Assembly: GCA_902559815.1 (NCBI GenBank)
Contig: CACEJE010000001.1
Location: 36,465 to 100,464 of the forward strand
DNA from: an uncultured Thiothrix sp.
GTDB taxonomy: Bacteria; Pseudomonadota; Gammaproteobacteria; Poriferisulfidales; GCA-002705445
Length of the DNA stretch: 64,000 nt
Direction of reading: 5' to 3'
Shown: in pieces, positions 1 to 64,000 of the stretch
How positions within the stretch are numbered: the stretch's first letter is position 1
Layout of the letters: the number at the start of each line of letters is the position of its first letter
Made by a program: the position numbers and the translations under genes
The notes under the pieces: generated by a model
What the model saw: the letters and a program-made list of their open reading frames with translations, nothing else
The model's database searches: none
What the model was told of the DNA's origin: nothing

Positions 1-638
1 GCAACTGAGTTAATTTTTTTTATATCTTCAATGCAACTCACTCCTCCCGATGCTATTACAGGAATATTAATGTTTTTTGCAAGCATAGATGTTGCTTCAA
101 TATTCAGACCTTTCATCATTCCATCTTTTTCTATATCAGTATAAATAATTTCTGTTACACCAAAATTTTCAAATTTTTTTGATAACTCAAGTGCACTTAA
201 TTTTGACATTGAAAGCCAGCCGTCAGTCGCAACTTCCCCGTTCTTTGCATCGACTCCCACTGAAATTTGACCAGGGAACTTTTTACATAGCTCTTCAATA
301 AATTTAGGGTCTTCTACAGCTTTAGTGCCAATGATTATATAACTTGCGCCAGCTTTTATATATTTTTCTGCCGTTTCAAGATCCCTTATTCCTCCACCAA
401 TTTGTATTGGAATACTTTTAAATTTTTGACATATATTTGAAATAATGTCGATATTTACTGGATTTCCTAGTCTAGCACCATCCAAATCAACTAAATGCAG
501 TCTTTCAGCGCCATCATTTATCCATTTTTCTGCCATTTGCAGTGGATCTTTGTTAAATATAGTTTCCTTGGAAAAATCGCCTTGCTTTAATCTGACGCAT
601 TTACCATTTTGAATATCTATTGCAGGAATTATTACCAT
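1..638 (-). CDS. hisA: 1-(5-phosphoribosyl)-5-[(5-phosphoribosylamino)methylideneamino]imidazole-4-carboxamide isomerase (HisA), 3' end outside window
   Basis: The minus-strand translation from the ATG at 638-636 reads MVIIPAIDIQNGKCVRLKQGDF...LHLVDLDGA...GGGIRD. The start overlaps the hisH stop (TAATG). Order hisB-hisH-hisA. Confidence 0.85.
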   Translation of the reverse strand, partial: MVIIPAIDIQNGKCVRLKQGDFSKETIFNKDPLQMAEKWINDGAERLHLVDLDGARLGNPVNIDIISNICQKFKSIPIQIGGGIRDLETAEKYIKAGASYIIIGTKAVEDPKFIEELCKKFPGQISVGVDAKNGEVATDGWLSMSKLSALELSKKFENFGVTEIIYTDIEKDGMMKGLNIEATSMLAKNINIPVIASGGVSCIEDIKKINSV

Positions 639-1261
639 TATTTCATACCTATAAAATTTTTTAAAAATTGTAACCCTGTATCTGAGCTTTTTTCAGGATG
701 TCCCTGAATAGCAATAATATTATCTTTGGCAACAACGGAGCAAAAAATTTCTCCGTGTTTTGTTTCGCCTATAATAATTGATTTATCTTTTGGGTTTACA
801 TAGAAGCTGTGAACAAAATAAAAAAAAGCTTCTTGGTTAATTTTATTCCATATAGGGTGTTCAGTTCGATTTATTATTTTATTCCATCCCATGTGTGGAA
901 TTTTTATATTATTTTTTTTACTTGAGCTAAATTTTTTTACATCTCCTTCAATTAGCCCTAAACATTCTGTCCCATTATTTTCATCACTATTTTCCATTAG
1001 CACTTGCATTCCCATGCATATACCTAAAAAGGGCCTATCTGCTGAGTTCTTTATAATAAGATTTTTTATATTTCTTTCAAGAATTGATTGCATACAGTTT
1101 TTTGCAGCACCTTGTCCTGGAAAGATTATTTTATCAGCTGAGTCTATTACTTTTTGATCTGAAGATATAATAACTTTATCATTTGGCGCAACATATTCAA
1201 TAGCCTTTACTACAGAATTTAAATTACTCATTCCATAATCTATAATAGCGATCGTTTTCAA
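638..1261 (-). CDS. hisH: imidazole glycerol phosphate synthase, glutamine amidotransferase subunit
   Basis: 207 aa. Class I GATase motifs GICMGMQ and HSFY..QGHPEKS. Lies between hisB and hisA. Confidence 0.9.
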   Translation of the reverse strand: MKTIAIIDYGMSNLNSVVKAIEYVAPNDKVIISSDQKVIDSADKIIFPGQGAAKNCMQSILERNIKNLIIKNSADRPFLGICMGMQVLMENSDENNGTECLGLIEGDVKKFSSSKKNNIKIPHMGWNKIINRTEHPIWNKINQEAFFYFVHSFYVNPKDKSIIIGETKHGEIFCSVVAKDNIIAIQGHPEKSSDTGLQFLKNFIGMK

Positions 1262-1281
1262 TTTTTTTCGCCTTTTATATT

Positions 1282-1878
1282 TTAGAGAACACCTTTTGTA
1301 GAGGGCGGTTTATCTCCATTATTTAAAAAATCAATTTCTTTTGCGCTTCTGAAAGCTCTTCCAAACGCTTTAAAAATGGTTTCAGCAATGTGATGTCCAT
1401 TTTCCCCTTTTATATTATCAATATGTAAAGTAACCATTGCATGGTTGCAAAAGCCCTGAAAAAACTCGTGAATTAAATCAACATCAAAGTCATTTATATA
1501 CTGTCTTGGGTAAGACGCTGAGTACTCAACACCAGGTCTGCCAGAAAAATCTATTACTACTCTTGATAAAGCCTCATCAAGCGGAACATAGGCGTGACCA
1601 TACCTATTTATTCCTTCTTTACCGCCGATCGCTTTATTAAATGCTTGTCCTAGACAAATGCCAACATCTTCAACAGTATGATGTGCATCAACTTCCAAGT
1701 CACCTATAGCGTTAATTTTAAGGTCTATTTTGCCGTGTTTGCATATCTGTTCTAGCATATGCTCAAAAAAAGGCATGCCGGTGCTTATCTCGCAAATTCC
1801 TGTACCATCAATATTGAGCTCTAACTCAATATTTGTCTCGTTTGTTTTGCGTTTAATAGATGCTTTTCTTTTGCTCAT
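1282..1878 (-). CDS. hisB: imidazoleglycerol-phosphate dehydratase
   Basis: 198 aa. [25 protein letters not shown] and [16 protein letters not shown] are classic IGPD motifs. Confidence 0.9.
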
Positions 1879-1939
1879 TATATGTAAAAATCTGTATTAA
1901 ATGTTGAGTATAATTAAAATTTTATACAATATACACTAA

Positions 1940-2827
1940 ATGATGATAATTAGCACAATACAAAAAATATGTCTTTTTTTACTTAGTTATTTGGGACTAT
2001 ATGGTTCTCATTTATTAGCTAGAATCATAGCACCAATGATCTTTCCACAAAACAGTAAAAAATTTAAAGTAACTTATAAAAATTTAAGAGTATGTTTTCC
2101 TGATAAGAACGAAAAATGGCTAAAACAAATGAGCAGATCTAGTTTAAAGGAGTATGCTAAATCATTATTAGAGTCTCCTTATATATATAGAATCTCAAGA
2201 AAACGTACAAACTCATTAATTAAAAAAATATATTCAGAAGATATTATAGAAAATGCCTTGTTACAAAAAAAAGGCATTATATTTATGACACCACACCATG
2301 GCTCTTGGGAGCTCAGTGGTTTATTTGCAGCAAGCAAAATAAAGACTTATGTAATGTACAAACCTTTAAGAAATAAATTCTTAGATAGTTATGTTTTTAA
2401 TGGAAGAAAAGCACAAGGATCGGTATTAGTTGCTACAGATAATAGCGGGGTTAAAGCATTGCTTAAAGCACTAAAAAATAATTATGCAGTAGGTATACTT
2501 CCAGACCATACTCCAAAAATTAACCAAGGTATAATGTCTAATTTTTATAATAACCCCGTTAATACAACATCATTAATCTATAAGTTAGCAAAAAAGAATA
2601 GGGTTCCTATAATTTATATTGTTGCTGAAAGACTTAATGATTCTTCTGGGTTCAATATTCATGTTGGTGAAGTTGATAAAGTATTTTATGATCTTGATGA
2701 GATTAAAGCTGCAGATTTGTTAAATAAGACTTTAGAGGAAATGATTAATAAAAATGTTAGTCAATATCTTTGGTCTTATGAGAGATTTCGAAATAGAGTC
2801 GGCGTTGAAGAAAGTATATATAAATAA
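1940..2827 (+). CDS. lipid A biosynthesis (Kdo2-lipid IVA) late acyltransferase, LpxL/HtrB family
   Basis: 295 aa with an N-terminal TM segment. H(X)4E acyltransferase motif PHHGSWE, plus GILPDH. Confidence 0.7.
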   Translation: MMIISTIQKICLFLLSYLGLYGSHLLARIIAPMIFPQNSKKFKVTYKNLRVCFPDKNEKWLKQMSRSSLKEYAKSLLESPYIYRISRKRTNSLIKKIYSEDIIENALLQKKGIIFMTPHHGSWELSGLFAASKIKTYVMYKPLRNKFLDSYVFNGRKAQGSVLVATDNSGVKALLKALKNNYAVGILPDHTPKINQGIMSNFYNNPVNTTSLIYKLAKKNRVPIIYIVAERLNDSSGFNIHVGEVDKVFYDLDEIKAADLLNKTLEEMINKNVSQYLWSYERFRNRVGVEESIYK

Positions 2828-2834
2828 TAAATTA

Positions 2835-4283
2835 TTATTTCTTCCAAAAATCAGGTATAAAAATAACAAGAAGTGTAAATATTTCTAATCTCCCAACAAT
2901 CATACTAAATGAAAGTATCCATTTATTTAAATCTGAGATATTTGCGTAGTTTAAAAGAACATCGCCTTGGCCAGGCCCAAGATTATTTATGGTTGCGGCA
3001 ACAGCAGAAAAAGATGTTGTAAAATCAAGACCTGATAACATTAATAAAAGCATTACTGAAATAAATACAAATACGTATATAGCAAAGAACCCCCATATAG
3101 TTTCTAATGTTCTTTCATTTATCGCAGTGTCGCCAATTTTTACTTTAATTTTTGAATTAGGGTGAATTAATCTTTTTAATTCCCTGTAACCTTGTTTTAC
3201 AAGAAGTATAACTCTTATAACTTTCATGCCACCTGCAGTTGAGCCAGCGCATCCACCAATAAAACTAAATAGAATAAGAAGAATTGGCAGAAAACCAACA
3301 TAATTAAAATAATTTGAATTTGTAAATCCAGTTGTAGTAGAAATTGAAACTACATAAAAAATATTACTTATAATTTCTCTAGAGCCTAAATTAGAAGATT
3401 TTCCTGAAATATAAATTATACTAATAATGGAGACAAGAATGATAAGAAATATAAAAAAATATGCTTCATTATTTTCTTTATAAGGTAATAAAGATTTATT
3501 TTTAAAAGCTAAGTAATGCAAACTAAAATTTAAACACGCTGCAATCATAAAAAAAATGGCAATTAATTCGATCCATTGGTTATTAAAAAAGCCAAAACTT
3601 TGATTGTGAGTTGAAAAACCACCAATAGCTATTGTTGAGAAGCTGTGGCATATAGAATCAAAAATACTCATTCCAGCGAAATAATAACTAATTGCGCACA
3701 AAAGAGTCATAGAAACATAAACTATCCATAGCCACTTGGCTGTTTCAGTTATCCTTGGAGTAATTTTATTTTTTATAGGGCCAGCTACTTCTGCTTTATA
3801 TAGTTGCATTCCACCAACTCCCAACATAGGCAATACTGCAACCGCAAGCACTATTATTCCAAGCCCACCCAGCCATTGAAGATATTGTCTGTAAAACAAT
3901 ATTGATTCTGGCAAAGAATCAATTTCATAAAGTATAGTCGCACCCGTCGTTGTTAATCCCGACACTGATTCAAATAATGCGTTGGTCAATGAAATATCTA
4001 GAGATTCACTTAAAATCATTGGCAAGGACCCAAATGCGCTAAGTACAAACCAAAATAAAACAACAATTATAAAGCCGTCTCTAAGTTTTAGATCAGTTTT
4101 AGCATTGATCGCAGGTAACCATAAAACTAAGCCAGAAACTAAAATTAATATAAAAGCATAGAAAAATGACCAAGTTTCATTATCTTCATAAATCAGGCTA
4201 ACAATAATTGGAGGAATTATAGCTAAGAAGCTGAAAAGTCCTAATAATAATCCTAGTATCCTAATTACAGATTTTATTTGCAT
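2835..4283 (-). CDS. trkH: Trk-type potassium uptake protein TrkH
   Basis: 482 aa polytopic membrane protein with repeated selectivity-filter-like TTTG/GGFS segments. Directly downstream of trkA. Confidence 0.85.
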   Translation of the reverse strand: MQIKSVIRILGLLLGLFSFLAIIPPIIVSLIYEDNETWSFFYAFILILVSGLVLWLPAINAKTDLKLRDGFIIVVLFWFVLSAFGSLPMILSESLDISLTNALFESVSGLTTTGATILYEIDSLPESILFYRQYLQWLGGLGIIVLAVAVLPMLGVGGMQLYKAEVAGPIKNKITPRITETAKWLWIVYVSMTLLCAISYYFAGMSIFDSICHSFSTIAIGGFSTHNQSFGFFNNQWIELIAIFFMIAACLNFSLHYLAFKNKSLLPYKENNEAYFFIFLIILVSIISIIYISGKSSNLGSREIISNIFYVVSISTTTGFTNSNYFNYVGFLPILLILFSFIGGCAGSTAGGMKVIRVILLVKQGYRELKRLIHPNSKIKVKIGDTAINERTLETIWGFFAIYVFVFISVMLLLMLSGLDFTTSFSAVAATINNLGPGQGDVLLNYANISDLNKWILSFSMIVGRLEIFTLLVIFIPDFWKK

Positions 4284-4288
4284 TATAT

Positions 4289-5632
4289 TTACTCAAACAG
4301 ATCTTCTATTTCTTTAACATCTTTTTTATTGACGAGACAGATTAATCTATCATTTTGTTCTAAAATTATTTTTGAGTAATCAAAAATAAATTCATTTTCT
4401 CTAATAATACAACATACGATAGTATTTTCAGATAAGTTTATTTGATTAATATTTTTTCCTAATATTTTTGATTCCTCTTTATCTTTTACATCAAGCTCAA
4501 GTAATTCAATAAAACCATTCATTAAAGAATGTGCTTTGAGTACGCTTCCTTTTCTAATATGTGTTAACAGAGCACCCATAGTCAGATTTTCTGGCGATAT
4601 TGTTATATCAATTTCTTGTTTTTCAACTAAATCCGAATAACTTAATTTATTTATAATTGATATAACAGTTCTTGCCCCAAGTTTTTTGGCTAACATTGCT
4701 GATAAAATATTTGCCTCATCATCATTAGTTAATGCACAAAAAACATCCATATGTTCTATATTTTCCTCTAAAAGTATGTCTTCATTTGAGGAATCAGCAT
4801 TTATTATTGTTACATCATCTACAACCTCAGATAAATATTCTGCTCTTTCTTCATTAGATTCTATTACTTTAACTTGGCAACTCTCATTTATACTTTCTGA
4901 TAAATGTTTACCAATATTTCCGCCACCCGCAATCATTATTCTTTTGTTTTCTTTTTTATAACCAAATAATTTTGTTACTTCTTTAATATTTTCCTCTTTA
5001 CATATAAATAGAAGCTCATCTCCGTCTTGTAAAATATCACCATCCTCTATAGAAAATAATTTATCATTTCTAATAAATGCACATATCTTAGAATTTAGTT
5101 TTTCACATTCACTTTGAAAATATTGTATTGTATTTTCTTGTTCAGAAATATCTTTATAAATAATATTTAAAAAGCAGTTTTCACTATTTGAAAAATTAAA
5201 AATTTGATGTGTTCCTTGGTTGCCAATAAGTTTTTTTATATAGCTTGATACAATCAGATCCGGGCTAATTGTAAAGTCGATAGGAGTTGATTCATCAGCA
5301 AAAAGATTTTCATAATTTAGATACTCTAAGTCTCTAATTCTTGCAATTTTCTTCCCAACGCCAAAGACGGTATAAGCTACTTGGCATGCAATCATATTTG
5401 TTTCATCGCTTTTTGATACGGCTACAATCATATCCGCTTTATGTGCACCAGCTGCTTCAAGAATTCTAGGGTGAGCACCGTTTCCGTGAATTGTTTGGAG
5501 ATCTATTTTATCAGCAATATTATCCAAAAGGTCAGCGCTTTTATCGATTAGCGTGACATCATTGCCTTCTTTCACAAGGTTAATTGATAATGAGCTTCCG
5601 ACTTGCCCAGCTCCAACGATAATAATTTTCAT
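4289..5632 (-). CDS. trkA: Trk system NAD-binding peripheral subunit TrkA
   Basis: 447 aa. Two Rossmann repeats, MKIIIVGAGQVG and IMIAGGGNIG (tandem RCK/KTN domains). Confidence 0.85.
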   Translation of the reverse strand: MKIIIVGAGQVGSSLSINLVKEGNDVTLIDKSADLLDNIADKIDLQTIHGNGAHPRILEAAGAHKADMIVAVSKSDETNMIACQVAYTVFGVGKKIARIRDLEYLNYENLFADESTPIDFTISPDLIVSSYIKKLIGNQGTHQIFNFSNSENCFLNIIYKDISEQENTIQYFQSECEKLNSKICAFIRNDKLFSIEDGDILQDGDELLFICKEENIKEVTKLFGYKKENKRIMIAGGGNIGKHLSESINESCQVKVIESNEERAEYLSEVVDDVTIINADSSNEDILLEENIEHMDVFCALTNDDEANILSAMLAKKLGARTVISIINKLSYSDLVEKQEIDITISPENLTMGALLTHIRKGSVLKAHSLMNGFIELLELDVKDKEESKILGKNINQINLSENTIVCCIIRENEFIFDYSKIILEQNDRLICLVNKKDVKEIEDLFE

Positions 5633-5680
5633 AATATATCTATATTATAATCCAAATTTATTGAATTAATAAATTTTTGT

Positions 5681-6613
5681 TTATTCAAATTTTTTTCCTT
5701 TAAAATCAAAAGAATTAATAAAGCTTTCTGAACTTATTATTTTTGAATTATCTCTTTGAAGCTTTTTTATAATTAATAGTCCGTTTTTTGTGAATACCTC
5801 TATATACTTATCTTTAGTTGATTTAATAGTTCCAGGTATTCCGTTGACTTCTAATTCTCTATATTCACTATCGTGGATCCTGATCCTTTCTCCAGCCAAG
5901 TTTGTTTCAGCTATGGGCCAAGAATTAAAAGCCATAATTTTTTTGTGTATGTTTTTTGCAGAATTTTCCCAGTTAATTTTTGCCTCACTCTTTTTAATTT
6001 TTTTTGCGTAAGTTGCAAGATTATTATCTTGAGGATGCAACATATAGTTATTTTCCATTATTGCATCAAGAGTTAGTAACAAAGAGTCAATGCCAATTGA
6101 TATAAATTTATTATGAAGAGTAATTGATGAATCATTTTCTTCAATTGCAACTGGCTCTTGGTAAATTATATCTCCTTTGTCTAACTCGTCTGTCATCTTC
6201 ATGATAGATATTCCAGAAAGTTGGTCGCCATATTCAATAGCCCTTTGAATTGGTGCAGCACCTCGCCATCTTGGTAATAAACTTGGGTGAATATTTATAG
6301 ACCCGTGTTTGGGCACCGCTATAAATTCTTTTGGCAGTATTAATCCATAAGCTACTACAACTAATATATCTGGGTTTATTTCTGATAAAGCATCTGTTTC
6401 TTTAATAGTAATTTCCTCAGGTTGTCTTATCTCTATACCATTAAGTTTTGCAATATTTCTTACAGGGCTATGATTAAATTTAAGCCCTCTGCCAGATCTC
6501 TTACTTGGTTGTGTAAAGACACAAGCAATTTCGTGTTTTGAATTAATTAAAGCGGAAAGATAGCTTTCTGCAAATTGAGGCGTCCCTGCGAACACGATTT
6601 TTAATTTATTCAT
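5681..6613 (-). CDS. fmt: methionyl-tRNA formyltransferase
   Basis: 310 aa. IVFAGTPQFA and INIHPSLLPRWRGAAPIQRAI. def-fmt operon order. Confidence 0.9.
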   Translation of the reverse strand: MNKLKIVFAGTPQFAESYLSALINSKHEIACVFTQPSKRSGRGLKFNHSPVRNIAKLNGIEIRQPEEITIKETDALSEINPDILVVVAYGLILPKEFIAVPKHGSINIHPSLLPRWRGAAPIQRAIEYGDQLSGISIMKMTDELDKGDIIYQEPVAIEENDSSITLHNKFISIGIDSLLLTLDAIMENNYMLHPQDNNLATYAKKIKKSEAKINWENSAKNIHKKIMAFNSWPIAETNLAGERIRIHDSEYRELEVNGIPGTIKSTKDKYIEVFTKNGLLIIKKLQRDNSKIISSESFINSFDFKGKKFE

Positions 6614-6625
6614 TTTAATTTGATT

Positions 6626-7174
6626 TTATATCGCTGATTTATAATTAGGCGTAGCTTTTCTTGATTTAAGCATACCGTCTTTTTTTAATTTTATAATTTT
6701 TTTTTCAATTCTATCTCTTTTTAAATTGGATAGATAATCAACAAAAAGTTTCCCATCCAGGTGATCAATTTCGTGCTGGATACAAGTTGCAAGTAATCCA
6801 TCAGCTTCGAGCTGTGTTTCTTCCCCTTTAAGATTTAAAGTTGAAACTTTGATAGATTTAGGTCGAGATACAGTTTCATAAAATCCTGGCACGGAAAGAC
6901 ATCCTTCTTCCATGGAATCCATTTCATTTGATAAAGAAATAATTTCGGGGTTTATTAAAAATATCTTCTCATCTTTATTTTCAGAAATATCTATAACAAT
7001 TATTCTTTTATGAATATTTACTTGGGTAGCAGCAAGGCCAATGCCCTTCTCCTCGTACATTGTAAAAAACATTTGATCAATAATATTCTTTATATTTTGA
7101 TCAACTTTATTTACTTTTTTTGCTTTTGTCCTTAATCTCTGATCAGGGAAATGTAAAACTTCTAGTTTTTCCAT
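6626..7174 (-). CDS. def: peptide deformylase
   Basis: 182 aa carrying the three PDF motifs [13 protein letters not shown] and HEIDH. Confidence 0.92.
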
Positions 7175-7375
7175 AATGCAATTACTAAAATTAATAAAAT
7201 TATATTAATTATACTCTTGTGATGATAATTGTGTAAAATTTAGCAAAAATAAAGTCCGAAACCTTAAGATTTTGACTAAATACAAACAATGTATTAATGT
7301 TAAAAAGTAAATGTGAGAAAAAAAGTCATAATTTAAATTTTTTTATTATAAATCAAATACTTAAGGATAAGCACT

Positions 7376-7852
7376 ATGAAAGAAACAATTTTAGATGTCT
7401 TAATGTTTATGTTTCAAAGTTATGTAGAAGATAATGAAGAGGTTGAGCTTGACAAAGAATCTTTACATAAAAACCTTTCTGATGCAGGATTTGCCGATCA
7501 AAATATTGAAAGAGCCTTTGCGTGGTTAGAAGGATTGCCAGGCGTGGATGATACATCATTAATAAATAAGCCTACAAATAATAGTTTTAGATTATTTAGT
7601 GAAGCTGAACACTTAAAAATTGGAGAAGAAGGTTTAAGTTTTTTAATGTTTTTAGAGAGATTGGGTATTTATAATAGTGAAATTAGGGAGCATGTTATGG
7701 ATAGAATAATGGCTCTGGATACTCAAAGTGTTGATTTAAGTCAAATAAGATGGGTTGTTCTAATGATATTATTCAATACACCAGGAAACGAGAGTAGCTA
7801 TACCTGGTTGCAGAATCTAAATTCAGAAAAGGCATTACCTTATATACACTAA
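7376..7852 (+). CDS. smg: Smg protein (DUF494)
   Basis: 158 aa. The N-terminus MKETILDVLMFMF...NLSDAGF...AFAWLEGL is typical of Smg, and the position upstream of topA fits. Confidence 0.75.
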   Translation: MKETILDVLMFMFQSYVEDNEEVELDKESLHKNLSDAGFADQNIERAFAWLEGLPGVDDTSLINKPTNNSFRLFSEAEHLKIGEEGLSFLMFLERLGIYNSEIREHVMDRIMALDTQSVDLSQIRWVVLMILFNTPGNESSYTWLQNLNSEKALPYIH

Positions 7853-7888
7853 TTAGAATAAATAATTTTTTAAGAATTAGGCTTGATT

Positions 7889-10330
7889 ATGAGTGAGAAT
7901 TTAGTAATTGTTGAATCACCAGCAAAATCAAAAACAATTGAAAAATATTTAGGTAATAACTTTCGAGTTATATCAACCGTTGGTCACTTAAGAAATCTTC
8001 CCTCAAAAGAGGGCATAGATGTCAGTAATAATTATAAGATGAATTATGAATTGATTGACAGGGACCATAATAAACCACAACAGATTATAAATGATATTAA
8101 GAAAGCTTTGAAAAATGCAAAAAAACTTTTCTTGGCAACTGACCAAGATAGAGAAGGTGAGGTAATAGCTTGGCATTTAATTGATATTCTTGAAAAAGAA
8201 AAAGTTTTAGACGGAATAAAAATTGAAAGAATTGTTTTTAATGAAATCACAAAAAAAGCAATAATGGATTCTATACAAAATCCAAGAGAACTTTCTTACG
8301 ATCTTATTAATGCTCAGTTTGCAAGAAGATCAATTGATTATTTGTTTGGAATGGGCATATCCCCATTACTATGGGGAATAGGAATTAGAAAAGGTTCCGC
8401 AGGAAGAGTACAAAGTCCAGCTTTAAAAATGATTATAGAAAGGGAGGAAGAAATAAGAAAATTTATTCCTCAGGAATATTGGACGTTAAATGCAAATTTT
8501 GCAAAAGATTCTAAGTTTTTTGATGCTTTTCTGCATACTAATGATAGTAAAAAACTCTCTAAGTTTGATATAAATAACGAAAATGAAGCTCTAAAAATAA
8601 AAACTGAAATTTTAGATAATAATAATAATGATTTTAAAGTTTTAAAGGTTATTAAAAAGCAAAGAAAAAGACAGCCAGCAAAACCTTTTATTACTTCAAC
8701 ATTGCAGCAAGAAGCTTCAAGAAAATTAGGATTTGCAGCAAGAAGAACAATGAGTGTAGCACAAGACTTGTATACTGGAATTGATTTGGGTGAAGGCCCT
8801 GTGGGTTTGATTACCTACATGAGAACTGATTCAATAAATTTAGCTCAAGAAGCTTTAGATGAAATTAGAGACATTATTCCAAAATTATTTGATAAAGATA
8901 CTTTGCCCGACGAAAAGAGGCAATACACCAATACGTCAAAAAATGCTCAAGAAGCTCACGAAGCAATAAGACCAACTTCTTTCTCTAGAACACCAAATGA
9001 TTTAAAGAAATTTTTAAATAAAGATCAATTTGAATTGTATTCATTAATATGGAAAAGAACAGTAGCCTCACAAATGAAAGATGCTATTTTAGATTCAGTA
9101 TCAATAGATATTGGTTCTAAAGAAAATTTTTTTAGAGCCTCTGGACAATCAATAAATTATGCTGGTTTTATGCAAGTGTATTTAGAAGGCACGGATGACG
9201 AAGATGCTGATGCTGATTCTAAAATATTGCCGGCAATGAATGAAGGTGATGTTGTCAAACTAGAGAAGTTAGATGCAATTCAGCATTTTACAAAACCTCC
9301 GGGAAGATATACAGAAGCAAGTTTAATAAAAAATTTAGAAAAAGAAGGTATTGGTAGACCTTCAACTTATGCTGCAATTATTGAGACACTTCGATTTAAA
9401 GAATATGTAGAAATTGAAAATAGAACGCTTACGCCAACAGGCAAGGGAGCTTCAGCTTGTGCTTTTTTAGATAAAAATTTTAATGATTTTATTAAATATA
9501 GTTATACGGCAGAGTTAGAAGAAACTTTAGATAAAATATCTAGAGGAGAATCAGAGTGGATACCAACTACAGATTCTTTTTATAAACATTTAACAAAAAT
9601 GGTTGGAGATACAGAAAAATTATCACCAGAGGAGAGAAAACAAGAAAGAGTATTAGGGGTTGATCCAAAAAGTGGAAGGACTGTAAGCGTTAGACACGGT
9701 CCGTTTGGTCCTCATGCAATGATTGGAACAAAAGATGATCCTAAGGAAGCAGGAAAACCAAAGTCTGCATCATTAAAAAAAGGTCAAGATATAAATACAA
9801 TTAACCTAGAGGATGCCTTAGAATTATTTGTATTACCACGACTACTTGGTGAAACTCCAGATGGTGAACATATAACTGCTTGCTTAGGAAGATTTGGGCC
9901 TTATTTAAATTATGGGGAAAAGAAAAACTTATCATTAAAAGGGCTTGAAAAAGAAGGTGATGACCCATTTGATCCTTACACTATTACGTTTGAGCAAGCG
10001 CTGCCATTAGTTGAACAGAAAAAAATTATTGAAGCTAATAAAATAATACAAAATTTTGAAGAATCAGAAATACAAGTACTTAATGGCCGTTTTGGCCCTT
10101 ATGTAACTGATGGCAATAAAAATGTGAAGGTACCAAAAGAACAAGACCCAAAAGACTTATCATTAGCAGAATGCGAAGAAATGATAAAAAATGCGCCACA
10201 GAGAAGGGGAAGGTTTGGAGCAAGAAAGAAAGCTGTAACAAAAAAAAAGGTAGCAAAAAAGAATAAAACTAATAAAACAAAAACAAGTAAAAAAAAAGCA
10301 CAAGATAGCAATATTGGAAATACTATTTAA
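7889..10330 (+). CDS. topA: DNA topoisomerase I
   Basis: Toprim start LVIVESPAKSKTIEKYLG, DxDREGE motif (DQDREGE) and active-site region GLITYMRTDS. C-terminal repeats GRFGPY and a Lys-rich tail. The ATG at 7889 is preferred over the TTG at 7883. Confidence 0.92.
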   Translation: MSENLVIVESPAKSKTIEKYLGNNFRVISTVGHLRNLPSKEGIDVSNNYKMNYELIDRDHNKPQQIINDIKKALKNAKKLFLATDQDREGEVIAWHLIDILEKEKVLDGIKIERIVFNEITKKAIMDSIQNPRELSYDLINAQFARRSIDYLFGMGISPLLWGIGIRKGSAGRVQSPALKMIIEREEEIRKFIPQEYWTLNANFAKDSKFFDAFLHTNDSKKLSKFDINNENEALKIKTEILDNNNNDFKVLKVIKKQRKRQPAKPFITSTLQQEASRKLGFAARRTMSVAQDLYTGIDLGEGPVGLITYMRTDSINLAQEALDEIRDIIPKLFDKDTLPDEKRQYTNTSKNAQEAHEAIRPTSFSRTPNDLKKFLNKDQFELYSLIWKRTVASQMKDAILDSVSIDIGSKENFFRASGQSINYAGFMQVYLEGTDDEDADADSKILPAMNEGDVVKLEKLDAIQHFTKPPGRYTEASLIKNLEKEGIGRPSTYAAIIETLRFKEYVEIENRTLTPTGKGASACAFLDKNFNDFIKYSYTAELEETLDKISRGESEWIPTTDSFYKHLTKMVGDTEKLSPEERKQERVLGVDPKSGRTVSVRHGPFGPHAMIGTKDDPKEAGKPKSASLKKGQDINTINLEDALELFVLPRLLGETPDGEHITACLGRFGPYLNYGEKKNLSLKGLEKEGDDPFDPYTITFEQALPLVEQKKIIEANKIIQNFEESEIQVLNGRFGPYVTDGNKNVKVPKEQDPKDLSLAECEEMIKNAPQRRGRFGARKKAVTKKKVAKKNKTNKTKTSKKKAQDSNIGNTI

Positions 10331-10333
10331 TTT

Positions 10334-10912
10334 ATGGCAAATATCCTAGATCTTAATGATAGAAAAAAATGTGAAGAGTTTAAAATAGCATTTAATAAGG
10401 GTTCAATTTTTGCATATCCAACAGAGGCTGTATTTGGCTTGGGCTGTGATATTAATAATATTTCTTCAATTAAAAGAATTCTAGATATAAAAAAAAGAAA
10501 TGAATCAAAAGGCTTGATAGTAATATCTGACAATTTTGAAAAAATAAGGGATTTAATAGACGCAAGATATCACGATCTTTTTTTACAAAATTGTAAAGAT
10601 GCAACTCCGACAACTTGGTTGTGTCCCGCAAGCAATAAAACGTTAGCAGAAGTAACTGGAGGAGGGAATAAGATAGCTATAAGAATAACAAAACATCCAG
10701 TCTGCATTAGTATATGTAAACTCTTGCAACAACCAATTATTTCAACTAGTGCTAATATTTCTGGTGAAAATCCTACAACTACATTCGATGAAACTTTAAA
10801 AATTTTTAATGAAAGTGTAGATTTTATTATTAACGATTCAGTTGGAATAAATAAAAAACCTTCAAGAATATTGGATTTATTGACAAACAAAATTCTAAGG
10901 ACCGGGGGATAA
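10334..10912 (+). CDS. tsaC: L-threonylcarbamoyladenylate synthase (YrdC/TsaC type)
   Basis: 192 aa. FAYPTEAVFGLGCD and STSAN motifs of the YrdC/Sua5 domain. Confidence 0.8.
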   Translation: MANILDLNDRKKCEEFKIAFNKGSIFAYPTEAVFGLGCDINNISSIKRILDIKKRNESKGLIVISDNFEKIRDLIDARYHDLFLQNCKDATPTTWLCPASNKTLAEVTGGGNKIAIRITKHPVCISICKLLQQPIISTSANISGENPTTTFDETLKIFNESVDFIINDSVGINKKPSRILDLLTNKILRTGG

Positions 10913-11827
10913 ATGAAAGAAATAAATGATAAAAATATTCTTTCTGTAAGAGAATTTTTACTGAACTTACAGAATAAAATTATTTTGCTTATTGGCAGGT
11001 ATGATAAAAAAGATTTTATAAGAGATAGATGGGAAAGAGATGAAGGCGGAGGTGGTATTACCTGTGTCCTGCAAAACGGAAAAGACTTTGATAAAGTAGG
11101 AGTAAATTTCTCAGATATTTTAGGTGACTATTTGCCATCAGCTGCAACGAATATTCGACCAGAGTTAAAGGGCAGAAATTATAGAGCTATGGGTGTATCA
11201 GTTGTCTCTCATCCAAAGAACCCTCATGTTCCTACTGCACACCTTAATGTTAGGCTTTTTGTGGCTTTTAAAAATGATTCAACACCAATATGGTGGTTTG
11301 GAGGTGGGTTCGACTTGACCCCATATTATGGTTACAAGGAAGACGCAATTCATTGGCACAAAACAGCTCAAGAAATATGCATGCCTTTTGGAGAAGAAAT
11401 TTATGCAAAATATAAAGAAAATTGTGATGATTATTTTTTTATAAAACATAGAAAGGAGCAAAGAGGAATCGGGGGTATTTTTTTTGATGACTTAAATTCC
11501 TGGAGTTTTGAAAAATGTTTTAAATTTATGAGATCTGTTGGCGAAGGTTTTATAAATGCATACGAGCCAATTATAAAAAAACGTGTCAAAAAAAATTATA
11601 ATAATAAACAAAAAGATTTTCAATTATATAGAAGAGGTAGATATGCCGAATTTAATCTTGTCTATGATCGAGGAACACTATTTGGACTACAATCAAACGG
11701 AAGAACTGAGTCAATATTAATGTCAATGCCGCCTGACGTAAAATGGATTTATAATTACCCTATAGAAAAAAATAGTGAAGAAGAAAAACTGTATAGCGAG
11801 TTTTTAATACCAAAAAAATGGGTTTAA
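10913..11827 (+). CDS. hemF: oxygen-dependent coproporphyrinogen-III oxidase
   Basis: 304 aa. [41 protein letters not shown] and [10 protein letters not shown]. Confidence 0.92.
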
Positions 11828-11828
11828 T

Positions 11829-12626
11829 TTATTTTGCATTTGGTATAAAAAGTTGTTGCCCCATCTTTTTATATTGCGATATTAATTTCTGACCTTCATT
11901 ACTTGTTAGCCATTTTAAAAAATTATTTGCAAGCTCATGTTTAACATGTGGGTGAATTTTTGGATTTATTAGTATAATGCTATATTGGTTGAATAGATTT
12001 TTATCCCCACTAAATAAAATATCTAAATCCTGTTTATTATTAAAACTTAACCAAGTGCCTCGATCAGCAATTGTATAGGCATCCATGCTCGCTGCCATAT
12101 TTAAAGTAGCTCCCATACCTCTTCCAGAATCAATATAAAACTTTGAGCTAAGTGCCTTTGTATCAATATTCGCATTTTCCCATAATAATAATTCTCTTCG
12201 GTGTGTCCCGCTATTGTCACCTCTAGTAATAAATTTTAATTCTTTTTCTTTAATTGTTTTAAAAACTTCATTTATATTATTTAAACTTTTTAAGTTTGCA
12301 GGATCATTTCTTGGTCCAATTATTATAAAATCGTTATACATCAAGGGTGTGCGTAGAATTCCATATCCATTCTTTATAAATTTATCTTCATCATCTTTTG
12401 AGTGAACTATTAATATATCTCCATCACCATTCATTGCATTTTTAATAGCTTGCCCAGTTCCAACTGCAACTACGCGAATATCAATACCACTTTTTTTTTC
12501 ATATTCAGGCAGTATAAAATCATAAAATCCCGAATCTGCTGTGGAAGTAGTTGATTGAACCACAATAAAATCTGATGCATATGCATAATTATTTAAAATA
12601 AGTAAAATTATAATTTTTTTGAACAT
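11829..12626 (-). CDS. periplasmic tungstate/oxyanion-binding protein, TupA-like (orphan)
   Basis: 265 aa with a signal peptide. The motif STTSTADSG followed by VGTGQAI matches the TupA-type substrate-binding fold from memory. No permease or ATPase gene is adjacent. Confidence 0.55.
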   Translation of the reverse strand: MFKKIIILLILNNYAYASDFIVVQSTTSTADSGFYDFILPEYEKKSGIDIRVVAVGTGQAIKNAMNGDGDILIVHSKDDEDKFIKNGYGILRTPLMYNDFIIIGPRNDPANLKSLNNINEVFKTIKEKELKFITRGDNSGTHRRELLLWENANIDTKALSSKFYIDSGRGMGATLNMAASMDAYTIADRGTWLSFNNKQDLDILFSGDKNLFNQYSIILINPKIHPHVKHELANNFLKWLTSNEGQKLISQYKKMGQQLFIPNAK

Positions 12627-12647
12627 AATAAGCAGGTATGAATAAAT

Positions 12648-13064
12648 TTATTTTATAAAAAAAGTTATTTTTTTGGTTATGAGCGGAATTTTATGTGGAG
12701 TATGACTATAATCTGCAAATAATAGCTGTATTGTATGTTTACCAGGATCTAGTTCTAATAATGTTGATGTTTGAGCTTTACCAAAATGAATAATTTTGTC
12801 AGTCATCGGCAACGGTTTTTTTAAATCAGGTAAATTTTTTAAATTCAAAAGTAAGTGATGATGGCCACTATTTTTTTCATTTATACCAGCTTTGAGCACT
12901 TTCATGTTTTTTACGATAAATTTTAGCTCTATTGGAGACGAGTAGGTTTTACCTTCTTCAACACCTATTAGTTCTATTGAAGGCTTACCTTGATTGCCTG
13001 CAAAAGAAAAACTAGATATAGAAAATATTAAAATAAATAGGGAAAGTTTTTTAAATTCGACCAT
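12648..13064 (-). CDS. secreted DUF4399-like protein
   Basis: 138 aa with a signal peptide. The SGHHHLLL motif is characteristic of DUF4399 as I recall it. Confidence 0.5.
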   Translation of the reverse strand: MVEFKKLSLFILIFSISSFSFAGNQGKPSIELIGVEEGKTYSSPIELKFIVKNMKVLKAGINEKNSGHHHLLLNLKNLPDLKKPLPMTDKIIHFGKAQTSTLLELDPGKHTIQLLFADYSHTPHKIPLITKKITFFIK

Positions 13065-13557
13065 CTTTTTTTTCCATTATTAAAATTAAAGATATTATAG
13101 TTAATATTATAAATAAAATAAATGTGTACATAGGTATAGATAATCCAAATAACTGCCACTTTATATCATTACAAGGAGTTGGGTTATCAAATATATTGAT
13201 AATAGCTTCTAGAATTGGAAGATTAGACAAGTAATAAAAAAAATCACCTCCACATCCAAATCCATCCATCTCTGAGTTAGTTTTGAAGGTTTGTAACCAT
13301 ATGTGTCTGACCGTACTTATTAATCCAATACTGCAAAAGAATAAGCTTAGACTGCAAAGCGTTTTGTGAAATATTCTTTTTTGATTAAATATTGTAATTA
13401 TAAATATAATGCTAATACCAAATAATAAAAATCTATCTAGTACGCACAAAGTACAAGCCGATAACTCTTTATATAAATCAAAGTAAATGTAAGCTATTAG
13501 TAAAGATAATGTGCAGATTATCAGGCCTAAAGTTTCTAATTTGATTAGTTTGAACAT
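13051..13557 (-). CDS. dsbB: disulfide bond formation protein B
   Basis: 168 aa with four TM segments. First-loop CxxC (CTLCVLDR) and a second periplasmic Cys pair. Confidence 0.7.
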   Translation of the reverse strand: MFKLIKLETLGLIICTLSLLIAYIYFDLYKELSACTLCVLDRFLLFGISIIFIITIFNQKRIFHKTLCSLSLFFCSIGLISTVRHIWLQTFKTNSEMDGFGCGGDFFYYLSNLPILEAIINIFDNPTPCNDIKWQLFGLSIPMYTFILFIILTIISLILIMEKKDGRI

Positions 13558-13602
13558 ATGTATATTATATGCTTATTAAGAAATTATTTCAGCATTAACA
13601 CT

Positions 13603-14601
13603 ATGAATAAAAGCTATCCTAGTACAAGAATGAGAAGAAATAGATCTTCAAAATTTATTAGAAATTTAGTGAGAGAAACATCTTTTTCATCAGATGATTT
13701 AATTTACCCAATATTTATATTGCCTGGTAAAAGTAAATCAGAAGATATTATTTCAATGCCTGGCAAGAAAAGATATTCTATTGATAAATATTTACCTATT
13801 CTTGAAAGACTTCATAAAAGCGGATTAAATGCTGTAGCATTATTTCCAGTTATTGAAAAAAGTAAAAAGACAAATGATGCAAAAGAGTCTTTTAATAATA
13901 ATGGCCTTGTCCAGAAATCTGTAAGAATATTAAAAAAGGAATTACCAGATTTAGGAGTAATCACAGATATTGCTCTAGATCCATATACAATAACTGGACA
14001 CGATGGTTTAGTAGATAAAAATGGAAATATTCTAAATGATCAGACTGTTAAAGTTTTATCCAAACAGGCGCTTTCGCACGCAGAAGCCGGTGCTGATATA
14101 GTTGCACCTTCTGACATGATGGATGGGAGAGTTATGTCAATTAGGAATATTTTAGAAAAAAATAAATTTCATAATACAAAAATATTATCCTATGCAGCAA
14201 AATACGCTTCTCATCTTTATGGCCCTTTTAGAAATGCTGTTGACTCATATAATAATCTTCAAGGTTCATCAAAAGAAACTTACCAAATGGATTTTGCAAA
14301 TATTACTGAAGCCTCATTAGAAATAAAATTGGACATAAACGAAGGCGCAGATATGATAATAATTAAGCCTGGTCTACCATATTTAGATATTGTTTCAAGA
14401 ATAAAAGATAAATATTCCGTTCCAGTTTTTTCTTATCACGTGAGCGGGGAATATTCAATGATCAAAGCAGCAGCGAAAAAAAAATATATTGAAGAGAAAG
14501 CAACAGTTCTTGAAGCAATGTACTGCTTTAAAAGAGCAGGCTGCAATGCAGTGTTAACTTATTATACGCCAGAAATTCTAAAATGGCTGGATGATAAATG
14601 A
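13603..14601 (+). CDS. hemB: porphobilinogen synthase (delta-aminolevulinate dehydratase)
   Basis: RMRRNR, LIYPIFI, APSDMMDGR and active-site-Lys context IIIKPG. The internal ATG at 13603 is preferred because HemB homologues start close to the RRxR motif. Confidence 0.9.
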   Translation: MNKSYPSTRMRRNRSSKFIRNLVRETSFSSDDLIYPIFILPGKSKSEDIISMPGKKRYSIDKYLPILERLHKSGLNAVALFPVIEKSKKTNDAKESFNNNGLVQKSVRILKKELPDLGVITDIALDPYTITGHDGLVDKNGNILNDQTVKVLSKQALSHAEAGADIVAPSDMMDGRVMSIRNILEKNKFHNTKILSYAAKYASHLYGPFRNAVDSYNNLQGSSKETYQMDFANITEASLEIKLDINEGADMIIIKPGLPYLDIVSRIKDKYSVPVFSYHVSGEYSMIKAAAKKKYIEEKATVLEAMYCFKRAGCNAVLTYYTPEILKWLDDK

Positions 14602-15416
14602 TGAATAAATATGCTGTTTTTGGTAATCCGATAGAACATAGTTTATCTCCTGTAATCCACGAAAATTTTGCAAAAAGTTTACAAATTCAATTAACATATA
14701 CCGCTATTTTAGGTTCTATTGGGAAATTTGAAAGTGAAGCCAAAAATTTTTTAGCAAATGGCGGAGAAGGTTTTAATGTTACTTTGCCCTTTAAGCAGGA
14801 TGCATTTAAGTTTTCTGATATTAAATCAGATATATCAAATATTACAAAATCAGTAAATACAATTACCTATAAAGATGGAATTATTTATGGTGATAATACG
14901 GATGGCATTGGTTTTATAAAAGATTTCACGCAAAATCTTGGTCAGAATATTAAAAATAAAAAAATATTATTGGTTGGGGCGGGCGGTGCAGCAATGGGAG
15001 TAATTCCAAATATACTAATGGAATTACCAAAAGAATTAAAAATTTATAATAGGACAGAATTAAAAGCTCAAAACTTAGCTAATCAATTTAAAGCACTAGG
15101 ACCTATTGATATTCTAGATCAAAATAATATCAATAAAGTCAATTTTGATTTGATAATTAATGCTACTTCAATTGGTATTAATAATTTAAAGTTTTCATTA
15201 CCCTCTAATACATTTAATAAAAATACTATTTGTTATGATATGTCATATGGAAATGCCTCAAGAAGTTTTATGATTTGGGCAGAATATAATAATTTAAAAT
15301 TTTATGATGGTTTAGGTATGCTTATAGAGCAAGCAGCCGAATCTTTTTTTATTTGGCAAAATAAGAAACCAAATATTACTGAAGAACTAAAAAACTTGTT
15401 GCGGAAAAAATTATGA
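14598..15416 (+). CDS. aroE: shikimate dehydrogenase
   Basis: 272 aa. FGNPIEHSLSP, NVTLPFK, NTDGIGF and GAGGAA. Confidence 0.88.
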   Translation: MMNKYAVFGNPIEHSLSPVIHENFAKSLQIQLTYTAILGSIGKFESEAKNFLANGGEGFNVTLPFKQDAFKFSDIKSDISNITKSVNTITYKDGIIYGDNTDGIGFIKDFTQNLGQNIKNKKILLVGAGGAAMGVIPNILMELPKELKIYNRTELKAQNLANQFKALGPIDILDQNNINKVNFDLIINATSIGINNLKFSLPSNTFNKNTICYDMSYGNASRSFMIWAEYNNLKFYDGLGMLIEQAAESFFIWQNKKPNITEELKNLLRKKL

Positions 15417-16049
15417 ACTATATTGATTTTTATATTGCACTATATCTTCTTTATAAATTTTAAAATCTTCTGTTTTATCCACGTAATTAATAATATCTGA
15501 AATATTTATTAAACTATAAACTTCTATATTATATTTATTTTTAATCTCTTTTGATGCATGAATATCTTCACTTCCTTTTTCTTGTCTATCAAGTAAAACC
15601 AAAAGACTATTTGTATTTATATTATATTTTTCAAGTTTTTCTAGAGTACTTTTTATTGCTGTTCCTGCTGTTATTACATCGTCGACTATTAGAGTATTTC
15701 CATCCTGAAACTTTCCTACAATATCTCCTTTTTCACCGTGTTTTTTTTGATCTTTTCTATCATAAATAAAATTTGTTTCATACCCCTCGTATGATGATAA
15801 AAATGTTGATAATGCAGAAGCTAAAGGAATCCCCTTGTAAGCAGGCCCAAAAATATTTGTAAATTTAAGTTGTTTATCATTAATTAATTGAAGAAATAAA
15901 TTGCATATTATTGATAAGGACTTACCATCTGAAAAAACTCCACTATTAAAGAAATAAGGGCTAATTCTTTCAGATTTAAGCTTGAAACTGCCAAATTGAA
16001 GCGCTTTTTTTTTAATAGCAAGTTCAATAAATGTTTTTTTATAATCCAT
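15411..16049 (-). CDS. pyrE: orotate phosphoribosyltransferase
   Basis: 212 aa. FGSFKLKSERISPYFFN and PRPP-binding loop LIVDDVITAGTA. Confidence 0.88.
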   Translation of the reverse strand: MDYKKTFIELAIKKKALQFGSFKLKSERISPYFFNSGVFSDGKSLSIICNLFLQLINDKQLKFTNIFGPAYKGIPLASALSTFLSSYEGYETNFIYDRKDQKKHGEKGDIVGKFQDGNTLIVDDVITAGTAIKSTLEKLEKYNINTNSLLVLLDRQEKGSEDIHASKEIKNKYNIEVYSLINISDIINYVDKTEDFKIYKEDIVQYKNQYSS

Positions 16050-16108
16050 TGTTTTTTATCGAAGTTATAATAGACTTACTATATTATATATTAATTAAAA
16101 CAATATTT

Positions 16109-16876
16109 ATGAAAATAGTTTCTTGTAATGTTAATGGTATTCGTAGTGCATATAATAAAGGCTTTTTTGATTGGTTTAAAAAACAGAAGGCTGATATTTT
16201 GTGTTTACAAGAGCTGAAAGCTCATGAAAATCAAATAGATATTAATCTAATGTTAGGAAAAAATACATATTCTTATTTTAAATGTGCTGAAAAAAAAGGG
16301 TATAGTGGAGTTTCAATACATTCAAAACTTAAGCCTGATAGCATAGTTTATGATTATGGAGACAAAGAGTTTGATACAGAGGGAAGATATATTGAGGCAA
16401 AGTTTGGAAATTTATCTGTAATTTCTCTATACGCTCCCTCTGGATCATCTGGAGAAATTAGACAAGAAGCTAAATTTAGATTCCTAAAGTCTTTTAAAAA
16501 ACATTTAATGAAAAATTTAAAATCAAAAAGAAAATATATTATATGCGGAGATTGGAATATTGCGCATAAAGAAATTGATCTTAAAAACTGGAAGGGAAAT
16601 AAAAAAAATTCAGGTTTTCTGCCAGAGGAGAGAGCTTGGCTTGATGATTTATTTATTAATGAAAAATATATAGATGCGTTTAGGATTCTCAATAAAAAAA
16701 AAGATGAGTATACTTGGTGGTCTAATCGCGGCAAAGCAAGAGAAAACAATGTTGGTTGGAGAATAGATTATCAGATAGTTTCTGGTAATTTAAAAAATAC
16801 AATTAAAAGCCAGAAAATATACAGAGATAAATTTTTCTCAGATCACGCTCCTTTAATAATGACATACAAAATGTAA
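16109..16876 (+). CDS. xthA: exodeoxyribonuclease III
   Basis: MKIVSCNVNGIRSA, LCLQELK, GDWNIAH, WRIDY and SDHAP. The internal ATG at 16109 is preferred; the upstream extension is hydrophobic junk overlapping the pyrE start. Confidence 0.88.
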   Translation: MKIVSCNVNGIRSAYNKGFFDWFKKQKADILCLQELKAHENQIDINLMLGKNTYSYFKCAEKKGYSGVSIHSKLKPDSIVYDYGDKEFDTEGRYIEAKFGNLSVISLYAPSGSSGEIRQEAKFRFLKSFKKHLMKNLKSKRKYIICGDWNIAHKEIDLKNWKGNKKNSGFLPEERAWLDDLFINEKYIDAFRILNKKKDEYTWWSNRGKARENNVGWRIDYQIVSGNLKNTIKSQKIYRDKFFSDHAPLIMTYKM

Positions 16877-18153
16877 TGGAAAATTTATCAAATAAAAAAT
16901 ACTGGAAAAATACTTTACAAGAATTATTAAGTAAAAAAGTTTTAATTTTGTTCTTCTTAGGGTTTTCTGCTGGGTTACCTTTCTTATTAGTTTTTTCGAC
17001 ATTACAAGCTTGGTTAAAAGAGGTAAACATTGAAAATGTCACTATTGGTTTTATAAGTTGGGTTGCTATTACTTATACTTTAAAATTTTCTTGGGCACCA
17101 TTCTTAGACCGTTTTAATCTTCCTGTTCTTAATATTTTTTTTGGAAGAAGAAGAAGCTGGTTAATTTTTTCTCAATTGATGACTGGTCTTTCTATTTTCA
17201 TACTTGCAAATATTTCTCCAAATTCTGAAAATTTAATAATGTTTTCTTTTTTTGCTTTTTTGGTCGCATTTTTTTCAGCTACACAAGATGTTGCTTTAGA
17301 TGCTTATAGAATTGAAGTTGCAAAAATTGAGGAACAGGGCATTTTGGGTGCTTCGTACCAGCTTGGCTATAGAATTGCTTTAATTACTTCTGGAGCTTTA
17401 GCTTTAGTAATTGCTGATAATTACTCTTTCGAGATTTCATATAAAATTATGGCTGGATTAATGCTGGTTGGTGTTATTTCAACATTATTTGCTCAAGAGC
17501 CTAGCGATTTTATAGAAAGACCACAGATGAAAGGTAATCTAATTTTTTCTCTATATATTGAGCCTTTAAAAGACCTTTTATCAAGACATAAAAATGCAGC
17601 TTTAATAATAATGTTGATTCTTTTTTATAGAGCCAGCGATCTATCCATGGCTCCAATGGCTATGCCTTTTTATAAAGATATTGGGTTTACATTGACAGAA
17701 ATAGCCTATGTTGCAAAAACTTTTGGAGTTTTTATGTCTATTTTGGGTGTAATAGTTGGGGGAATACTTTGGAAAAAATTAGGGGGCATAAGGACACTTT
17801 TTTTTGGATCTATAATGATCTCTTCGACAACTTTGATGTTTTTCCTAATGTCAATATTAGAAAAAAATATGGAACTATTTATTGCAACAATAGCTTTAGA
17901 TAATTTTACTTCTGGATTTGCAGGAACATTAATGATCGCGTATTTATCATCTCTCACAAATAAATCATATGCTGGACTTCAGTATGCTGCTTTATTTGGA
18001 TTGTTAATGATTCCTGGAAAGTTTTTAGCTGGGTTTTCTGGTTTATTTGAAGAGGCATTTGGTTATTCTGGATTATTTTTGGCTTCAGCTGCAATTGGAA
18101 TTCCAGCAATACTAATTTCATACTATTTTTATAAAAATAATATTAAGGTTTAA
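16876..18153 (+). CDS. ampG: AmpG-family muropeptide MFS permease
   Basis: 425 aa with about 12 TM segments. The N-terminal FLGFSAGLPFLLVFSTLQAWL and GRRRSW are AmpG signatures. Confidence 0.75.
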   Translation: MENLSNKKYWKNTLQELLSKKVLILFFLGFSAGLPFLLVFSTLQAWLKEVNIENVTIGFISWVAITYTLKFSWAPFLDRFNLPVLNIFFGRRRSWLIFSQLMTGLSIFILANISPNSENLIMFSFFAFLVAFFSATQDVALDAYRIEVAKIEEQGILGASYQLGYRIALITSGALALVIADNYSFEISYKIMAGLMLVGVISTLFAQEPSDFIERPQMKGNLIFSLYIEPLKDLLSRHKNAALIIMLILFYRASDLSMAPMAMPFYKDIGFTLTEIAYVAKTFGVFMSILGVIVGGILWKKLGGIRTLFFGSIMISSTTLMFFLMSILEKNMELFIATIALDNFTSGFAGTLMIAYLSSLTNKSYAGLQYAALFGLLMIPGKFLAGFSGLFEEAFGYSGLFLASAAIGIPAILISYYFYKNNIKV

Positions 18154-18625
18154 TTAAGATTTGAGTTCCTTCGTGCGTCATACTCCATAATTCTTTCATA
18201 TCTTCATTATCAAGTGCTATGCAACCATCGGTCCAATCAGAATTATCATATAAATATTGTGATAACAAAGATATTTCAGGAAGCCCGTGAATAGCAATAT
18301 GATTGCCTGGGTCTAAATTCTTTTTTTCAGCAATTTTTTTGTCATGAAAATTTGGGTATGATGTATGAAGTGATAAGTAAAATTTACTTTTAGCATTTTT
18401 ACCATCAATATAATAATACCCCTCTGGAGTTTTTTTATCTCCTTGCATTTTTTTGTGGCCAATAGGATTTTTTCCAAGGAATATTTTATATTTTTTTCGT
18501 ATTTTATCATCTTTGACAGCATATAAAATTCTTTCTGACTTCTTAACAACAATTATATCAATATACTCTTGAGCATAAGAAAATGTGCAAAAAAATATTG
18601 ATATTATAAAGATGGGTACTCTCAT
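18143..18625 (-). CDS. L,D-transpeptidase (YkuD) domain protein
   Basis: 160 aa with a signal peptide. Catalytic HG...GCIAL motif (IAIHGLP...TDGCIAL). Confidence 0.65.
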   Translation of the reverse strand: MRVPIFIISIFFCTFSYAQEYIDIIVVKKSERILYAVKDDKIRKKYKIFLGKNPIGHKKMQGDKKTPEGYYYIDGKNAKSKFYLSLHTSYPNFHDKKIAEKKNLDPGNHIAIHGLPEISLLSQYLYDNSDWTDGCIALDNEDMKELWSMTHEGTQILIKP

Positions 18626-19440
18626 TTTGAAATAGCAAATAACAGTTCAGGATTAACTTTTACATTATTTATATATATATTAAGATGTAGATGAGGACCA
18701 GTTGCTCTACCAGTCATTCCAATTGTTCCAATCTTTTGTCCTTGCATAACTATATCACCTTCCTTTACATCAATATCTTCCATATGAATATACATAGATT
18801 TAATACCATAACCATGACCAATGATAACAATATTGCCAGTATAATATAATCCTTTTTCTGCAAGCAAAACTAAACCTCCAGCTATGGATTTTATTTCTGT
18901 ACCTTGGGGCGCAGCAATATCTAATCCTCCGTGAGGATTTTTTTTAATACCATTTAAAATTCTTTGACTGCCATAAACACCAGAAAATCTTCCTATAGCA
19001 GGCATAATAAAAGTGTGCGGAAAGTCATTAGTATTGTATCTTTTTTTCATTCCCTTTTTAATCAATGCTCTATCTTCTTTAATTTTTTTATAAAACTCTG
19101 GTCCGGGTGTTACCATTTTAGGCGCTAGGCCATCAATTCTTTCTATTTTATAATTACTTTTTTCTATATCTAAATTATAAAGTAATTTATTATTATTTTT
19201 TTTTTGGATAATTTTTAATTCTGATTTTATTTTATGATCTCTTCCAAATCCAAAGATGAAATAACCCTCATTACTTAAAGCTATCTCTTTATCATCTAAA
19301 AAAATTTTCTTAGCTGTTATATTTTTGCCAACAACAACTCCGCCTTGAACAAACTTTCCTATAAAAGTTGTATTTTCTGCAAAAACTGTAAATGTAAATG
19401 TGGAAAAAAAGATTAAGGAGACTGTAGCTTTAAATAACAT
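18622..19440 (-). CDS. M23 family metallopeptidase
   Basis: 272 aa with a signal peptide. HGGLDIAAP and GPHLHLNIY (HxxxD / HxH LytM motifs). Confidence 0.78.
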   Translation of the reverse strand: MLFKATVSLIFFSTFTFTVFAENTTFIGKFVQGGVVVGKNITAKKIFLDDKEIALSNEGYFIFGFGRDHKIKSELKIIQKKNNNKLLYNLDIEKSNYKIERIDGLAPKMVTPGPEFYKKIKEDRALIKKGMKKRYNTNDFPHTFIMPAIGRFSGVYGSQRILNGIKKNPHGGLDIAAPQGTEIKSIAGGLVLLAEKGLYYTGNIVIIGHGYGIKSMYIHMEDIDVKEGDIVMQGQKIGTIGMTGRATGPHLHLNIYINNVKVNPELLFAISK

Positions 19441-19967
19441 TAAATACTATTTTTTAGTTCTTCAATTATTTCTTTCGCATGACTGCTTGGATTTACTTTT
19501 TTGTAAATCTTATGAATTTTACCATTTGGATTTATAATAAAAGTGTGCCTACTTGCATACTTAAATCCTATAAAAGATCCATAACTATCATATTTTTTAG
19601 CGACCTCTCCATTTGTATCTGCGAGAAGTGGAAAAGGTAAAGAATACTTTTCAGCAAAATCTTTATGACTTTCTTTTGTATCAACACTCACTCCCAGAAT
19701 GCTAACATTTAACTTGTTCATAATTTCAAAATTATCTCTAAATGAACAAGCTTCAGTAGTACATCCAGGAGTATCATCTTTTGGATAGAAGTATAGAACC
19801 AACCATTGGTCTTGGTAGTCACTTAACGACCTTGAAATATTATCTTGATCAGATAGTTGAAAATCCGGCGCATTCATACCTACAGTCAATTTATCCTCCG
19901 CATTTATATTGAAAACCATAACCAAAAATATTAAGGTGATATATATTACTTTATTTATTAAAAACAT
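19440..19967 (-). CDS. bcp: secreted Bcp-type peroxiredoxin
   Basis: 175 aa with a signal peptide. FYPKDDTPGCTTEAC peroxidatic Cys context. Confidence 0.8.
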   Translation of the reverse strand: MFLINKVIYITLIFLVMVFNINAEDKLTVGMNAPDFQLSDQDNISRSLSDYQDQWLVLYFYPKDDTPGCTTEACSFRDNFEIMNKLNVSILGVSVDTKESHKDFAEKYSLPFPLLADTNGEVAKKYDSYGSFIGFKYASRHTFIINPNGKIHKIYKKVNPSSHAKEIIEELKNSI

Positions 19968-19972
19968 ACCTT

Positions 19973-20470
19973 ATGTTAACAAAAAACAAAACCATATTTC
20001 TAGTTATTTTATTTTGTCTAATAAATGCATATTGCTCCTATGCAGAATCAAATATCATTGTTGGCAAGGTAATCAAAGTAATTGATGGGGATACCATTTA
20101 TATAAAGCATAAAGATTTTGGTAAAATGAAAGTCAGGTTAGCAGATATAGATGCCCCCGAACTTGATCAACCTTATGGGAAAGAATCAAAACAACTACTA
20201 AAAGAAATTATCGATAAAAAAACTATTAAGTTAAAAAAAATTGCTAAAGATAAATATGATAGAATTATTGGAGTTATTTATTACAATAACCTAGAAATTA
20301 ATCATTATCTTGTAATCAATGGGCTTGCTTGGTGCTACGACTATTATAATCAACGCATAGAAATTAAAGATGCCGAAAATGAAGCAAAACAAAAAAAAAT
20401 TGCTATTTGGTCATCCTCTAAAAGCCCAATAGCGCCCTGGCAATGGAGGAAAGGCATAAGAAATGAATAA
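19973..20470 (+). CDS. thermonuclease (SNase-like) family protein
   Basis: 165 aa with a signal peptide. VIDGDTI...VRLADIDAPE...DRYGR-like (DKYDRIIG) staphylococcal-nuclease motifs. Confidence 0.7.
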   Translation: MLTKNKTIFLVILFCLINAYCSYAESNIIVGKVIKVIDGDTIYIKHKDFGKMKVRLADIDAPELDQPYGKESKQLLKEIIDKKTIKLKKIAKDKYDRIIGVIYYNNLEINHYLVINGLAWCYDYYNQRIEIKDAENEAKQKKIAIWSSSKSPIAPWQWRKGIRNE

Positions 20471-21143
20471 TACTGAAAAAATATATAGTTTTCTGATGAT
20501 GATTTTTATTTCTATGATTGTTTTAACTAATATTATTGGAGTAAAAATTTTTGAGTTTTCTCCTTTTTTTTTAGATAAGAATATTACTCTCACAACTGGA
20601 ATTATTACTTATCCTTTAACTTTTTTAATTACTGATATTGTTTGCGAAGTCTTTGGGAAAAAAAGAGCAAGTCAAATGGTTTTATATGGATTTATAGCAA
20701 GCATATTATCACTTCTATTCATTAATATAGCAGTGGTATTACCGGGCTCAAATGCTTGGATCAATTATTCTCTAGGTTATAGCTCTGTAGATCAAATGCA
20801 AAACGCATATCGATCAGTTTTCTCTTTACCTGGTTTTTTAATATCAGCATCAATGCTTGCATATTTAGTTGCTCAATTGATCGATGTAAAAATATTTCAC
20901 TATTTGAAAACATTGACTAACAGCAGAAAACTATGGATTAGAAATAATGTTTCAACAGCATTTTCTCAATTAATTGACACTATTATTGTAAATTTTATTT
21001 TTTTATATTTTGGTTTGAATTTAGAGATTGAAATAATTTTAAATATTATTATAGCGAGCTATATTTTTAAATTACTTATCGCGCTAATTGATACTCCTCT
21101 TGTATACTTGGGTGTTTATTATGCAAATAAATCTATAAAATAA
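20463..21143 (+). CDS. queuosine precursor transporter (YhhQ/DUF165 family)
   Basis: 226 aa polytopic membrane protein. ITYPLTFLITDIVCEVFGKKRA and SQLIDT are typical of YhhQ. Confidence 0.68.
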   Translation: MNNTEKIYSFLMMIFISMIVLTNIIGVKIFEFSPFFLDKNITLTTGIITYPLTFLITDIVCEVFGKKRASQMVLYGFIASILSLLFINIAVVLPGSNAWINYSLGYSSVDQMQNAYRSVFSLPGFLISASMLAYLVAQLIDVKIFHYLKTLTNSRKLWIRNNVSTAFSQLIDTIIVNFIFLYFGLNLEIEIILNIIIASYIFKLLIALIDTPLVYLGVYYANKSIK

Positions 21144-21146
21144 TTT

Positions 21147-21905
21147 TTATTTTTTATTTTTTTGACTTTGTTTGAACTTTAAATCTACGTATTTCATTAT
21201 TGTGGTTTCATATCTCAAAAAAGCTAGAGTAATACCAGTTAATCCGTCAAGAAATCCTAGTTTAATAAAATACATCTTGAAAAATGCCCACTGTCCTCTG
21301 AAAAAGCCTTTAAAAAAACCACCTTTTTTTTTCTTTAGATTTTGGTTACTCCAAGAATCAATATAAAAGCTCATTTTTTTATAATAATCACCTAAATCTT
21401 TGTATGTATCATGGTGTAAAGTGCCTTTAATTTTTTTTGGTTTATACTTATCTGGGATTATAAGTTTTTCGTGAACAAGCGCATTATCATACTGAGTAAG
21501 GTTTCTTGGGTATAATCTACTAATCCAATCAGGATACCAACCTGAGTGTCTTACTTCACGCCCAAATGCCTTGCTCAGTCTATTAACTTGATATATTTGA
21601 GGAGATGAATTAATCGCAGTTTGAATAGAATTTTTGAGTTCTTCATCAATATACTCGTCTGCGTCTAGCATAAATATCCAGTCGCTTGATGCTAATTTTT
21701 GTGCACCTTGTCGCTGTTTACCAAAACCAGGCCAAGATTTAGAATAATGAATATTTTTTGTATAATTTTTTGCAATTTTTATTGTATTATCCGTGCTACC
21801 AGAATCTAGTATTATAATTTCGTTTGCCCAAGAACAACTTTTTAAAGCTCTTTCAATAAAATTTTCGGCATTCTTTACTATTATTATTATGCTTATAGTG
21901 CTCAT
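21147..21905 (-). CDS. family 2 glycosyltransferase (LPS core type)
   Basis: 252 aa. SIIIIVKNAE, ILDSGSTDNT and MLDADE (DxD). Confidence 0.75.
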   Translation of the reverse strand: MSTISIIIIVKNAENFIERALKSCSWANEIIILDSGSTDNTIKIAKNYTKNIHYSKSWPGFGKQRQGAQKLASSDWIFMLDADEYIDEELKNSIQTAINSSPQIYQVNRLSKAFGREVRHSGWYPDWISRLYPRNLTQYDNALVHEKLIIPDKYKPKKIKGTLHHDTYKDLGDYYKKMSFYIDSWSNQNLKKKKGGFFKGFFRGQWAFFKMYFIKLGFLDGLTGITLAFLRYETTIMKYVDLKFKQSQKNKK

Positions 21906-21961
21906 AGTATTAAAAATTATAACACTATTTATAAATATTCATTAATAAGCGATTGGATATA

Positions 21962-22038
21962 TGGTGGCCCCGGTAGGACTCGAACCTACGACAAATGGAT
22001 TATGAGTCCACTGCTCTAACCAACTGAGCTACAGGGCC
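21962..22038 (-). tRNA. tRNA with CAT anticodon, most likely tRNA-Ile2 (lysidine-modified)
   Basis: The minus strand reads GGCCCTGTAGCTCAGTTGGTTAGAGCAGTGGACTCATAATCCATTTGTCGTAGGTTCGAGTCCTACCGGGGCCACCA. It folds into a full cloverleaf by hand with an encoded CCA. The acceptor stem GGCCC.../...GGGCC carries C4-G69 and C5-G68 like E. coli ileX rather than elongator tRNA-Met. Confidence 0.85.
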
Positions 22039-22121
22039 TTTTTAGAACAAGTTTAAGTTACACGATAAATTATTATACCACAATTACTTTAGGAAATTAT
22101 TTGAAATAAATTTTGAAAAAA

Positions 22122-22153
22122 AACCCATTATTCTTTTTTTTGAATAATGGGTT
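22122..22153 (-). terminator. intrinsic terminator downstream of the His-rich OMP gene
   Basis: Perfect 12-bp stem AACCCATTATTC/GAATAATGGGTT with an 8-nt loop. On the minus strand it is followed by a run of eight T. Confidence 0.6.
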
Positions 22154-22182
22154 ATTAGGAGTTGAAAATACTTTATATATTT

Positions 22183-23328
22183 TTATAGTTCATAACTATA
22201 TCTTAAACCTAAGCCAAATCTTTCCGTCACTTCAAGCTCTTCATCAGTTCTTTTGAATCCAAAGCTAAGTGAAAGTTTTTCTGATAATGAATACCCAATA
22301 GAAATTTGTAACAATTTACCATCAGCTCCTTCAGCTTCCTCGTCAGCTACGTTATCTACAAAAGTATATGTAGTGCTGAAATTCCAAGGGAAAAGATTTA
22401 AGCCTAGAGAACTTGTAAAATAAGATCTGTCATGACCTGCTTCACCGTTATAATGATTGATATCCATATATTCAAAAATTATGGTTTTACTAATTTGTGA
22501 ATCAAAATTTTCTTTGTATCCAAGAGAGATTGAATATCTGGTTTCATCATTATCATTATTTATACCTTTTTTTTGTAAAGCGTATCCTAGTCTGTAAAAA
22601 ATTCTCTCTGCAAAATTATTTTCTAGAGAATAAAAATCTTTCCCTCCAATTGAAATAGCATAGGAATCAAAATCTTCTGTATTCGCTAATCCCCCATCTT
22701 TTTTACTTGTATGTCCTCTTTGATCAACTATAGCATCACTTAAAAATGTTGTATCCGCAAAAAAAGTGCTTATATTAAATTTGTGAGTACCAAAATCTTT
22801 AAAATTTGCTGAATATTTTAGACCGACACCAATACGTTCAGCTATTTTATATTCTTCAATCATTGAGTAAGAATATAAGCCAGGAAAACTATGATAATCT
22901 AGACCGACTTTCGGATTAAACTTGCCGGCATAAGCAGAAAAATCTTTATGACTATATTTCACTGTCAATGATTCTACAATAACTGGATGATCTTCAAAAA
23001 ATCTACTGTCACCATCATGAGATCTTGTTACGCCGCCGTGAGCATGGCCAGCTGGTTCTCCTTCGACTTTAATATTTGCATCAATGTTAAGATTTTCATA
23101 TATTCTTGAGCCAAGCTCAATATGTGAATGCGTATAAATTTCATTTACCTCTTCATCACCTTCTTCTGCATCACTAATATGATCTGCGTGAAGACGTATA
23201 CCAATATGTCCATAAAATGATTTGTCTGAATGAGCAGAGTGATCATGGTCATGTTCTTCTTCTGCAATTGAATATTTATTTATAAAAAATGAAGCAAGTA
23301 TTATATAAAATAAAAGTTTATATTTCAT
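22183..23328 (-). CDS. histidine-rich porin-like outer membrane beta-barrel protein (Zur-box associated)
   Basis: 381 aa with a signal peptide, then EEEHDHDHSAHSD and further H-rich stretches (PAGHAHGG). Alternating amphipathic strands run to the C-terminus. A Zur-box palindrome lies 30 bp upstream. Confidence 0.6.
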   Translation of the reverse strand: MKYKLLFYIILASFFINKYSIAEEEHDHDHSAHSDKSFYGHIGIRLHADHISDAEEGDEEVNEIYTHSHIELGSRIYENLNIDANIKVEGEPAGHAHGGVTRSHDGDSRFFEDHPVIVESLTVKYSHKDFSAYAGKFNPKVGLDYHSFPGLYSYSMIEEYKIAERIGVGLKYSANFKDFGTHKFNISTFFADTTFLSDAIVDQRGHTSKKDGGLANTEDFDSYAISIGGKDFYSLENNFAERIFYRLGYALQKKGINNDNDETRYSISLGYKENFDSQISKTIIFEYMDINHYNGEAGHDRSYFTSSLGLNLFPWNFSTTYTFVDNVADEEAEGADGKLLQISIGYSLSEKLSLSFGFKRTDEELEVTERFGLGLRYSYEL

Positions 23329-23357
23329 TTAAATCTCCATAACGTGAAAAGTATGTT

Positions 23358-23374
23358 ATGTTATATTATAACAT
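23358..23374. promoter_or_regulatory. Zur box (perfect palindrome ATGTTATATTATAACAT)
   Basis: 17-bp perfect inverted repeat matching the gammaproteobacterial Zur operator core (GAAATGTTATAATATAACATTTC). It lies between the znuB stop and the OMP start. Confidence 0.7.
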
Positions 23375-23399
23375 TTAGTAATGTCAATATATTATTTTT

Positions 23400-24197
23400 T
23401 TATCTTATTTTTTTAATTAAAAATGAAGCTGATGATATTGCAATGAAAATTATAACCGCTGAAACTACAATTGACGGTCCAGAAGGTGTATCAAAATATA
23501 AAGAACTATAAATACCAAGTATAACAGCAATTATACCAAGGAATGATGCTAAAACTGCCATTGTTTCAGGAGAATGGGATAATTGCCTTGCAGTTGCTGC
23601 TGGAATAATTAGTAAAGAAGTTATCAATAATAAACCAACAATTCTGAACGAAACAGCAACAACAATTGTCATTAAAAACATAATCAAAAGTTGATTAATT
23701 AAAATATTTAAACCCTCAGCTTTTGCGAGTTTTTCATTAATTGTAGTTAATACAAAAGATGACCAGTTATGATAAAGAAAAACTAATACAATAAGGCTAC
23801 CAGAAATTATCAGATAAATTTCTGAAGTTGTGACAGCTAAAATGTCTCCAAATAAATAAGAGTGAAGATCTACACTTTTTTCCAAAAGACTAAGAGTAAC
23901 CATTCCAATAGATAATGCCGAATGAGCAAGAATTCCCAAAAGTGTATCTGTTGCTAATATTTGTTTTTGTTGTAACCAAATTAATAAAATTGTAAATAAA
24001 GTACATATAATTATTGTGCCTAAATTGGTGCTTATTCCCAATACAAGTCCTAGAGCAACACCAAGCAAAGCACTATGTGCTAAAGAGTCTCCAAAATATG
24101 CCATTTTTCTCCAAACAACAAAACAACCTATAGCTCCAGCAATAATAGCTACACCAATTCCCGCAATTGTTGCTCTAATTAAAAAAGGTTCAATCAT
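23400..24197 (-). CDS. znuB: zinc ABC transporter permease
   Basis: 265 aa with about 8 TM segments, of the ABC-3 family type. Overlaps the znuC stop. Confidence 0.85.
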   Translation of the reverse strand: MIEPFLIRATIAGIGVAIIAGAIGCFVVWRKMAYFGDSLAHSALLGVALGLVLGISTNLGTIIICTLFTILLIWLQQKQILATDTLLGILAHSALSIGMVTLSLLEKSVDLHSYLFGDILAVTTSEIYLIISGSLIVLVFLYHNWSSFVLTTINEKLAKAEGLNILINQLLIMFLMTIVVAVSFRIVGLLLITSLLIIPAATARQLSHSPETMAVLASFLGIIAVILGIYSSLYFDTPSGPSIVVSAVIIFIAISSASFLIKKIR

Positions 24198-24918
24198 TTA
24201 AATTCTCAGAATGCACGTGATCGTGTGTGTGTTGATAGACAGACATCATTTTCGCCATATCATTTCCAAATAAATTAACAAACTCAGGATCTTTTGCGAC
24301 AGTTTGCGGTTCTCCCGAACAGCATACATGGTGATATAAGCATATAACTTGCTTTGTAGAAGCCATAACCATATGCAGATCATGTGATACCATTAAAATA
24401 CTGATAGCTCGACTTTTATAAACATTATTTAAAAGATTATAAAAGTTTAATTGGTTTTTGATGTCAAGGTTTTGGGCCGGCTCATCTAAAATTAAAAGTT
24501 CTGGGTCACTTAGTAAGCTTCTTGCTAATAAAACTTTTTGTAATTCTCCCCCAGAAAGATCTGCCAAATTTTTTTCAAGAATTGTTGAAATTTTAGTTTC
24601 TCCTGAAACTTTTTTTAAGTTATTTATATTAAAATTCTTTTTAAGCATTAAAAATCTCTTAACTGTGATGGGCATAGAATTATCAGGATTAAAATTTTGG
24701 GGAATATATCCTATTGAAAGATTATTTTTTTTATTTATTATTCCACTGTCTGGGCTAAAAGTACCCATTAGACATTCTAATAACATAGATTTCCCAGCCC
24801 CATTTGGGCCAATTATGGTTATGAAATCTTTTTTGTTTATTTGGATGAAAACATTTTCCAGAATGTTTTTACCTTGTCTTTTGACATAAATATCTTTAGC
24901 TTCAATTAATAAGGACAT
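24190..24918 (-). CDS. znuC: zinc ABC transporter ATP-binding protein
   Basis: 242 aa. Walker A GPNGAGKS, signature LSGGELQ, Walker B LLILDEP. His-rich C-terminal tail HTHDHVH. Confidence 0.88.
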   Translation of the reverse strand: MSLLIEAKDIYVKRQGKNILENVFIQINKKDFITIIGPNGAGKSMLLECLMGTFSPDSGIINKKNNLSIGYIPQNFNPDNSMPITVKRFLMLKKNFNINNLKKVSGETKISTILEKNLADLSGGELQKVLLARSLLSDPELLILDEPAQNLDIKNQLNFYNLLNNVYKSRAISILMVSHDLHMVMASTKQVICLYHHVCCSGEPQTVAKDPEFVNLFGNDMAKMMSVYQHTHDHVHSENLND

Positions 24919-25377
24919 TTAATTAAGACATTGTTGACAGGTACCAGCAATTTCCAATACTGCTTGATCCGGCACGAAGTTATTTTTACTTGTTGTATTC
25001 TTAATTACATTATTTATTTTTTTTGAACAACATTCTTCAATTTTTTGACAGTTATTGCATATTAAGAAATAGCATTCTTTGTGATCTTGTGGATGGGAGC
25101 ATCCAATAAATGCGTTTAAGCTTTGAAGTTTATGTATAAATCCATGTTCCAATAAAAAATCTAATGTTCTGTATATTGTGGGTGGTTTAGCAGACGGATC
25201 TATTTTTTTAAGTTCATCAAGAAGATCATATGCTTTTACATAACCCCCTTCTTTTAAAATTAATGATAATACATCTTGTCTTAGTTTAGTTAACCTTAAA
25301 CCATTTCTTTTGCATATAATATCTGCTTGCTTTAAAGCTTTGTTAATATCAGTTTTTCTTATCGTGTATTTAGTCAT
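24919..25377 (-). CDS. zur: zinc uptake regulator (Fur family)
   Basis: 152 aa winged-helix protein with HxxCxxC...CxxC metal sites (CNNC, CQQC). It is the first gene of zur-znuC-znuB, divergent from znuA. Confidence 0.8.
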   Translation of the reverse strand: MTKYTIRKTDINKALKQADIICKRNGLRLTKLRQDVLSLILKEGGYVKAYDLLDELKKIDPSAKPPTIYRTLDFLLEHGFIHKLQSLNAFIGCSHPQDHKECYFLICNNCQKIEECCSKKINNVIKNTTSKNNFVPDQAVLEIAGTCQQCLN

Positions 25378-25409
25378 ATCTAAAAATATAAAATGTGTTG
25401 TAATTAGTT

Positions 25410-25426
25410 ATGTTATAATATAACAT
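25410..25426. promoter_or_regulatory. Zur box (perfect palindrome ATGTTATAATATAACAT) in the zur-znuCB / znuA divergent promoter
   Basis: 17-bp perfect inverted repeat, identical to the Zur consensus core, centred in the 99-bp divergent intergenic region. Confidence 0.78.
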
Positions 25427-25476
25427 TTATTTAAAAAATTTAGCAATTTTTTAATTATCAATTTAGGATATCATTT

Positions 25477-26388
25477 ATGTATAAAAAAGTATTTATAATT
25501 ATTCTCACCTTTTTTAGTTGTTGCAATGCTTTTGCTAGCAAACCACTTATTGTTGCTAGCATAAATCCACTCCATTCAATAGTAACCTCTATAGTTGGAA
25601 ATACAGGGAATGTCTCTTTATTAATTGAAAGCAATACTTCGCCACACAATTTTGCTTTGAAGCCATCCCATGCAAAATTATTGAATAACGCAGAAATATT
25701 TTTTTATATTGATGATCAGCTTGAATCAGCACTAAAAAAAACTATTAAAAGTCTTCCTAAAACTGTAAAAGTCAAAAAAGTTTCGCAATTTAAAAATTTA
25801 AAGCTCTTGCCTGTTAGAGAAAATCTGAATTGGGAAGAAGATGGACATGGCCACAATCACGATCATGATCACGGTTCATATGATATACATTTTTGGCTTG
25901 ATACTCAAAATGCAATTGAGATAGCAAAAGGTGTTACTCAAGAACTTAGCAAATTATACCCAGAAAATATTAATACTTATAAAAAAAATGCAAAAAAACT
26001 TATTACTAAGATTAAGACAAAAGATAATTCTATAAAATTAAAATTAAAAGAAGTTAAGAATAAGCCATATATAGTTTTTCATGATGCGTACCAATATTTT
26101 GAGAAAGCTTATAATTTAAATGCAATAGGGTCCATATTACTTAACCCTGAACAACCACCATCACCTAAGCGAATAATTAAAATAAGGTCTAAAATTAAAA
26201 CGTTAAATGCATATTGTGTTTTTAAAGAGCCGCAGTTTAAAGCGCAAATTGTTAATACTGTGATTGAAAATACAAATGCAAAAGTTGGCACATTAGATCC
26301 ATTAGGTTCAAATATAGTTTCCGGTCAAGATATGTACATCAATTTATTAGATGATCTTGCTACTAATCTTAAAAACTGTCTAAAATAA
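25477..26388 (+). CDS. znuA: zinc ABC transporter periplasmic binding protein
   Basis: 303 aa with a signal peptide. Cluster A-I binding-protein fold with the ZnuA-specific His/acid loop EEDGHGHNHDHDHGS. Confidence 0.88.
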   Translation: MYKKVFIIILTFFSCCNAFASKPLIVASINPLHSIVTSIVGNTGNVSLLIESNTSPHNFALKPSHAKLLNNAEIFFYIDDQLESALKKTIKSLPKTVKVKKVSQFKNLKLLPVRENLNWEEDGHGHNHDHDHGSYDIHFWLDTQNAIEIAKGVTQELSKLYPENINTYKKNAKKLITKIKTKDNSIKLKLKEVKNKPYIVFHDAYQYFEKAYNLNAIGSILLNPEQPPSPKRIIKIRSKIKTLNAYCVFKEPQFKAQIVNTVIENTNAKVGTLDPLGSNIVSGQDMYINLLDDLATNLKNCLK

Positions 26389-26450
26389 AGAAATTATAAT
26401 AAATTTTTTCAACTTTAAGTAATTGATTCTAAGCATATTAATATTATATA

Positions 26451-26499
26451 TGAGAATAATTCTCATTTGCTATTGCAAATGATATTAATAATCATTATC
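26451..26499 (+). promoter_or_regulatory. tandem Fur boxes upstream of the porin-like gene
   Basis: 26451-26465 is TGAGAATAATTCTCA, a perfect palindrome matching 13/15 of the 7-1-7 motif TGATAATNATTATCA. 26481-26499 is GATATTAATAATCATTATC, matching 17/19 of the GATAATGATAATCATTATC consensus. Confidence 0.68.
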
Positions 26500-26535
26500 A
26501 TTAAGTTCAGATTAATAATTTTAAAGGATGTAATA

Positions 26536-27747
26536 ATGAAAAAAGTAGGACTAATATTTGTATTAATGTTTACGTCTGCTTTAAATGCAGAAACACTAGA
26601 GCACGTGGAAGAAGAAGTGCATATTGCATTAGAAACAATCGGCCAACTAAAAGCTGAAATTAATGAGTTGAAAGAAATTGTTAAAATGCAAGGTGAAATT
26701 CAAGAATCTACGACATCAAGAATTGCTAAAACAGCAAAAAAGTTTGAAAAACTTCATCTTGGTGGATATGGCGAATTACATTATAACGATACGGAAACAG
26801 ATGGAGGAACCAAATCAAAGAGTATGGACGCTCATAGATTTGTTTTATTCTTTGGTTATGATTTTAATGAGAAAGTTAGATTCAGATCGGAATTTGAGTT
26901 GGAACACGCTTTAGTAAAAGACACAGCGGATGGTTCAAATGGCGGTGAAGTAGAACTAGAGCAAATGTATATAGAAATGGATTTGTCAGACGCAACGTCT
27001 TTAAGAGCTGGTGTAATTTTGATTCCGATGGGTATTCTAAACGAACATCATGAGCCACCAACATTTTATGGTGTGGAAAGAAACGACGTTGAAAAATATC
27101 TAATTCCTACAACTTGGTGGGCAGGTGGTGTTGAAGTAGTTCATAAAACGAAAAATGGTTTTATGTTCGAAGCTATGCTTCACGAGGGAATGAAAGGAAG
27201 TGCAACAACAGGATATATAAGAGGTGGTCGCCAAAAATCTGCAAGCGCTACTGCAAATGATTTAGCATATACCGCAAGAATTACATACACCGGTATTCCA
27301 GGCTTGAAAGCATCACTCTTCTATAATCATCAGGCTGACTTTACTCAGGATTCTGGGGACAACATTGATAAGCTTGATATTATGGGCGCATCAGCAATTT
27401 ATCAATTTGGATCAGGCTTTGAGGTAAGAGGCTTACACGTTCAAGCTGAATTTGATGGAAAGGATGAGTCGGGTACATTTTTCACAAATGGTTTTGACGA
27501 ACAACAAGGAACGTTTTTAGAGGTTTCAAAAAGATTTGGAAATGTAGGTTTCTTTGCTAATAATTCTGTTGTATCAGGAGAAAGTATCTCTAGACAATAC
27601 ACAGTTGTTCAATATGGATTTAGCTGGTGGCCACAAGGAACTGACGCAGTAATAAAAGCAAATTGGTATGATAAAGAATATTCAAACCCATCAAAAGATA
27701 GTAGTGATGCTGACGGTATTCATTTGGGCATGGGTTATGAATTTTAA
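26536..27747 (+). CDS. porin-like outer membrane beta-barrel protein with N-terminal coiled coil (Fur-box associated)
   Basis: The ATG at 26536 gives the signal peptide MKKVGLIFVLMFTSALNA. A short coiled coil is followed by amphipathic strands, and the protein ends GMGYEF (C-terminal Phe OMP signature). The track ORF start at 26467 would place the Fur boxes inside coding sequence. Confidence 0.62.
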   Translation: MKKVGLIFVLMFTSALNAETLEHVEEEVHIALETIGQLKAEINELKEIVKMQGEIQESTTSRIAKTAKKFEKLHLGGYGELHYNDTETDGGTKSKSMDAHRFVLFFGYDFNEKVRFRSEFELEHALVKDTADGSNGGEVELEQMYIEMDLSDATSLRAGVILIPMGILNEHHEPPTFYGVERNDVEKYLIPTTWWAGGVEVVHKTKNGFMFEAMLHEGMKGSATTGYIRGGRQKSASATANDLAYTARITYTGIPGLKASLFYNHQADFTQDSGDNIDKLDIMGASAIYQFGSGFEVRGLHVQAEFDGKDESGTFFTNGFDEQQGTFLEVSKRFGNVGFFANNSVVSGESISRQYTVVQYGFSWWPQGTDAVIKANWYDKEYSNPSKDSSDADGIHLGMGYEF

Positions 27748-27785
27748 TAATAATTAAAATTTATGTTACACATTAGGGCGTGTTT

Positions 27786-27871
27786 GGCTAGTTAACAAAA
27801 ATGGTATAAACTTCTTCTCCTCGTTAATACCATAAAAATTTAAACTTCGATGTTAGCTAGCCAGCTTTTTT
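27786..27871 (+). terminator. long compound hairpin plus T-run after the porin gene
   Basis: The outer stem GGCTAGTTAAC/GTTAGCTAGCC (10/11) encloses the inner stem ATGGTAT/ATACCAT. It is followed by AGCTTTTTT. Confidence 0.45.
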
Positions 27872-27880
27872 AAAAAAATT

Positions 27881-28390
27881 ATGAAAATATTTAAAGCAAT
27901 ACTAATTATCTTTTTAACAAATACTTTATTACAAGCAGAAGACGTAATAATGGATAAAAATACTTTTATAAAAAAAGCTTTAAATGTAAATGAAGTACCA
28001 ATGCATTCTTATATAATATTGAAAGAAGAGATAGAAGAAGGAGTCACAAATATCCTTGAAGACACCTATCATTTACCAGTTATAAAATATTGGAAATCTG
28101 GAAATAAAGTTGCTTTTATACTAGAAGCAATCGGTAAACACGAATTTATAACAACAGGTTATGTTGTAGAAAATCAAAAAATTTTGGATACTAAAGTTTT
28201 AGTTTATAGAGAAAATTATGGATATGAAATAAAGTATGATTATTTTCTTAATCAAATTAGAGGTAACACATTAAAAGGTAATGGTAAGCTAACTAACAGA
28301 ATTGCAAATATATCCGGTGCAACTATGTCAGTAAATTCGATGAGAAAACTATCAAAGTTATCACTATTTTTATATTCAAAACTAAATTAA
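27881..28390 (+). CDS. secreted FMN-binding domain protein (predicted ApbE substrate)
   Basis: 169 aa with a signal peptide. C-terminal flavinylation-type motif NISGATMS ([S/T]GA[T/S] as in NqrC/RnfG). Confidence 0.62.
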   Translation: MKIFKAILIIFLTNTLLQAEDVIMDKNTFIKKALNVNEVPMHSYIILKEEIEEGVTNILEDTYHLPVIKYWKSGNKVAFILEAIGKHEFITTGYVVENQKILDTKVLVYRENYGYEIKYDYFLNQIRGNTLKGNGKLTNRIANISGATMSVNSMRKLSKLSLFLYSKLN

Positions 28391-29367
28391 TTTTCTATAT
28401 ATTTTAAAAATTTTTTTGAATAATATTTTTTAGTATGACTATCATTTGATATTATAAGCATTGAAGCAATATTGTTTTTATTTGAAAAATTTATAATATC
28501 TTTTACATCCATTGCTATTAATCCTGTAGCTATTGCATCAGCAATAGCGCATTCGTTGTGTACAACTGAAACTAATAAATATTTTTGTTCTTTATTCGAT
28601 AAATCTTTAGGATTTATAATATGACTAATATTATTATTTTTATATTTAATAGTATTATTATATGTGCCAGATGATGCAATGGAATATGTATTTGGTAAAT
28701 TTACATTTTCTATAAATTTATTCACCCGTGATGGATCGTCGATTGCAATAGTTGTAATTTCATTTGAGGTTTTTATTCGTATTTCACCTCCAATATTTAT
28801 CGTAAAGTCGCTTATATTTTTATCATCTAAAAAATTATATATAAGATCAACAGCATAGCCTTTAGCAATACCAGATAAATCAATAATAATATTTTTATTA
28901 TTTCTTTTTATCGTATTTTTTTCATTTAATAAGACAATATTTTTATAATTAAAATTATTTTTCCTGTTATTTGGAACTTTTACGGGGCTTTGGTAAAAAC
29001 CTTTTCTTATTTTTATATCTCCAATTGTTATATCAAAAAAGCCATCTGTCCTTTCGCTAGCATACATAGCTTTTTTTATAATCAAGAATAAGTGTTTTGA
29101 GAACTGCTTGATTAATTTATTGCTGAAGTTAAACTCGGATATCTCGGAATTTTCTTTATAATTTGACGCTGAATTATCAATATTATCTATAATATTATTT
29201 ATTCCTAAGTGTATTTTTTTTAGATCAAGATTATCGTCATATCCTTTTAATTCGATATAGAATATTGTTCCAAATGCATTTCCTGCGATAATATGGTTGT
29301 TACCATTACACCCAGAAAATAACAAAATAATTGTAGTTATTAATATTAAATTTTTAAAGATTTTCAT
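28387..29367 (-). CDS. apbE: FAD:protein FMN transferase (ApbE) lipoprotein
   Basis: 326 aa. Lipobox LLFSGC, DLSGIAKGYAVD and a C-terminal AIADAIATG motif typical of ApbE. Confidence 0.8.
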   Translation of the reverse strand: MKIFKNLILITTIILLFSGCNGNNHIIAGNAFGTIFYIELKGYDDNLDLKKIHLGINNIIDNIDNSASNYKENSEISEFNFSNKLIKQFSKHLFLIIKKAMYASERTDGFFDITIGDIKIRKGFYQSPVKVPNNRKNNFNYKNIVLLNEKNTIKRNNKNIIIDLSGIAKGYAVDLIYNFLDDKNISDFTINIGGEIRIKTSNEITTIAIDDPSRVNKFIENVNLPNTYSIASSGTYNNTIKYKNNNISHIINPKDLSNKEQKYLLVSVVHNECAIADAIATGLIAMDVKDIINFSNKNNIASMLIISNDSHTKKYYSKKFLKYIEN

Positions 29368-29436
29368 AGTAATTTTTTAATTATAGCAAATAGACTACAA
29401 AGTATCTTTTTTTTGTAATACAAATTATAATTACAT

Positions 29437-30048
29437 ATGCTTATTAAAATACATAGAATTTTTGGTATATCTCTAGTTTTTTTTGTTCTAGTTCTTTCTA
29501 TTACTGGATCATTATTGCAACATGCAGAAGATTTTAATTTAAGGAAAAGCTATGCTCCTGGATATATTGCGATAAAATTTTATGGTATACAGCCTTGCGA
29601 GATTTCATCTATTCAAGTGAGTGATAAGTGGATATCAGTTTGCAATGATAATTTATATTTTAATAGTACTAAAATTTTAAATAACATAGTATCGCTTCAA
29701 GAAGTGTATAAAGAAGATAACCTTTATTATATAAAATATGATAATCATCTAATTAAAATTGATAGCTCTGCAGAAATACAAGATATGATTCACTTGGACG
29801 AAAAAGATAATCAAAATGAATATAAAGTTCAGCTAAAGAAAAATATTGTTCCAGAAAATATTAAAGAAGAGATTAGAAAAAAAAGTTTATCGAAAACAAT
29901 AACTTATGAAAGAATTGTGGTTGATTTGCATTCTGGGAGACTATTCGGTGCAGTCGGTGTGACTTTAGTAGATCTTGTTACACTAGGTTTTATTATATTA
30001 TCTATTACGGGCACAATATCATGGATAAGGCATAAAAAATTTTATTAA
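29437..30048 (+). CDS. PepSY-associated transmembrane protein
   Basis: 203 aa. N-terminal TM with IHRIFG, C-terminal DLHSGRLFG followed by a TM helix and WIRHKK. This is the usual PepSY_TM signature. Confidence 0.6.
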   Translation: MLIKIHRIFGISLVFFVLVLSITGSLLQHAEDFNLRKSYAPGYIAIKFYGIQPCEISSIQVSDKWISVCNDNLYFNSTKILNNIVSLQEVYKEDNLYYIKYDNHLIKIDSSAEIQDMIHLDEKDNQNEYKVQLKKNIVPENIKEEIRKKSLSKTITYERIVVDLHSGRLFGAVGVTLVDLVTLGFIILSITGTISWIRHKKFY

Positions 30049-30094
30049 TCGTATATAATAATTAAAGAAATTAACAAAATGAGAATGATTTGAC

Positions 30095-30664
30095 GTGGAA
30101 GAAAAAGATAACAAAGAAAAAATTAGCGATATAGAACTATCTTTGATAACCGCTATATCTAGTCTTGAAAATAAACTAGAGGAACTAGATCATAATATTT
30201 CCGCTATGCCAAAAGTAAATAATATTACAAATGTAAATAGTGAAAAAGAAAAAGAAATATTAAATAAAATAAACGAGTTGGAGAAAAAAATTTCATCAAT
30301 TGATTTAAGTTCAAAAAAAGAGGTTTCTGTAGATAAAAATAATGATTTTAATGATACTGCAACTAAAGGTAGGTTCAAATTAAAAAATAAAGGATATGCT
30401 GCAGCAGAAATACTTAGATTAAAAAGAATAGAAAATATAGAAAAATCAATAAATGACTTAACAGAAAGATTTAATACAAAATATGGTGAAAATCAATCAA
30501 ATTTTGAGAATAAAAAAAATACATATACAAATAATTATGAGGTTACAACTGAGGAATTTTTTGTAAGATCAAGAAGAATTTATTTTGGATTTTTATTTTC
30601 AATTATTATTGTATTTTTATTAATAATTTTGGTTAATGAAATAAGTATTTTGTCTCTATATTAG
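30095..30664 (+). CDS. hypothetical coiled-coil protein with C-terminal membrane anchor
   Basis: 189 aa with a GTG start. Lys/Glu-rich helical sequence and a single C-terminal TM (YFGFLFSIIIVFLLIILV). No recognisable family. Confidence 0.4.
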   Translation: MEEKDNKEKISDIELSLITAISSLENKLEELDHNISAMPKVNNITNVNSEKEKEILNKINELEKKISSIDLSSKKEVSVDKNNDFNDTATKGRFKLKNKGYAAAEILRLKRIENIEKSINDLTERFNTKYGENQSNFENKKNTYTNNYEVTTEEFFVRSRRIYFGFLFSIIIVFLLIILVNEISILSLY

Positions 30665-30858
30665 GAAACTAATTTGAATTTCATAATTAAGTTTATAATT
30701 TTTTTTTTAGGATTATTTGTCAAGATGTTTTCTTATACTTTACTTTTATTTTTTTTATTTTTTCTAGGAATAATATTATTTGTGTATATAAATTTTGGTG
30801 ATGAAATAACAATCATTATTGAGAAACTTCACCAAACTATTCCACAGGCTATTGCAAT

Positions 30859-32697
30859 TTAATCAATATCTAAAAAACTTTTTAATTGTTCTGATCTGCT
30901 AGGGTGTCTAAGTTTTCTCAGAGCTTTTGCTTCTATTTGTCTAATTCTCTCACGAGTAACATCAAACTGCTTTCCGACCTCCTCAAGAGTATGGTCTGTA
31001 TTCATATCTATACCAAAACGCATTCTTAAAACTTTTGCTTCTCTCGGGGTTAAAGATCCTAAAATACTTCTTGTTGCTTCTCCAAGACTTTCGTTTGCCG
31101 CTGACTCCATGGGGGTTAATATATTTCCGTCTTCAATGAAATCGCCTAAATGAGAGTCTTCGTCATCACCAATCGGTGTCTCCATTGATATTGGTTCTTT
31201 AGCAATTTTTAAAACTTTTCTTATTTTATCTTCTGGCATAGCCATTTTGATTGATAATTCCTCTGGTGTTGGTTCTTTACCATTCTCTTGGGTCATTTGT
31301 CTTGATATTCTATTTAGTTTATTAATAGTTTCAATCATATGCACAGGAATTCGAATAGTTCTAGCTTGGTCCGCAATAGACCTTGTGATTGCTTGTCTTA
31401 TCCACCAAGTTGCATAAGTAGAAAATTTATATCCTCTTCTGTATTCAAATTTATCTACAGCTTTCATCAGACCAATATTACCTTCTTGTATTAAATCTAA
31501 AAATTGCAAGCCTCTATTTGTGTATTTTTTAGCTATAGAAATCACAAGACGAAGATTTGCTTCAATCATTTCTTTTTTAGCACGTTTCGATTTTGCCTCA
31601 CCAATTGACATTTTTCTGTTAATCTCTTTAATTTCTGCAACTGTCAAATCAGTTTGCTCTTCTATTTTTAAAAGTTTCTTTTGTAGCTTAACTATTTCGT
31701 CTTTATTCTTTTTTAATTTTGCAGCATATTTTGGCTTGCCTTTTAATCTATTTTGGACCCAAGACAAATTTGTACTGTGTTCTGTAAAACTTTTAATAAA
31801 TTCTCGTCTTGGCATTCCTGAAGATGTAGCTAATTTAGCTATAGCTTTTTCATTCTCGCGAATTTTAGATACAATTAATTTTAAATCGTATTTCAATTCA
31901 CTTAAAAGAAGAGGAACAATCCTAAATCTCATAAAATAATCAGCAACTTTTTCTCTAGCTTTTAAAAGTTTTTTTGAGTCACTTTTTACTGCTGGCTGAT
32001 TGGTTTTTTTAAATAATTTTATTAAAGTTTCAAAATGTAATTTAGCTTCTTCAGGGTCAATACCGGTATCAATATCTGCCTCAGCTTGTTCATCATCTTC
32101 ATCTTCATCTTTTACATCATGGTTTGCAATTGCCTCATTGTCTGCATCAGGATCAATAAATCCATTTAATAAGTCTGTAAGTTTTAATCTTTCAATTTCT
32201 TCATCTTCATCTTCATCTTCCTCGGGCTGATTTATTACTAGCGCATAAGATGTAAGAAGTTTTTCAATTGTATTTGGATAAAAAGCTAAAGCATGAGTAA
32301 CTTGATTTATGCCCTCTTCAATTCTTTTTGCAATACTTATTTCACCTTCCCTTGTTAGAAGATTTACAGTACCCATTTCGCGCATATACATTCTTACAGG
32401 ATCAGTGGTTCTTCCAAATTCTTGATCAACTGTTGCAAGAGCTTGAGCTGCTTCTTCTGCGGCATCATCGTCAGTTGATTGGTTTTCACTAAGACTTAAC
32501 GAATCTTCGTCAGGTGGTTGCTCCTGAACAACTATACCCATTTCTGTAATCATGTTTATGATATCTTCAATTTGGTCAGAATCTACGATTCCCTCTGGCA
32601 AATGATCGTTAACTTCAGCATAGGTTAAATAACCTTGCTCTTTTCCTTTTGAGATAAGTTCTTTAATTTTAGTTTGTTGGTCTTGGGCTATAGTCAT
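30859..32697 (-). CDS. rpoD: RNA polymerase sigma factor RpoD (sigma70)
   Basis: 612 aa. Acidic region 1.1/NCR, region 2.4 [12 protein letters not shown] and region 4.2 [27 protein letters not shown]. Confidence 0.95.
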
Positions 32698-32769
32698 TAT
32701 TAAAAAGTGGGTATAAGCTAACTTTGTATAAATTGGGCAAAAATTATACCATATAAAACAAATATTACT

Positions 32770-34482
32770 TTAAAAATTCTTTGATTTCTTATCAATTTCT
32801 CTAATTTCTCTATTCAGTTCAGCGGTTTTCTCGAGATTAGAAGGATCAATCTCATCAAGCTTATCTTTTAATAAATTCTTGATTACGAGATAAATGTAGG
32901 CGTGAAACTCTTTATCTGGAAAATCATATTTTGGTATTGGCATCATACTTATTTTATTCAAAGAACTATAGATATTTTCATCTTCTCTAAAATTTTCGAT
33001 GATCCTACCTATGTTCATATTTTTATTTTTTTTTGTTAATTCCAAAATAGATTTTATTATCTTGATACCTATATTATCTTTTAAATGATTATCTCTTATT
33101 AATTTTTCATCGACAGAAATATTTGGATGATGCAAAAGAATTAAAATAGCTTTTTGAAGAGGGGAAGTGGTTTTATATTTTTTTTGTTTGATTTTTGGGG
33201 AACTATTATCTTTGGTTTCATCATATTTCGAGCCAATTTTTTCGTTTAAACTTACAAGCAACATATTTTTTAAAATTTTTGCACTTAAATTATTTAAAAG
33301 TGAATTTATTCTTTTTAGATATTGTGTTTTTCCTGCAGCTGTACTTAAATCAAATTCTTTTGAAAATCTACGATATATAAATTCTTCAATGCTTATCTTA
33401 TTCCTGATTTGTTGGTCCCATAATTCCCGCCCTCCTTTTTCTACAATATTATCTGGGTCATTGTCTTTAGGTAGAAAAACAAAACTTATTACATCTCCGT
33501 CCTTTATAACCGGCATAATATTTTCAACACCTTGCCACGCCGCTTTTTCTCCAGCATTATCGCCATCAAAGCAACATATAATCTCTCTTGTATATTTAAA
33601 ACATTGCGTTAAGTTTTCTTTTGTAACTGCAGTGCCTAAGGTTGCTACGACATTTTTTATTCCTGCTTGATAAAGTGCAATTACATCCATATAGCCTTCT
33701 ACTATAAACATATAGTCTTTTGATATTTTCTCTTGCTTCGCTAAATGCAAATTATATAAAATCTTTTTTTTACTAAATAACTTTGTCTCAGGAGAATTCA
33801 TATATTTAGCTTCAGTTCTCTCTTTATTTTCGACTAAAATTCTTCCACCAAAAGCGATAATTTTTCCATTGTGGTCATTAATTGGGAACATGATTCTTCC
33901 GCGAAATTTATCATAGGAATTATTGTTCTTTTTTGCGATTAGACCTGCATCCAAGAGATTTGATTCAGAGTAATTTTTATTTAATTTTACTTTAAGGCTT
34001 TGAAAACTATCTTCGGAATAACCTAAATTAAATACTTTTGCAGTCTCACCTTTAATATTTCTATTTTTTAGATAGGCGATTGCTTGATTTGACACTTTAA
34101 GTTGATCTGTAAAAATTTTTTGACTATCTTTTAAGCAATTATGAATAATTTTTTGCGTTTCATATAATTTATTTGTTTCTTTATCTCGCGGAATCTCTAC
34201 ACCTAATGTGTTAGCAAGTGCTTCAATTGCCTCTGGAAAAGTTTTGTTGGTGTGCTCCATAATAAATCCTATAGAATTACCGTGAGCACCACAACCAAAA
34301 CAATGATAAAACTGTTTATTTTCACTTACACTAAATGAAGATGTTTTTTCGCTATGAAATGGGCAGTTAGACCAATAATCATTACCCTTTTTTTCGAGTT
34401 TTATATAGTTACCAATAATATCAACTATATTTGCTCTTTCTAATAAATTGTCAATGAAATCTTTTGGTATATTTTGTGCCAT
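32770..34482 (-). CDS. dnaG: DNA primase
   Basis: 570 aa. Zinc ribbon CPFHSEKTSSFSV...YHCFGCGAHGN and Toprim EGYMDV...DGDNAG. Confidence 0.92.
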   Translation of the reverse strand: MAQNIPKDFIDNLLERANIVDIIGNYIKLEKKGNDYWSNCPFHSEKTSSFSVSENKQFYHCFGCGAHGNSIGFIMEHTNKTFPEAIEALANTLGVEIPRDKETNKLYETQKIIHNCLKDSQKIFTDQLKVSNQAIAYLKNRNIKGETAKVFNLGYSEDSFQSLKVKLNKNYSESNLLDAGLIAKKNNNSYDKFRGRIMFPINDHNGKIIAFGGRILVENKERTEAKYMNSPETKLFSKKKILYNLHLAKQEKISKDYMFIVEGYMDVIALYQAGIKNVVATLGTAVTKENLTQCFKYTREIICCFDGDNAGEKAAWQGVENIMPVIKDGDVISFVFLPKDNDPDNIVEKGGRELWDQQIRNKISIEEFIYRRFSKEFDLSTAAGKTQYLKRINSLLNNLSAKILKNMLLVSLNEKIGSKYDETKDNSSPKIKQKKYKTTSPLQKAILILLHHPNISVDEKLIRDNHLKDNIGIKIIKSILELTKKNKNMNIGRIIENFREDENIYSSLNKISMMPIPKYDFPDKEFHAYIYLVIKNLLKDKLDEIDPSNLEKTAELNREIREIDKKSKNF

Positions 34483-34483
34483 T

Positions 34484-37400
34484 TTAAGCAGCTACACTAT
34501 CCTTTTTAAGGAGTTCTTCAATTTTTATAGTTTTTGGTTTTACCATTAAGAATTTGTTAGCATAATTTTCAAAGTTATTTAATATTTCTTTGCCCCAATT
34601 ACTTTGTGTTTTTTTGCAGTAGTCTTCGATAGCAGTGATAAGGAAAGATTGTAATTCTGGGTAACTACTCATTTTTAAAATCTCTACAAGCTCTGGATTG
34701 TATTTATTTTTAAAATCATTATTTTCATCCAAGACTAGAGCAAACCCTCCCGACATTCCTGCTCCAAAGTTAATTCCAGTTTTACCTAAGATTATTACGA
34801 TACCGTTTGTCATATATTCACAACCGTGATCACCAACACCTTCGACAATTGCAATAGCACCTGAGTTTCTAACGGCAAATCTTTCTCCAGCAATTCCCGA
34901 TGCGTAAAGTTTACCCCCTGTTGCTCCATAAAGACAAGTATTTCCTATAATTACAGAATTTTTACTTTCAAAACCAGCTTCCTTTGGAGGATAAACAATT
35001 ATTTCACCGGAAGCCATTCCCTTGCCTACATAGTCATTAGCGTCACCTTCAAGAGTTAAATTCAAACCTCCTGCATTCCATACTCCAAAACTTTGTCCTG
35101 CAGTTCCTTCAAAGAAAAGGTTAATTGGTTTTTTAGACATTCCATAATTACCGTACAATTTTGCAATCAGACCTGAAGTACTAGCCCCAACAGATCTATC
35201 TGTGTTTTTGATTCTATATTTAAAGTTACCACCTAATTTATTTTCAATATTATTAATAACATCTTGATCAATCTGTTTAGATAATTCTGCTTTATCCCAC
35301 GGATCATTATTTTTGACTTCACAGAAGTGAGAGATATTTTTATCAACATTTGCATTAGATACTATAGGGTCGATTATTAAATTTTTTAATTTACCATCTT
35401 TTTTAGATTTAATTTTAAAAATTTCAGTTTTTCCAATTATATCTGATAGTTTTTTATAACCAAGGTTTGCTAAAATTATTCTGGTTTCCTGAGCAATGAA
35501 TTTAAAATAATTCATAACCATTTCATCTTTGCCAATAAAATGATATTTTCTTAAAATAGTATTTTGAGTAGCTACGCCAGTTGCGCAATTATTTAAATGA
35601 CAAATTCTTAAATATTTGCAACCCATAGCAATCATTGGGCCTGTACCAAAACCAAAACTTTCAGCTCCTAAAATTGCTGCCTTAATAACATCTAAACCAG
35701 TTTTTAATCCACCATCTGCTTGTAGTCTAATATTTTTTCTTAAATTATTTGCTCTTAAGGTCTGATGGGTTTCTGATAAGCCCATTTCCCAAGGACCTCC
35801 TGCATATTTTATACTTGATAGAGGACTAGCACCTGTTCCTCCATCATAACCAGATATAGTAATAAGGTCAGCGTAAGCTTTTGTAACGCCAGCTGCAATT
35901 GTTCCAACACCTGCTTCAGCTACCAACTTAACTGATACTAATGCCGCAGGATTAACTTGCTTGAGATCAAAAATGAGTTGCGCTAAATCTTCAATAGAAT
36001 ATATATCGTGATGGGGTGGCGGTGAAATTAACGTTATTCCTGGATTTGAGTATCTTAATGTTGCGATTAACTTATCAACTTTATCTCCCGGAAGTTGCCC
36101 ACCTTCTCCTGGCTTTGCTCCCTGTGCGATCTTAATTTGAATAACTTCTGCATTAACTAAGTAATGCGGAGTTACTCCGAATCTGCCAGATGCAACTTGT
36201 TTAATTTTAGAATTCTTGTCAGTATTAAATCTTTTTTCATCTTCTCCACCCTCTCCAGAGTTTGATCTTCCTCCCATTTTATTCATTGCTTGAGCTAATG
36301 TTTCATGAGCATCAGGCGAAAGCGCGCCAAGTGACATACCAGCTGAATCAAATCTTAGTAAAATATCTTCTATAGGCTCAACTTCATCAAGCGGGATAGG
36401 TTTTTTAGAACTTTTTAAATCTAATAAATCCCTAATTACCATCGTTTCTCTATTGTTTACGATGTTGCTATATTTTTCATAATCAGAATATTCTCCACTT
36501 TTGACAGCATCTTGAAGTGTTTTGACTACATCAGGATTATAAGCATGAAATTCTTCTCCATGAACATATTTCAGTAAGCCTCCTTGTTTAATACCTTTTC
36601 TTATGCTCCAAGTATTCTTTGCTAAAAGTTCTTGGTCTTTTTGAAGGTCATCAAAAGTTGTGCCTGACAGTCTATTTATCGTGTCACAAAAACATAAATC
36701 TACAACTTCTTGATTTAACCCTATGCATTCAAATAATTGAGAGCCTCTATAACTAGCTATTGTTGAAATTCCCATTTTTGATAAAATTTTAAATAAGCCT
36801 TTATTTATTCCTTGTCTGTAATTTCTTGTGGCTTCAAAAAATTCTGTATTATTATTAGATTTATTAAGAATCATACTGTTAAGTGATTGATAAGCTAAGT
36901 ATGGATATATAGCTGTTGCCCCATACCCGATTAAAGTAGCGCAATGGTGGGAGTCTCTAGCTGTAGCTGTTTCCACAATTATATTTACTTTTGTTCTTAA
37001 GCCATTATTAATCAACGCGTGATGAACTGCACCAGTAGCAAGTAAAGCATGAATTGGAATTTTTCCTTTTTTAATATTTTTATCCGTGAGTATAAGAAAA
37101 ACTATTTTATTTTTTGCAGACGTAATTGCTCTTTTTGTTAAGTCTTTGATAGCTTCTTCAAGAGGTATTTCAATAGAATAATTTAAGTCCAAAATCTCAT
37201 AAGTAAATTTTTTATTTTTCAATTCCTGTAATTGTTTAAATTTTCTAAAAGAGAGAATTGGAGATTCAATAGTTAATCTATGTGCATGCTCGGAACCTTC
37301 CTCAAAGACATTTAAGTCAGGCCCAAGGAATGTTTCTAATGACATGACATTACTTTCTCTTATAGGATCAATTGGGGGGTTAGTCACTTGAGCAAATTGT

Positions 37401-38950
37401 TGCCTAAAATAATCATATAAAGACCTTATTTCCTTAGATAGCACAGGAAATGGAGTATCATCGCCCATAGAGCCAATAGCTTCTTGGCTAAGCTTTGATA
37501 GCGGCTTTAGTATTTGATCTTTTTCTTCATATGAAACATTAAACATTTTTTCATATTGTTTAATCTGATTTTCATCAAAGAATTCTAATTCTGGAAACTT
37601 ATCGGGAATTATTCTTCTCATAGTTTCAGCTCCAGAATCCATCCATTCTTTATAAGGGCATCTGCTTTTTAAAATGTCATCAATGTCATTGGAATATAAA
37701 ATCTTATTCTCCTCTGTATCTACCGCAATTATTTGTCCAGGACCAAGCTTACCTTTTTCGATAACATCTTTTTCATCATAATCGTAGACTCCTATTTCAG
37801 AAGCTACGGTAATATGTCTATCCTTTGTAATTATATATCTTGCTGGCCTTAATCCATTTCTATCAGTCACGCAAGAAGCATATCTTCCGTCAGTTAGGAC
37901 AATACCAGCTGGTCCATCCCAAGATTCCATATGTTTAGCATTATATTCATAAAATGCTTTCAAATTATGATCGCTTTCTGGGATACTTTTCCAGGCAGGC
38001 GGTATGAGAAGCTTGATTGCTTTGAATAGGTTTACACCTCCAATTGTTAAAAGTTCAAGCATGTTATCTAAGCTTTTTGAATCAGAACCTTGCATAGAAA
38101 CTAGCGGTTTTAATTCATGAAGCTCGGGTATTTTTGGAGTTTTAAATATGCTAGATCTCGCTTGAGACCAATTTCTATTAGCTCTAATTGTATTTATTTC
38201 TCCATTATGGGCCAGCATTCTAAATGGCTGCGCTAAACTCCATTGAGGTGTAGTATTTGTTGAGAATCTTTGATGGAAAACGCAAAGCGAAGTCTCAAGA
38301 TTTTTATTTGATAAGTCGCTATAAAACTTTGCTAAATGTTTTGGCATGACCATACCTTTATATAAAATAACCTTGGATGAAAAACTTGAAATATAAAATG
38401 AATCATCTTTAGTATTTGATACAAGTATTTCAATCTTTCTTCTAACAACAAGTAATCTAGATTCGATGTTTGCAATGTCAATCTTTTCTGTTGGATTTAT
38501 AAATGCTTGTTTAATATAAGGAAGAGATCTAAGAGCATCTGTACCACAAATTTTTTCGTTAACAGGCACGTCTCTCCAGCCTGCTAAAATAAAATTATGT
38601 TCATTGAGAACTTTTTCAATAATTTTTATTGAAGCATCACGTTTCTTTTTGTCTGGATTAAGAAAAAACATACCTATAGCAAAATTTTTTGCTAAATTTA
38701 TTTTTTCTTCATTAGCAAGTGATCTAAAAAAATATTCTGGAATCTTGAATAATATGCCGCAGCCGTCCCCAGAAGTTCCATCGGCGCCTACAGCACCTCT
38801 GTGGGCAAGTCTTTCAAGTGCAGTGATAGCAGTATCTATAAGCCAATGACTAGGTTTGTTGTCGATATTAGCAATCAAGCCAAATCCGCAACTATCTTTT
38901 TCAAAGTCTTTATTGTATAAACCAGTTATTTTGTCTTTGTTAATTGTCAT
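34484..38950 (-). CDS. gltB: glutamate synthase large subunit
   Basis: 1488 aa. The Ntn amidotransferase start ...DSCGFG is followed by central, FMN/3Fe-4S and GXGXG C-terminal domains. Confidence 0.95.
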   Translation of the reverse strand: MTINKDKITGLYNKDFEKDSCGFGLIANIDNKPSHWLIDTAITALERLAHRGAVGADGTSGDGCGILFKIPEYFFRSLANEEKINLAKNFAIGMFFLNPDKKKRDASIKIIEKVLNEHNFILAGWRDVPVNEKICGTDALRSLPYIKQAFINPTEKIDIANIESRLLVVRRKIEILVSNTKDDSFYISSFSSKVILYKGMVMPKHLAKFYSDLSNKNLETSLCVFHQRFSTNTTPQWSLAQPFRMLAHNGEINTIRANRNWSQARSSIFKTPKIPELHELKPLVSMQGSDSKSLDNMLELLTIGGVNLFKAIKLLIPPAWKSIPESDHNLKAFYEYNAKHMESWDGPAGIVLTDGRYASCVTDRNGLRPARYIITKDRHITVASEIGVYDYDEKDVIEKGKLGPGQIIAVDTEENKILYSNDIDDILKSRCPYKEWMDSGAETMRRIIPDKFPELEFFDENQIKQYEKMFNVSYEEKDQILKPLSKLSQEAIGSMGDDTPFPVLSKEIRSLYDYFRQQFAQVTNPPIDPIRESNVMSLETFLGPDLNVFEEGSEHAHRLTIESPILSFRKFKQLQELKNKKFTYEILDLNYSIEIPLEEAIKDLTKRAITSAKNKIVFLILTDKNIKKGKIPIHALLATGAVHHALINNGLRTKVNIIVETATARDSHHCATLIGYGATAIYPYLAYQSLNSMILNKSNNNTEFFEATRNYRQGINKGLFKILSKMGISTIASYRGSQLFECIGLNQEVVDLCFCDTINRLSGTTFDDLQKDQELLAKNTWSIRKGIKQGGLLKYVHGEEFHAYNPDVVKTLQDAVKSGEYSDYEKYSNIVNNRETMVIRDLLDLKSSKKPIPLDEVEPIEDILLRFDSAGMSLGALSPDAHETLAQAMNKMGGRSNSGEGGEDEKRFNTDKNSKIKQVASGRFGVTPHYLVNAEVIQIKIAQGAKPGEGGQLPGDKVDKLIATLRYSNPGITLISPPPHHDIYSIEDLAQLIFDLKQVNPAALVSVKLVAEAGVGTIAAGVTKAYADLITISGYDGGTGASPLSSIKYAGGPWEMGLSETHQTLRANNLRKNIRLQADGGLKTGLDVIKAAILGAESFGFGTGPMIAMGCKYLRICHLNNCATGVATQNTILRKYHFIGKDEMVMNYFKFIAQETRIILANLGYKKLSDIIGKTEIFKIKSKKDGKLKNLIIDPIVSNANVDKNISHFCEVKNNDPWDKAELSKQIDQDVINNIENKLGGNFKYRIKNTDRSVGASTSGLIAKLYGNYGMSKKPINLFFEGTAGQSFGVWNAGGLNLTLEGDANDYVGKGMASGEIIVYPPKEAGFESKNSVIIGNTCLYGATGGKLYASGIAGERFAVRNSGAIAIVEGVGDHGCEYMTNGIVIILGKTGINFGAGMSGGFALVLDENNDFKNKYNPELVEILKMSSYPELQSFLITAIEDYCKKTQSNWGKEILNNFENYANKFLMVKPKTIKIEELLKKDSVAA

Positions 38951-38970
38951 ACTCTAAAATATCAATTTCA

Positions 38971-39064
38971 CTAGAGTTTGATGATAGATCACCAAACTCT
39001 AGGTTAAAAGTTTGGTGCGTTCCTTCAGCGTTTAAACCTACTTCCGTCCTAAAAGGATGAACGT
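38971..39064 (-). promoter_or_regulatory. glutamine riboswitch-like leader (glnA RNA motif) with alternative-helix expression platform
   Basis: The minus-strand RNA reads CGUUCAUCCUUUUAGGACGGAAGUAGGUUUAAACGCUGAAGGAACG. It has a P1 CGUUC/GAACG and the conserved cores GGACGGAAGUAG and GAAGGAACG. Two mutually exclusive helices follow, sharing AGUUUG. Confidence 0.7.
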
Positions 39065-39070
39065 ATTAAC

Positions 39071-39099
39071 AGTATAGAACTTGACGCCTATTCATTCAA
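39071..39099 (-). promoter_or_regulatory. sigma70-type promoter for the gltB leader
   Basis: The minus strand reads TTGAAT - 17 nt - TATACT. The predicted start site falls a few nt before the aptamer P1. Confidence 0.5.
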
Positions 39100-39137
39100 T
39101 GTAATTATCTAATATTTATATTTCGAACAGGTAAACG

Positions 39138-40280
39138 CTATTTAAACAACCTCTGGTGCTCTTGTTGAGCAAATCTATCAGTCATACCAGCAATATAATC
39201 ACATATAACTCTCTCTTTGTGCCCCAAATTAATTTTATCAATATTGTGAGCGCAATATTCTTCTGAAATTAGATTAAGATCATTGTTATATGCTAGAAAT
39301 AGGTCCTTAATAATAACATTAGCTCGATTGGTCATGACCACAACGTCTGGGTGCATATAAAGGTTTTTATATAAAAATTTTTTCAGTTCAATATTTAATC
39401 TTTTTATTTCATCAGAAAAACAAATAAGAGTTTTTTTACAATTTCTAACATCCTCACTCGTAGAAATATTTTCTTTTTTGATTTCTTCATTAGAATTTTT
39501 TATTACATCATTTACTAACATATTTATTATCTTCCTAACAGTTTCACTAACTATTTTTGACTTTGATAATCTTGGATATTTTGCTAACACTTCACTCATT
39601 TGATCATAGAAAATTGGCAAATCTTCGAGCTGTTCTATAAATATTTTTTTTGCTTTTATTCCATCTTGAATATCATGATTATTATAAGCAATTTCATCGC
39701 ATATATTTGTCAACTGAGCTTCTAGTGATGGATTTTTTTTTTCAATAAATCTATTCCCAACAGATCCTAATTTTTTTGCAAGAGACAAACTACATCTTTT
39801 TAATATTCCTTCCCTAGTTTCAAAGCATAGATTTATGCCTGGAAAGTTTGCATATTGATTCTCTAATTTATCAATTATTCTTAGTGATTGAATATTATGT
39901 TCAAAACCACCAAATTCTTTCATACATTTATTTAATATATCTTGTCCAGCGTGGCCGAATGGTGTGTGCCCTAAATCGTGTGCTAATGATATTGCTTCAG
40001 TCAAGTCCTCATTTATTTTTAATGCCCTCGCAACAGCCCTTGATATTTGGGCAACTTCTATAGTATGAGTAAGCCTAGTTCTATACATATCACCTTCATG
40101 ATTTACAAAAACTTGTGTTTTATATTCAAGTCTCCTAAAAGCTGTAGAATGAATTATTCTTTCACGATCTCTTTGAAATTCTGACCTTAAATTAGGCGGA
40201 TCTTCATTATGAACACGACCTAAGCTTTTTGAAGATTTTAAGGCATAAGAAGCAAGGCGATTTTCAATTTCATTGGGCAT
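39138..40280 (-). CDS. dGTPase-like deoxyguanosinetriphosphate triphosphohydrolase family protein (HD domain)
   Basis: 380 aa. RSEFQRDRERIIHSTAFRRLEYKTQVF, THTIEV and LAHDLGHTPFGHAG. Confidence 0.82.
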   Translation of the reverse strand: MPNEIENRLASYALKSSKSLGRVHNEDPPNLRSEFQRDRERIIHSTAFRRLEYKTQVFVNHEGDMYRTRLTHTIEVAQISRAVARALKINEDLTEAISLAHDLGHTPFGHAGQDILNKCMKEFGGFEHNIQSLRIIDKLENQYANFPGINLCFETREGILKRCSLSLAKKLGSVGNRFIEKKNPSLEAQLTNICDEIAYNNHDIQDGIKAKKIFIEQLEDLPIFYDQMSEVLAKYPRLSKSKIVSETVRKIINMLVNDVIKNSNEEIKKENISTSEDVRNCKKTLICFSDEIKRLNIELKKFLYKNLYMHPDVVVMTNRANVIIKDLFLAYNNDLNLISEEYCAHNIDKINLGHKERVICDYIAGMTDRFAQQEHQRLFK

Positions 40281-41340
40281 GATTTTTTAATGCTTTCATA
40301 ACCATAGACTTTTTAATCTCATTAGTTATGTATGCACTTCCAATATTTTTAGGAAGAACAAAAACAATTTTATTGTTCTTAACTTTTTTATCTAATAGCA
40401 TTGTTTTATAAAGTTTTTCTAAATTTATATTTTTGGGTAATTTTATAGGTAATTTAAATATTTTTAAAATTTTTTTGATTTCCTCATATTCTGTATTTGT
40501 CATTATTTTTTTTTGTATTGAAATGTCAGCGGCTATGAGAAAGCCACAAGCTATTGCTTCGCCATGTAACCATTTTCCATAACCAAGATTATTTTCTATA
40601 GCATGCCCAAAGGTGTGCCCTAAATTCAATAATGCGCGAATGTTTTTCTCTTTTTCATCTAGAGCAACTATGTCCGCTTTTATTTGGCAAGATTTTTTGA
40701 TAATTTTTATTATGCTTTCAGTATTTAAGTTTTTAATATTTTCATGCTCTTTTAATATCCATTTAAAAAATATTTTATCCTTGATAATTCCGTATTTTAC
40801 TACTTCAGCCATGCCAGCGTTAAATTGTCTTTCAGATAAAGTTTTTAAAATTTCTGTATCGGCAATAACCGCACTAGGCTGATGAAAAGAACCAATCATA
40901 TTTTTACCTAGAGTATGATTAATACCTGTTTTACCCCCTACAGATGAGTCAACCATTGCAAGCAAAGTAGTTGGTATTTGTATAAACTTAATGCCTCGTT
41001 GATAGGTTGAAGCAGCGAAGCCTGTGATATCGCCAATAACCCCACCACCGAAAGCAATTAAAGCACTATCTCTAGAAAAATTGTTTTTTAGCAAATAGTT
41101 ATGAATTTTTGTAATACTTTCTTGATTTTTATATTTTTCGCCATCTGGCAAAATTATATTTTCTTTTTTTAATATATTATTTTTAAGATTCTTAAAGTGT
41201 AAAGCTTTAATTTTATTGTTTGTAATAAGAGCAATCTTTTTTTCTTTAATAGCAAGATATAGTTTTTTATTAGATAGAATATTTTTTCCAATAAAAATAG
41301 GGTATGAATTTTCTTTTAGCTTAACAATTATTTTTTTCAT
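40270..41340 (-). CDS. aroB: 3-dehydroquinate synthase
   Basis: 356 aa. GGGVIGDITGFAA, DSSVGGKTGIN and LNLGHTFGHAIE. Confidence 0.9.
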   Translation of the reverse strand: MKKIIVKLKENSYPIFIGKNILSNKKLYLAIKEKKIALITNNKIKALHFKNLKNNILKKENIILPDGEKYKNQESITKIHNYLLKNNFSRDSALIAFGGGVIGDITGFAASTYQRGIKFIQIPTTLLAMVDSSVGGKTGINHTLGKNMIGSFHQPSAVIADTEILKTLSERQFNAGMAEVVKYGIIKDKIFFKWILKEHENIKNLNTESIIKIIKKSCQIKADIVALDEKEKNIRALLNLGHTFGHAIENNLGYGKWLHGEAIACGFLIAADISIQKKIMTNTEYEEIKKILKIFKLPIKLPKNINLEKLYKTMLLDKKVKNNKIVFVLPKNIGSAYITNEIKKSMVMKALKNHAQ

Positions 41341-41848
41341 ATTCCTGAATAATAATTTTTGATATTTTTACTGTATCATAATTGTCAGTATTTATTTTAG
41401 TATTTGCTATTTCTTTATAATACATTTGTCTCTCTTTAATTAAACTAGTAATTTTTTCCTCAGCATTTACATTGTTTATTAAAGGTCTGTTTTTATCATT
41501 TTCAGTTCGATAGACTAATTCTTTGATGCTTGCTATCAAATAAACAACAAATCCCATTTTTTCAATTATTTTACGATTTTGCTCTAGCAATATTATACCC
41601 CCGCCAGTACCAATAACTGATTTCTTGCAAGATGAAATTTCGTTTAAAATTTTAGACTCTCTTTTTCTAAAACCTTCTTCGCCCTCATGCTCAAATATTG
41701 TGCTTATATCTACCCCTGTCTTTTCCTCAATTAATTGATCAGTATCAATGAAATCAAATTTCATCATTTTTGATAATTTTTTGCCAATAGAGCTCTTTCC
41801 AGAACCCATTGGACCGATTAAAATTATATTGTTCCTATGTTTAGACAA
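41321..41848 (-). CDS. aroK: shikimate kinase
   Basis: 175 aa. Walker A LIGPMGSGKSSIGK, FRKRE and GTGGG. Confidence 0.88.
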   Translation of the reverse strand: MSKHRNNIILIGPMGSGKSSIGKKLSKMMKFDFIDTDQLIEEKTGVDISTIFEHEGEEGFRKRESKILNEISSCKKSVIGTGGGIILLEQNRKIIEKMGFVVYLIASIKELVYRTENDKNRPLINNVNAEEKITSLIKERQMYYKEIANTKINTDNYDTVKISKIIIQEYEKNNC

Positions 41849-41912
41849 GATAAATTTTGTTTTTATAGTATTATATAGATATTAACAAGAAACTTTATTG
41901 CTACCAACAAGT

Positions 41913-44369
41913 ATGAGTATATTTCTTAAAAAAGCCTTAAAACCAACCTATTTTATAATTGGTTTAATTGTTGCGTCACTTTTAACATTTTATATTGTTT
42001 TAGCTAGCAGTTTACCCTCGGTTGAAGAAATACTTGATATGAGGATGCAAATACCAATGCGAGTATATACTCAAGATAAAAAATTGATAGCCGTTTATGG
42101 TGAAAAAAAGAGAATTCCGGTGACTTTTGAAGAGATACCAAATGATTTAAAAAATGCATTTATCGCGGCAGAGGATAACAGGTTTTATAATCATAGCGGT
42201 GTTGATTATCTGGGCTTATTAAGAGCATTTAAAAGCTTCATAACAACAGGCAAAGTTACTCAAGGTGGAAGCACAATTACAATGCAAGTTGCTAGAAACT
42301 TTTATTTAACAAGAGAAAAAAAAATTATTCGTAAGTTAAGAGAAATTCTCCTAGCATATAAAATGGAGAGAAATTTAAGTAAAGAAAGAATTTTTGAACT
42401 CTATATGAATAAAATTTATCTTGGTCATAGATCATATGGAGTCGCAGCTGCTTCACAAGTATATTATGGGAAAAGACTAGAAGATTTAACTTTAGCCCAA
42501 ATGGCAATGATTGCTGGTTTGCCTAAAGCGCCTTCAAAATATAATCCAATCTCTAACGAAAAGAGAGCTCTTCAAAGAAGAGATTATGTCTTAAGAAGAA
42601 TGTCAGAAAATAATTTTATATCAAAGGAAGAGTACGTAACTGCTTATCTTTCTCCTGTATCTGCTAAGTTAAACACTGCAAGCATAGAATTGAGAGCACC
42701 ATATGTAGCTGAAATGGTAAGAGCGCAAATGGAAGAAAGATTTGGGAACGACGCTTATATACTAGGTTACGATGTTTTTACAACTGTAGATAGTAAATTA
42801 CAGGAGGCAGCAAGACAATCATTAAGAAAAAATATTGAAAAATATGATATTCGACACGGGTACAGAGGCCCTGAAGGAAAGATAAATTATGGTAAATTAT
42901 TAAATTCTGATCTTGAATATGATTTAGAAATTTCAAAAAAAAATATTTCTAAATTCTTAAATAGCTACTATGAGATTAATAAGAATGTCCCAGCAGTAGT
43001 TTTAAATGTAGATAAATATTCTATAAAAGTATATTCAAAATATAACAAGCTAATAGATATTCATATAGATGATATTTTGATAAAAAATCAGTACTTTGAT
43101 GTTAATTATAGGAAAAAAATTAAGAATTTTTATTCTGTTTTATCAATTGGAGATGTAATAAGAATAAAGGAAGTAAATAATAAGTGGAAATTATCTCAGG
43201 TACCCAATGTAAATGGGGCTTTAGTTTCAATTGATTCTAATAGTGGAGCAATCTCCGCTTTATCTGGTGGGTATGATTTTAGAATAAGTAAATTTAATAG
43301 AGTTACTCAAGCAAAAAGACAGCCAGGTTCTAGTTTCAAACCGTTTATTTACTCAGCGGCATTAAACAAAGGATATACTCCTGCCTCTATAATAAACGAC
43401 GCACCAAAAGTATTTAAAGAAAATACAGTTAGTGGGGCTTGGAGGCCAAAAAATTATGGTGGGAAATTTTATGGTTTTACAAGACTGCGTTATGGTTTAG
43501 CAAAATCTATAAATATGATCTCAATAAGATTATTAGATAGTATTGGAATAAATTATACTTTAAATTATGCAAAAAACTTTGCTTTACCTACTGAAAAATT
43601 TCCAAAAGACTTAACTTTAGCTTTAGGTAGTGGCGAAATTACTCCTCTAGAGTTGGCTCAATCTTATGCATATTTTTCAAATGGAGGTTATGGAATTCAG
43701 CCTTATTTAATTGAGCAAGTAAGGAAAAGAAATAATGAAATTATTTATGTTGAAAATCCTATAAGAGTATGTAGCAATCCTTGTGACTATGTAAGTTTAG
43801 ATACTTTGCAATTTCCTTCGGCTAAATCTGTTGAAGAAGTTCAAGAGTTAAGAGAAATAGCTGGTTTACCAAGATTTTCAATGCAAACACTTGACCCAAG
43901 AAATATTTATCAGATGGTAAGTATAATGAAAGACGTAGTGAAATATGGAACAGCTAAGAGAGCGAAAGTTCTTAAAAGAAGTGACATCGCAGGGAAAACA
44001 GGAACTACAAATGATCAAAAGGATGCTTGGTTCAGCGGGTTTAATAGAGATATTGTTGCAGTAAGTTTTTTAGGTTTTGATGATCATTCTTCGCTTGGTA
44101 AAAAAGAATTTGGAAGCACAGCGGCTTTACCAATGTGGATTGATTACATGAAAGTAGCATTAAAAGGAAAGCCTATTGCAAATTTAGATGAACCAGATGG
44201 TTTAGTAAGCGCTAAGATTGATAGCAAAAATGGTTTATTAGCTTCTCCTGATTCAAAAAATTCCATAATCGAAGTTTTTAGAAAAGAAAATGTTCCTAAA
44301 ACTTTTAGTAAAGATAATAAAATTATAAATAAAAACGAGGAAGAGGTTGAAATAGAAAAACTATTTTAA
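41913..44369 (+). CDS. mrcA: penicillin-binding protein 1A (bifunctional transglycosylase/transpeptidase)
   Basis: GT51 motifs EDNRFYNHSGVD and GGSTITMQ. Transpeptidase motifs SSFKP (SxxK) and KTGTT. The ATG at 41913 is preferred over the TTG at 41898. Confidence 0.9.
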   Translation: MSIFLKKALKPTYFIIGLIVASLLTFYIVLASSLPSVEEILDMRMQIPMRVYTQDKKLIAVYGEKKRIPVTFEEIPNDLKNAFIAAEDNRFYNHSGVDYLGLLRAFKSFITTGKVTQGGSTITMQVARNFYLTREKKIIRKLREILLAYKMERNLSKERIFELYMNKIYLGHRSYGVAAASQVYYGKRLEDLTLAQMAMIAGLPKAPSKYNPISNEKRALQRRDYVLRRMSENNFISKEEYVTAYLSPVSAKLNTASIELRAPYVAEMVRAQMEERFGNDAYILGYDVFTTVDSKLQEAARQSLRKNIEKYDIRHGYRGPEGKINYGKLLNSDLEYDLEISKKNISKFLNSYYEINKNVPAVVLNVDKYSIKVYSKYNKLIDIHIDDILIKNQYFDVNYRKKIKNFYSVLSIGDVIRIKEVNNKWKLSQVPNVNGALVSIDSNSGAISALSGGYDFRISKFNRVTQAKRQPGSSFKPFIYSAALNKGYTPASIINDAPKVFKENTVSGAWRPKNYGGKFYGFTRLRYGLAKSINMISIRLLDSIGINYTLNYAKNFALPTEKFPKDLTLALGSGEITPLELAQSYAYFSNGGYGIQPYLIEQVRKRNNEIIYVENPIRVCSNPCDYVSLDTLQFPSAKSVEEVQELREIAGLPRFSMQTLDPRNIYQMVSIMKDVVKYGTAKRAKVLKRSDIAGKTGTTNDQKDAWFSGFNRDIVAVSFLGFDDHSSLGKKEFGSTAALPMWIDYMKVALKGKPIANLDEPDGLVSAKIDSKNGLLASPDSKNSIIEVFRKENVPKTFSKDNKIINKNEEEVEIEKLF

Positions 44370-45433
44370 TTCTGATGATATCTTTTACTATACTCTTTTA
44401 CATGGTTTATTAAAAATTCTAAATTATCTGGGTCAACATATTGATCAATTCCGTGTCCTAAATTAAAAATATGTTTGTGGCCAAAACCATAAGAATCCAT
44501 AACTTTGCTTGCTGCATTTTTAATGGATTCTTTTGTGCCATGAAGAGCGCAAGGATCTAAATTACCTTGCAAGCATATGTTTTCACCAACAGTTTTACGT
44601 GCCGCTGATAATTCCACTGTCCAATCTAAACCAATTGCATCACAACCAGAATCTGTAATTTGTTTTAACCAATTACCACCACCTTTAGTAAAAAGTATAA
44701 CTGGGATTTTTTTTGTTAACTCGTTTTTTCTTAATTTTTCTATTATTTTTTTCATTGGATCAAGAGAAAAATTTATATAATTTTCGGTATTAAGTAATCC
44801 TCCCCAAGAGTCAAAAATCATTAATATATTAGCCCCTGCTTTAACCTGCATTATTAGATAATTAGAAATAGCATTAACTAATTTTTGGTTTAAAGTTTGT
44901 AACATTTTTTTGTCATTATAGATTTTTGATCTAACTTTTCTAAACTCTTTTGTTGCCGAACCTTCAATCATATAGGTTGATAACGTCCAGGGGCTTCCTG
45001 AAAATCCTATAAGTGGAATTTCGTTATTTAATTTTTTTTTAGTTTCAATAATAGCTTCAGACACGTAATTCAATTTTGTATCTATGTCATTATCATTAAG
45101 ATTTTGTACATTGGAAATGTCATCGAGAGGATTGTCAAAATATGGTCCATGATTATCTTTAAATTTTAACTCTAGCCCCATTGCATCAGGAATAGTAAGG
45201 ATGTCAGAAAATATTATGGCTGCATCAAGATTAAATCTTTCAATTGGCTGCAAAGTAACTTCGGATGCAAGATCAGGAGATTTGCATAGATTTATAAAAC
45301 TGCCTGCTTTTTTTCTAGTTTTTTTATACTCTGGCAGATATCTTCCAGCTTGACGCATAATCCAAACCGGAGTTCTATCAACAGGAGAACCCTTTAATAC
45401 ATCTAATATTCTTGTATTTTTGATTTGGCCCAT
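44366..45433 (-). CDS. hemE: uroporphyrinogen decarboxylase
   Basis: 355 aa. PVWIMRQAGRYLPEY and IIFSDIL are URO-D signatures. Confidence 0.9.
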   Translation of the reverse strand: MGQIKNTRILDVLKGSPVDRTPVWIMRQAGRYLPEYKKTRKKAGSFINLCKSPDLASEVTLQPIERFNLDAAIIFSDILTIPDAMGLELKFKDNHGPYFDNPLDDISNVQNLNDNDIDTKLNYVSEAIIETKKKLNNEIPLIGFSGSPWTLSTYMIEGSATKEFRKVRSKIYNDKKMLQTLNQKLVNAISNYLIMQVKAGANILMIFDSWGGLLNTENYINFSLDPMKKIIEKLRKNELTKKIPVILFTKGGGNWLKQITDSGCDAIGLDWTVELSAARKTVGENICLQGNLDPCALHGTKESIKNAASKVMDSYGFGHKHIFNLGHGIDQYVDPDNLEFLINHVKEYSKRYHQN

Positions 45434-45436
45434 TAT

Positions 45437-46849
<1,413 letters not shown>

Positions 46850-46889
46850 CTATGAATGCTGATACTTTGATATTATTTATATTTGAAAA

Positions 46890-47357
46890 TTAAGATAGTT
46901 TTTCTTTAACAAATTTACTAGCAAAGCCCATGTCTGCGCGATTATTTGAGCGTTTTTTTAATTCACCCATCACTTGACCTATTTGGCTCATTTGGCTGAT
47001 TGATTTCTCTTTCATAATATCTTCAATCATTTTTTGAACTTCTTCTAAAGTCATTTCTTCTGGCAAGTACTCTTTAAAAACTGACAATTCATATTCTTCT
47101 TGTTCCGCTAAATCTTTTCTGTCAGCTTCTATATAATGAGTAAGAGATTCTTTACTTTTTTTAGATAATTTTTTTAATATTTCAAAAATATTTTCGTTAG
47201 TTAATTCTTGTCTAGTTTCAACTTCTTTATCGAGTATTGCCGAAAGGATTAATTTGAGGGCGCCAAGACGTTTTTTGTCACCACTTTTCATTGAAGATTT
47301 TTTATCTTCAGTGATTTTATTTTTTAATGAGGAATTATTAGATTCTGTATTAGACAT
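46890..47357 (-). CDS. GatB/YqeY domain protein
   Basis: 155 aa. The MKSGDKKRLGALKLILSAI motif is typical of YqeY. Lies downstream of rpsU, as in many bacteria. Confidence 0.75.
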   Translation of the reverse strand: MSNTESNNSSLKNKITEDKKSSMKSGDKKRLGALKLILSAILDKEVETRQELTNENIFEILKKLSKKSKESLTHYIEADRKDLAEQEEYELSVFKEYLPEEMTLEEVQKMIEDIMKEKSISQMSQIGQVMGELKKRSNNRADMGFASKFVKEKLS

Positions 47358-47363
47358 TAAAAA

Positions 47364-47582
47364 TTAATATAATTTAATTCGTCTTCCAGTTGCAGTTCTA
47401 TTTGTTCTTTTGTGAACCCTTTTAACAGCTGCAGCTGCTTTTCTTTTTCTGACAGATGTTGGTTTTTCGTAGAATTCTCTTTTTCTAATTTCAGTTAAAA
47501 CACCAGCTTTTTCACAAGCGCGTCTGAATCTTCTGATCGCTATGTCAAATGGCTCGTTTTCTTTTACTTTAATACTTGGCAT
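47364..47582 (-). CDS. rpsU: 30S ribosomal protein S21
   Basis: 72 aa. [29 protein letters not shown]...REFYEKPT. Confidence 0.92.
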
Positions 47583-47658
47583 AATTTACCTTTAATAATT
47601 TAGTGGTGTGATTATACAGTTCTATGCATAAAAATCAAAAAAAATACGTGGGCATATT

Positions 47659-48675
47659 ATGTTAGTTCTTGGCATAGAAACATCTTGTGATGAAACAGGT
47701 TTAGCAATATATGACTCAAAAAAAGGTTTAATTGCTGACGAAGTCTTTAGTCAAATTGACATACATAAGGAATATGGTGGGGTTGTTCCGGAGCTTGCCT
47801 CACGAGATCACGCAGATAGAATATTGCCGTTATTAAAAAAGATTTTAAGAGATTCAGGTAAAGGATTAGATGATATTGATCTGATTGCATATACTGCGGG
47901 GCCAGGTCTCAAAGGGTGTTTGCTTGTTGGGTCTACTTTTGCAAGATCTTTAGCGTACATTATTGATAAACCTATTATTTCCATTAATCATATAGAAGCT
48001 CATTTGCTTGCGCCAATTATGGAATATTCAGATTTATCTTTTCCATTTTTTGGCTTATTAATTTCTGGTGGACATACTATGATTGTTGATGCTAAGGATA
48101 TTGGAATGTACGAAATTATGGGAGAAACACTGGATGATGCGGTAGGTGAAGCGTTTGATAAAACTGCAAAGCTCATAGGGCTCGATTATCCAGGAGGGCC
48201 ATTAATTGAAAAGTTAGCAAAAGAAGGAAATGGTGGAAGTTATAAATTTCCTCGCCCAATTTTAAATCAACCTAATTGTGATTTTAGTTTTAGTGGTTTG
48301 AAAACCCATATAATGTTGACTTGGAAATCATCTGGAAAAACAGATCAAGTAAGAAAAGACATTGCTTTAGAATTACAAAATGCGGTGTGTGATTGCTTAG
48401 TTGGAAAACTTAAGCGCGCACATCAAGAAAAAGGTTATTCGTCTATTGTTATCTCAGGAGGAGTTAGTGCTAATCAATTTATTCGAAATAAGATTGATAA
48501 TTTCGCAGACTCGATTAATGTAAAAGCTTTTTATCCAACTAAAAAATTTTGTACAGATAATGGCGCAATGATAGCCTATGCAGGTTATAAAAAATATGAG
48601 GCTGGGCAAATATATGATTTGCAAGGTGAGGTAAAACCAAGATGGCCGCTAGATGAATTAAATGAACTTATATAA
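47659..48675 (+). CDS. tsaD: tRNA N6-adenosine threonylcarbamoyltransferase
   Basis: 338 aa. LGIETSCDET, HIEAHL and SGGHT. Divergent from rpsU, as in E. coli. Confidence 0.92.
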   Translation: MLVLGIETSCDETGLAIYDSKKGLIADEVFSQIDIHKEYGGVVPELASRDHADRILPLLKKILRDSGKGLDDIDLIAYTAGPGLKGCLLVGSTFARSLAYIIDKPIISINHIEAHLLAPIMEYSDLSFPFFGLLISGGHTMIVDAKDIGMYEIMGETLDDAVGEAFDKTAKLIGLDYPGGPLIEKLAKEGNGGSYKFPRPILNQPNCDFSFSGLKTHIMLTWKSSGKTDQVRKDIALELQNAVCDCLVGKLKRAHQEKGYSSIVISGGVSANQFIRNKIDNFADSINVKAFYPTKKFCTDNGAMIAYAGYKKYEAGQIYDLQGEVKPRWPLDELNELI

Positions 48676-49331
48676 TGGTTAATCAAGATTTCACAAAGCG
48701 CATTGCTATTCATTCAAAAAATGAAATATGGCATAAATCACCATCAGATGGCGTTGAGCGTTTGTATCTTGAAAGAAATGACGGTGGAGAGTCTGCTATT
48801 GCTACATCAATAGTTCGTTTCGCTCCAGGTAGTAAATTTGATGAGCATGTGCATGATGGTGGCGAAGAACTTATTGTCTTAGAGGGAATTTTTTCTGATG
48901 AGTTTGGATCTTACCCAAAAGGTACTTATATAAGAAATCCAATGGGTTCATCCCATAATCCTTATAGTGATTCTGGTTGCGTTATATTTGTAAAGCTTCG
49001 GCAATTTCAGGATGGTGATCAAGAACAAGTTAAAATTAATACAAATAAAGAACCTTGGCTCCCAGGTCTTGTTGATGGTTTATCAGTCATGCCTTTACAT
49101 CATTTTAATACTGAACATGCAGCATTAGTTAAATGGGCTCCAAATACAATATTTAATCCTCATCAGCACTGGGGTGGTGAAGAAATTTTAGTTTTAGAAG
49201 GTGTGTTTCACGATGAGTTTGGTACCTACCCCAAAGGTTCATGGTTGAGAAGTCCTCATTTAAGCCAGCATATGCCTTTTACAAAAGAAGAAGGCGCACT
49301 GATTTTTGTGAAAACAGGGCACTTAAATTAA
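48675..49331 (+). CDS. bicupin protein with ChrR-like cupin repeats
   Basis: 218 aa. It contains two internally homologous halves, HVHDGGEELIVLEGIFSDEFGSYPKGTYIRNP and HQHWGGEEILVLEGVFHDEFGTYPKGSWLRSP. Confidence 0.55.
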   Translation: MVNQDFTKRIAIHSKNEIWHKSPSDGVERLYLERNDGGESAIATSIVRFAPGSKFDEHVHDGGEELIVLEGIFSDEFGSYPKGTYIRNPMGSSHNPYSDSGCVIFVKLRQFQDGDQEQVKINTNKEPWLPGLVDGLSVMPLHHFNTEHAALVKWAPNTIFNPHQHWGGEEILVLEGVFHDEFGTYPKGSWLRSPHLSQHMPFTKEEGALIFVKTGHLN

Positions 49332-49366
49332 TTGACATAACTCAATATTTACAGTACTTTTAGATT

Positions 49367-49906
49367 ATGTACGAAATCAAAAATAAGTCTGTAAAACGTG
49401 GTGGCAAAAGATTAGGTGCTGGGCGCAAGAGTCTCTATGGTGTGCCTACCAAAGCAATTCGTGTTCCAGAGAATATGGTTGCAGAAGTAAGAGATTTTAT
49501 AGAATCACAAAATACAGCTGAATATGAATTACCATTATTTGCTTCAAAAGTAGCTGCCGGCTTTCCTTCGCCTGCCGATGATTTTATGGATACCAAACTT
49601 GATTTAAATAGTCATTTAATTAAAACACCAAGTGCTACATTTTTTGTCCGTGTCTCAGGTGAATCGATGATTAATGCAGGTATTCATGATGGTGATTTAT
49701 TAGTAGTAGACCGTAGTCTTGAACCACAGGTTGGTAAGATTGTAATTGCTGCAATTCAACATGAACTTACTGTTAAGCGTTATGCGAAAATAAACGGTAA
49801 AGTTTATTTAGCGCCAGAGAATGATGCGTATGAACCAATTTTAGTGAGTGAAGAAGATGAAGTCCATATTTGGGGTGTAGTTACTAATGTCATTCATGCG
49901 GTATAA
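49367..49906 (+). CDS. umuD: UmuD-like S24 autopeptidase (Pol V accessory subunit) with N-terminal extension
   Basis: 179 aa. Cleavage-site context VAAGFPSPADD (Ala-Gly), Ser nucleophile SGESM and Lys in LTVKRY. It carries an extra basic N-terminus of about 50 aa (RGGKRLGAGRK). Confidence 0.8.
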   Translation: MYEIKNKSVKRGGKRLGAGRKSLYGVPTKAIRVPENMVAEVRDFIESQNTAEYELPLFASKVAAGFPSPADDFMDTKLDLNSHLIKTPSATFFVRVSGESMINAGIHDGDLLVVDRSLEPQVGKIVIAAIQHELTVKRYAKINGKVYLAPENDAYEPILVSEEDEVHIWGVVTNVIHAV

Positions 49907-49909
49907 CGC

Positions 49910-51187
49910 ATGTCTTCGCTTAAGCCAGATCCTCTTTACGCCCTAGTTGACTGCAATAACTTTTATTGTTCTTGTGAGCGAGTTTTCAACCCAGCTTTGG
50001 AAAAAAAACCTATTGCTGTTTTATCTAATAATGATGGTTGTATTGTAGCGCGTTCCAATGAGATTAAAGAATTAGGAATTCCTATGGGTGCTCCTATGTT
50101 TCAATATAAAAAATTATTAGAGCAAAAAAAAGCTATTATTTTATCATCGAATTATCAGTTGTACGGCGACATGTCGCAGCGTGTTATGGAAACATTACGT
50201 CAATTTACTCCTGCCATGGAAGTCTACTCTATTGATGAAGCATTCTTACGTTTAGAAGAATTTAGACGATTAGACTTAATGAAATATTGTTTAGATATTC
50301 GTAAAACAGTAAAACAATGGACAGGTATCCCTGTTTCAATTGGCATTGCCCCTAATAAAACATTAGCTAAAGTTGCTAATCACATTGCAAAAAAAAATAC
50401 GGATATAGGTGTATTTAATATTTGTAAAAGGCAAACACAAAATGAGATTTTAGCTAATTTTCCTGTTGGTGATATTTGGGGGATAGGAAGACAGTTAGCA
50501 AAACGTTTAAATGAAATGGGTATTAATACTGCTTTAAAATTAAGGGATGTTGATATTGTATGGGCACGAAAACATTTTACTATAGTTGGAGAACGTTTGG
50601 TCCGAGAGCTTAGGGGTTTAAGTTGTTTAGACTTAGAAGAAGTGACAGCAAAAAAAAATATTACTTCATCAAAATCATTTGGCAAATTAGTAACTGATAA
50701 AAAAGAATTGATGAATGCTATTGCTAATTATACAACACGTGCTTGCCATAAATTACGTTTACAAAATAGTAAAGCGCAAGGTATTTATGTTTATTTAAGA
50801 ACTAATCCTTTTCGTCGTCAAGATCCTCAATATAATAATGGTACAACTTATGGGTTTACGGAGCCAAGCGATGATACAGCTTTCATAATTAAAGCAGCAA
50901 GAAAATGTTTAGAGCAAATTTATTCTAAAGGCTATAAATATCATAAAGCTGGCATTATGTTATTAGATATTGTTCCTGCTACATACAAACAAATGGAAAT
51001 GTTTGATACAGAAGAGAGTAAAGCTCGTAGTCAATTAATGCAAACTATTGATGCTATGAATATGACGATGGGACAAGATACGATTCGCTTCGCCGCACAA
51101 GGCATTGATCATCCATGGGCTAGAAAATGTGAGCATCGAACCCCGAGGTATACGACGAATTGGAAAGAACTTGTGAAAGTAATATAA
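49910..51187 (+). CDS. umuC: Y-family DNA polymerase V catalytic subunit
   Basis: 425 aa. ALVDCNNFYCSCERVF, SIDEAFL and a GIG helix-hairpin-helix (IWGIGRQLAKRL). Confidence 0.85.
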   Translation: MSSLKPDPLYALVDCNNFYCSCERVFNPALEKKPIAVLSNNDGCIVARSNEIKELGIPMGAPMFQYKKLLEQKKAIILSSNYQLYGDMSQRVMETLRQFTPAMEVYSIDEAFLRLEEFRRLDLMKYCLDIRKTVKQWTGIPVSIGIAPNKTLAKVANHIAKKNTDIGVFNICKRQTQNEILANFPVGDIWGIGRQLAKRLNEMGINTALKLRDVDIVWARKHFTIVGERLVRELRGLSCLDLEEVTAKKNITSSKSFGKLVTDKKELMNAIANYTTRACHKLRLQNSKAQGIYVYLRTNPFRRQDPQYNNGTTYGFTEPSDDTAFIIKAARKCLEQIYSKGYKYHKAGIMLLDIVPATYKQMEMFDTEESKARSQLMQTIDAMNMTMGQDTIRFAAQGIDHPWARKCEHRTPRYTTNWKELVKVI

Positions 51188-51200
51188 ATAGCTAAGTAAT

Positions 51201-51248
51201 TTACCCGTTTTGGGTAAACCCATATTGTCTAAACCTAATCTGGGTAAA
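51201..51248 (+). repeat. 48-bp direct repeat copy A (contains inverted repeat TTACCC-N5-GGGTAA plus a third GGGTAA half-site)
   Basis: TTACCCGTTTTGGGTAAACCCATATTGTCTAAACCTAATCTGGGTAAA. 42/48 identical to 55838-55885 in the same orientation. Confidence 0.8.
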
Positions 51249-51387
51249 GACTAAAAAAATAAAGACAATAAAATGACTTCTGAAGTTAGTTAGTGCTTCC
51301 TCCAGGATGGTTGGTTAGTAATTATTTTCGATCAACCATCTTAGAGTGAAGATTTTTTAAAAATAATTCTTAGGAGGAATTAATAAA

Positions 51388-51717
51388 GTGATAGCCAAAT
51401 TCATGAAAGTACCTAATTACAGTTATTTATTTTTATTTTTAAGCATTTTAAGTTTTAATGTTCTAGCTGGAGCAGATCCTGATGAAGTGACGCTTGAAGA
51501 AGAGATGCAGATAGAGAATGCAACACAAAAAAAAGACTATGTGCAAAAAGATAATATAGAGCTAAAGATTGAAAAACAACCTATTGCAGTTATTAAGGAT
51601 TGTATTTCATTTCCTGAGGCTGTAGCTTTTAAAGAGCATTTTGCTTGCAAAGCTGATATAGAAAAAAATCGTCTTGCAAGATTAAATTGGAGTTTTGCTA
51701 AATTGTTGTTAAGATAA
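51388..51717 (+). CDS. hypothetical small secreted protein
   Basis: 109 aa. The GTG start lies 8 nt after a strong AGGAGGAA site. Signal-peptide-like YLFLFLSILSFNVLAG. No family recognised. Confidence 0.4.
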   Translation: MIAKFMKVPNYSYLFLFLSILSFNVLAGADPDEVTLEEEMQIENATQKKDYVQKDNIELKIEKQPIAVIKDCISFPEAVAFKEHFACKADIEKNRLARLNWSFAKLLLR

Positions 51718-51750
51718 TTTTTTAGGGTTACTGTTTTAAGGATATGCATA

Positions 51751-52155
51751 ATGCTAGTATTGAAAATTTTTCATAGACAATGTATTTACTTATTAATTTT
51801 TTGTTTATCAATAAATTTGTGTTATGCCTATGATGGCAGAGCAGGTGATAATAAAAAAAATAGTAACCAAGCTATAAATTGTTTAAGTAGCAAAACCAAT
51901 TCAAATTTTTTCTCGGGCATGTCTATTGCTGAAAGATTTCAAAGCCTTTACGATGGTTCATTGGAAAGACACTTTTCAAAAAAACACGATACGATAAAAA
52001 AAGAATCTTTTGTTGATAGTTCGGTTGTTAGTACAAATTCTAGCCACGAATGTTCAAATGGTTTTAATACCATTGACACTAAAGGTATGTCAGTTTCTGA
52101 AAAATTTCAAATGTTACGTGATGGTTCGATAGAAAAAAAAGCATTTAATAAGTAA
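51751..52155 (+). CDS. hypothetical secreted protein with two copies of a GMS(I/V)xE(R/K)FQxLxDGS(L/I)E motif
   Basis: 134 aa with a signal peptide ending CYA. Internal repeat GMSIAERFQSLYDGSLER / GMSVSEKFQMLRDGSIEK. Confidence 0.45.
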   Translation: MLVLKIFHRQCIYLLIFCLSINLCYAYDGRAGDNKKNSNQAINCLSSKTNSNFFSGMSIAERFQSLYDGSLERHFSKKHDTIKKESFVDSSVVSTNSSHECSNGFNTIDTKGMSVSEKFQMLRDGSIEKKAFNK

Positions 52156-52197
52156 GTAACTTAATTTGATTCAGAAAAGTAGGTTTATTATACTAAT

Positions 52198-52683
52198 ATG
52201 ATGACTTTAAAAGACTATTTACATAGTTTTAATATTACTCTTGAGGCTTTTTCAAGAGACGTTGATATTCCTTATACTACTCTTACTAAATATGTATATG
52301 GTCAGAGAATTCCAACTCTAACTTATATGAATAGAATTAATAAACATACAAAAGGCGCAGTATCAGCAAATGATTTTTACAGCACAGTTAGCAGTGAAGA
52401 TTGGGAATGGCGTATCACTTACGAACGGGATTTTTCCCAGGCAACAGATGATGCTAAAAAGATTTTAGGTGATATGGATATACACCCACTAGCCTTTAGT
52501 GTGGTTGTGGAAATGGTATCACAAATGGGCATGGAGAGCGTTTCTGGGTTTAAGAATTTTCTTGATGCTCTTAAAAATGGTGATTATGAAAAAGCAGCGC
52601 AGGAAATGCGTGATTCTCGTTGGGGTAAACAAACACCAAAAATAGCTGATACACTTGCTAATAAAATGAGTTCTGCTTCTTAG
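52198..52683 (+). CDS. HTH (Cro/C1-like) domain fused to the C-terminal lobe of a T4-type (GH24) lysozyme
   Basis: 161 aa. The N-terminus ITLEAFSRDVDIPYTTLTKYVYGQRIPT is HTH-like. The C-terminus VVVEMVSQMGMESVSGFKNFLDALKNGDYEKAAQEMRDSRWGKQTP aligns with T4 lysozyme [44 protein letters not shown]. The catalytic N-lobe is absent. Confidence 0.6.
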   Translation: MMTLKDYLHSFNITLEAFSRDVDIPYTTLTKYVYGQRIPTLTYMNRINKHTKGAVSANDFYSTVSSEDWEWRITYERDFSQATDDAKKILGDMDIHPLAFSVVVEMVSQMGMESVSGFKNFLDALKNGDYEKAAQEMRDSRWGKQTPKIADTLANKMSSAS

Positions 52684-52707
52684 GCAAGAGTTAGCTTCCT
52701 ACCTAAT

Positions 52708-53709
52708 TTATTTTACTAAAATATGAAGATACTCAAAAGTATTATCAGCTTTATGGTTTCTGTTTTCTGTTTTATCTGCCTTAAATCTTTGATATTTTTT
52801 TTTGACTAATTTATATTTTCCATACTTTTTCATTATGTCTTTAGTAGTTTTTTCATTCATAAGACCTTCATTGTTATAACTAAGAAAAATATATTTAAAT
52901 TTTGCATATTTTATTAATTCTTCAAAACTATTACTGATGTCTTTTTTTATACAATATTTTGATCGCGTATATTCTCTTAAGCCAGTTTTACCTTGAGGAG
53001 TAAAGTTATCATATAAAGAAATAGTGTTAAGCAAATGATAATTTGCACCATATTGCCTATGATTATATGGTGGATCTAAATACAAAATATCACCACTTAT
53101 TTTACGAATAAGAGTATTACTATCTTCATTAAAAACTTTATGAGAATTTTTACTTTCTATAAAATCTGCAGGTTCTAGAATCAGATTCTTTTGGGCAGAT
53201 TTTTTAATATGTTTTAAAAAGGCACCATAAACAGAAGCCGTGTTAGCAACTTTATCAGCACTTTCTAATAAGGATGCAAGTAAGAAGTAATAAGTTTTTT
53301 TGTTAATTTTTTTTGAAGATTTCCATTCTTCGATTTTTATTCTTATGGTATCTATTTTTTTTCCATTATGATCTGTAAAGTACTGTCGGTTACTACCACT
53401 TCCAATACAATAGTTTTTAAAAATAAAACCATTCTTACACAATGGTAATGAATTTAGTTCACTTAGAAGACTTTCACTATTAGGAATTTTTATTTTATTT
53501 TCAATATAATTTTTATTTAATATATAACTGTAATGTTCTATATCATTACTAATTACTTTTTTAACTTTATTTTTGAAAGTTCTCCCTACAATACCTGTTC
53601 CTGCAAAAATATCGCAAAATGTTTTATCTTGTAAATTTCCATTCACTGTATGACTGATTTTATTTAATAACCAGGAAGATAATTTAAATTTTGACCCAAT
53701 ATAATTCAA
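52708..53709 (-). CDS. N6-adenine DNA methyltransferase, D12 class (alpha architecture)
   Basis: 333 aa. MNYIGSKFKL, motif I DIFAGTG and motif IV YLDPPYN, about 175 aa later with the TRD between them. Confidence 0.8.
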   Translation of the reverse strand: MNYIGSKFKLSSWLLNKISHTVNGNLQDKTFCDIFAGTGIVGRTFKNKVKKVISNDIEHYSYILNKNYIENKIKIPNSESLLSELNSLPLCKNGFIFKNYCIGSGSNRQYFTDHNGKKIDTIRIKIEEWKSSKKINKKTYYFLLASLLESADKVANTASVYGAFLKHIKKSAQKNLILEPADFIESKNSHKVFNEDSNTLIRKISGDILYLDPPYNHRQYGANYHLLNTISLYDNFTPQGKTGLREYTRSKYCIKKDISNSFEELIKYAKFKYIFLSYNNEGLMNEKTTKDIMKKYGKYKLVKKKYQRFKADKTENRNHKADNTFEYLHILVK

Positions 53710-53736
53710 TTTTTAGTCCTAGTTTAGTAAAGACAT

Positions 53737-54357
53737 TTATTTTTTAACCAACATTTGTCTAAATGCAACTGGGTCATACCAAAAACATCCTTTGCACTTA
53801 AACTTTTTTTCATATTTTTTGCTTCCATAGGTAAATGAAATTGGATAACCTAATTTTTTAGCATCATACCTTAAGCCCGTGTCTTTGCATTCCTTACAAA
53901 ATTGTCGTTTTGCATCGTTTGCTGGCTTGGATAGCGGTTGGAAATCTTCTAATTGTTGTGTGGCAGTATTCATTACTCGAGGATCATCTTTTCTACCATC
54001 TTTGTGATCTACCTCTGTTTTATGGTCACAACTTCTATTTGTTCCTAAAACAACACATCTTTGTTGCGATATTTTACGTTTTATATCATTCCTAATTGAT
54101 TGAGAATGTTTGGCAGTATCACAAGTATTAAATCCATTTAATCTAATTCTATCAATTTTATTTCCAGGAGTAATAGATTTATCTGTTTCTACGTTATATT
54201 CTTTTGCAAGCGATGATGATTTTCTTCCCCAATTCAATCCGTTTAATAACTCCAATGTTGAATATTTTCCAGCAAATTCAGATGTTTTTACCCATCTTGA
54301 GAGGCCCTGCTCATTTGGTTTTGCTAGCTCTAAAAACAACTCTTTTTGCTTTGCCAT
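53737..54357 (-). CDS. HNH (beta-beta-alpha-Me) nuclease, candidate restriction endonuclease
   Basis: 206 aa. EVDHKDGRKDD ... N, with flanking Cys pairs (CKECKDTG, CKGC). Positioned between two methyltransferase genes. Confidence 0.6.
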   Translation of the reverse strand: MAKQKELFLELAKPNEQGLSRWVKTSEFAGKYSTLELLNGLNWGRKSSSLAKEYNVETDKSITPGNKIDRIRLNGFNTCDTAKHSQSIRNDIKRKISQQRCVVLGTNRSCDHKTEVDHKDGRKDDPRVMNTATQQLEDFQPLSKPANDAKRQFCKECKDTGLRYDAKKLGYPISFTYGSKKYEKKFKCKGCFWYDPVAFRQMLVKK

Positions 54358-54358
54358 A

Positions 54359-54970
54359 TCAATGCCTTATCCACAAAATATCCGACAAAACTTGTCCATT
54401 TCCAAAGTCAAATACTTCTAAATTTTTTTCATTAAATCTATTTATATACTCATCTATTGATTTCTTCAACATCGTTATTTCTGCTTTCATTTTCCAATGT
54501 TCATTATTGTTATTATAGACGACAATAAATAAGCGATTTTCCAGGTGCTTTCTTCTTTGTTGACTTTGATTTTTATAAAGCCAATTAATTAAATCTTTTT
54601 TATTATTTAATGCATAGTCAATATCTTCATTAAACCCTTTGGGAAAAATTGAAGTTTTATGATCGAATGAAATGTTATTAATTTTAAAATCAGTTAGCCT
54701 ATCATATTTATTTTTATTGGGAATTACATTATCGTGCGAAGAAAATATATATTCGACAGCCATTGCACTCCAAAAGTTATACCATCTATTTAAAGCATAA
54801 TCCTTAAGATCAATATTTAAACTTTTTGTTTTTTCTAATAATGAATCAAAGCTGTATGTTTTATATATAAAGTTTGTCGTGTTATCCCAAGAATTATTTT
54901 GTTTTCTTCCCCACTTATATTCATGCGTGTGTCTCTTTTTTAATTCTTTTTCAAGTCTTAGCAAGTCCAT
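54359..54970 (-). CDS. candidate PD-(D/E)xK restriction endonuclease partner of the upstream methyltransferase
   Basis: 203 aa from the ATG at 54970, 1 nt after the methyltransferase stop. Possible catalytic D...DHK (DFKINNISFDHK). No family recognised; the call rests mainly on context. Confidence 0.4.
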   Translation of the reverse strand: MDLLRLEKELKKRHTHEYKWGRKQNNSWDNTTNFIYKTYSFDSLLEKTKSLNIDLKDYALNRWYNFWSAMAVEYIFSSHDNVIPNKNKYDRLTDFKINNISFDHKTSIFPKGFNEDIDYALNNKKDLINWLYKNQSQQRRKHLENRLFIVVYNNNNEHWKMKAEITMLKKSIDEYINRFNEKNLEVFDFGNGQVLSDILWIRH

Positions 54971-54971
54971 T

Positions 54972-55766
54972 TTATTTCTTAAAAACAAAAATGTATTCGT
55001 GTTTAAATATAAAATAATCACTATTTAATGCTCTATATCTCCAAATACCACCTGTTCCCTGTTTTCCTCTATTACCTTCTATATTTTTTACAATAGTTCC
55101 TTTTAATTTAACATTAAAATTTTTCAAAATAGCATCCATGCAGTAAAAACCTAATGGGATGACTTCGCTATTTTTATAAACATCTCCAATAACAATTGCG
55201 AAATATCTATTATCATCTAAAAATTTTAACGAATTTTCGCAAATCTTTAAAAGTTTATTTATAAAATCTTCAACCGTTTTACAATTTGATAAATCATTTT
55301 TATCATCTGTAAATTTTATGATATCCATATAAGGTGGGTGCATTAAAATAAACTGAGTACTTTTAATATTTAATTTTTTCTCTGCTTCTTCAAAACTCTT
55401 TTTTACTTTTTTTTGATCAAGTGCATTACAGTTTTTAATATAGTAGTTTGAATATCTTAGCAAATTATCAGACATAGATTTTTCGACAAAGCTTATAATT
55501 TTATCGTTAATATCAAAACCAATATAATTTCTTGATAAAGATTCGCATTCAAATAACGTAGTCCCGCTTCCCATAAATGGTTCTAAAACGGTTTCATTTT
55601 TTTTTGTATATCTTCTTATAAGCTGATTTGGTATTTGCGGTATGAAATTACCATGATAAATATTTTTATGCTTTCCTGTTTTTGTTCTTTTGGAAATCAA
55701 CCAAAGGGAATCGGTATCAATGTCACAATTTTTCCATTCTTTGATATTTATGTCATTGTATTTCAT
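54972..55766 (-). CDS. DNA methyltransferase (N6A/N4C type, motif order X-I-IV, gamma-like)
   Basis: 264 aa. YHGNFIPQIPNQLI (motif X-like), VLEPFMGSGTT (motif I) and an unusual motif IV, LMHPPYMD. Confidence 0.75.
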   Translation of the reverse strand: MKYNDINIKEWKNCDIDTDSLWLISKRTKTGKHKNIYHGNFIPQIPNQLIRRYTKKNETVLEPFMGSGTTLFECESLSRNYIGFDINDKIISFVEKSMSDNLLRYSNYYIKNCNALDQKKVKKSFEEAEKKLNIKSTQFILMHPPYMDIIKFTDDKNDLSNCKTVEDFINKLLKICENSLKFLDDNRYFAIVIGDVYKNSEVIPLGFYCMDAILKNFNVKLKGTIVKNIEGNRGKQGTGGIWRYRALNSDYFIFKHEYIFVFKK

Positions 55767-55837
55767 TAATTTTATTATCTTTTGAATTAATTTACTCTAT
55801 CAAATATTTACCTCTATATCAAAATTCAGCTTATTGA

Positions 55838-55885
55838 TTACCCATATTGGGTAAACCCAAATTGTCTATGCCTTATCTGGGTAAA
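55838..55885 (+). repeat. 48-bp direct repeat copy B
   Basis: TTACCCATATTGGGTAAACCCAAATTGTCTATGCCTTATCTGGGTAAA. 42/48 identical to copy A. It lies in the divergent region between the R-M operon and the MORN-protein operon. Confidence 0.8.
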
Positions 55886-56031
55886 TCTTTTTTTGTAAAA
55901 TTATTATTTAATTAATCTTGTCATGTAATGACACCCGTTAGTTGACGGTGGTGGGGGGTTTTTTCCTCTGAGTTATTAAAGTTGATTTTTCCCTCCCACC
56001 TTTTTATTAATTTTTTTAGGAGGATTTTTTT

Positions 56032-56727
56032 ATGATGAAAAGCAGTAAATTTAATATTTTATTTATATTATTTTCTTTATTTGCTACTAATGTGTATTCG
56101 CAAACTATTGAAGTTTCTGAGGATATTAAAGCGCATTGCAAGTCTTATGATATAGAACACGCGTTTTGGTCTGATTCAGAAAATGTTTGTATACATACAT
56201 TCAAGAGTAAAGATGATGAAATTTTTCATTACGTTGGAGGATGGTCTTTAACAGGTGCTTCAGGATATGGACAATTGTATGTTTATAATTCAAAAGATGG
56301 CAGTTTAGTAGGATTATATAAAGGTCAATTTAAAGATTCTCAGTTCCATGGTTTTGGACATTTTGAAGAAACATATTTTAATACAGAGGGAGTAAGTGTA
56401 ACGCGTACTTCTATCGGAAATTGGAGTGAAGATGGAGCTCACGGTTTTATTTATCAAAAGATTATAAATAATGATACTCAAGAGGTTTCAACTTTTTATG
56501 GAGATATGAAGAACGGTTATAAGGAAGGAAATTCTGTAATATTTACAAAAGAAATGGGGGTTAGTAATGTAATTTGGAAAGATAGCGAATATGTGAGCCA
56601 TACATCATCCCAGTTATTTTTAGACGAAACAGCGTATGCCTGGGTTCAGTATAAATATTTTGATAATGAGACTGTTTTACAAAAAAATGATAATGTTGAG
56701 ATAACTAAAATTTCAAAAGAAGAATAA
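56032..56727 (+). CDS. secreted MORN-repeat protein
   Basis: 231 aa with a signal peptide. Repeats of the YxGxWxxGxxxGxG type (YVGGWSLTGASGYGQLY, YKGQFKDSQFHGFGHF, YGDMKNGYKEGNS). Confidence 0.6.
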   Translation: MMKSSKFNILFILFSLFATNVYSQTIEVSEDIKAHCKSYDIEHAFWSDSENVCIHTFKSKDDEIFHYVGGWSLTGASGYGQLYVYNSKDGSLVGLYKGQFKDSQFHGFGHFEETYFNTEGVSVTRTSIGNWSEDGAHGFIYQKIINNDTQEVSTFYGDMKNGYKEGNSVIFTKEMGVSNVIWKDSEYVSHTSSQLFLDETAYAWVQYKYFDNETVLQKNDNVEITKISKEE

Positions 56728-56739
56728 AAAATAAAAATT

Positions 56740-57483
56740 ATGAAAATTAAATTAATATTTATTTTATTATTACTTTCCGCATTCAATGTCTTTGGGGATG
56801 ACAATAAAAAATTGTCAAATGATGAAATAAAAAAACTACCACCAAGCAAAAGCATAAACTTGGAAGAAAAAGATGTATTGACAGTTTGCAAGGGAGATGA
56901 CGTTACTAAATGGAATAACTGTTGGGGCAAAATTGTGGTCGATCATCCTTGTGATTCAGGAAAATGGTGTGGAACTTGGTCCAAAGGACTTTATTACAAC
57001 GGAAAAAAACATGGTTTTTTCCATGAGGGAATTTGGAATGGTAGAACTACACATCGAAGCGATGGAATTGACTATGCCGGATATTATAGTAATGGAATAA
57101 AAGTTGGTTTACATGGAAGATGTTATTATGCACAAGCAGGCAGAACAAATTTTCAAATTGGAAATTACAATCAAGATGGTGAGTCTGAAGGTATCTGGGC
57201 AACTTATCATGGCTGGTATGATGATTTTCCACAAAACGAAGATGGTTGGTATGAGACTTTTAGAGATTCCGGATGTCATTTAGAAACAGCATTATTGTAT
57301 TTGAATAAAGAAGAACCATGTGGCTATGATCAAAAATCATCTAAGGGGTATCCAAATTTATTTACAAGTCTTTCAACTGGTAAAGCATGCCGAGGTATAC
57401 ATGCTTCAGAAGAAGCAATGGATTATAAATACACAATAGAATACAAAAAATGGTTAAAGATGTTAGAAATGCATGAAAAGTAA
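56740..57483 (+). CDS. secreted Cys-rich protein with MORN/YwqK-like repeats
   Basis: 247 aa with a signal peptide. GLYYNGKKHGFFHEG and YAGYYSNGIKVGLHG repeats, with eight or more Cys. Confidence 0.5.
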   Translation: MKIKLIFILLLLSAFNVFGDDNKKLSNDEIKKLPPSKSINLEEKDVLTVCKGDDVTKWNNCWGKIVVDHPCDSGKWCGTWSKGLYYNGKKHGFFHEGIWNGRTTHRSDGIDYAGYYSNGIKVGLHGRCYYAQAGRTNFQIGNYNQDGESEGIWATYHGWYDDFPQNEDGWYETFRDSGCHLETALLYLNKEEPCGYDQKSSKGYPNLFTSLSTGKACRGIHASEEAMDYKYTIEYKKWLKMLEMHEK

Positions 57484-58870
57484 ATTATTTATAATATTTT
57501 TATACTCATTATCTTCGCAGTTATTTGCGGAATCAAATCATTATGTAAATCCATGGCCAGATAATAAATTAAAAGATATTGAGATTATCCTTAACGAGAA
57601 CGATAAAAATTTTGGTATTGCTAAGAATAAAGATGGACAATTTATTTCACTAAAAACTAATGAGCTCCTTAACGGTAATCATGAAATAGACGGTATATCT
57701 TATCCTTTTAAGAATGGCTTATTACATGGAAAAGTTTATGGAGCAACTTATCGTAAAGGTCAGCTTCATGGCGCGATAAATGAATATAGAACATATTATA
57801 ATGGCGAATATTCAATACCCTCTTTTCTTTATGCCAGCTTAAACTTTGCGAATGGTGTGCCAAGTGGCACCCAAAACTGGTATGACCCTTCTGGAAATAT
57901 AATTGAAACAGCATTTTATAAAAATGGTAAAAGAGTTAGTTATAAAAAGATTTTTCAAAAAACAAAGGTACAATACTCTAATGAATCTGACTACGAAAAT
58001 GAACAAGCGGAAGTAACTCATAAATTTTTGGAGATCTGTTCCAAATCAAAAATAAAAAGAATATTTGATGATCGCTCCCACGTTTATATATATACGGGCA
58101 GTGATCTAGATCCAAATTGCTTACAAAAAGAATACTCATCATACCGCAATAATAAATATATTATCACTACTTATGAAGACTATGGCTGGGGTCGTTCAAC
58201 AGAGGAAAATAAAAATCTTAAAATGTATCCAACAGATGACTACAATGAAAGCATATTTTTTAGCAAAGAAGATACTTATATAAAAATACTTTCACCAGTG
58301 AAAGAAATGTGCACGGAAGGTTGTTATTTTGAATACGATCACATCTATTTTTTTGGAGAAACCTTTGTATATATGACAGATTATTACGGCTACTATAGTT
58401 ATACTTCTTTGGAATCATTTAGTGATTTAGTTATAAATTACAGTATGTCAATGATGACGCATCATAGAACCTATATGTATAGTGTCCAAGATATTTTAAA
58501 TGCTGGGCAAAATATTTCTTCTTTTTATTTTTACGGAGATGCTCAAGAAGAAATAACTAAGGAGTCATATACCTCAACTTGGGAAAAAAAATATTGGCAA
58601 GGAGGTGGTGCGCTTTGGATCTCAACGAAACGTAATTACAAGAATGAAATTTTAGAGTTAAAAAGTTGGGGAAATGTTTGTGATAGTTTAAGTAATCATA
58701 TATTTTGGAACTTATATTCAAAAAATGATTTTCCAAATAGTCTTCATTATGAATATTTTAAGATTGAAATAATGTCTTATTTAACTAAACAACCTGCGCC
58801 AAAATGGTGGCTCGCTGCTTTGGTAAATTATAAAGATAACCAATGGTGTTACGAAAATCCTAAAATGTAG
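57473..58870 (+). CDS. secreted protein with N-terminal YwqK/MORN-like repeats and a large Tyr-rich C-terminal domain of unknown function
   Basis: 465 aa with a signal peptide. FKNGLLHGKVYG, YRKGQLHGAINEY and FYKNGKRVSY. Overlaps the previous gene by 11 nt. Confidence 0.55.
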   Translation: MKSKLFIIFLYSLSSQLFAESNHYVNPWPDNKLKDIEIILNENDKNFGIAKNKDGQFISLKTNELLNGNHEIDGISYPFKNGLLHGKVYGATYRKGQLHGAINEYRTYYNGEYSIPSFLYASLNFANGVPSGTQNWYDPSGNIIETAFYKNGKRVSYKKIFQKTKVQYSNESDYENEQAEVTHKFLEICSKSKIKRIFDDRSHVYIYTGSDLDPNCLQKEYSSYRNNKYIITTYEDYGWGRSTEENKNLKMYPTDDYNESIFFSKEDTYIKILSPVKEMCTEGCYFEYDHIYFFGETFVYMTDYYGYYSYTSLESFSDLVINYSMSMMTHHRTYMYSVQDILNAGQNISSFYFYGDAQEEITKESYTSTWEKKYWQGGGALWISTKRNYKNEILELKSWGNVCDSLSNHIFWNLYSKNDFPNSLHYEYFKIEIMSYLTKQPAPKWWLAALVNYKDNQWCYENPKM

Positions 58871-58887
58871 TCAGATACAGGTAAATA

Positions 58888-59439
58888 TTATTTCCATTTA
58901 ATAGAACAACCTACACTAGGAATTTGCTCAGCTGGACCCTTACCAGTTTGAGCAATTTCAATCATTGCATTTAATAATTCAGGCTCGAGATCATTGTTAG
59001 TCATAGTCATACGTGTTGCATCAAGTCGACCTCGATATTGTAATTCTAGAGATGAGTTATAGCCAAAAAAATCTGGAGTACATACCGCCCCAAAATTTTT
59101 TGCAATATCTTGGGTTTCGTCAATTACGTAGGGAAATGAAAATTTATTTTTTATAGCAATTTTTTTCATATTTTCGTAAGAATCCTCGGGGTAATCTTGT
59201 ACATCATTAGACATAATACCTATAGAGTGAATACCATAGTCTAATAAAGTATTTGTGACCCTTACTAGTTTTGGCAAAATTGCTTTAACAAAAGGGCAGT
59301 GGTTACAAATGAAGAAAACCAAGATGCCTCTTTCTCCTTTTGCATTGTCTATATTCCAGATTTTATCGTTAGTGCATTTTAAGTTAAAAGGCACAATTTT
59401 GGTGCCATATTCACAGATTGGGGTAGTAGTTTCGGACAT
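58888..59439 (-). CDS. thioredoxin-fold (AhpC/TSA-like) thiol-disulfide oxidoreductase
   Basis: 183 aa. FFICNHCPFV redox-motif context and a thioredoxin-like length. Confidence 0.62.
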   Translation of the reverse strand: MSETTTPICEYGTKIVPFNLKCTNDKIWNIDNAKGERGILVFFICNHCPFVKAILPKLVRVTNTLLDYGIHSIGIMSNDVQDYPEDSYENMKKIAIKNKFSFPYVIDETQDIAKNFGAVCTPDFFGYNSSLELQYRGRLDATRMTMTNNDLEPELLNAMIEIAQTGKGPAEQIPSVGCSIKWK

Positions 59440-59570
59440 TATAAAATTTATTTATAGTAACTAAAAATTTTGCTATTAGCATTAAATATGTTAATTAAGA
59501 TATAGTGTATAGCATAATAATAAACCTATAAAGATGTATAATAAATTTTTGGTCATTACAGGAGGGGAGA

Positions 59571-60368
59571 ATGCCATCATTTGTTTCAATTAATCCGTTT
59601 GTAGAATTATCGGATATGCTAGGAAGTGTCGTTCCATTACAAGGATTTTTAATCGTTATGGCGCTACTAACAGCTGGCGGTGTGATACTCGATATCATGC
59701 ATAAAAAAAATGTTAAATATTTCTTTGATAACGCAAAGAAAGCTAAAGAAAAGTCTACAAGACATGTCGGGGCAGGCGAAAAAGCTGGGATAATCGTAAA
59801 AACTGTAGCACACGATGTATTAACATCTGGTGAATTTTGTGGTTGGAAAAGACGAGTTGCTCATCTATTAGGTATGTATGGAACGATTATATTTTGGGTG
59901 ACTTCAGCTATTATGGTTTTTAAAACTCCAATTTCTGAAACACCTGTAATGGTGTCGCAATTATGGCATTTAGGAGCAGCAATGACTTGCTTAGGAGCAT
60001 ATTGGTTTTGGTTCTTTTTAAGAGTTGACGTAGCTGCAGAAGGACACAAATGGTACCGTGTGGTTTTTACTGACTTATTTGTTTTAGCATTAGTGCTTAC
60101 TTCAACTTTTGGTCTTGCATGGTCTTATCTTCAAGCTGAAGGCTCAGCTTGGAATTATTTATTTTTAGTATTATTTGCATTGTCAAACATAGTTCTGTTT
60201 GGTGGTGTTTACTGGTCTAAATTTGCTCATATGTTTTATAAACCTGGAGCAGCAATACAGAAACACTTAGCTGAAGCAGATGGTTCGCGTGATAGCTTAC
60301 CAGAACCAGCTGATGCACCAGAGCAATTTGGCTTAGGAATAAAAAGGGAAGCACCAAAACATTATTAA
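59571..60368 (+). CDS. aprM: adenylylsulfate reductase membrane anchor AprM
   Basis: 265 aa with about 5 TM helices and a charged C-terminal tail. It lies directly upstream of aprBA, as in sulfur-oxidising gammaproteobacteria. The call is partly by context. Confidence 0.65.
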   Translation: MPSFVSINPFVELSDMLGSVVPLQGFLIVMALLTAGGVILDIMHKKNVKYFFDNAKKAKEKSTRHVGAGEKAGIIVKTVAHDVLTSGEFCGWKRRVAHLLGMYGTIIFWVTSAIMVFKTPISETPVMVSQLWHLGAAMTCLGAYWFWFFLRVDVAAEGHKWYRVVFTDLFVLALVLTSTFGLAWSYLQAEGSAWNYLFLVLFALSNIVLFGGVYWSKFAHMFYKPGAAIQKHLAEADGSRDSLPEPADAPEQFGLGIKREAPKHY

Positions 60369-60456
60369 TGTATTGTGTAACTAGACTTTAAAAAGAATTA
60401 TTGGTAAATAGATATTAGTTAAATAAAATTTTTAGATTTAAAATAGGAGAAAAATT

Positions 60457-60957
60457 ATGTCAACATTTGTATATATGACCCGTTGTGATGGTTGCGGCCA
60501 CTGCGTTGATATCTGCCCGTCGGATATCATGCATATTGATCCAAAAATTAGACGTGCCGTCAACATTGAACCTAATTTCTGTTGGGAATGCTATTCTTGC
60601 GTGAAAGCTTGCCCACAAAATGCTATTGATGCTCGAGGCTATGCTGACTTCGCTCCTATGGGTCACAAAGTTAGAGTTCTTAGAGAAGAAGAAAAAGGGA
60701 CAATCTCTTGGAAAATTACATTTAGAAATGGAACAGAAAAGAATTTTGTGTCTCCAATTACTACTAAACCTTGGGGCAAGCATATACATAAAGTTGCTGA
60801 CGCACCTGTTCCAGACGCAGCGGCACACGAATCACAATTACTTTTTAACGAGCCAGAATATTTAAAAATTGGTGATAACAGGGATAAAAAACTTATCAAT
60901 GAAGATGGTTTGCCTGTCCGTGAAAAAGAAACATTTAAACAAGGGGTGTATTACTAA
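60457..60957 (+). CDS. aprB: adenylylsulfate reductase beta subunit
   Basis: 166 aa. Two ferredoxin motifs, CDGCGHCVDICP and CWECYSCVKACP, plus the AprB-specific C-terminal tail. Confidence 0.9.
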   Translation: MSTFVYMTRCDGCGHCVDICPSDIMHIDPKIRRAVNIEPNFCWECYSCVKACPQNAIDARGYADFAPMGHKVRVLREEEKGTISWKITFRNGTEKNFVSPITTKPWGKHIHKVADAPVPDAAAHESQLLFNEPEYLKIGDNRDKKLINEDGLPVREKETFKQGVYY

Positions 60958-62807
60958 TGGCAAATCATAAAACAGTTTACGAAGATTGCGATATCCTAGT
61001 TGTTGGCGGAGGAATGGCTGGTACTGGAGCCACTTTTGAGTCTCGCTATTGGGGTCGTGACATGAAAATAGTATGTGTTGAAAAAGCAAATATTGACCGA
61101 AGTGGTGCTGTAGCACAGGGTCTATATGCAATTAACTGCTATATGGGTACTCGTTGGAATGAAAACCAGCCAGAAGATCATGTTCGCTATGCTAGAAATG
61201 ATCTTATGGGAATGGTTAGAGAAGATTTAGCATTAGATATGGCTCGTCACGTAGACTCAGCAGTTCATATGTTTGAAGAATGGGGTCTGCCATTAATGAA
61301 AAATAAAGAAGGTCGCTATCAACGAGAAGGAAAATGGCAAATCATGATCCATGGCGAAAGTTATAAACCAATCGTAGCTGAAGCGGCAAAAAAATCTGCT
61401 AGTAAAGTTTATAATCGTGTAATGATCACTCATCTTTTAAAAGATGAAAGCAATGATAATCGTTGTGGTGGTGCAGTTGGATTCAATATGAGAACAGGTG
61501 ATTTTCATGTTTTCCGTGCTAAGGCAACAATTATATGTGCTGGCGGTGCTTCTCACATATTTAAGCCAAGAGCTGTTGGAGAAGGAATGGGAAGAACATG
61601 GTATGCCCCATGGAGTAATGGTTCTTGCTATGCTTTACCAATTGCATTGGGCGCAAAAATGACACAAATGGAAAATAGAATTGTATTATGTCGTTTTAAA
61701 GATGGATATGGTCCTGTTGGAGCATATTTCTTACATCTTAAAACTTATACTCAAAATACATACGGTGAAGAGTATGAATCAAAATGGTATGACCAAACAA
61801 AAGAAATGGTTGGAGAATACATTGATCATCACCCAACACCAACATGTTTAAGAAACCATGCTTTCTTAGAAGAGGTGAAAGCTGGTAGAGGTCCAATACA
61901 CATGGTTACAATGGAAGCTTTCCAAGATCCACATCTTGAAGTAATTGGATGGGAAAATTTCTTAGGAATGACAGTAGGACAAGCTGTAGTATGGGCTTCA
62001 CAAGATATTGATCCTAAATATCAAAACCCAGAGTTAACAACTTCAGAGCCATACGTTATGGGTTCGCATGCAACATGTTCTGGAGCTTGGGTTAGTGGAC
62101 CTTCTGATTTAGCTCCAAAAGAATATTACTGGGGTTATAACCGTATGATGACAGTTGATGGTTTATTTGGAGCTGGTGACACAGTAGGTGGAACTGCACA
62201 TAAATTTTCGTCAGGCTCATTTACAGAAGGCCGTTTAGCTGCAAAGGCTGCTGTTCAATACATTAATGATATGGAAACAAAGCCTAGCGTATCAGAAAAA
62301 CAAATTAATAACTTTAAAGAAGAAGTTTATAAACCATTAGAGAACTACACAGTTGGTAGAAACGAAATTACCGCTGGTACTGTTTCTCCAAGTTACATTC
62401 TTCCAATACAAGGCTTACAAAGATTGCAGAAAATTATGGATGAATATTGTGGCGGTATTGGTACTAATTATATGACTAATGGAAATCTTTTAAAACAAGG
62501 CCTAAAAAATCTAGATATTCTTCAAGAAGACTTAGAGCATGTTGGCGCTGAAGATTTACATCAGCTAATGAGAGCTTGGGAATTAAAACATCGTGCATTA
62601 GTGTCGCAATGTGTTACTGAGCATACATTATTTAGGGAAGAAACACGTTGGCCAGGATATTATTACCGTGGAGATCATATGAAATTAGATGATGATAATT
62701 GGCATTGCTTAACTTTGTCTCGTCGTGATCCTAAAACAGGTAAATTTACCATGGAAAAAGCTCCGCTGTACCATATTGTGGATGAGGAGCAAAAAAAGGC
62801 AGGCTAA
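60957..62807 (+). CDS. aprA: adenylylsulfate reductase alpha subunit
   Basis: 616 aa. FAD fold ILVVGGGMAGTGA and conserved AprA blocks (GAVAQGLYAINCYMG, WQIMIHGESYK, EETRWPGYYYR). Confidence 0.92.
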   Translation: MANHKTVYEDCDILVVGGGMAGTGATFESRYWGRDMKIVCVEKANIDRSGAVAQGLYAINCYMGTRWNENQPEDHVRYARNDLMGMVREDLALDMARHVDSAVHMFEEWGLPLMKNKEGRYQREGKWQIMIHGESYKPIVAEAAKKSASKVYNRVMITHLLKDESNDNRCGGAVGFNMRTGDFHVFRAKATIICAGGASHIFKPRAVGEGMGRTWYAPWSNGSCYALPIALGAKMTQMENRIVLCRFKDGYGPVGAYFLHLKTYTQNTYGEEYESKWYDQTKEMVGEYIDHHPTPTCLRNHAFLEEVKAGRGPIHMVTMEAFQDPHLEVIGWENFLGMTVGQAVVWASQDIDPKYQNPELTTSEPYVMGSHATCSGAWVSGPSDLAPKEYYWGYNRMMTVDGLFGAGDTVGGTAHKFSSGSFTEGRLAAKAAVQYINDMETKPSVSEKQINNFKEEVYKPLENYTVGRNEITAGTVSPSYILPIQGLQRLQKIMDEYCGGIGTNYMTNGNLLKQGLKNLDILQEDLEHVGAEDLHQLMRAWELKHRALVSQCVTEHTLFREETRWPGYYYRGDHMKLDDDNWHCLTLSRRDPKTGKFTMEKAPLYHIVDEEQKKAG

Positions 62808-63158
62808 ATGGAATTCCTTAAAAAGTCTGATGAAGAGATCTTCGAGATCGCAAATCCCTTTTGGATAGATTTGGTTAAAGCTTCTAATAAGCAAGATTAT
62901 GGAAGCTTTACCAAAAATTTTTCTGAAACAATGTTAATGGGCGCACACGAAGTTGAGATTGGCAAGCAGTGGGCGAATAACAAGCTTTTATCTACATTAA
63001 CCGAAGAAGCAAATCCTCTTGGTTGTCTAAGAAGAAATGAACATATAACTGTTCTTTATAAGCAAACAAGTACAGAATTTTCGGGAGATTATCTTGGAAG
63101 ATTGGTTGTTGGTTTAGAAGACGGTGAAGTTAAAGTATTTGGTGCAACTATATTCTAA
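62808..63158 (+). CDS. hypothetical 116-aa protein translationally abutting aprA
   Basis: The ATG immediately follows the aprA stop codon. Soluble, with no recognisable motif. The codon usage looks native by eye. Confidence 0.5.
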   Translation: MEFLKKSDEEIFEIANPFWIDLVKASNKQDYGSFTKNFSETMLMGAHEVEIGKQWANNKLLSTLTEEANPLGCLRRNEHITVLYKQTSTEFSGDYLGRLVVGLEDGEVKVFGATIF

Positions 63159-63161
63159 AAA

Positions 63162-63680
63162 ATGAATCATATTAATCTGGTGTCAGTAATTTCAGATACA
63201 CATGGTTTAATTGATAATCATGTAATTCCATATTTAAAAAAATCAGACGTTATAATTCATGCTGGCGATATTTGTAGTACTCAAATTATCTTTGATTTGC
63301 AAAAATATTGTGACAAAGTTTTCTGTGTTGCCGGAAATAATGACATACCTGAAAAATATTTTGATAATGAAGATAAGAAGATAATTTCACAATTAAAAAA
63401 ATATCAAAATATTTTAATTAATGGAGAAACTATTTCAATTGAGCATGGAGATAGGTTTGGTCATAAAGCAGATCATGAAGGTTTAAGAAATTCGTATCCT
63501 AATTCAAAATTAATAATATATGGTCATACTCACTATCAAGTGTGTGATCAAAAAAAAGAACCTTGGGTTATTAACCCAGGTGCTTGTGGACACACAAGAA
63601 ATAATGATGGAGGCCCTTGTTTTGTTCAAATTGAGATGAATGAGAGTGAATGGAATGTAATTCCATACTGCTTTAACTAA
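63162..63680 (+). CDS. YfcE/MJ0936-type metallophosphoesterase
   Basis: 172 aa. ISDTHG, HAGD, GNND and GHTH motifs in canonical order. Confidence 0.75.
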   Translation: MNHINLVSVISDTHGLIDNHVIPYLKKSDVIIHAGDICSTQIIFDLQKYCDKVFCVAGNNDIPEKYFDNEDKKIISQLKKYQNILINGETISIEHGDRFGHKADHEGLRNSYPNSKLIIYGHTHYQVCDQKKEPWVINPGACGHTRNNDGGPCFVQIEMNESEWNVIPYCFN

Positions 63681-63760
63681 TCTAAATATAAATAATAAAC
63701 AACTTGCTTAAACAATATTTGCAATTATCATAGATTATGTAAACTAACCAAAATTTTAAT

Positions 63761-64000
63761 ATGGACACAAATACGTTTAAATCAGAAGATTATATTATTA
63801 ATGATGAACCCTATTATCATCCTGTAAATGATGAAATAGAAGTTTTTGAAAGCGCATATAAAAATCAGTTACCAGTCCTTCTCAAGGGTCCAACAGGATG
63901 TGGTAAAACAAGATTTATGGAATATATGAGTTGGAGGTTAAAAAGACCATTAATTACAGTATCTTGTCATGATGATTTAACGGCTTCGGATCTAGTAGGA
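63761..64000 (+). CDS. CbbQ/NirQ/NorQ-family MoxR AAA+ ATPase, 3' end outside window
   Basis: N-terminal 80 codons. [35 protein letters not shown] with Walker A. Confidence 0.75.

Follow-up and report, generated by a model that had tools for sequence, protein, structure and literature searches.

A histidine-rich porin behind a predicted Zur box as a probable TonB-independent entry route for zinc across the outer membrane

The only routes known to carry zinc across the outer membrane are TonB-dependent receptors, mostly those of pathogens; otherwise its passage is attributed to diffusion of an unspecified kind via general porins (PMC6103462, PMC3323870, PMC4176598). The znu locus of an uncultured Thiothrix sp. 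(assembly GCA_902559815.1, contig CACEJE010000001.1) raises the question of whether a dedicated channel could carry out this step, as a gene for a histidine-rich, porin-like protein lies directly downstream of zur-znuCB. In the literature searched, no paper speaks of a "zinc porin," a "Zur-regulated porin," or the like. The window, meaning the whole stretch of 64,000 nucleotides that was analyzed, contains the features listed below, in which the identities of ZnuB, ZnuC, the Zur-like protein, and ZnuA are best NCBIfam matches, all below the equivalog cutoffs.

22122..22153, minus strand: terminator-like hairpin followed by a T run, past the porin stop codon (sequence)
22183..23328, minus strand: porin gene P0001, predicted to encode a 381-aa His-rich outer-membrane porin (ORF and translation)
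23035..23049, minus strand: GHAHG motif, residues 94-98, at the predicted start of the long loop L2 between strands 3 and 4 (alignment)
23122..23133, minus strand: THSH motif, residues 66-69, in predicted strand 2 (alignment and hydrophobicity alternation)
23218..23262, minus strand: mature N-terminal tail rich in His, Asp, and Glu, residues 23-37, EEEHDHDHSAHSD... (sequence)
23263..23328, minus strand: signal-peptide-like N-terminus, residues 1-22, ending in SIA (read by eye; AlphaFold2 helix at residues 2-18)
23335..23338, minus strand: GGAG ribosome-binding site, 6 nt ahead of the porin ATG (read from the sequence)
23358..23374, no strand assigned: predicted Zur box 1, the perfect 17-bp palindrome ATGTTATATTATAACAT (exact pattern match)
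23382..23387, minus strand: TTGACA, likely -35 hexamer of the predicted porin promoter (consensus scan and sequence reading)
23400..24197, minus strand: znuB, ABC-3 permease (Pfam ABC-3, 1.6e-68; best NCBIfam match ZnuB)
24190..24918, minus strand: znuC, ATPase (Pfam and best NCBIfam match)
24919..25377, minus strand: zur, FUR-family repressor (Pfam FUR; best NCBIfam match Zur, 134 bits against a cutoff of 167 bits)
25410..25426, no strand assigned: predicted Zur box 2, ATGTTATAATATAACAT, in the divergent zur-znuCB / znuA promoter region (exact pattern match)
25477..26388, plus strand: znuA, periplasmic zinc-binding protein (Pfam and best NCBIfam match)

The 381-aa secreted protein that the initial annotation had proposed behind the palindrome was recovered as the ORF at 22183-23328 on the minus strand, with a signal-peptide-like segment recognized by eye. 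Its description as having a His-rich mature N-terminus and further histidine clusters was borne out by EEEHDHDHSAHSD directly after SIA and by the THSH (66-69) and GHAHG (94-98) motifs. The ZnuA encoded at the locus has the usual His-rich loop of such proteins, here GHGHNHDHDHG.

Control of the porin by zinc would act through Zur box 1, which is separated by 29 nt from the porin ATG at 23328. Both palindromes of the initial annotation were found exactly where it had placed them, at 23358-23374 ahead of the porin gene and at 25410-25426 in the zur-znuCB/znuA promoter, and the arms of the two boxes are identical. The window holds two exact matches to ATGTTATAWTATAACAT, whereas none occurred in 100 dinucleotide-preserving shuffles. 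The whole 0.9-Mb assembly contains only three exact palindrome sites. The third precedes the gene for a ZigA-type COG0523 GTPase (ZigA equivalog, 695 bits) by 30 nt, and each site fronts zinc-homeostasis genes: the porin, the shared divergent zur-znuCB/znuA promoter, and ZigA. The proteobacterial Zur motif consists of a GTTA-5N-TAAC core within a longer palindrome (PMC4176598); the 17-bp palindrome of the porin box fits this core, in agreement with the earlier reading of it as a Zur operator core. The predicted porin -10 (TATAAC or TAACAT) falls inside box 1, which itself lies between TTGACA and the start codon, and as read from the sequence the placement of the box over the predicted -10 is a repressor layout. 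Zur-repressed promoters of Caulobacter have the same arrangement, with the operator over promoter elements (PMC4176598). In four coastal metatranscriptome libraries, near-identical, read-sized contigs cover the porin gene, zur, and the three znu genes (znuA, znuB, and znuC) in part, at a depth of ~2, which shows neither certain transcription nor regulation.

The predicted structure is that of a porin. AlphaFold2 models the protein as a plug-less barrel of 16 antiparallel β-strands with both termini on the same side (pLDDT 78, pTM 0.77, with pLDDT below 50 at residues 17-33 and 94-101, i.e., the N-terminal tail and L2). With a cutoff of E ≤ 0.001, Foldseek comparison of the model with the PDB returned 276 matches led by porins, the best being the trimeric porins PorB, VhChiP, OmpU, and OmpF (E of about 1e-10, TM 0.5 to 0.6). 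Strands 5 and 6 of the model are joined by a 27-residue loop (138-164) that resembles porin L3, includes a helix (153-159), and contains the conserved pair P149-G150. The suggestion of a membrane β-barrel is thus supported at the level of structure prediction by a 16-strand, plug-less barrel with matches to classical porins, and the protein is indeed not of TonB-receptor size, having 381 aa, 16 predicted strands, and no Plug or TonB_dep_Rec match. A two-copy complex prediction of the barrel scored 0.00, a value with no bearing on its oligomeric state. By sequence the family is faint: Porin_4 was the sole Pfam signal (21.5 bits against a cutoff of 27 bits, residues 245-362 only), the Pfam search of P0001 returned no Plug, TonB_dep_Rec, or Porin_O_P match, the NCBIfam search gave no match, sequence and profile searches of the PDB matched no solved chain, and the protein-cluster search returned only "hypothetical protein" clusters. 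The superfamily comprises about 900 clusters at 50% identity and is unnamed.

The assembly contains one TonB-receptor-like ORF of 626 aa with a Plug domain, near which we found no exact Zur box and no cobalamin riboswitch. A PF00593 search of the assembly found no TonB-dependent receptor, and TonB_C was not found in a search of this 80%-complete assembly.

Gene context was drawn from 80 GTDB-species loci, among which 46 loci of Gamma- and Alphaproteobacteria with at least 42% identity form the orthologue set. In nearly all of these 46 the porin gene adjoins znuB or diverges from znuA. A Zur-type box occurs within 160 nt upstream of the porin in 40 of the 46 loci when up to two mismatches are allowed and in 45 when three are allowed, and in the single locus lacking its own box the porin directly follows znuB. 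Only 21 other box matches were found across 537 kb of locus sequence, nearly all at the znuA/zur promoter. Conservation of the palindrome upstream of orthologues, on which the initial annotation had staked its proposal, therefore extends to 40 of 46 loci (≤2 mismatches) in two proteobacterial classes. The porin also appears to be lost together with its partners, as the four genomes of the same genus without the porin gave no znuB match either, and one of these, which is 98% complete, has no ABC-3 gene at all. Carriers include the alphaproteobacterium Sneathiella (genome of 4.4 Mb), with the cultured strains S. glossodoripedis JCM 23214 (locus L029) and S. chungangensis KCTC 32476 (locus L046) among them, and the occurrence of the porin in large alphaproteobacterial genomes indicates that its role goes beyond standing in for TonB systems that are absent.

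The orthologues are set apart by their histidines. In the tree, the zinc-linked clade forms one branch (47 rows, SH-aLRT 100) whose members have a median of 22 histidines per protein (range, 16 to 38), compared to a median of 4 in the paralogues (range, 2 to 9). Within the zinc clade, H67, H69, H95, and H97 are near-invariant, and H41, H146, and H299 are retained in most members. Only the first four hold up as a firm core, since the other three vary among His-type representatives that are more distant. Both THSH and the histidines H95 and H97 of GHAHG are invariant in alignment A1, and THSH is kept in 46 of the 47 zinc-clade rows. All 47 sequences have a His-rich N-terminal tail (2 to 14 His, compared to 0 to 1 in the sister clade), which by ordinary barrel topology is expected on the periplasmic side rather than exposed at the surface, and L2 of some orthologues carries His/Glu-rich inserts of variable length. 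The conserved histidines reach beyond the tail to the predicted polar face of strands 1-2 and to loops L2, L3, and L6, in the znu-linked clade only. By the alternation of hydrophobicity along the strands, H41, H47, H67, H69, E71, and E89 would lie on the polar face of strands 1-3; this placement of histidines in the barrel is based on topology and hydrophobic alternation.

The comparison group is a His-less sister clade of 31 rows, which shares the scaffold residues K136, D192, R204, D211, N216, and E218 with the zinc clade. At the histidine positions, H41 is replaced by E or A, H67 by T or R, and H69 by E or T, H95/H97 are deleted, and D stands at H146 and H299. An imelysin gene follows the paralogue in 12 of 34 cases, with a di-haem oxidoreductase next in 8 of those, a pairing known from Fur-regulated iron-uptake operons (PMC3143127). 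Fur-like sites were seen upstream of imelysin-linked paralogues, perfect in L056 and with one mismatch in L064, a hint only that carries no background control. In another subclade, all four members show the order porin-cbtB-cbtA, next to cobT (in three of the four) and a riboswitch-controlled cobW. Three to five His-less paralogues have a Zur-like box upstream (L070, L078, and L082, and more weakly L079 and L080), from which it follows that the histidine set is not needed for a Zur-type site and that the box alone is no proof of zinc specificity. Only two Porin_4-like ORFs were found in the 80%-complete genome, the Zur-box porin and a Fur-box porin (26536-27747). Close paralogy between these two was considered and rejected: BLASTP found no similarity (best E, 0.74), and the Fur-box porin as a tblastn query did not match the relatives of the His-rich porin.

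The reading we favor, with a probability of roughly 0.7, is a channel that is repressed by Zur, lets zinc through by facilitated diffusion, and supplies ZnuABC; the outer-membrane pore with its conserved histidines is probably a TonB-independent entry route for zinc. The analysis itself shows the sequence features, the predicted fold, the conserved box and gene order, and the histidines specific to the clade; in the following scheme we infer Zur repression, zinc binding, the order of hand-over, and transport. When zinc is plentiful, Zn-Zur would sit on the palindrome over the porin -10 and shut the promoter off, with the second box providing the same zinc-dependent shut-off of zur-znuCB and znuA. 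Under zinc scarcity, ZnuABC, ZigA, and the porin would be made together. The His/acid-rich surface loops (L2, GHxHG) would then capture zinc, free or weakly complexed, which would cross the outer membrane by facilitated diffusion with no input of energy. Inside the pore, zinc could be handed along a row of residues that starts with H47, H67, H69, E71, and E89, which would line strands 1-3 on the inside, and continues with H146 of the constriction loop and H299 of L6, to be received in the periplasm by the His-rich N-terminal tail, with high-affinity ZnuA acting as the sink for the incoming ion. At the picomolar to nanomolar zinc concentrations of the ocean, passive diffusion may be too slow unless binding sites speed the flux.

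Other readings of the locus can be weighed against this one. The protein could be a general, nonselective porin that is raised under zinc starvation for permeability, as has been proposed for MspD of Mycobacterium smegmatis, with histidines that confer no real selectivity. The predicted fold is that of general diffusion porins and Porin_4 is the only Pfam signal, yet seven histidine positions are kept in both classes, the sister clade has exchanged them all together, and the protein and its orthologues have 16 to 38 histidines against 2 to 9 in the paralogues. With only two Porin_4-like ORFs in the 80%-complete genome one of them may serve general diffusion, and MspD is a precedent for a Zur-regulated porin of general type (PMC13098993); however, the tight linkage to znuABC and the joint loss with it speak against such a role, and shut-off in zinc-replete cells would not be expected of a general porin. 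On balance we regard this reading as unlikely. The protein might instead be a channel or surface receptor that takes zinc bound to a small ligand (a zincophore or a natural organic zinc ligand), or a sponge that concentrates zinc at the surface, rather than a conduit for the free ion. A 16-strand pore passes solutes of a few hundred daltons, and L2 and L7, rich in His, Glu, and Asp, differ in length in the manner of capture loops. ZnuA-type binding proteins, however, take the ion and not a complex, and the invariant histidines, predicted to lie on the inner barrel wall and L3, would suggest coordination of the bare ion. Most oceanic zinc is bound by organic ligands (PMC3323870), but no metallophore synthesis or export genes adjoin the porin in the window, and most related loci show only ZnuABC, Zur, or ZnuA as detected neighbors, leaving a complex-binding function about as improbable as a general porin.

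We also considered that the porin could serve another metal (cobalt, nickel, cadmium, or copper) under Zur, or could act in protection or efflux, for instance with the His tails as a metal buffer in the periplasm. Ni, Co, Cu, and Cd are likewise bound by histidine-rich sites, and other members of the superfamily have cobalt (cbtBA) or iron-type genes beside them, but these cobalt- and iron-linked relatives are exactly the ones without the histidines. Zur activates efflux genes in some bacteria (PMC4176598), whereas the box here lies over the -10 in a repressor layout rather than in the upstream layout of an activator, and the constant neighbors are ZnuABC and ZnuA, with Zur where detected, and not efflux pumps. 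Taken together, this makes a role in another metal or in efflux very improbable.

The zinc-channel reading would, if true, supply the missing outer-membrane step of zinc uptake for marine Gamma- and Alphaproteobacteria living at picomolar to nanomolar zinc, and would yield a gene by which ocean metatranscriptomes and metaproteomes could be screened for zinc stress. It is also directly testable, given that cultured Sneathiella strains carry the gene. The zinc clade and its iron- and cobalt-linked sister branches form a natural series on the tuning of a porin scaffold to one metal. A more tentative extension is that the branches of the superfamily are dedicated doors for different transition metals, with the His-lined Zur/ZnuABC branch for zinc and carboxylate-lined branches for imelysin/di-haem iron and CbtAB cobalt; we see this as possible, with the odds somewhat against it. 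Were it to hold, many aquatic bacteria would already select among metals at the outer membrane, independently of TonB, through a swap of the ligand set on one barrel scaffold.

Among known systems, classical trimeric porins (PorB, OmpF/OmpC, OmpU, VhChiP, and Omp32) have in common with the predicted structure a 16-strand barrel and a long, helix-bearing loop after strand 5. OmpU and VhChiP have N-terminal extensions that enter a pore. The aligned identity to classical porins is only 9 to 15%, and histidine lining and Zur control are absent from them. In Mycobacterium smegmatis, both zinc starvation and mutation of zur induce the porin gene mspD, whose product aids the passage of zinc across an outer membrane (PMC13098993). 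MspD differs from the porin described here in being an MspA-type octameric goblet of the mycomembrane with an unrelated fold, close to the general porin MspA and without a dedicated histidine set.

The ZnuD-type receptors of Neisseria and Acinetobacter are a Zur-regulated, TonB-dependent entry for zinc at the outer membrane (PMC2895646, PMC6103462). As proposed for our porin, they provide a Zur-regulated outer-membrane zinc route that works with ZnuABC. Their surface loops are rich in His and Asp. They have 22 strands and a plug and draw on TonB energy, whereas the porin is about half as large, with a predicted plug-less barrel of 16 strands. In Bradyrhizobium japonicum, Mn2+ crosses the outer membrane through the channel MnoP (blr0095; Hohle et al. 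2011, cited in PMC6011978). Compared by description, MnoP resembles the proposed zinc channel as a TonB-independent channel for one divalent transition metal upstream of a high-affinity inner-membrane importer, and differs in serving manganese rather than zinc under another regulator. MnoP is reportedly switched on by manganese scarcity through a Fur-family regulator, and it is not known for a conserved histidine set. OprP and OprO of Pseudomonas aeruginosa are starvation-induced 16-strand porins specific for phosphate and pyrophosphate, in which a ladder of binding residues speeds the diffusion of a scarce ion and feeds the periplasmic binding protein of an ABC importer. They belong to the PhoB rather than a Zur regulon, and the porin has no Porin_O_P match; in OprP/OprO arginines and lysines select anions, whereas the histidines and carboxylates of the porin described here would suit a cation.

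The His porin begins with a signal-peptide-like segment ending in SIA, and its mature N-terminus is EEEHDHDHSAHSD. The initial annotation had described a box at 23358-23374, a 381-aa secreted His-rich ORF, and a second box at 25410-25426, all of which we confirmed at those positions. The gene, its motifs, and its expression signals are as follows.

22183-23328, minus strand: His porin ORF, 381 residues
His porin residues 66-69: THSH motif
His porin residues 94-98: GHAHG motif
23387-23382, coding strand of the His porin: TTGACA, with the box coming next
6 nt before the His porin ATG: GGAG
after the His porin stop codon: hairpin and T run

The palindrome upstream of the porin gene is perfect over its 17 bp, and the box in the zur-znuCB/znuA divergent promoter is a copy of it in which the central base alone differs. 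The degenerate box pattern gave two exact matches in the window versus none in 100 shuffles. The palindrome covers any -10 element normally spaced from TTGACA, whether TATAAC at 16 nt or TAACAT at 18 nt. In Caulobacter, where the Zur repressor layout has been mapped, the operator sits over the -10 and the boxes carry a GTTA-5N-TAAC core (PMC4176598); the His porin box has this core in common with them, as well as the operator position on the predicted -10. The stretch separating znuB from the His porin gene showed no terminator, so read-through from zur-znuCB is possible too. The RNA-library contigs covering the gene were too thin to show expression. Across the whole assembly (0.9 Mb, 80% complete), there are only three exact boxes, the third of which lies 30 nt before the gene for a 403-aa COG0523 GTPase that scores above the ZigA equivalog cut-off (L003:1501-2758, G000:C7). 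In this genome we thus predict a Zur regulon made up of znuA, zur-znuCB, zigA, and the His porin gene. At one locus from a relative (L012:7187-8395), a zigA homologue with 89% identity directly follows the porin gene, which places the whole predicted regulon together.

On the minus strand, the His porin gene is adjoined by znuB, znuC, and a FUR-family gene, from which znuA diverges. The best NCBIfam matches of these neighbors are ZnuB, ZnuC, Zur, and ZnuA, each below the equivalog cut-off, and this ZnuA has a His loop of its own. A word-based search returned 123 homologues of the His porin, which come from marine Gamma- and Alphaproteobacteria and carry either no name or the label "hypothetical." A scan in which a single genome stood for each GTDB species yielded 80 loci with porin relatives; we took 46 as orthologues (at least 42% identity), and the remaining 34 hold relatives at 26-34% identity. 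By tblastn with the zinc genes of the window as queries, nearly all 46 orthologues either come immediately after zur-znuCB or diverge from znuA. Within 160 nt upstream, 40 of the 46 loci have a box with no more than 2 mismatches, and five others have one with 3; at the single locus without a box, the porin comes after znuB. Of the 21 further box matches in these loci (537 kb in total), nearly all fall at the znuA/zur promoter. The alphaproteobacterial box, ATGTTATGTTATAACAT, retains the GTTA-5N-TAAC core.

The host's own family has small genomes (0.7-1.2 Mb), and 12 of the 16 others carry the His porin gene; the counts in two sister families of the same order are 3/16 and 0/19, and large genomes carry it as well. 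The whole znuA/zur-znuCB-porin arrangement is common to both classes (alphaproteobacterial loci L018 and L019 versus window 22183-26388), with identities of 66-69% for ZnuB and 64% for ZnuC, and the porins of Gammaproteobacteria group as a single clade within those of Alphaproteobacteria. Together, these observations suggest that the module was transferred as a unit between classes. Four same-genus genomes do not have the His porin, and a search for znuB in these four gave no match in any; it therefore seems that the porin and ZnuABC form one unit that these genomes either lost or never acquired. One of them (G011, 98% complete) lacks znuABC and has no ABC-3 permease at all. At its syntenic place, marked by Vut_1, a glycosyltransferase, and a tRNA (L087:1501-2411, corresponding to window 21147-25377), a Zur-type box with 1 mismatch precedes the gene for a 127-aa membrane protein; zur and a small Phage_OMP-like barrel come next. 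The 127-aa protein, which has about three hydrophobic helices and a C-terminal tail rich in His, may be a different zinc-related membrane protein.

In profile searches, the His porin matched Porin_4 alone in Pfam, below its cut-off, and nothing in NCBIfam. An AlphaFold2 model built with a 29-sequence alignment (pLDDT 78, pTM 0.77) has 16 strands and no plug. Strand 3 is followed by a loop of 26 residues and strand 5 by one of 27 residues that contains a short helix; the N-tail and L2 are the least confidently modeled parts. Foldseek placed the model among classical trimeric porins (PorB, VhChiP, OmpU, Omp32, and OmpF) at E about 1e-10 and 9-15% identity. The predicted barrel, these porin-like matches, and the box upstream at 40/46 orthologue loci support the initial reading of a possible Zur-controlled, His-rich outer-membrane zinc channel. 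Strands 1-3 show clean hydrophobicity alternation, and we take their polar face (H41, R45, H47, D49, H67, H69, E71, K87, and E89) to be the barrel interior. If the protein follows standard porin topology, the loop that follows strand 3, with GHxHG and a variable His/Glu/Asp insert, would be external, the one that follows strand 5, with H146, would serve as the constriction loop, and the N-terminal His-rich tail would be periplasmic.

A quick maximum-likelihood tree, rooted at the midpoint, separated 47 znu-linked rows from 31 others (SH-aLRT 100 for each). K136, D192, R204, D211, N216, and E218 are kept in both clades. The znu-linked clade has H at 41, 67, 69, 95, 97, 146, and 299, whereas the sister clade has E/A, T/R, and E/T at the first three positions, a deletion spanning 95 and 97, and D at 146 and 299. 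The median number of His per protein is 22 (range, 16-38) in the znu-linked clade versus 4 (range, 2-9) in the sister clade, with medians of 4 versus 0 both in the N-tail and in L2. A full HMM search put the superfamily at 915 clusters at 50% identity; among the best 150 of these, about 23 full-length representatives are of the His type, with H67, H69, H95, and H97 the firmest positions.

No znu linkage was found at the 34 sister-clade loci. At 12 of them (L064:5908-9850, L062:5719-9377, L054:4508-8402, and nine others), an imelysin gene lies 15-160 nt after the porin relative, with a di-haem oxidoreductase next in 8 and a multicopper oxidase in one. Imelysin with di-haem peroxidase is a pairing of Fur-regulated iron-uptake operons (PMC3143127), and this gene order suggests that imelysin-type iron systems include an outer-membrane porin, a component absent from that account. 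Fur-like sites, counted without a background control, lie upstream of some sister-clade copies, with a perfect one in L056. Another His-less subclade has the order porin-cbtB-cbtA in 4/4 loci (L077-L080; e.g., L078:130-2224 and L080:4058-7818), with cobT adjacent in three and a divergent cobalamin riboswitch upstream in two, fronting cobW in L080. Judged from gene order, this porin is a candidate outer-membrane entry for cobalt. A few His-less paralogues have Zur-like boxes, and three of the L077-L080 loci show upstream Zur-like GTTA-5N-TAAC sites.

Elsewhere in this genome, one Plug-domain ORF (626 aa; L085:1219-3099, minus strand, G000:C17), whose barrel falls below the PF00593 threshold, is a TonB-receptor-like gene. 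Its neighbors are nadC and a sodium:alanine symporter gene, and neither a Zur box nor a cobalamin riboswitch lies close by. The PF00593 and TonB_C profiles gave no match in this 80%-complete assembly, and same-genus relatives have 0-2 TonB-type receptors each. A second porin-like gene (26536-27747, plus strand) encodes a coiled-coil-like N-terminus and is preceded by the 17-bp palindrome ATGAGAATAATTCTCAT (26450-26466) and a Fur-box-like stretch (26478-26502). We rejected it as a close paralogue of the His porin, as BLASTP detected no similarity.

Collectively, we propose Zur control, zinc binding, and zinc transport for the His porin on the basis of sequence and model. Zur would repress the porin, which would act as a channel working without energy input. 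Zinc flux would be raised by His and carboxylate binding sites running from the surface loops to the wall, the constriction, and the periplasmic His tail, with ZnuA and its own His loop as the zinc sink.

The His porin belongs to an undescribed porin family, and terms such as "zinc porin" were not found in the literature searched. In Gram-negative bacteria, the outer-membrane proteins known to be under Zur control are TonB-dependent receptors (PMC6103462). The sole Zur-linked porin found in the literature, mycobacterial MspD, has a fold unrelated to that of the His porin (PMC13098993). By analogy with known specific porins that are induced by starvation, we propose that the His porin family follows, for zinc, the logic of OprP for phosphate and of MnoP for manganese (MnoP as cited in PMC6011978).

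Follow-up and report, generated by a model that had tools for sequence, protein, structure and literature searches.

A Fur-box-headed module of porin, FMN-binding protein, ApbE and PepSY_TM protein as a candidate periplasmic Fe(III) reductase and iron-uptake route in an uncultured Thiothrix sp.

Positions 26451-30048 of the window (the whole 64,000-nucleotide stretch that was analyzed) raise the question of why a porin-like gene preceded by Fur-type operators is followed by genes for covalent flavin attachment and a PepSY-associated membrane protein. A preliminary description of this DNA, which belongs to a small marine bacterium, read the cluster as an iron-starvation-induced, TonB-independent route by which Fe(III) would enter through the porin and be reduced in the periplasm. 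We therefore asked whether the operators are specific, whether the genes form a unit and which substrate their products are likely to serve.

We scanned for Fur sites using TGAGAATNATTCTCA as the consensus for 7-1-7 sites and GATAATGATAATCATTATC for the 19-mer. The distal operator (26451..26465, unstranded) is the perfect 7-1-7 palindrome TGAGAATAATTCTCA, the sole exact match to TGAGAATNATTCTCA in the window (0.00 expected from shuffles) and in the 906-kb genome. The Fur box at 26481..26499 (GATATTAATAATCATTATC, likewise unstranded) was recounted as matching the 19-mer consensus at 17/19 positions, the figure first given for it, a quality for which shuffles predict 0.01 equally good matches per window. 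In the genome-wide map it is the single best match, alone at two mismatches or fewer, with just two other places in the assembly at the three-mismatch level. It is overlapped by a third 7-1-7 site with one mismatch (TAATAATCATTATCA, 26486-26500). Both operators of the preliminary description are therefore real and far above chance. They also differ from the Zur boxes (ATGTTATAATATAACAT) that accompany the neighboring znu genes, and a canonical Fur is encoded on C10 of the assembly.

Approximately 35 bp 5' of the porin ATG (26536), a plus-strand promoter-like element, TTGCAA-17-TATCAT (26473..26501), was recognized solely by consensus scan. Its spacer and -10 are covered by the 19-mer at 26481, which bears out the overlap between operators and likely porin promoter proposed earlier; such an arrangement would correspond to the classical repression geometry. 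The sites recur upstream of orthologous porins: a sequence identical to TGAGAATAATTCTCA is found in locus L036, near-identical ones (TAATGAGAATCGTTCTCATTA and similar) in many phyla, and the close relative L003 has a Fur site as far from its porin ATG as the 26481 box is here. Of 53 loci scanned over about 12 kb each, 30 have their best Fur 7-1-7 match inside the 400 bp at the start of the porin, while approximately 4% would be expected by chance (binomial p about 1e-27).

The gene at 27881-28390 (plus strand) encodes a secreted single-domain FMN_bind protein of 169 aa, with the expected NISGATMS at residues 143-150 and a predicted flavinylation site at Thr148 in NISGAT (codon 28322-28324, plus strand). 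Its Pfam FMN_bind score is borderline (21.5 bits where the cut-off is 22; a second search gave 22.9 bits), and we retained the identification because the AF2 model (pLDDT 93.9) adopts the NqrC/RnfG fold, with the top 17 Foldseek matches in the PDB all being NqrC/RnfG. Among 42 homologues, G146, A147 and T148 of the SGAT site are invariant and S145 nearly so. Convergent with this gene, on the minus strand at 28387-29367, lies an ApbE (FAD:protein FMN transferase; 173 bits in Pfam) containing LFSGC and DLSGIAKGYAVD and, judging from LFSGC, probably a lipoprotein as suggested previously. The window protein thus shares fold, SGAT motif and a neighboring apbE with the NqrC/RnfG systems but is secreted and stands alone, where those proteins are subunits of an Nqr or Rnf complex. 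The assembly, which is 80% complete and bounds every genome-wide absence reported here, holds one ApbE and one FMN_bind protein, both inside the cluster. These being the sole copies in the genome, the ApbE appears dedicated to the module.

Divergent from apbE, the plus-strand gene at 29437-30048 encodes a two-helix protein of 203 aa that passes the Pfam PepSY_TM cut-off (38.7 bits against 28.8) and contains DLHSGRLFG, confirming the earlier assignment in motif and orientation. It shares the PepSY_TM signature with the ferri-siderophore reductases FoxB of Pseudomonas aeruginosa, FpvG, FsrB and HiuB, and its family profile matches FoxB (7ABW) with E = 1.7e-9. Helix 1 (WHR..G) aligns to TM1 and more weakly to TM3 of FoxB and helix 2 (H.GR.FG) to TM4, with conserved histidines in both motifs; in the family H165 is invariant and H6 nearly invariant. 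FoxB carries two b-haems, one at each membrane face (bioRxiv 10.1101/2021.01.28.428567), within one 382-aa chain of four helices, whereas the window protein has two helices and therefore would have to dimerise. It may accordingly be described as a putative b-type cytochrome, half of FoxB, which would bind haem and act as a homodimer. FoxB moreover acts downstream of a TonB-dependent siderophore receptor and without a flavoprotein partner, whereas the window protein has a porin and a predicted flavinylated carrier as its partners, and TonB-dependent receptors were not found in the genome.

Do these genes work together? One could argue that the porin alone is Fur-regulated and that the flavin genes are unrelated housekeeping, for example for Nqr/Rnf maturation. 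In this genome only the porin lies directly downstream of the Fur boxes. A structured element on the plus strand (27768..27872; folding energy -26.6 kcal/mol, z = -2.7), composed of a long-range stem around an inner hairpin followed by a T-run, parts it from the FMN_bind gene. The stem arms and a TTCTCCT motif are kept in L003, L007 and L009, and no Rfam family matches the element, which is probably a partial terminator or attenuator. The apbE and pepSY genes, in separate orientations, are separate transcription units here, and their own intergenic regions have no Fur-like site; because of this and of the hairpin, the case for iron control in this genome applies to the porin rather than to the three redox genes. 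Likewise, metatranscriptome contigs 100% identical to the window span the porin ORF and represent none of the other module genes, though contigs are a poor measure of expression. Gene order nonetheless contradicts this chance association: counted at species level, about 55 of 80 loci, across several phyla, have porin, FMN_bind and PepSY_TM next to one another in this order on a single strand. The 80%-complete assembly also lacks any NqrC, RnfG or further FMN_bind protein for ApbE to serve. We consider it very improbable.

The loci span Gamma- and Alphaproteobacteria, Verrucomicrobiota, Planctomycetota and others. Where the order is conserved, neighboring genes frequently overlap or are separated by a few bases, and ApbE adjoins the module in about half of the loci. 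Divergence can be considerable: identities to the Verrucomicrobiales locus L006 are 36% for the porin, 41% for FMN_bind and 23% for PepSY_TM. In variant modules DUF3034 or DUF6662 serves as the outer-membrane gene instead, or a cytochrome b561-like protein takes the place of PepSY_TM, and Fur-like boxes recur there also. Such swapping of parts under recurring Fur-like boxes favors a view of the module as one unit in which an outer-membrane protein, a flavoprotein and a membrane cytochrome are combined. The gene divergent from the porin encodes a secreted Met/Gln-rich protein in 10 gammaproteobacterial loci.

The same hardware could in principle serve another metal, as a periplasmic Cu(II) reductase and uptake route or a Mn route. 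Met-rich tails are a typical feature of proteins that bind Cu(I), and the Met/Gln-rich protein would be compatible with such a role. In addition, CrpH of Bordetella, a PepSY_TM protein for which a copper route has been proposed, is tied to copper and haem-copper oxidases (PMC13038864). Against this stand the canonical Fur boxes kept at the porin promoter across phyla, a similar box before a FutA-like iron transporter in this genome, a neighborhood without copper genes and the ExbBD genes that adjoin the module in several Verrucomicrobial loci. The orthologous clusters, with their porin-promoter Fur boxes and, in several, ExbBD, point to iron rather than to the non-iron functions that would have spoken against the preliminary reading, and we regard another metal as quite unlikely.

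The porin-like gene (26536-27747, plus strand) was characterized mainly by structure and family, the window protein scoring below every Pfam cut-off (Porin_4, 21.7 bits); Porin_O_P is matched by 13 of 24 relatives. A signal peptide and an N-terminal coiled coil at residues ~21-70 precede a barrel of 16 strands in the AF2 model (pLDDT 81.6), which Foldseek matches to chitoporin, OprP/OprO, PorB and OmpU with E about 1e-14. The family has 1027 representatives at E <= 1e-30. Conserved Glu, His and Asp residues occur both in several of the strands and in the loop at 163-194 (NEHHEPPTFYGVERN), the dominant positions being E80, H82, D98, H100, E119, E121, E123, H124, E142, E170, H172 and E173, and conserved Arg/Lys residues are also retained. 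Like OprP/OprO and other 16-strand specific porins, the window porin has a constriction loop; unlike OprP/OprO, its conserved positions are mostly Glu, Asp and His with no arginine ladder, it bears the coiled coil and it is under Fur rather than Pho control. From these conserved residues, the pore may be selective for Fe(III) species.

Alternatively, electrons might travel outward, with the flavoprotein docking at or in the outer-membrane barrel as in MtrAB porin-cytochrome complexes, so that Fe(III) chelates or colloids are reduced at the surface and Fe(II) enters by the same pore. The barrel gene always adjoins the FMN_bind gene, even across Porin_O_P-like, DUF3034 and DUF6662 versions; the metagenomic protein P0261 is an ApbE domain fused to a porin of this very family; the N-terminal coiled coil could span the periplasm; and flavinylated outer-membrane barrels (DUF3570) are on record (PMC8238504). 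A 16-strand porin with a constriction loop is, however, too small for a 15-kDa domain, and the sequence of this porin contains no [S/T]GA[S/T] site. We judge such a conduit unlikely.

How reduced iron would reach the cytoplasm was examined across the 80%-complete assembly. As in the window, no TonB-dependent receptor was found, nor was any Fe(II) permease (FeoB, FTR1, Nramp, ZIP), so that it is not obvious why reduction would be needed. For iron, the one importer visible at the inner membrane is an ABC transporter of the FutA/FbpA type; a Fur-like box precedes it, and its binding protein matches PDB 6g7n (E = 7e-83). Fur commonly shifts cells to flavin-based substitutes such as flavodoxin. When iron is limiting, the flavoprotein might replace an iron-rich periplasmic cytochrome as electron carrier to another periplasmic acceptor, for instance in repair or detoxification, with the porin as a co-regulated general channel. 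This would fit both the missing Fe(II) permease and the redundancy between flavinylation and cytochromes noted by Meheust et al. (PMC8238504). Yet it does not account for a strict link, kept across phyla, to a specialised porin whose pore loop is invariant, and no candidate terminal oxidoreductase is conserved in module neighborhoods. We give such iron sparing a low probability.

VciB of Vibrio cholerae offers a further comparison, made by description except for PF16357, which scores 18 bits only. Peng and Payne reportedly observed extracytosolic ferric reductase activity for VciB in 2017, and the protein is said to be iron-regulated. The vciB gene is linked to a TonB-dependent receptor gene. 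VciB too is small, resides in the inner membrane, belongs to the PepSY-like group and has a periplasmic loop, but it is without flavinylation components (PMC8238504). Flavinylation clusters of the PepSY-like type have been connected with iron assimilation, and VciB and FoxB are both ferric reductases (PMC8238504; bioRxiv 10.1101/2021.01.28.428567).

The module belongs to the "PepSY-like" flavinylation class of a bioinformatic catalogue published in 2021 (Meheust et al. 2021, eLife, PMC8238504; see also Huang et al. 2024, mSystems, PMC11334425): it has the operational features used there, a PepSY_TM/PepSY-like membrane protein beside an extracytosolic ApbE and a flavinylation substrate. VIT1 and TonB neighbors, together with repression by Fur in Shewanella and Caulobacter, led to the inference that this class has a role in assimilating iron (PMC8238504; PMC11334425). 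Those systems typically have a DUF2271 substrate and DUF4198, neither of which was found by Pfam search in the window cluster, which instead has a single NqrC/RnfG-type FMN_bind protein. Its PepSY_TM protein has two helices compared with the three described there, and its operon is headed by a dedicated Porin_O_P-like porin, the word "porin" being absent from the text of PMC8238504. We found no description in the literature of a variant with a dedicated porin and FMN_bind protein or of its conserved Fur control.

Taken together, these results make it probable that the module is a flavin-based Fe(III) reductase of the periplasm, repressed by Fur and independent of TonB, with the porin as entry route. 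The families, Fur-site specificity, conservation and lack of a TonB receptor in the assembly support the route first proposed; its predicted induction by iron starvation applies directly to the porin, the only gene that the Fur boxes immediately precede. Release of Fur from its operators (26451-26500) upon iron starvation would allow synthesis of the dedicated porin, whose conserved Glu/His-rich pore would admit small Fe(III) species. The PepSY_TM protein, presumed to be a homodimer with two b-haems like FoxB, would take up electrons on the cytoplasmic side, move them to the periplasm and pass them to the FMN that the neighboring lipoprotein ApbE would attach covalently to Thr148 of the secreted NqrC/RnfG-like protein. 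We infer both this direction of electron flow and Fe(III) as the acceptor. The flavoprotein would then reduce incoming or ligand-bound Fe(III), freeing and trapping iron in the periplasm, where it could be handed to the FutA/FbpA-type importer. The Fur box conserved across phyla at the head of such modules is a new observation.

The window (C1:36465-100464) belongs to an assembly of 906,583 bp (34 contigs, 29.6% G+C, about 80% complete) from a marine gammaproteobacterium, and numerous metagenomes from seawater, estuaries and salt marshes contain near-identical DNA. A porin-like gene (26536-27747, plus strand) is followed by an FMN_bind gene (27881-28390, plus), apbE (28387-29367, minus) and a PepSY_TM gene (29437-30048, plus). 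To the left stand znuA (25477-26388, plus) and, further left on the minus strand, zur, znuC, znuB and the gene for a His-rich outer-membrane protein (22183-23328). The two porin-like genes that flank the znu genes, 22183-23328 and 26536-27747, were considered as paralogs, which was rejected (BLASTP E = 0.7). To the right, two small ORFs at 30095-30862, one encoding a coiled-coil protein of 189 aa with a membrane anchor at its C-terminus, the other hydrophobic and 62 aa long, precede rpoD, dnaG and gltB. The coiled-coil protein (30095-30664) was rejected as a core part, matching only the six closest relatives' loci (L003-L005 and L007-L009) and missing from the module found across phyla.

We searched for relatives with a degenerate pattern derived from the FMN_bind alignment, taking one genome per GTDB species, and annotated the surrounding loci with HMMs that were seeded with the proteins of the window and iterated. 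This confirmed at least 553 FMN_bind relatives, for which 80 loci were kept. About 55 of these 80 carry porin, FMN_bind and PepSY_TM genes in that order on one strand, mostly separated by a few base pairs or overlapping, with ApbE coming next in about half. They belong to Gammaproteobacteria, Alphaproteobacteria (MAGs labelled Rickettsiales, Rhodospirillaceae and Hyphomicrobiales), Burkholderiales, Verrucomicrobiota, Planctomycetota and one MAG labelled Polaribacter. At one Verrucomicrobiales locus (L006), all four genes form a single co-directional operon; with the window proteins, its porin shares 36% identity, its FMN_bind protein 41% and its PepSY_TM protein 23%. Variants of the module (loci L063-L072 and L076-L086) exchange individual parts. 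Nevskiales keep FMN_bind and PepSY_TM and replace the porin by a DUF3034 protein together with a small secreted protein, globin-like by eye; Variovorax, Pseudoalteromonas, Acidobacteria, Verrucomicrobium and others have DUF6662 for the porin and a cytochrome b561-like protein for PepSY_TM, with ApbE present. Gene content follows an invariant logic of an outer-membrane protein, a predicted flavinylated periplasmic carrier, a putative membrane b-type cytochrome and ApbE.

The preliminary description had proposed two Fur-like operators over the likely promoter of the porin gene, and both hold up. The distal one (26451-26465, TGAGAATAATTCTCA) is a perfect 7-1-7 palindrome, that is, inverted heptamers around one nucleotide, and is the sole exact match in the window, where 0.00 are expected, and in the genome. 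The proximal one (26481-26499, GATATTAATAATCATTATC) agrees with the classical 19-nt Fur box at 17 of 19 positions, for which shuffled sequences give an expectation of 0.01 per window. Mapping the 19-mer genome-wide, a check suggested in the same description, ranked this site alone at the top of the assembly; the next best, two sites with three mismatches each, are both intragenic. A third site, a 7-1-7 match beginning at 26486, overlaps the proximal one. By consensus scan, the 19-mer spans the spacer and -10 element of a promoter-like TTGCAA-17-TATCAT located about 35 bp upstream of the porin ATG. Another contig (C10) encodes a canonical Fur, of the usual gammaproteobacterial type, and Zur is encoded in the window. 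Regulation of the porin by Zur was considered and rejected. A near-identical pair of Zur-type palindromes (ATGTTATAATATAACAT) precedes the His-rich outer-membrane protein gene (23353-23377) and occupies the interval between zur and znuA (25405-25430), and these are clearly unlike the Fur-type sites 1 kb downstream. Since the zinc genes use this different operator, the sites before the porin are not Zur boxes.

The relatives provide a wider view of this regulation. Each locus of about 12 kb was scored with TGAKAATNATTMTCA (K = G or T, M = A or C, N = any base), and at 30 of 53 loci the best match, without equal elsewhere, falls within 400 bp around the porin start, a placement expected by chance at about 4% (binomial p about 1.5e-27). 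Examples include TAATGAGAATCGTTCTCATTA in Luteolibacter, TAATGAGACTCAGTCTCATTA in Akkermansiaceae and ACATGAGAATCATTTGCATTT in several Gammaproteobacteria, while a MAG of 30% G+C labelled Rickettsiales (locus L036) carries the identical palindrome TGAGAATAATTCTCA. Similar boxes precede the DUF6662 variant, with Fur-like boxes at several of the Variovorax, Pseudoalteromonas, Acidobacteria and Verrucomicrobium loci; the DUF3034 variant of Nevskiales has no clear site. This conservation at the porin promoter argues that the distal palindrome is a bona fide Fur-type site, not an accident of A+T-richness, and the predicted iron control of the module appears to be conserved across loci.

Control beyond the porin is less direct in the window itself, where apbE and the PepSY_TM gene form units of their own, with no Fur-like site in the interval between the two. 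Judged from sequence, the case for iron control of the redox genes comes from synteny in other phyla, not from this genome. The 69-bp divergent spacer between apbE and the PepSY_TM gene contains an inverted repeat, TGTAAT-N10-ATTACA (29415-29436), directly ahead of the start codon of the latter. Between the porin stop codon and the FMN_bind gene, positions 27768-27872 hold a conserved structured element with a T-run (-26.6 kcal/mol, z = -2.7), in which a long-range stem (GGCTAGTTAACA / TGTTAGCTAGCC) encloses hairpins with a conserved CU-rich TTCTCCT(C) motif. The stem arms are conserved at three close loci, L003 (about 7840-7995), L007 (about 5760-5925) and L009, and no Rfam family matches this spacer or the leaders at E <= 1. 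The element could be a terminator, an attenuator or a 3'UTR-derived small RNA with an anti-Shine-Dalgarno loop. Four metatranscriptomes contain contigs 100% identical to the window, and these cover only the porin ORF, a pattern that fits strong porin expression with attenuated read-through.

Sequence-only PDB searches with the porin and FMN_bind profiles were uninformative, the former returning nothing significant and the latter only a spurious match to DsvD, so fold comparison was needed for both proteins. The AF2 model of the porin (pLDDT 81.6) places a long N-terminal helix (residues 21-70) ahead of 16 strands, and its best Foldseek matches are chitoporin, OprP/OprO, PorB and OmpU (E about 1e-14), identifying a 16-strand barrel with a constriction loop. 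The protein scores below the family cut-off of Porin_4 (21.7 bits vs 27), and 13 of 24 relatives match Pfam Porin_O_P. In a conservation set at 33-40% identity for all except the closest and the most distant relative, residues Y78, E80, H82, D98, H100, R101, E119, E121, E123, H124, E142 and Q143 are invariant or nearly so. The loop P164-G-I-L-N-E-H-H-E-P-P-T-F-Y-G-V-E-R-N is also retained and is positioned where the constriction loop of 16-strand porins is found. E119/E121/E123 and Y78/E80/H82 are spaced i, i+2, i+4, which puts these side chains on one strand face, and we infer that this face may line the pore and bind a metal cation. The family is large, with 1027 representatives of 50%-identity clusters at E <= 1e-30. 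The porin's own sequence has no [S/T]GA[S/T] flavinylation site. One metagenomic protein of 736 aa (P0261) joins an ApbE domain (41-290) to the porin family (332-736); either this is a genuine fusion, or the gene caller has run two neighbouring genes together.

The FMN_bind, ApbE and PepSY_TM identities proposed in the preliminary description were borne out by fold and profile searches. The 169-aa FMN_bind protein is borderline against PF04205 (21.5 bits, cut-off 22; 22.9 bits in the genome search), and many homologs at 64-70% identity have a precomputed match to this family. Its AF2 model (pLDDT 93.9) has the expected NqrC/RnfG fold: the top 17 Foldseek PDB matches are all NqrC/RnfG chains, with probability 1.00 and TM-scores up to 0.59. 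The NISGAT motif, previously read as being of the flavinylation type, has G146, A147 and T148 invariant and S145 nearly so in 42 homologs down to 23% identity, and a cleavable-looking signal peptide (LLQA|ED) precedes the mature protein. ApbE scores 173 bits against PF02424 (cut-off 25.6), covering profile positions 2-263 of 266, and at 116 bits does not reach the NCBIfam equivalog cut-off. Its N-terminus MKIFKNLILITTIILLFSGC carries a lipobox-like FSGC, consistent with an extracytosolic location and with the lipoprotein proposed earlier. The only ApbE and the only FMN_bind gene of the assembly are both in the module, and no NqrC or RnfG that could serve as a rival ApbE substrate is found in this approximately 80% complete assembly.

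The PepSY_TM protein matches PF03929 at 38.7 bits (cut-off 28.8), and its family profile matches the Pseudomonas aeruginosa ferri-siderophore reductase FoxB (7ABW) at E = 1.7e-9. Of its 203 residues, about 140 make up a periplasmic domain, and there are two hydrophobic helices (about 8-28 and 172-195). In the alignment, helix 1 corresponds to TM1 of FoxB and less strongly to TM3, and helix 2 corresponds to TM4, making the protein half a FoxB. Two putative heme-ligand histidines, H165 (DLHSGR), which is invariant, and H6 (HR..G), present in at least 90% of 19 sequences, align with the HR and H.GR motifs of FoxB. In FoxB, four helices surround two b-hemes located at the two membrane faces (bioRxiv 10.1101/2021.01.28.428567). 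With two helices only, the window protein is not a single-chain four-helix bundle holding two b-hemes; therefore a homodimer, for which FezC is a precedent, would be the simplest arrangement. Candidate electron donors, for the window protein as for FoxB, are quinol and a cytoplasmic reductant.

The metal served by such PepSY_TM hardware could be copper instead of iron. This alternative, which we consider improbable, draws on the relative CrpH, which serves copper (PMC13038864), and on a secreted protein, about 275 aa long and Met/Gln-rich in its tail (QQMQQHQPQIQQMMQQMQQ), whose gene is divergent from that of the porin at ten loci of Gammaproteobacteria (L013, L017, L020, L039, L042, L050-L052, L057 and L058). 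The gene for this protein, which belongs to no Pfam family, lies on the opposite strand about 100-300 bp upstream of the porin and shares with it the Fur-box intergenic region.

For iron, the preferred metal, the remainder of the genome was informative. The preliminary description had found no TonB-dependent receptor in the window, and this extends to the whole of the assembly, which also lacks FTR1, Nramp and ZIP at about 80% completeness. FeoB was rejected on ORF length: the PF02421 matches are ordinary GTPases of the Der/Era size range, and no strong-scoring ORF is of FeoB size. That no Fe(II) permease is seen in the assembly at this completeness weakens the reading of porin entry followed by periplasmic Fe(III) reduction. 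Other Fur-like sites in intergenic DNA are few; one of them (AATGAGAAGTATTATCATT, C15:12695) lies between a branched-chain aminotransferase-like gene, called from sequence alone, and a futA/fbpA-like ABC operon for a binding protein of 346 aa, a fused double permease of 508 aa and an ATPase of 353 aa. The binding protein matches solved FutA/IdiA/FbpA structures (E = 7e-83 to 6g7n; also 2pt1, 2voz, 8c4y and 1q35). The Fur-boxed porin module and the Fur-boxed FutABC-like importer thus make up the visible iron economy of the genome, in which the module is apparently the only specialized outer-membrane iron route. For some FutA proteins, binding of Fe(II) as well as Fe(III) has been reported. A further palindrome (ATTGAGAATGCTTCTCAAT, C6:40766), upstream of iscR-iscS-iscU-iscA, resembles the Fur 7-1-7 motif and could be an IscR site.

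Taken together, these observations suggest a sequence of events in which iron limitation would derepress the porin and small Fe(III) species would diffuse through its conserved acidic, His-rich pore. The PepSY_TM dimer would move electrons over the inner membrane to the FMN that ApbE would load onto Thr148 of the secreted carrier. The flavin would then reduce Fe(III), which would free it from weak ligands, keep it soluble and sustain an inward gradient, and the FutA-like protein would capture the iron for import. It is possible, if on balance doubtful, that porin, flavoprotein and two-helix cytochrome form one trans-envelope machine from Proteobacteria to Verrucomicrobia and Planctomycetes. 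The periplasmic coiled coil of the porin would tether the flavinylated reductase under a Glu/His-lined, metal-selective pore and iron would be reduced on entry, making the machine the principal siderophore- and TonB-independent iron route of streamlined, receptor-less marine bacteria.

"PepSY-like" flavinylation systems have been catalogued in 3,040 genomes, with iron assimilation inferred and none characterized experimentally (Meheust et al., 2021, PMC8238504). They are defined by a PepSY-like gene within five genes of a signal-peptide ApbE or a flavinylation substrate (PMC8238504), and the genes of the module, being adjacent, fall within this definition. The typical cluster combines DUF2271 and DUF4198, whereas the window module has FMN_bind and a porin instead; PF10029 and PF10670 have no Pfam match in the eight scanned proteins of the zinc-gene cluster and the module. 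Porins are not mentioned in that study (PMC8238504). Our literature search found no paper on an operon that joins genes for porin, FMN_bind and a two-helix PepSY_TM protein, or on the Fur box conserved with it, and nothing relevant on DUF3034 or DUF6662 in this context. Taken singly, the parts are unremarkable; what sets the module apart is its dedicated outer-membrane partner, its breadth and its apparent standing as the sole specialized outer-membrane iron route of a receptor-less marine genome.

Streamlined oceanic bacteria that have neither siderophores nor TonB-dependent receptors must still bring iron across two membranes. For this the module is a concrete and widely distributed candidate, with about 1000 porin representatives at 50% identity and FMN_bind relatives in more than 550 species-level genomes. 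Its parts are small and expressible, so the idea is testable, and cultured carriers are available for genetics in Roseibacillus persicicus and, for a variant, in Variovorax. The module also extends the PepSY-like flavinylation class by adding an outer-membrane component and by presenting the membrane cytochrome and the outer-membrane protein as interchangeable modules.

Follow-up and report, generated by a model that had tools for sequence, protein, structure and literature searches.

A glutamine riboswitch aptamer and a predicted three-helix expression platform in the gltB leader of a marine gammaproteobacterial clade

The leader of gltB, the gene for the large subunit of glutamate synthase, contains an RNA element that is almost certainly a true glutamine-I riboswitch aptamer (RF01739, the glnA RNA motif), as judged from its sequence. 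The element lies in a 64-kb stretch of gammaproteobacterial DNA, here called the window, and it is probably a well-conserved glutamine riboswitch, a function predicted from the same kind of evidence. Downstream of the aptamer are three helices, here named A, B and C. In the folding model these helices demonstrably exist, their mutual exclusivity holds, and their alternative arrangements have nearly equal energies. We infer that glutamine is bound, that control is exerted at the level of translation, and that binding turns gltB on. The full model, in which a relay of A, B and C controls translation with an ON response, is the reading held here, with somewhat more belief than doubt.

The element is located in the intergenic region 38951-39137, which separates the stop codon of dgt from the start codon of gltB. 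Both genes are read from the minus strand. The first, dgt (40280-39138), encodes a dGTPase, and its stop borders the leader region. The second, gltB (34484-38950), is the gene predicted to be regulated, and encodes a glutamate synthase large subunit of 1488 amino acids (NCBIfam NF008730, 2427 bits). The next gene in order is dnaG, whose ATG lies 1 nt past the gltB stop, and rpoD follows. Because of this 1-nt spacing, an influence of the aptamer on dnaG-rpoD is plausible. No clear Shine-Dalgarno sequence is found at normal spacing upstream of the gltB AUG, and the leader holds no small open reading frames on the gene strand. An in-frame UAG stands two codons 5' of the AUG. Two antisense open reading frames in the leader (33 and 38 aa) are both without support.

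A search of the window with cmscan places RF01739 at 39065-39014 on the minus strand, with a score of 55.3 bits and an E-value of 1.9e-9. The match runs from position 1 to position 53 of the 53 in the model and is not truncated. The curated gathering score of the family is 35 bits, 20 bits below the score of the window aptamer, and every highly conserved position of the model is matched. A glnA-motif aptamer had been proposed for this leader in a first-pass annotation of the DNA, together with a covariance-model search as a way to check it, and the search bears the proposal out. The strings quoted in that annotation all lie on the minus strand where it had put them. Among them are the conserved aptamer cores GGACGGAAGUAG and GAAGGAACG, both of which are found in the window leader. 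The invariant cores common to the window and to the type 1 class of glutamine riboswitches are CGUUCA, CGGAAGUA and GAAGGAACGCA.

The only other Rfam match above threshold in the 64-kb window is one tRNA, leaving the aptamer in the gltB leader as the sole riboswitch match. A permissive search to E 1 finds no second aptamer in the window, including the region before gltD (45437-46828). Likewise, no second copy is present in any of 37 related loci (L121-L157). The type 2 glutamine riboswitch (Downstream-peptide, RF01704) has no match in the window at E up to 1.

The aptamer consists of three stems around a junction. In the cmscan alignment, the 5' strand of P1 (CGUUC, 39063-39059) pairs with its 3' strand (GAACG, 39022-39018). 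This helix had been recognized in the first-pass annotation; it is present, is invariant in the 21 distinct leaders described below, and is obtained independently by RNAalifold. P2 is a hairpin of the form UCCU-UUU-AGGA (39047-39057). Its stem is 98.8% paired across the leaders, while its loop ranges from 3 to about 15 nt. The joining segment J2/3, CGGAAGUA (39039-39046), is identical in 21 of 21 leaders. P3 is a hairpin of the form GGU-UUAAAC-GCU (39027-39038), and its helix is 98.4% paired. The outer pair of P3 is G-U in 14 leaders, G-C in 4, A-U in 2, and A-C, which leaves it unpaired, in 1. The exchange of G-U, G-C and A-U here, like the variable length of the P2 loop, is compatible with the fold. 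Finally, J3/1 (GAAG) and the 3' strand of P1 together occupy 39018-39026 and are again invariant in 21 of 21 leaders. The sequences of P2 and P3 differ from the Rfam consensus in the cmscan alignment, with pairing retained. RNAalifold recovers the P1/P2/P3 junction from the 21 leaders without being given the RF01739 model.

The secondary-structure energy of the aptamer itself is not better than that of shuffled sequences (z +0.57). This value is uninformative because the aptamer is held together by tertiary contacts, and it is not counted against the assignment. The aptamer lies on the same strand as gltB, downstream of a conserved promoter, and 63 nt separate it from the AUG.

Two bases of the aptamer are important for what follows. 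In the structures of Ren et al., as described in two secondary accounts, glutamine is sandwiched by G22 and G23 of J2/3, and G23 moves into the base of P1, where its pairing with C60 melts a short helix attached to P1 (PMC6212724; PMC11477058). By position, the GG at 39045-39044 of the window would correspond to G22 and G23 in the numbering of Ren et al. The C directly after P1, at 39017 on the minus strand, is by its place in the sequence the counterpart of the linchpin C60, whose role is taken from the same sources (PMC6212724; PMC11477058). Helix A starts with this same C. The positional partners of the linchpin are thus C39017 and G39044, the second G of J2/3, and both are invariant in the 21 leaders.

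The promoter is supported in a different way. The first-pass annotation had proposed a sigma-70 promoter of the form TTGAAT-17-TATACT at 39099-39071, and a scan finds its two hexamers at these positions, with the -35 element TTGAAT at 39094-39099 and the -10 element TATACT at 39071-39076, on the minus strand. Taken by itself, the site is only a 9/12 match, no better than shuffles: the single-sequence scan found 3 sites, with 2.3 expected from shuffled sequence. In the upstream regions of the distinct relatives, TTGAAT is kept in 19 of 21, and the -10 element is TATAAT (17) or TATACT (4) in 21 of 21. The two elements are 17 nt apart in the window and in 20 of 21 relatives, and the sequence of the spacer is variable (60% mean identity). 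The support for the promoter therefore comes from conservation in relatives and not from the single-sequence match. The -10 element ends 7 nt before P1 in the window and 7-12 nt before CGUUC across the relatives. From this spacing, transcription is predicted to begin at the aptamer or immediately upstream of it, at about 39064-39067 in the window.

Relatives of the leader were collected in several ways. Eight loci came from species-representative genomes scanned with the N-terminal 200 residues of GltB. The five closest (77-97% identity) belong to metagenome-assembled genomes (MAGs) labelled either “Gammaproteobacteria bacterium” or “Thiothrix sp.”, and these labels agree with the gammaproteobacterial context that had been suggested from the sequence, although the second is implausible at a GC content of 30.6%. 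All five carry RF01739 at the same site before gltB, with 57.5-60.8 bits. MAGs of this clade are JAYOZO01, JAYNQN01, JAYQIN01, JBJKYB01 and CAJYAP01. The distant gltB loci L126 and L128, which are 47% and 71% identical over the part that matched, show no RF01739 match at the gathering score in the 2.5 kb upstream of each. Another distant locus, L127, has 56 nt of upstream sequence and thus falls outside the comparison of aptamer presence and absence.

Metagenomes were searched with a pattern that ignores the platform: it asks for the aptamer core, a gap of 115-145 nt, and codons for the catalytic CGFG motif. This pattern is matched by 29 marine metagenome contigs. Two further NCBI assemblies, reached via relatives of RpoD, have the same leader. 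The aptamer, the promoter and the platform precede gltB in 5 MAGs, 2 assemblies and 29 contigs, giving 21 distinct leaders. The window leader is identical to the leaders of two of the marine contigs. A comparison of homologous leaders had been suggested along with the aptamer, and it finds the cores and stems kept in all of them, at 57-61 bits.

The genes around the leader are conserved as well. In all relatives with enough flanking sequence, gltD-hemE comes first, followed by ponA, which is read from the opposite strand, then aroK-aroB-dgt, then the aptamer, and finally gltB-dnaG-rpoD. This order is kept even though DnaG itself has diverged to 64-70% identity among these loci. At an identity of 90% or more, relatives of RpoD fall into at least 120 clusters, several of them on contigs of 1.12-1.15 Mb. 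The host is suggested to be an abundant marine clade with very small genomes. The window has a GC content of 30.6% and contains aprBA.

Within the clade, the leader core from P1 to strand 3 of the platform has a mean pairwise identity of 0.88. The first codon positions of gltB have a value of 0.80 and the third codon positions 0.53, and the value is 0.60 for the promoter spacer and again for the stretch that separates strand 3 from the AUG. Differences in the leader core are confined to the loops of P2, P3, A and B. In this clade, P1, P2, P3, A and B show zero pairs changed on both sides, and the covariation score is not above that of shuffles. The stems are nearly invariant, and because they barely vary, covariation says nothing either way, which is the weakest point of the case.

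The platform consists of three strands that can pair in alternative ways, all on the minus strand. The first-pass annotation had described two mutually exclusive helices downstream of the aptamer: CACCAAACU (39017-39009) with AGUUUGGUG (38998-38990), and CUAGAGUUUG (39002-38993) with CAAACUCUAG (38980-38971). Both helices are real and do exclude each other, but each is longer than had been drawn, reaching 11 bp and 14 bp, respectively, and a third helix, which covers the AUG, had been missed.

Helix A joins 39017-39007 to 39000-38990 in 11 bp, with an energy of -13.2 kcal/mol (z -5.0). Its 5' arm is strand 1, CACCAAACUUU (39007-39017). Helix B joins 39002-38989 to 38984-38971 in 14 bp closed by a 4-nt loop, with an energy of -18.0 kcal/mol (z -7.9). 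For neither helix is any of 200 shuffled sequences as good. Strand 2 (38989-39002) includes both the 3' arm of A (AGAGUUUGGUG, 39000-38990) and the 5' arm of B (CUAGAGUUUGGUGA), and its core, GUUUGGUG, is invariant. Strand 3 (38971-38984) likewise serves two helices, supplying UCAUCAAACUCUAG as the 3' arm of B and also the 5' arm of C. Helix C joins 38981-38971 to 38957-38947 through ACUCUAG/UUAGAGU and UCA/UGA, covers the AUG, and has an energy of -7.6 kcal/mol. Its 3' arm, UUAGAGU-A-UGA (38947-38957), spans -7 to +4 around the start codon of gltB. Taken alone in the window, helix C is not significant (z -1.3), and 21 of 200 shuffled sequences fold equally well.

Since strand 2 is common to A and B, and strand 3 is common to B and C, the leader has two states, either A together with C or B. 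Their energies are -20.8 kcal/mol for A and C and -18.0 kcal/mol for B, a close balance in nearest-neighbour energies, which are uncertain by about 2 kcal/mol and leave out the tertiary fold of the aptamer.

Evidence for the helices can also be found in the relatives. The RNAalifold consensus of the 21 leaders consists of exactly P1, P2, P3 and A. Across these leaders, 99.6% of the alignment cells of A and 93.4% of those of B remain paired. As a control, the 3' partners were slid by 1-3 columns, and the paired share, counted over the whole tested structure, is then 26-50% of cells. The changes seen in A and B turn G-C into G-U or U-A into U-G, and those in B are compatible with wobble pairs. 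There are no two-sided pair changes, and the support for A and B thus lies in conservation and energetics, not in covariation. The arms of helix C vary between sub-clades with their complementarity retained, as in ACUCUAG/UUAGAGU, AUUCAAG/UUUGAGU and UUCAUA/UAUGAA.

The two states differ in how accessible they leave the start of gltB. With A enforced, strand 3 extended by 8 nt forms 6-16 bp with the initiation region in 21 of 21 leaders. Opening the region from -12 to +4 costs a mean of 7.2 kcal/mol when A is enforced versus 3.0 kcal/mol when B is enforced, and the cost is higher with A in 20 of 21 leaders. The two costs differ by 4.25 kcal/mol; with dinucleotide-shuffled spacers the gap is 0.84 +/- 0.34 kcal/mol and reaches at most 1.77 in 40 shuffle sets. 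One sub-clade, represented by L132 and L134, lacks this coupling (0.5 and -0.5 kcal/mol), and strand 3 pairs with codons 3-5 instead. In this sub-clade A is favoured by 6-9 kcal/mol.

Two other elements were considered for the platform and rejected. An intrinsic terminator finds no counterpart, as there are zero terminator-like sites in a scan of 38800-39300, and a U run after helix A or helix B is absent in the window and in all relatives. A ligand-free pairing between UAGGUUUAAA in the aptamer and UUUUAACCUA in the loop of helix A can form in the window. It is not kept in the relatives, and L149 changes one side, that of the aptamer, without compensation.

The connection between the ligand and the platform would be C39017. 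This base directly follows P1 and opens helix A, so the linchpin pair and the closing pair of A are mutually exclusive. In the folding model of the window, with the aptamer stems enforced, the probabilities of A and B are 0.78 and 0.21; blocking C39017 changes them to 0.03 and 0.97. In the 21 leaders, B has a probability above 0.5 in 7, 15, 15, 19 and 21 when 0, 1, 2, 3 and 4 bases of the tail are blocked. Thus, B is already favoured by the model in 7 of 21 leaders with the tail unblocked. Helix A is regarded as the default state because strands 1 and 2 are transcribed before strand 3.

The proposed mechanism would proceed as follows. Directed by the conserved sigma-70 promoter, transcription would begin a few bases before the aptamer. 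If glutamine is absent, A would form first as the transcript emerges, and strand 3 would remain free. Strand 3 would then form helix C, burying the AUG, and translation of gltB would be off. If glutamine is bound, the G of J2/3 would pair with C39017 to form the linchpin, taking away the closing base of A. The weakening of A would allow strand 2 and strand 3 to form B. Formation of B would prevent C, the start region would be open, and translation of gltB would be on. High glutamine would in this way raise the level of a glutamine-consuming enzyme, glutamate synthase (GOGAT). The physiological logic agrees with that of cyanobacteria, since the induced protein lowers glutamine. The ligand might not weaken A, and the direction could possibly be reversed, if the rest of A stacks on the linchpin pair.

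A model of the opposite direction can be built on such stacking. In it, glutamine would stabilize P1, A would stack on it coaxially, the state with A and C would be favoured, and gltB translation would be off at high glutamine. The 3' strand of P1 and helix A are joined without a linker, which makes coaxial stacking geometrically possible. It is also common among bacteria that the capacity of glutamine synthetase (GS) and GOGAT is lowered when nitrogen is plentiful, as such a switch would do. Moreover, negative regulation was deemed reasonable by Klahn et al. for metagenomic aptamers upstream of glnA (PMC6212724). This direction would require some means of opening A in the ligand-free state, and no conserved sequence was found that could do so. 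It also disagrees with the published structural account, in which the helix attached to P1 melts upon binding and the very C that here closes A is engaged (PMC6212724; PMC11477058). Finally, the members of the class that have been tested are ON switches (PMC6212724). Taken together, an OFF response appears unlikely, though it deserves to be kept in view.

Another alternative concerns the output and not the direction. The leader could act through Rho-dependent termination or mRNA decay, in the leader or in early gltB, and thereby also set the level of the dnaG-rpoD message. The order gltB-dnaG-rpoD is kept in every relative with enough flank, with the dnaG ATG 1 nt after the gltB stop, and the leader is without a clear Shine-Dalgarno sequence. 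An untranslated gltB, 4.5 kb long, would be a natural substrate for Rho and would suit this output. Against it, C specifically covers the AUG in 21 of 21 leaders, and the coupling is well above that of the shuffled controls. A C-rich, G-poor tract resembling a rut site is not apparent in the AT-rich leader. Making the essential genes dnaG and rpoD dependent on glutamine also seems risky. Termination or decay as the main output is accordingly held to be quite improbable, and it is compatible with the translational relay as a secondary, polar effect.

That the aptamer-like sequence no longer binds a ligand or is a chance match, with hairpins that are static and serve, for example, mRNA stability, is very improbable: covariation is indeed not seen within the clade, but the match is 20 bits over the curated threshold with every highly conserved position in place, the leader core is more conserved (0.88) than the first codon positions of gltB (0.80), and strand 2 has two alternative, highly significant partners, which a static structure does not predict.

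The translational relay with an ON response can be placed in the context of what is known about the class. The class itself and its association with glutamate synthase are already known, whereas the host lineage and the platform are new. When the motif was discovered in 2010, glutamate synthase was among the associated genes, mostly in marine metagenomes (PMC2864571). [quoted passage not shown] A 2025 paper mentions RF01739 in SAR86 MAGs in passing (PMC12379486). Neither this gltB leader nor its platform is described in any paper that the literature search turned up. The marine examples found here are all linked to glutamate synthase, and they can be tied to a widespread gammaproteobacterial clade with genomes of about 1.1 Mb and 30% GC. 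With a marine gammaproteobacterium as the host, RNA-based glutamine sensing would not be a cyanobacterial speciality.

The result is an ordinary extension of a known family and not a new kind of element. Its platform is simple and strongly conserved, with the linchpin C as the first base of the competing helix, and the mechanism is directly testable. A more far-reaching claim can be formulated, which is rather unlikely to hold in full. It states that here, for the first time in a glutamine riboswitch, the whole signal path can be traced in the sequence, with a linchpin pair that removes one closing base pair from a balanced helix and so switches GOGAT translation in an abundant non-cyanobacterial marine clade, and that glutamine also tunes the supply of primase and the housekeeping sigma factor through polarity in gltB-dnaG-rpoD, taken as one operon. 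If true, the dnaG-rpoD polarity would couple the nitrogen status of a cell with a streamlined genome directly to its capacity for replication and transcription.

The closest known systems are the type 1 aptamers, such as those of Synechocystis gifB and Synechococcus. The three-stem aptamer and its cores are the same in the window, and in both cases the element lies in the 5' UTR of a nitrogen-assimilation gene. In both, the same conserved C after P1 forms the link from aptamer to platform. They also share the proposed ON logic, and in both systems expression lowers glutamine. The type 1 elements characterised so far come from cyanobacteria, whereas the host of the window element is a gammaproteobacterium. 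The regulated product differs as well: gifB of Synechocystis encodes the GS-inactivating factor IF17, and the gene in the window encodes the large subunit of the NADPH-dependent GOGAT. In Synechocystis, C68 and the bases that follow it have been proposed to pair with the ribosome-binding site (RBS), so that binding turns translation on (PMC6212724; PMC11477058). The proposed pairing of the gifB tail with the RBS is direct, whereas the tail in the window would open a relay of A, B and C. The expectation from the first reading of the sequence that this platform is unlike the cyanobacterial examples stands in this respect, a three-helix relay taking the place of direct pairing between tail and RBS (PMC6212724).

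Type 2 (Downstream-peptide, RF01704) resembles the window element in its ligand and in its conserved cores, which are related, and is likewise marine in distribution (PMC2864571, PMC6212724). It has a pseudoknotted, two-stem architecture and precedes short picocyanobacterial ORFs of the DUF4278 type, whereas the gene in the window encodes an enzyme of 1488 amino acids. The gltD motif, a candidate from Selenomonadales and Veillonellales, is another element for which glutamine has been suggested as the ligand (PMC8632094). Its sequence and fold are unrelated, it precedes gltD and not gltB, and its hosts are related to Firmicutes. The gltD gene in the window has no leader element.

The platform itself belongs with the sequestor and anti-sequestor platforms that control translation. 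In these, mutually exclusive helices set whether the initiation region is paired, and one strand takes part in two helices. The platform in the window differs from them in having three tiers, with A as the anti-anti-sequestor, B as the anti-sequestor and C as the sequestor. It differs also in its input: the signal seems to enter through one base pair at the base of P1 and not through the formation of P1. The platform is an elaboration of the mechanism proposed for cyanobacteria.

The usual operon for the genes concerned here is rpsU-yqeY-dnaG-rpoD. In the window it appears to be split in two, with one part at 47581-44366 and the other at 34482-30859, both on the minus strand. The first part begins with a putative rpsU-like ORF (about 47581-47366, minus), recognised by translation by eye, and a 155 aa ORF (47357-46890, minus) that we read as putatively GatB/YqeY-like and that has no match in NCBIfam. 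These two ORFs are followed on the same strand by gltD-hemE. The second part, dnaG-rpoD, lies about 12.5 kb further along and comes directly after gltB, the gene for the large subunit of glutamate synthase (GOGAT), such that the dnaG ATG is found 1 nt past the gltB stop codon. The split gene order is identical in every relative with enough flanking sequence.

The gene for the GOGAT small subunit, gltD (45437-46828, minus), is separated from gltB by 6.5 kb in the window. Upstream of gltD no glutamine aptamer was found, even by a permissive Rfam search; riboswitch control would reach the large subunit only, and not gltD.

Two sequences near the gltB promoter and leader were also observed. Just past the stop codon of dgt, the upstream dGTPase gene, and about 30-40 nt 5' of the promoter's -35 hexamer, most relatives among the 37 related gltB loci keep an AT-rich motif, ATATA(A/G)NT..ATT..CA. 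This motif may serve as a site for a regulator, or as an UP element. The corresponding site in the window lies near 39105-39130 (minus), and the window's sub-clade has another AT-rich sequence there.

In the leader itself, GGUGAUC (38989-38995, minus) falls within strand 2 and the helix B loop, in the helical platform between aptamer and start codon. It is complementary to the 3' end of 16S rRNA (GAUCACC), a match that probably arises only because helix B constrains the sequence. Strand 1 contains CACC, and among relatives only GGUGA is kept. A standby ribosome site would be a less likely reading.

Elsewhere in the window, aprB and aprA (APS reductase; 60457-62807, plus) are the sole evidence of sulfur metabolism found within the annotated part. 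Several ORFs without a family match adjoin umuD-umuC (error-prone polymerase V; 49367-51187, plus) and a D12-class adenine methyltransferase (52708-53709, minus). In a genome that is otherwise streamlined, this stretch may be a small flexible region.

The core pattern of the glutamine aptamer also occurs in viruses. Among the matches listed, the CACCAAAC platform is present in none of the viral loci, 6 of 80 loci carry the core pattern in tandem, and the ORFs 3' of it are mostly 25-65 aa long, many of them with YRGV repeats, a kind that we associate with DUF4278/gifB-like proteins. A pattern scan of IMG/VR found the core in at least 120 viral contigs; a 2017 survey counted only two phage examples (PMC5473149).
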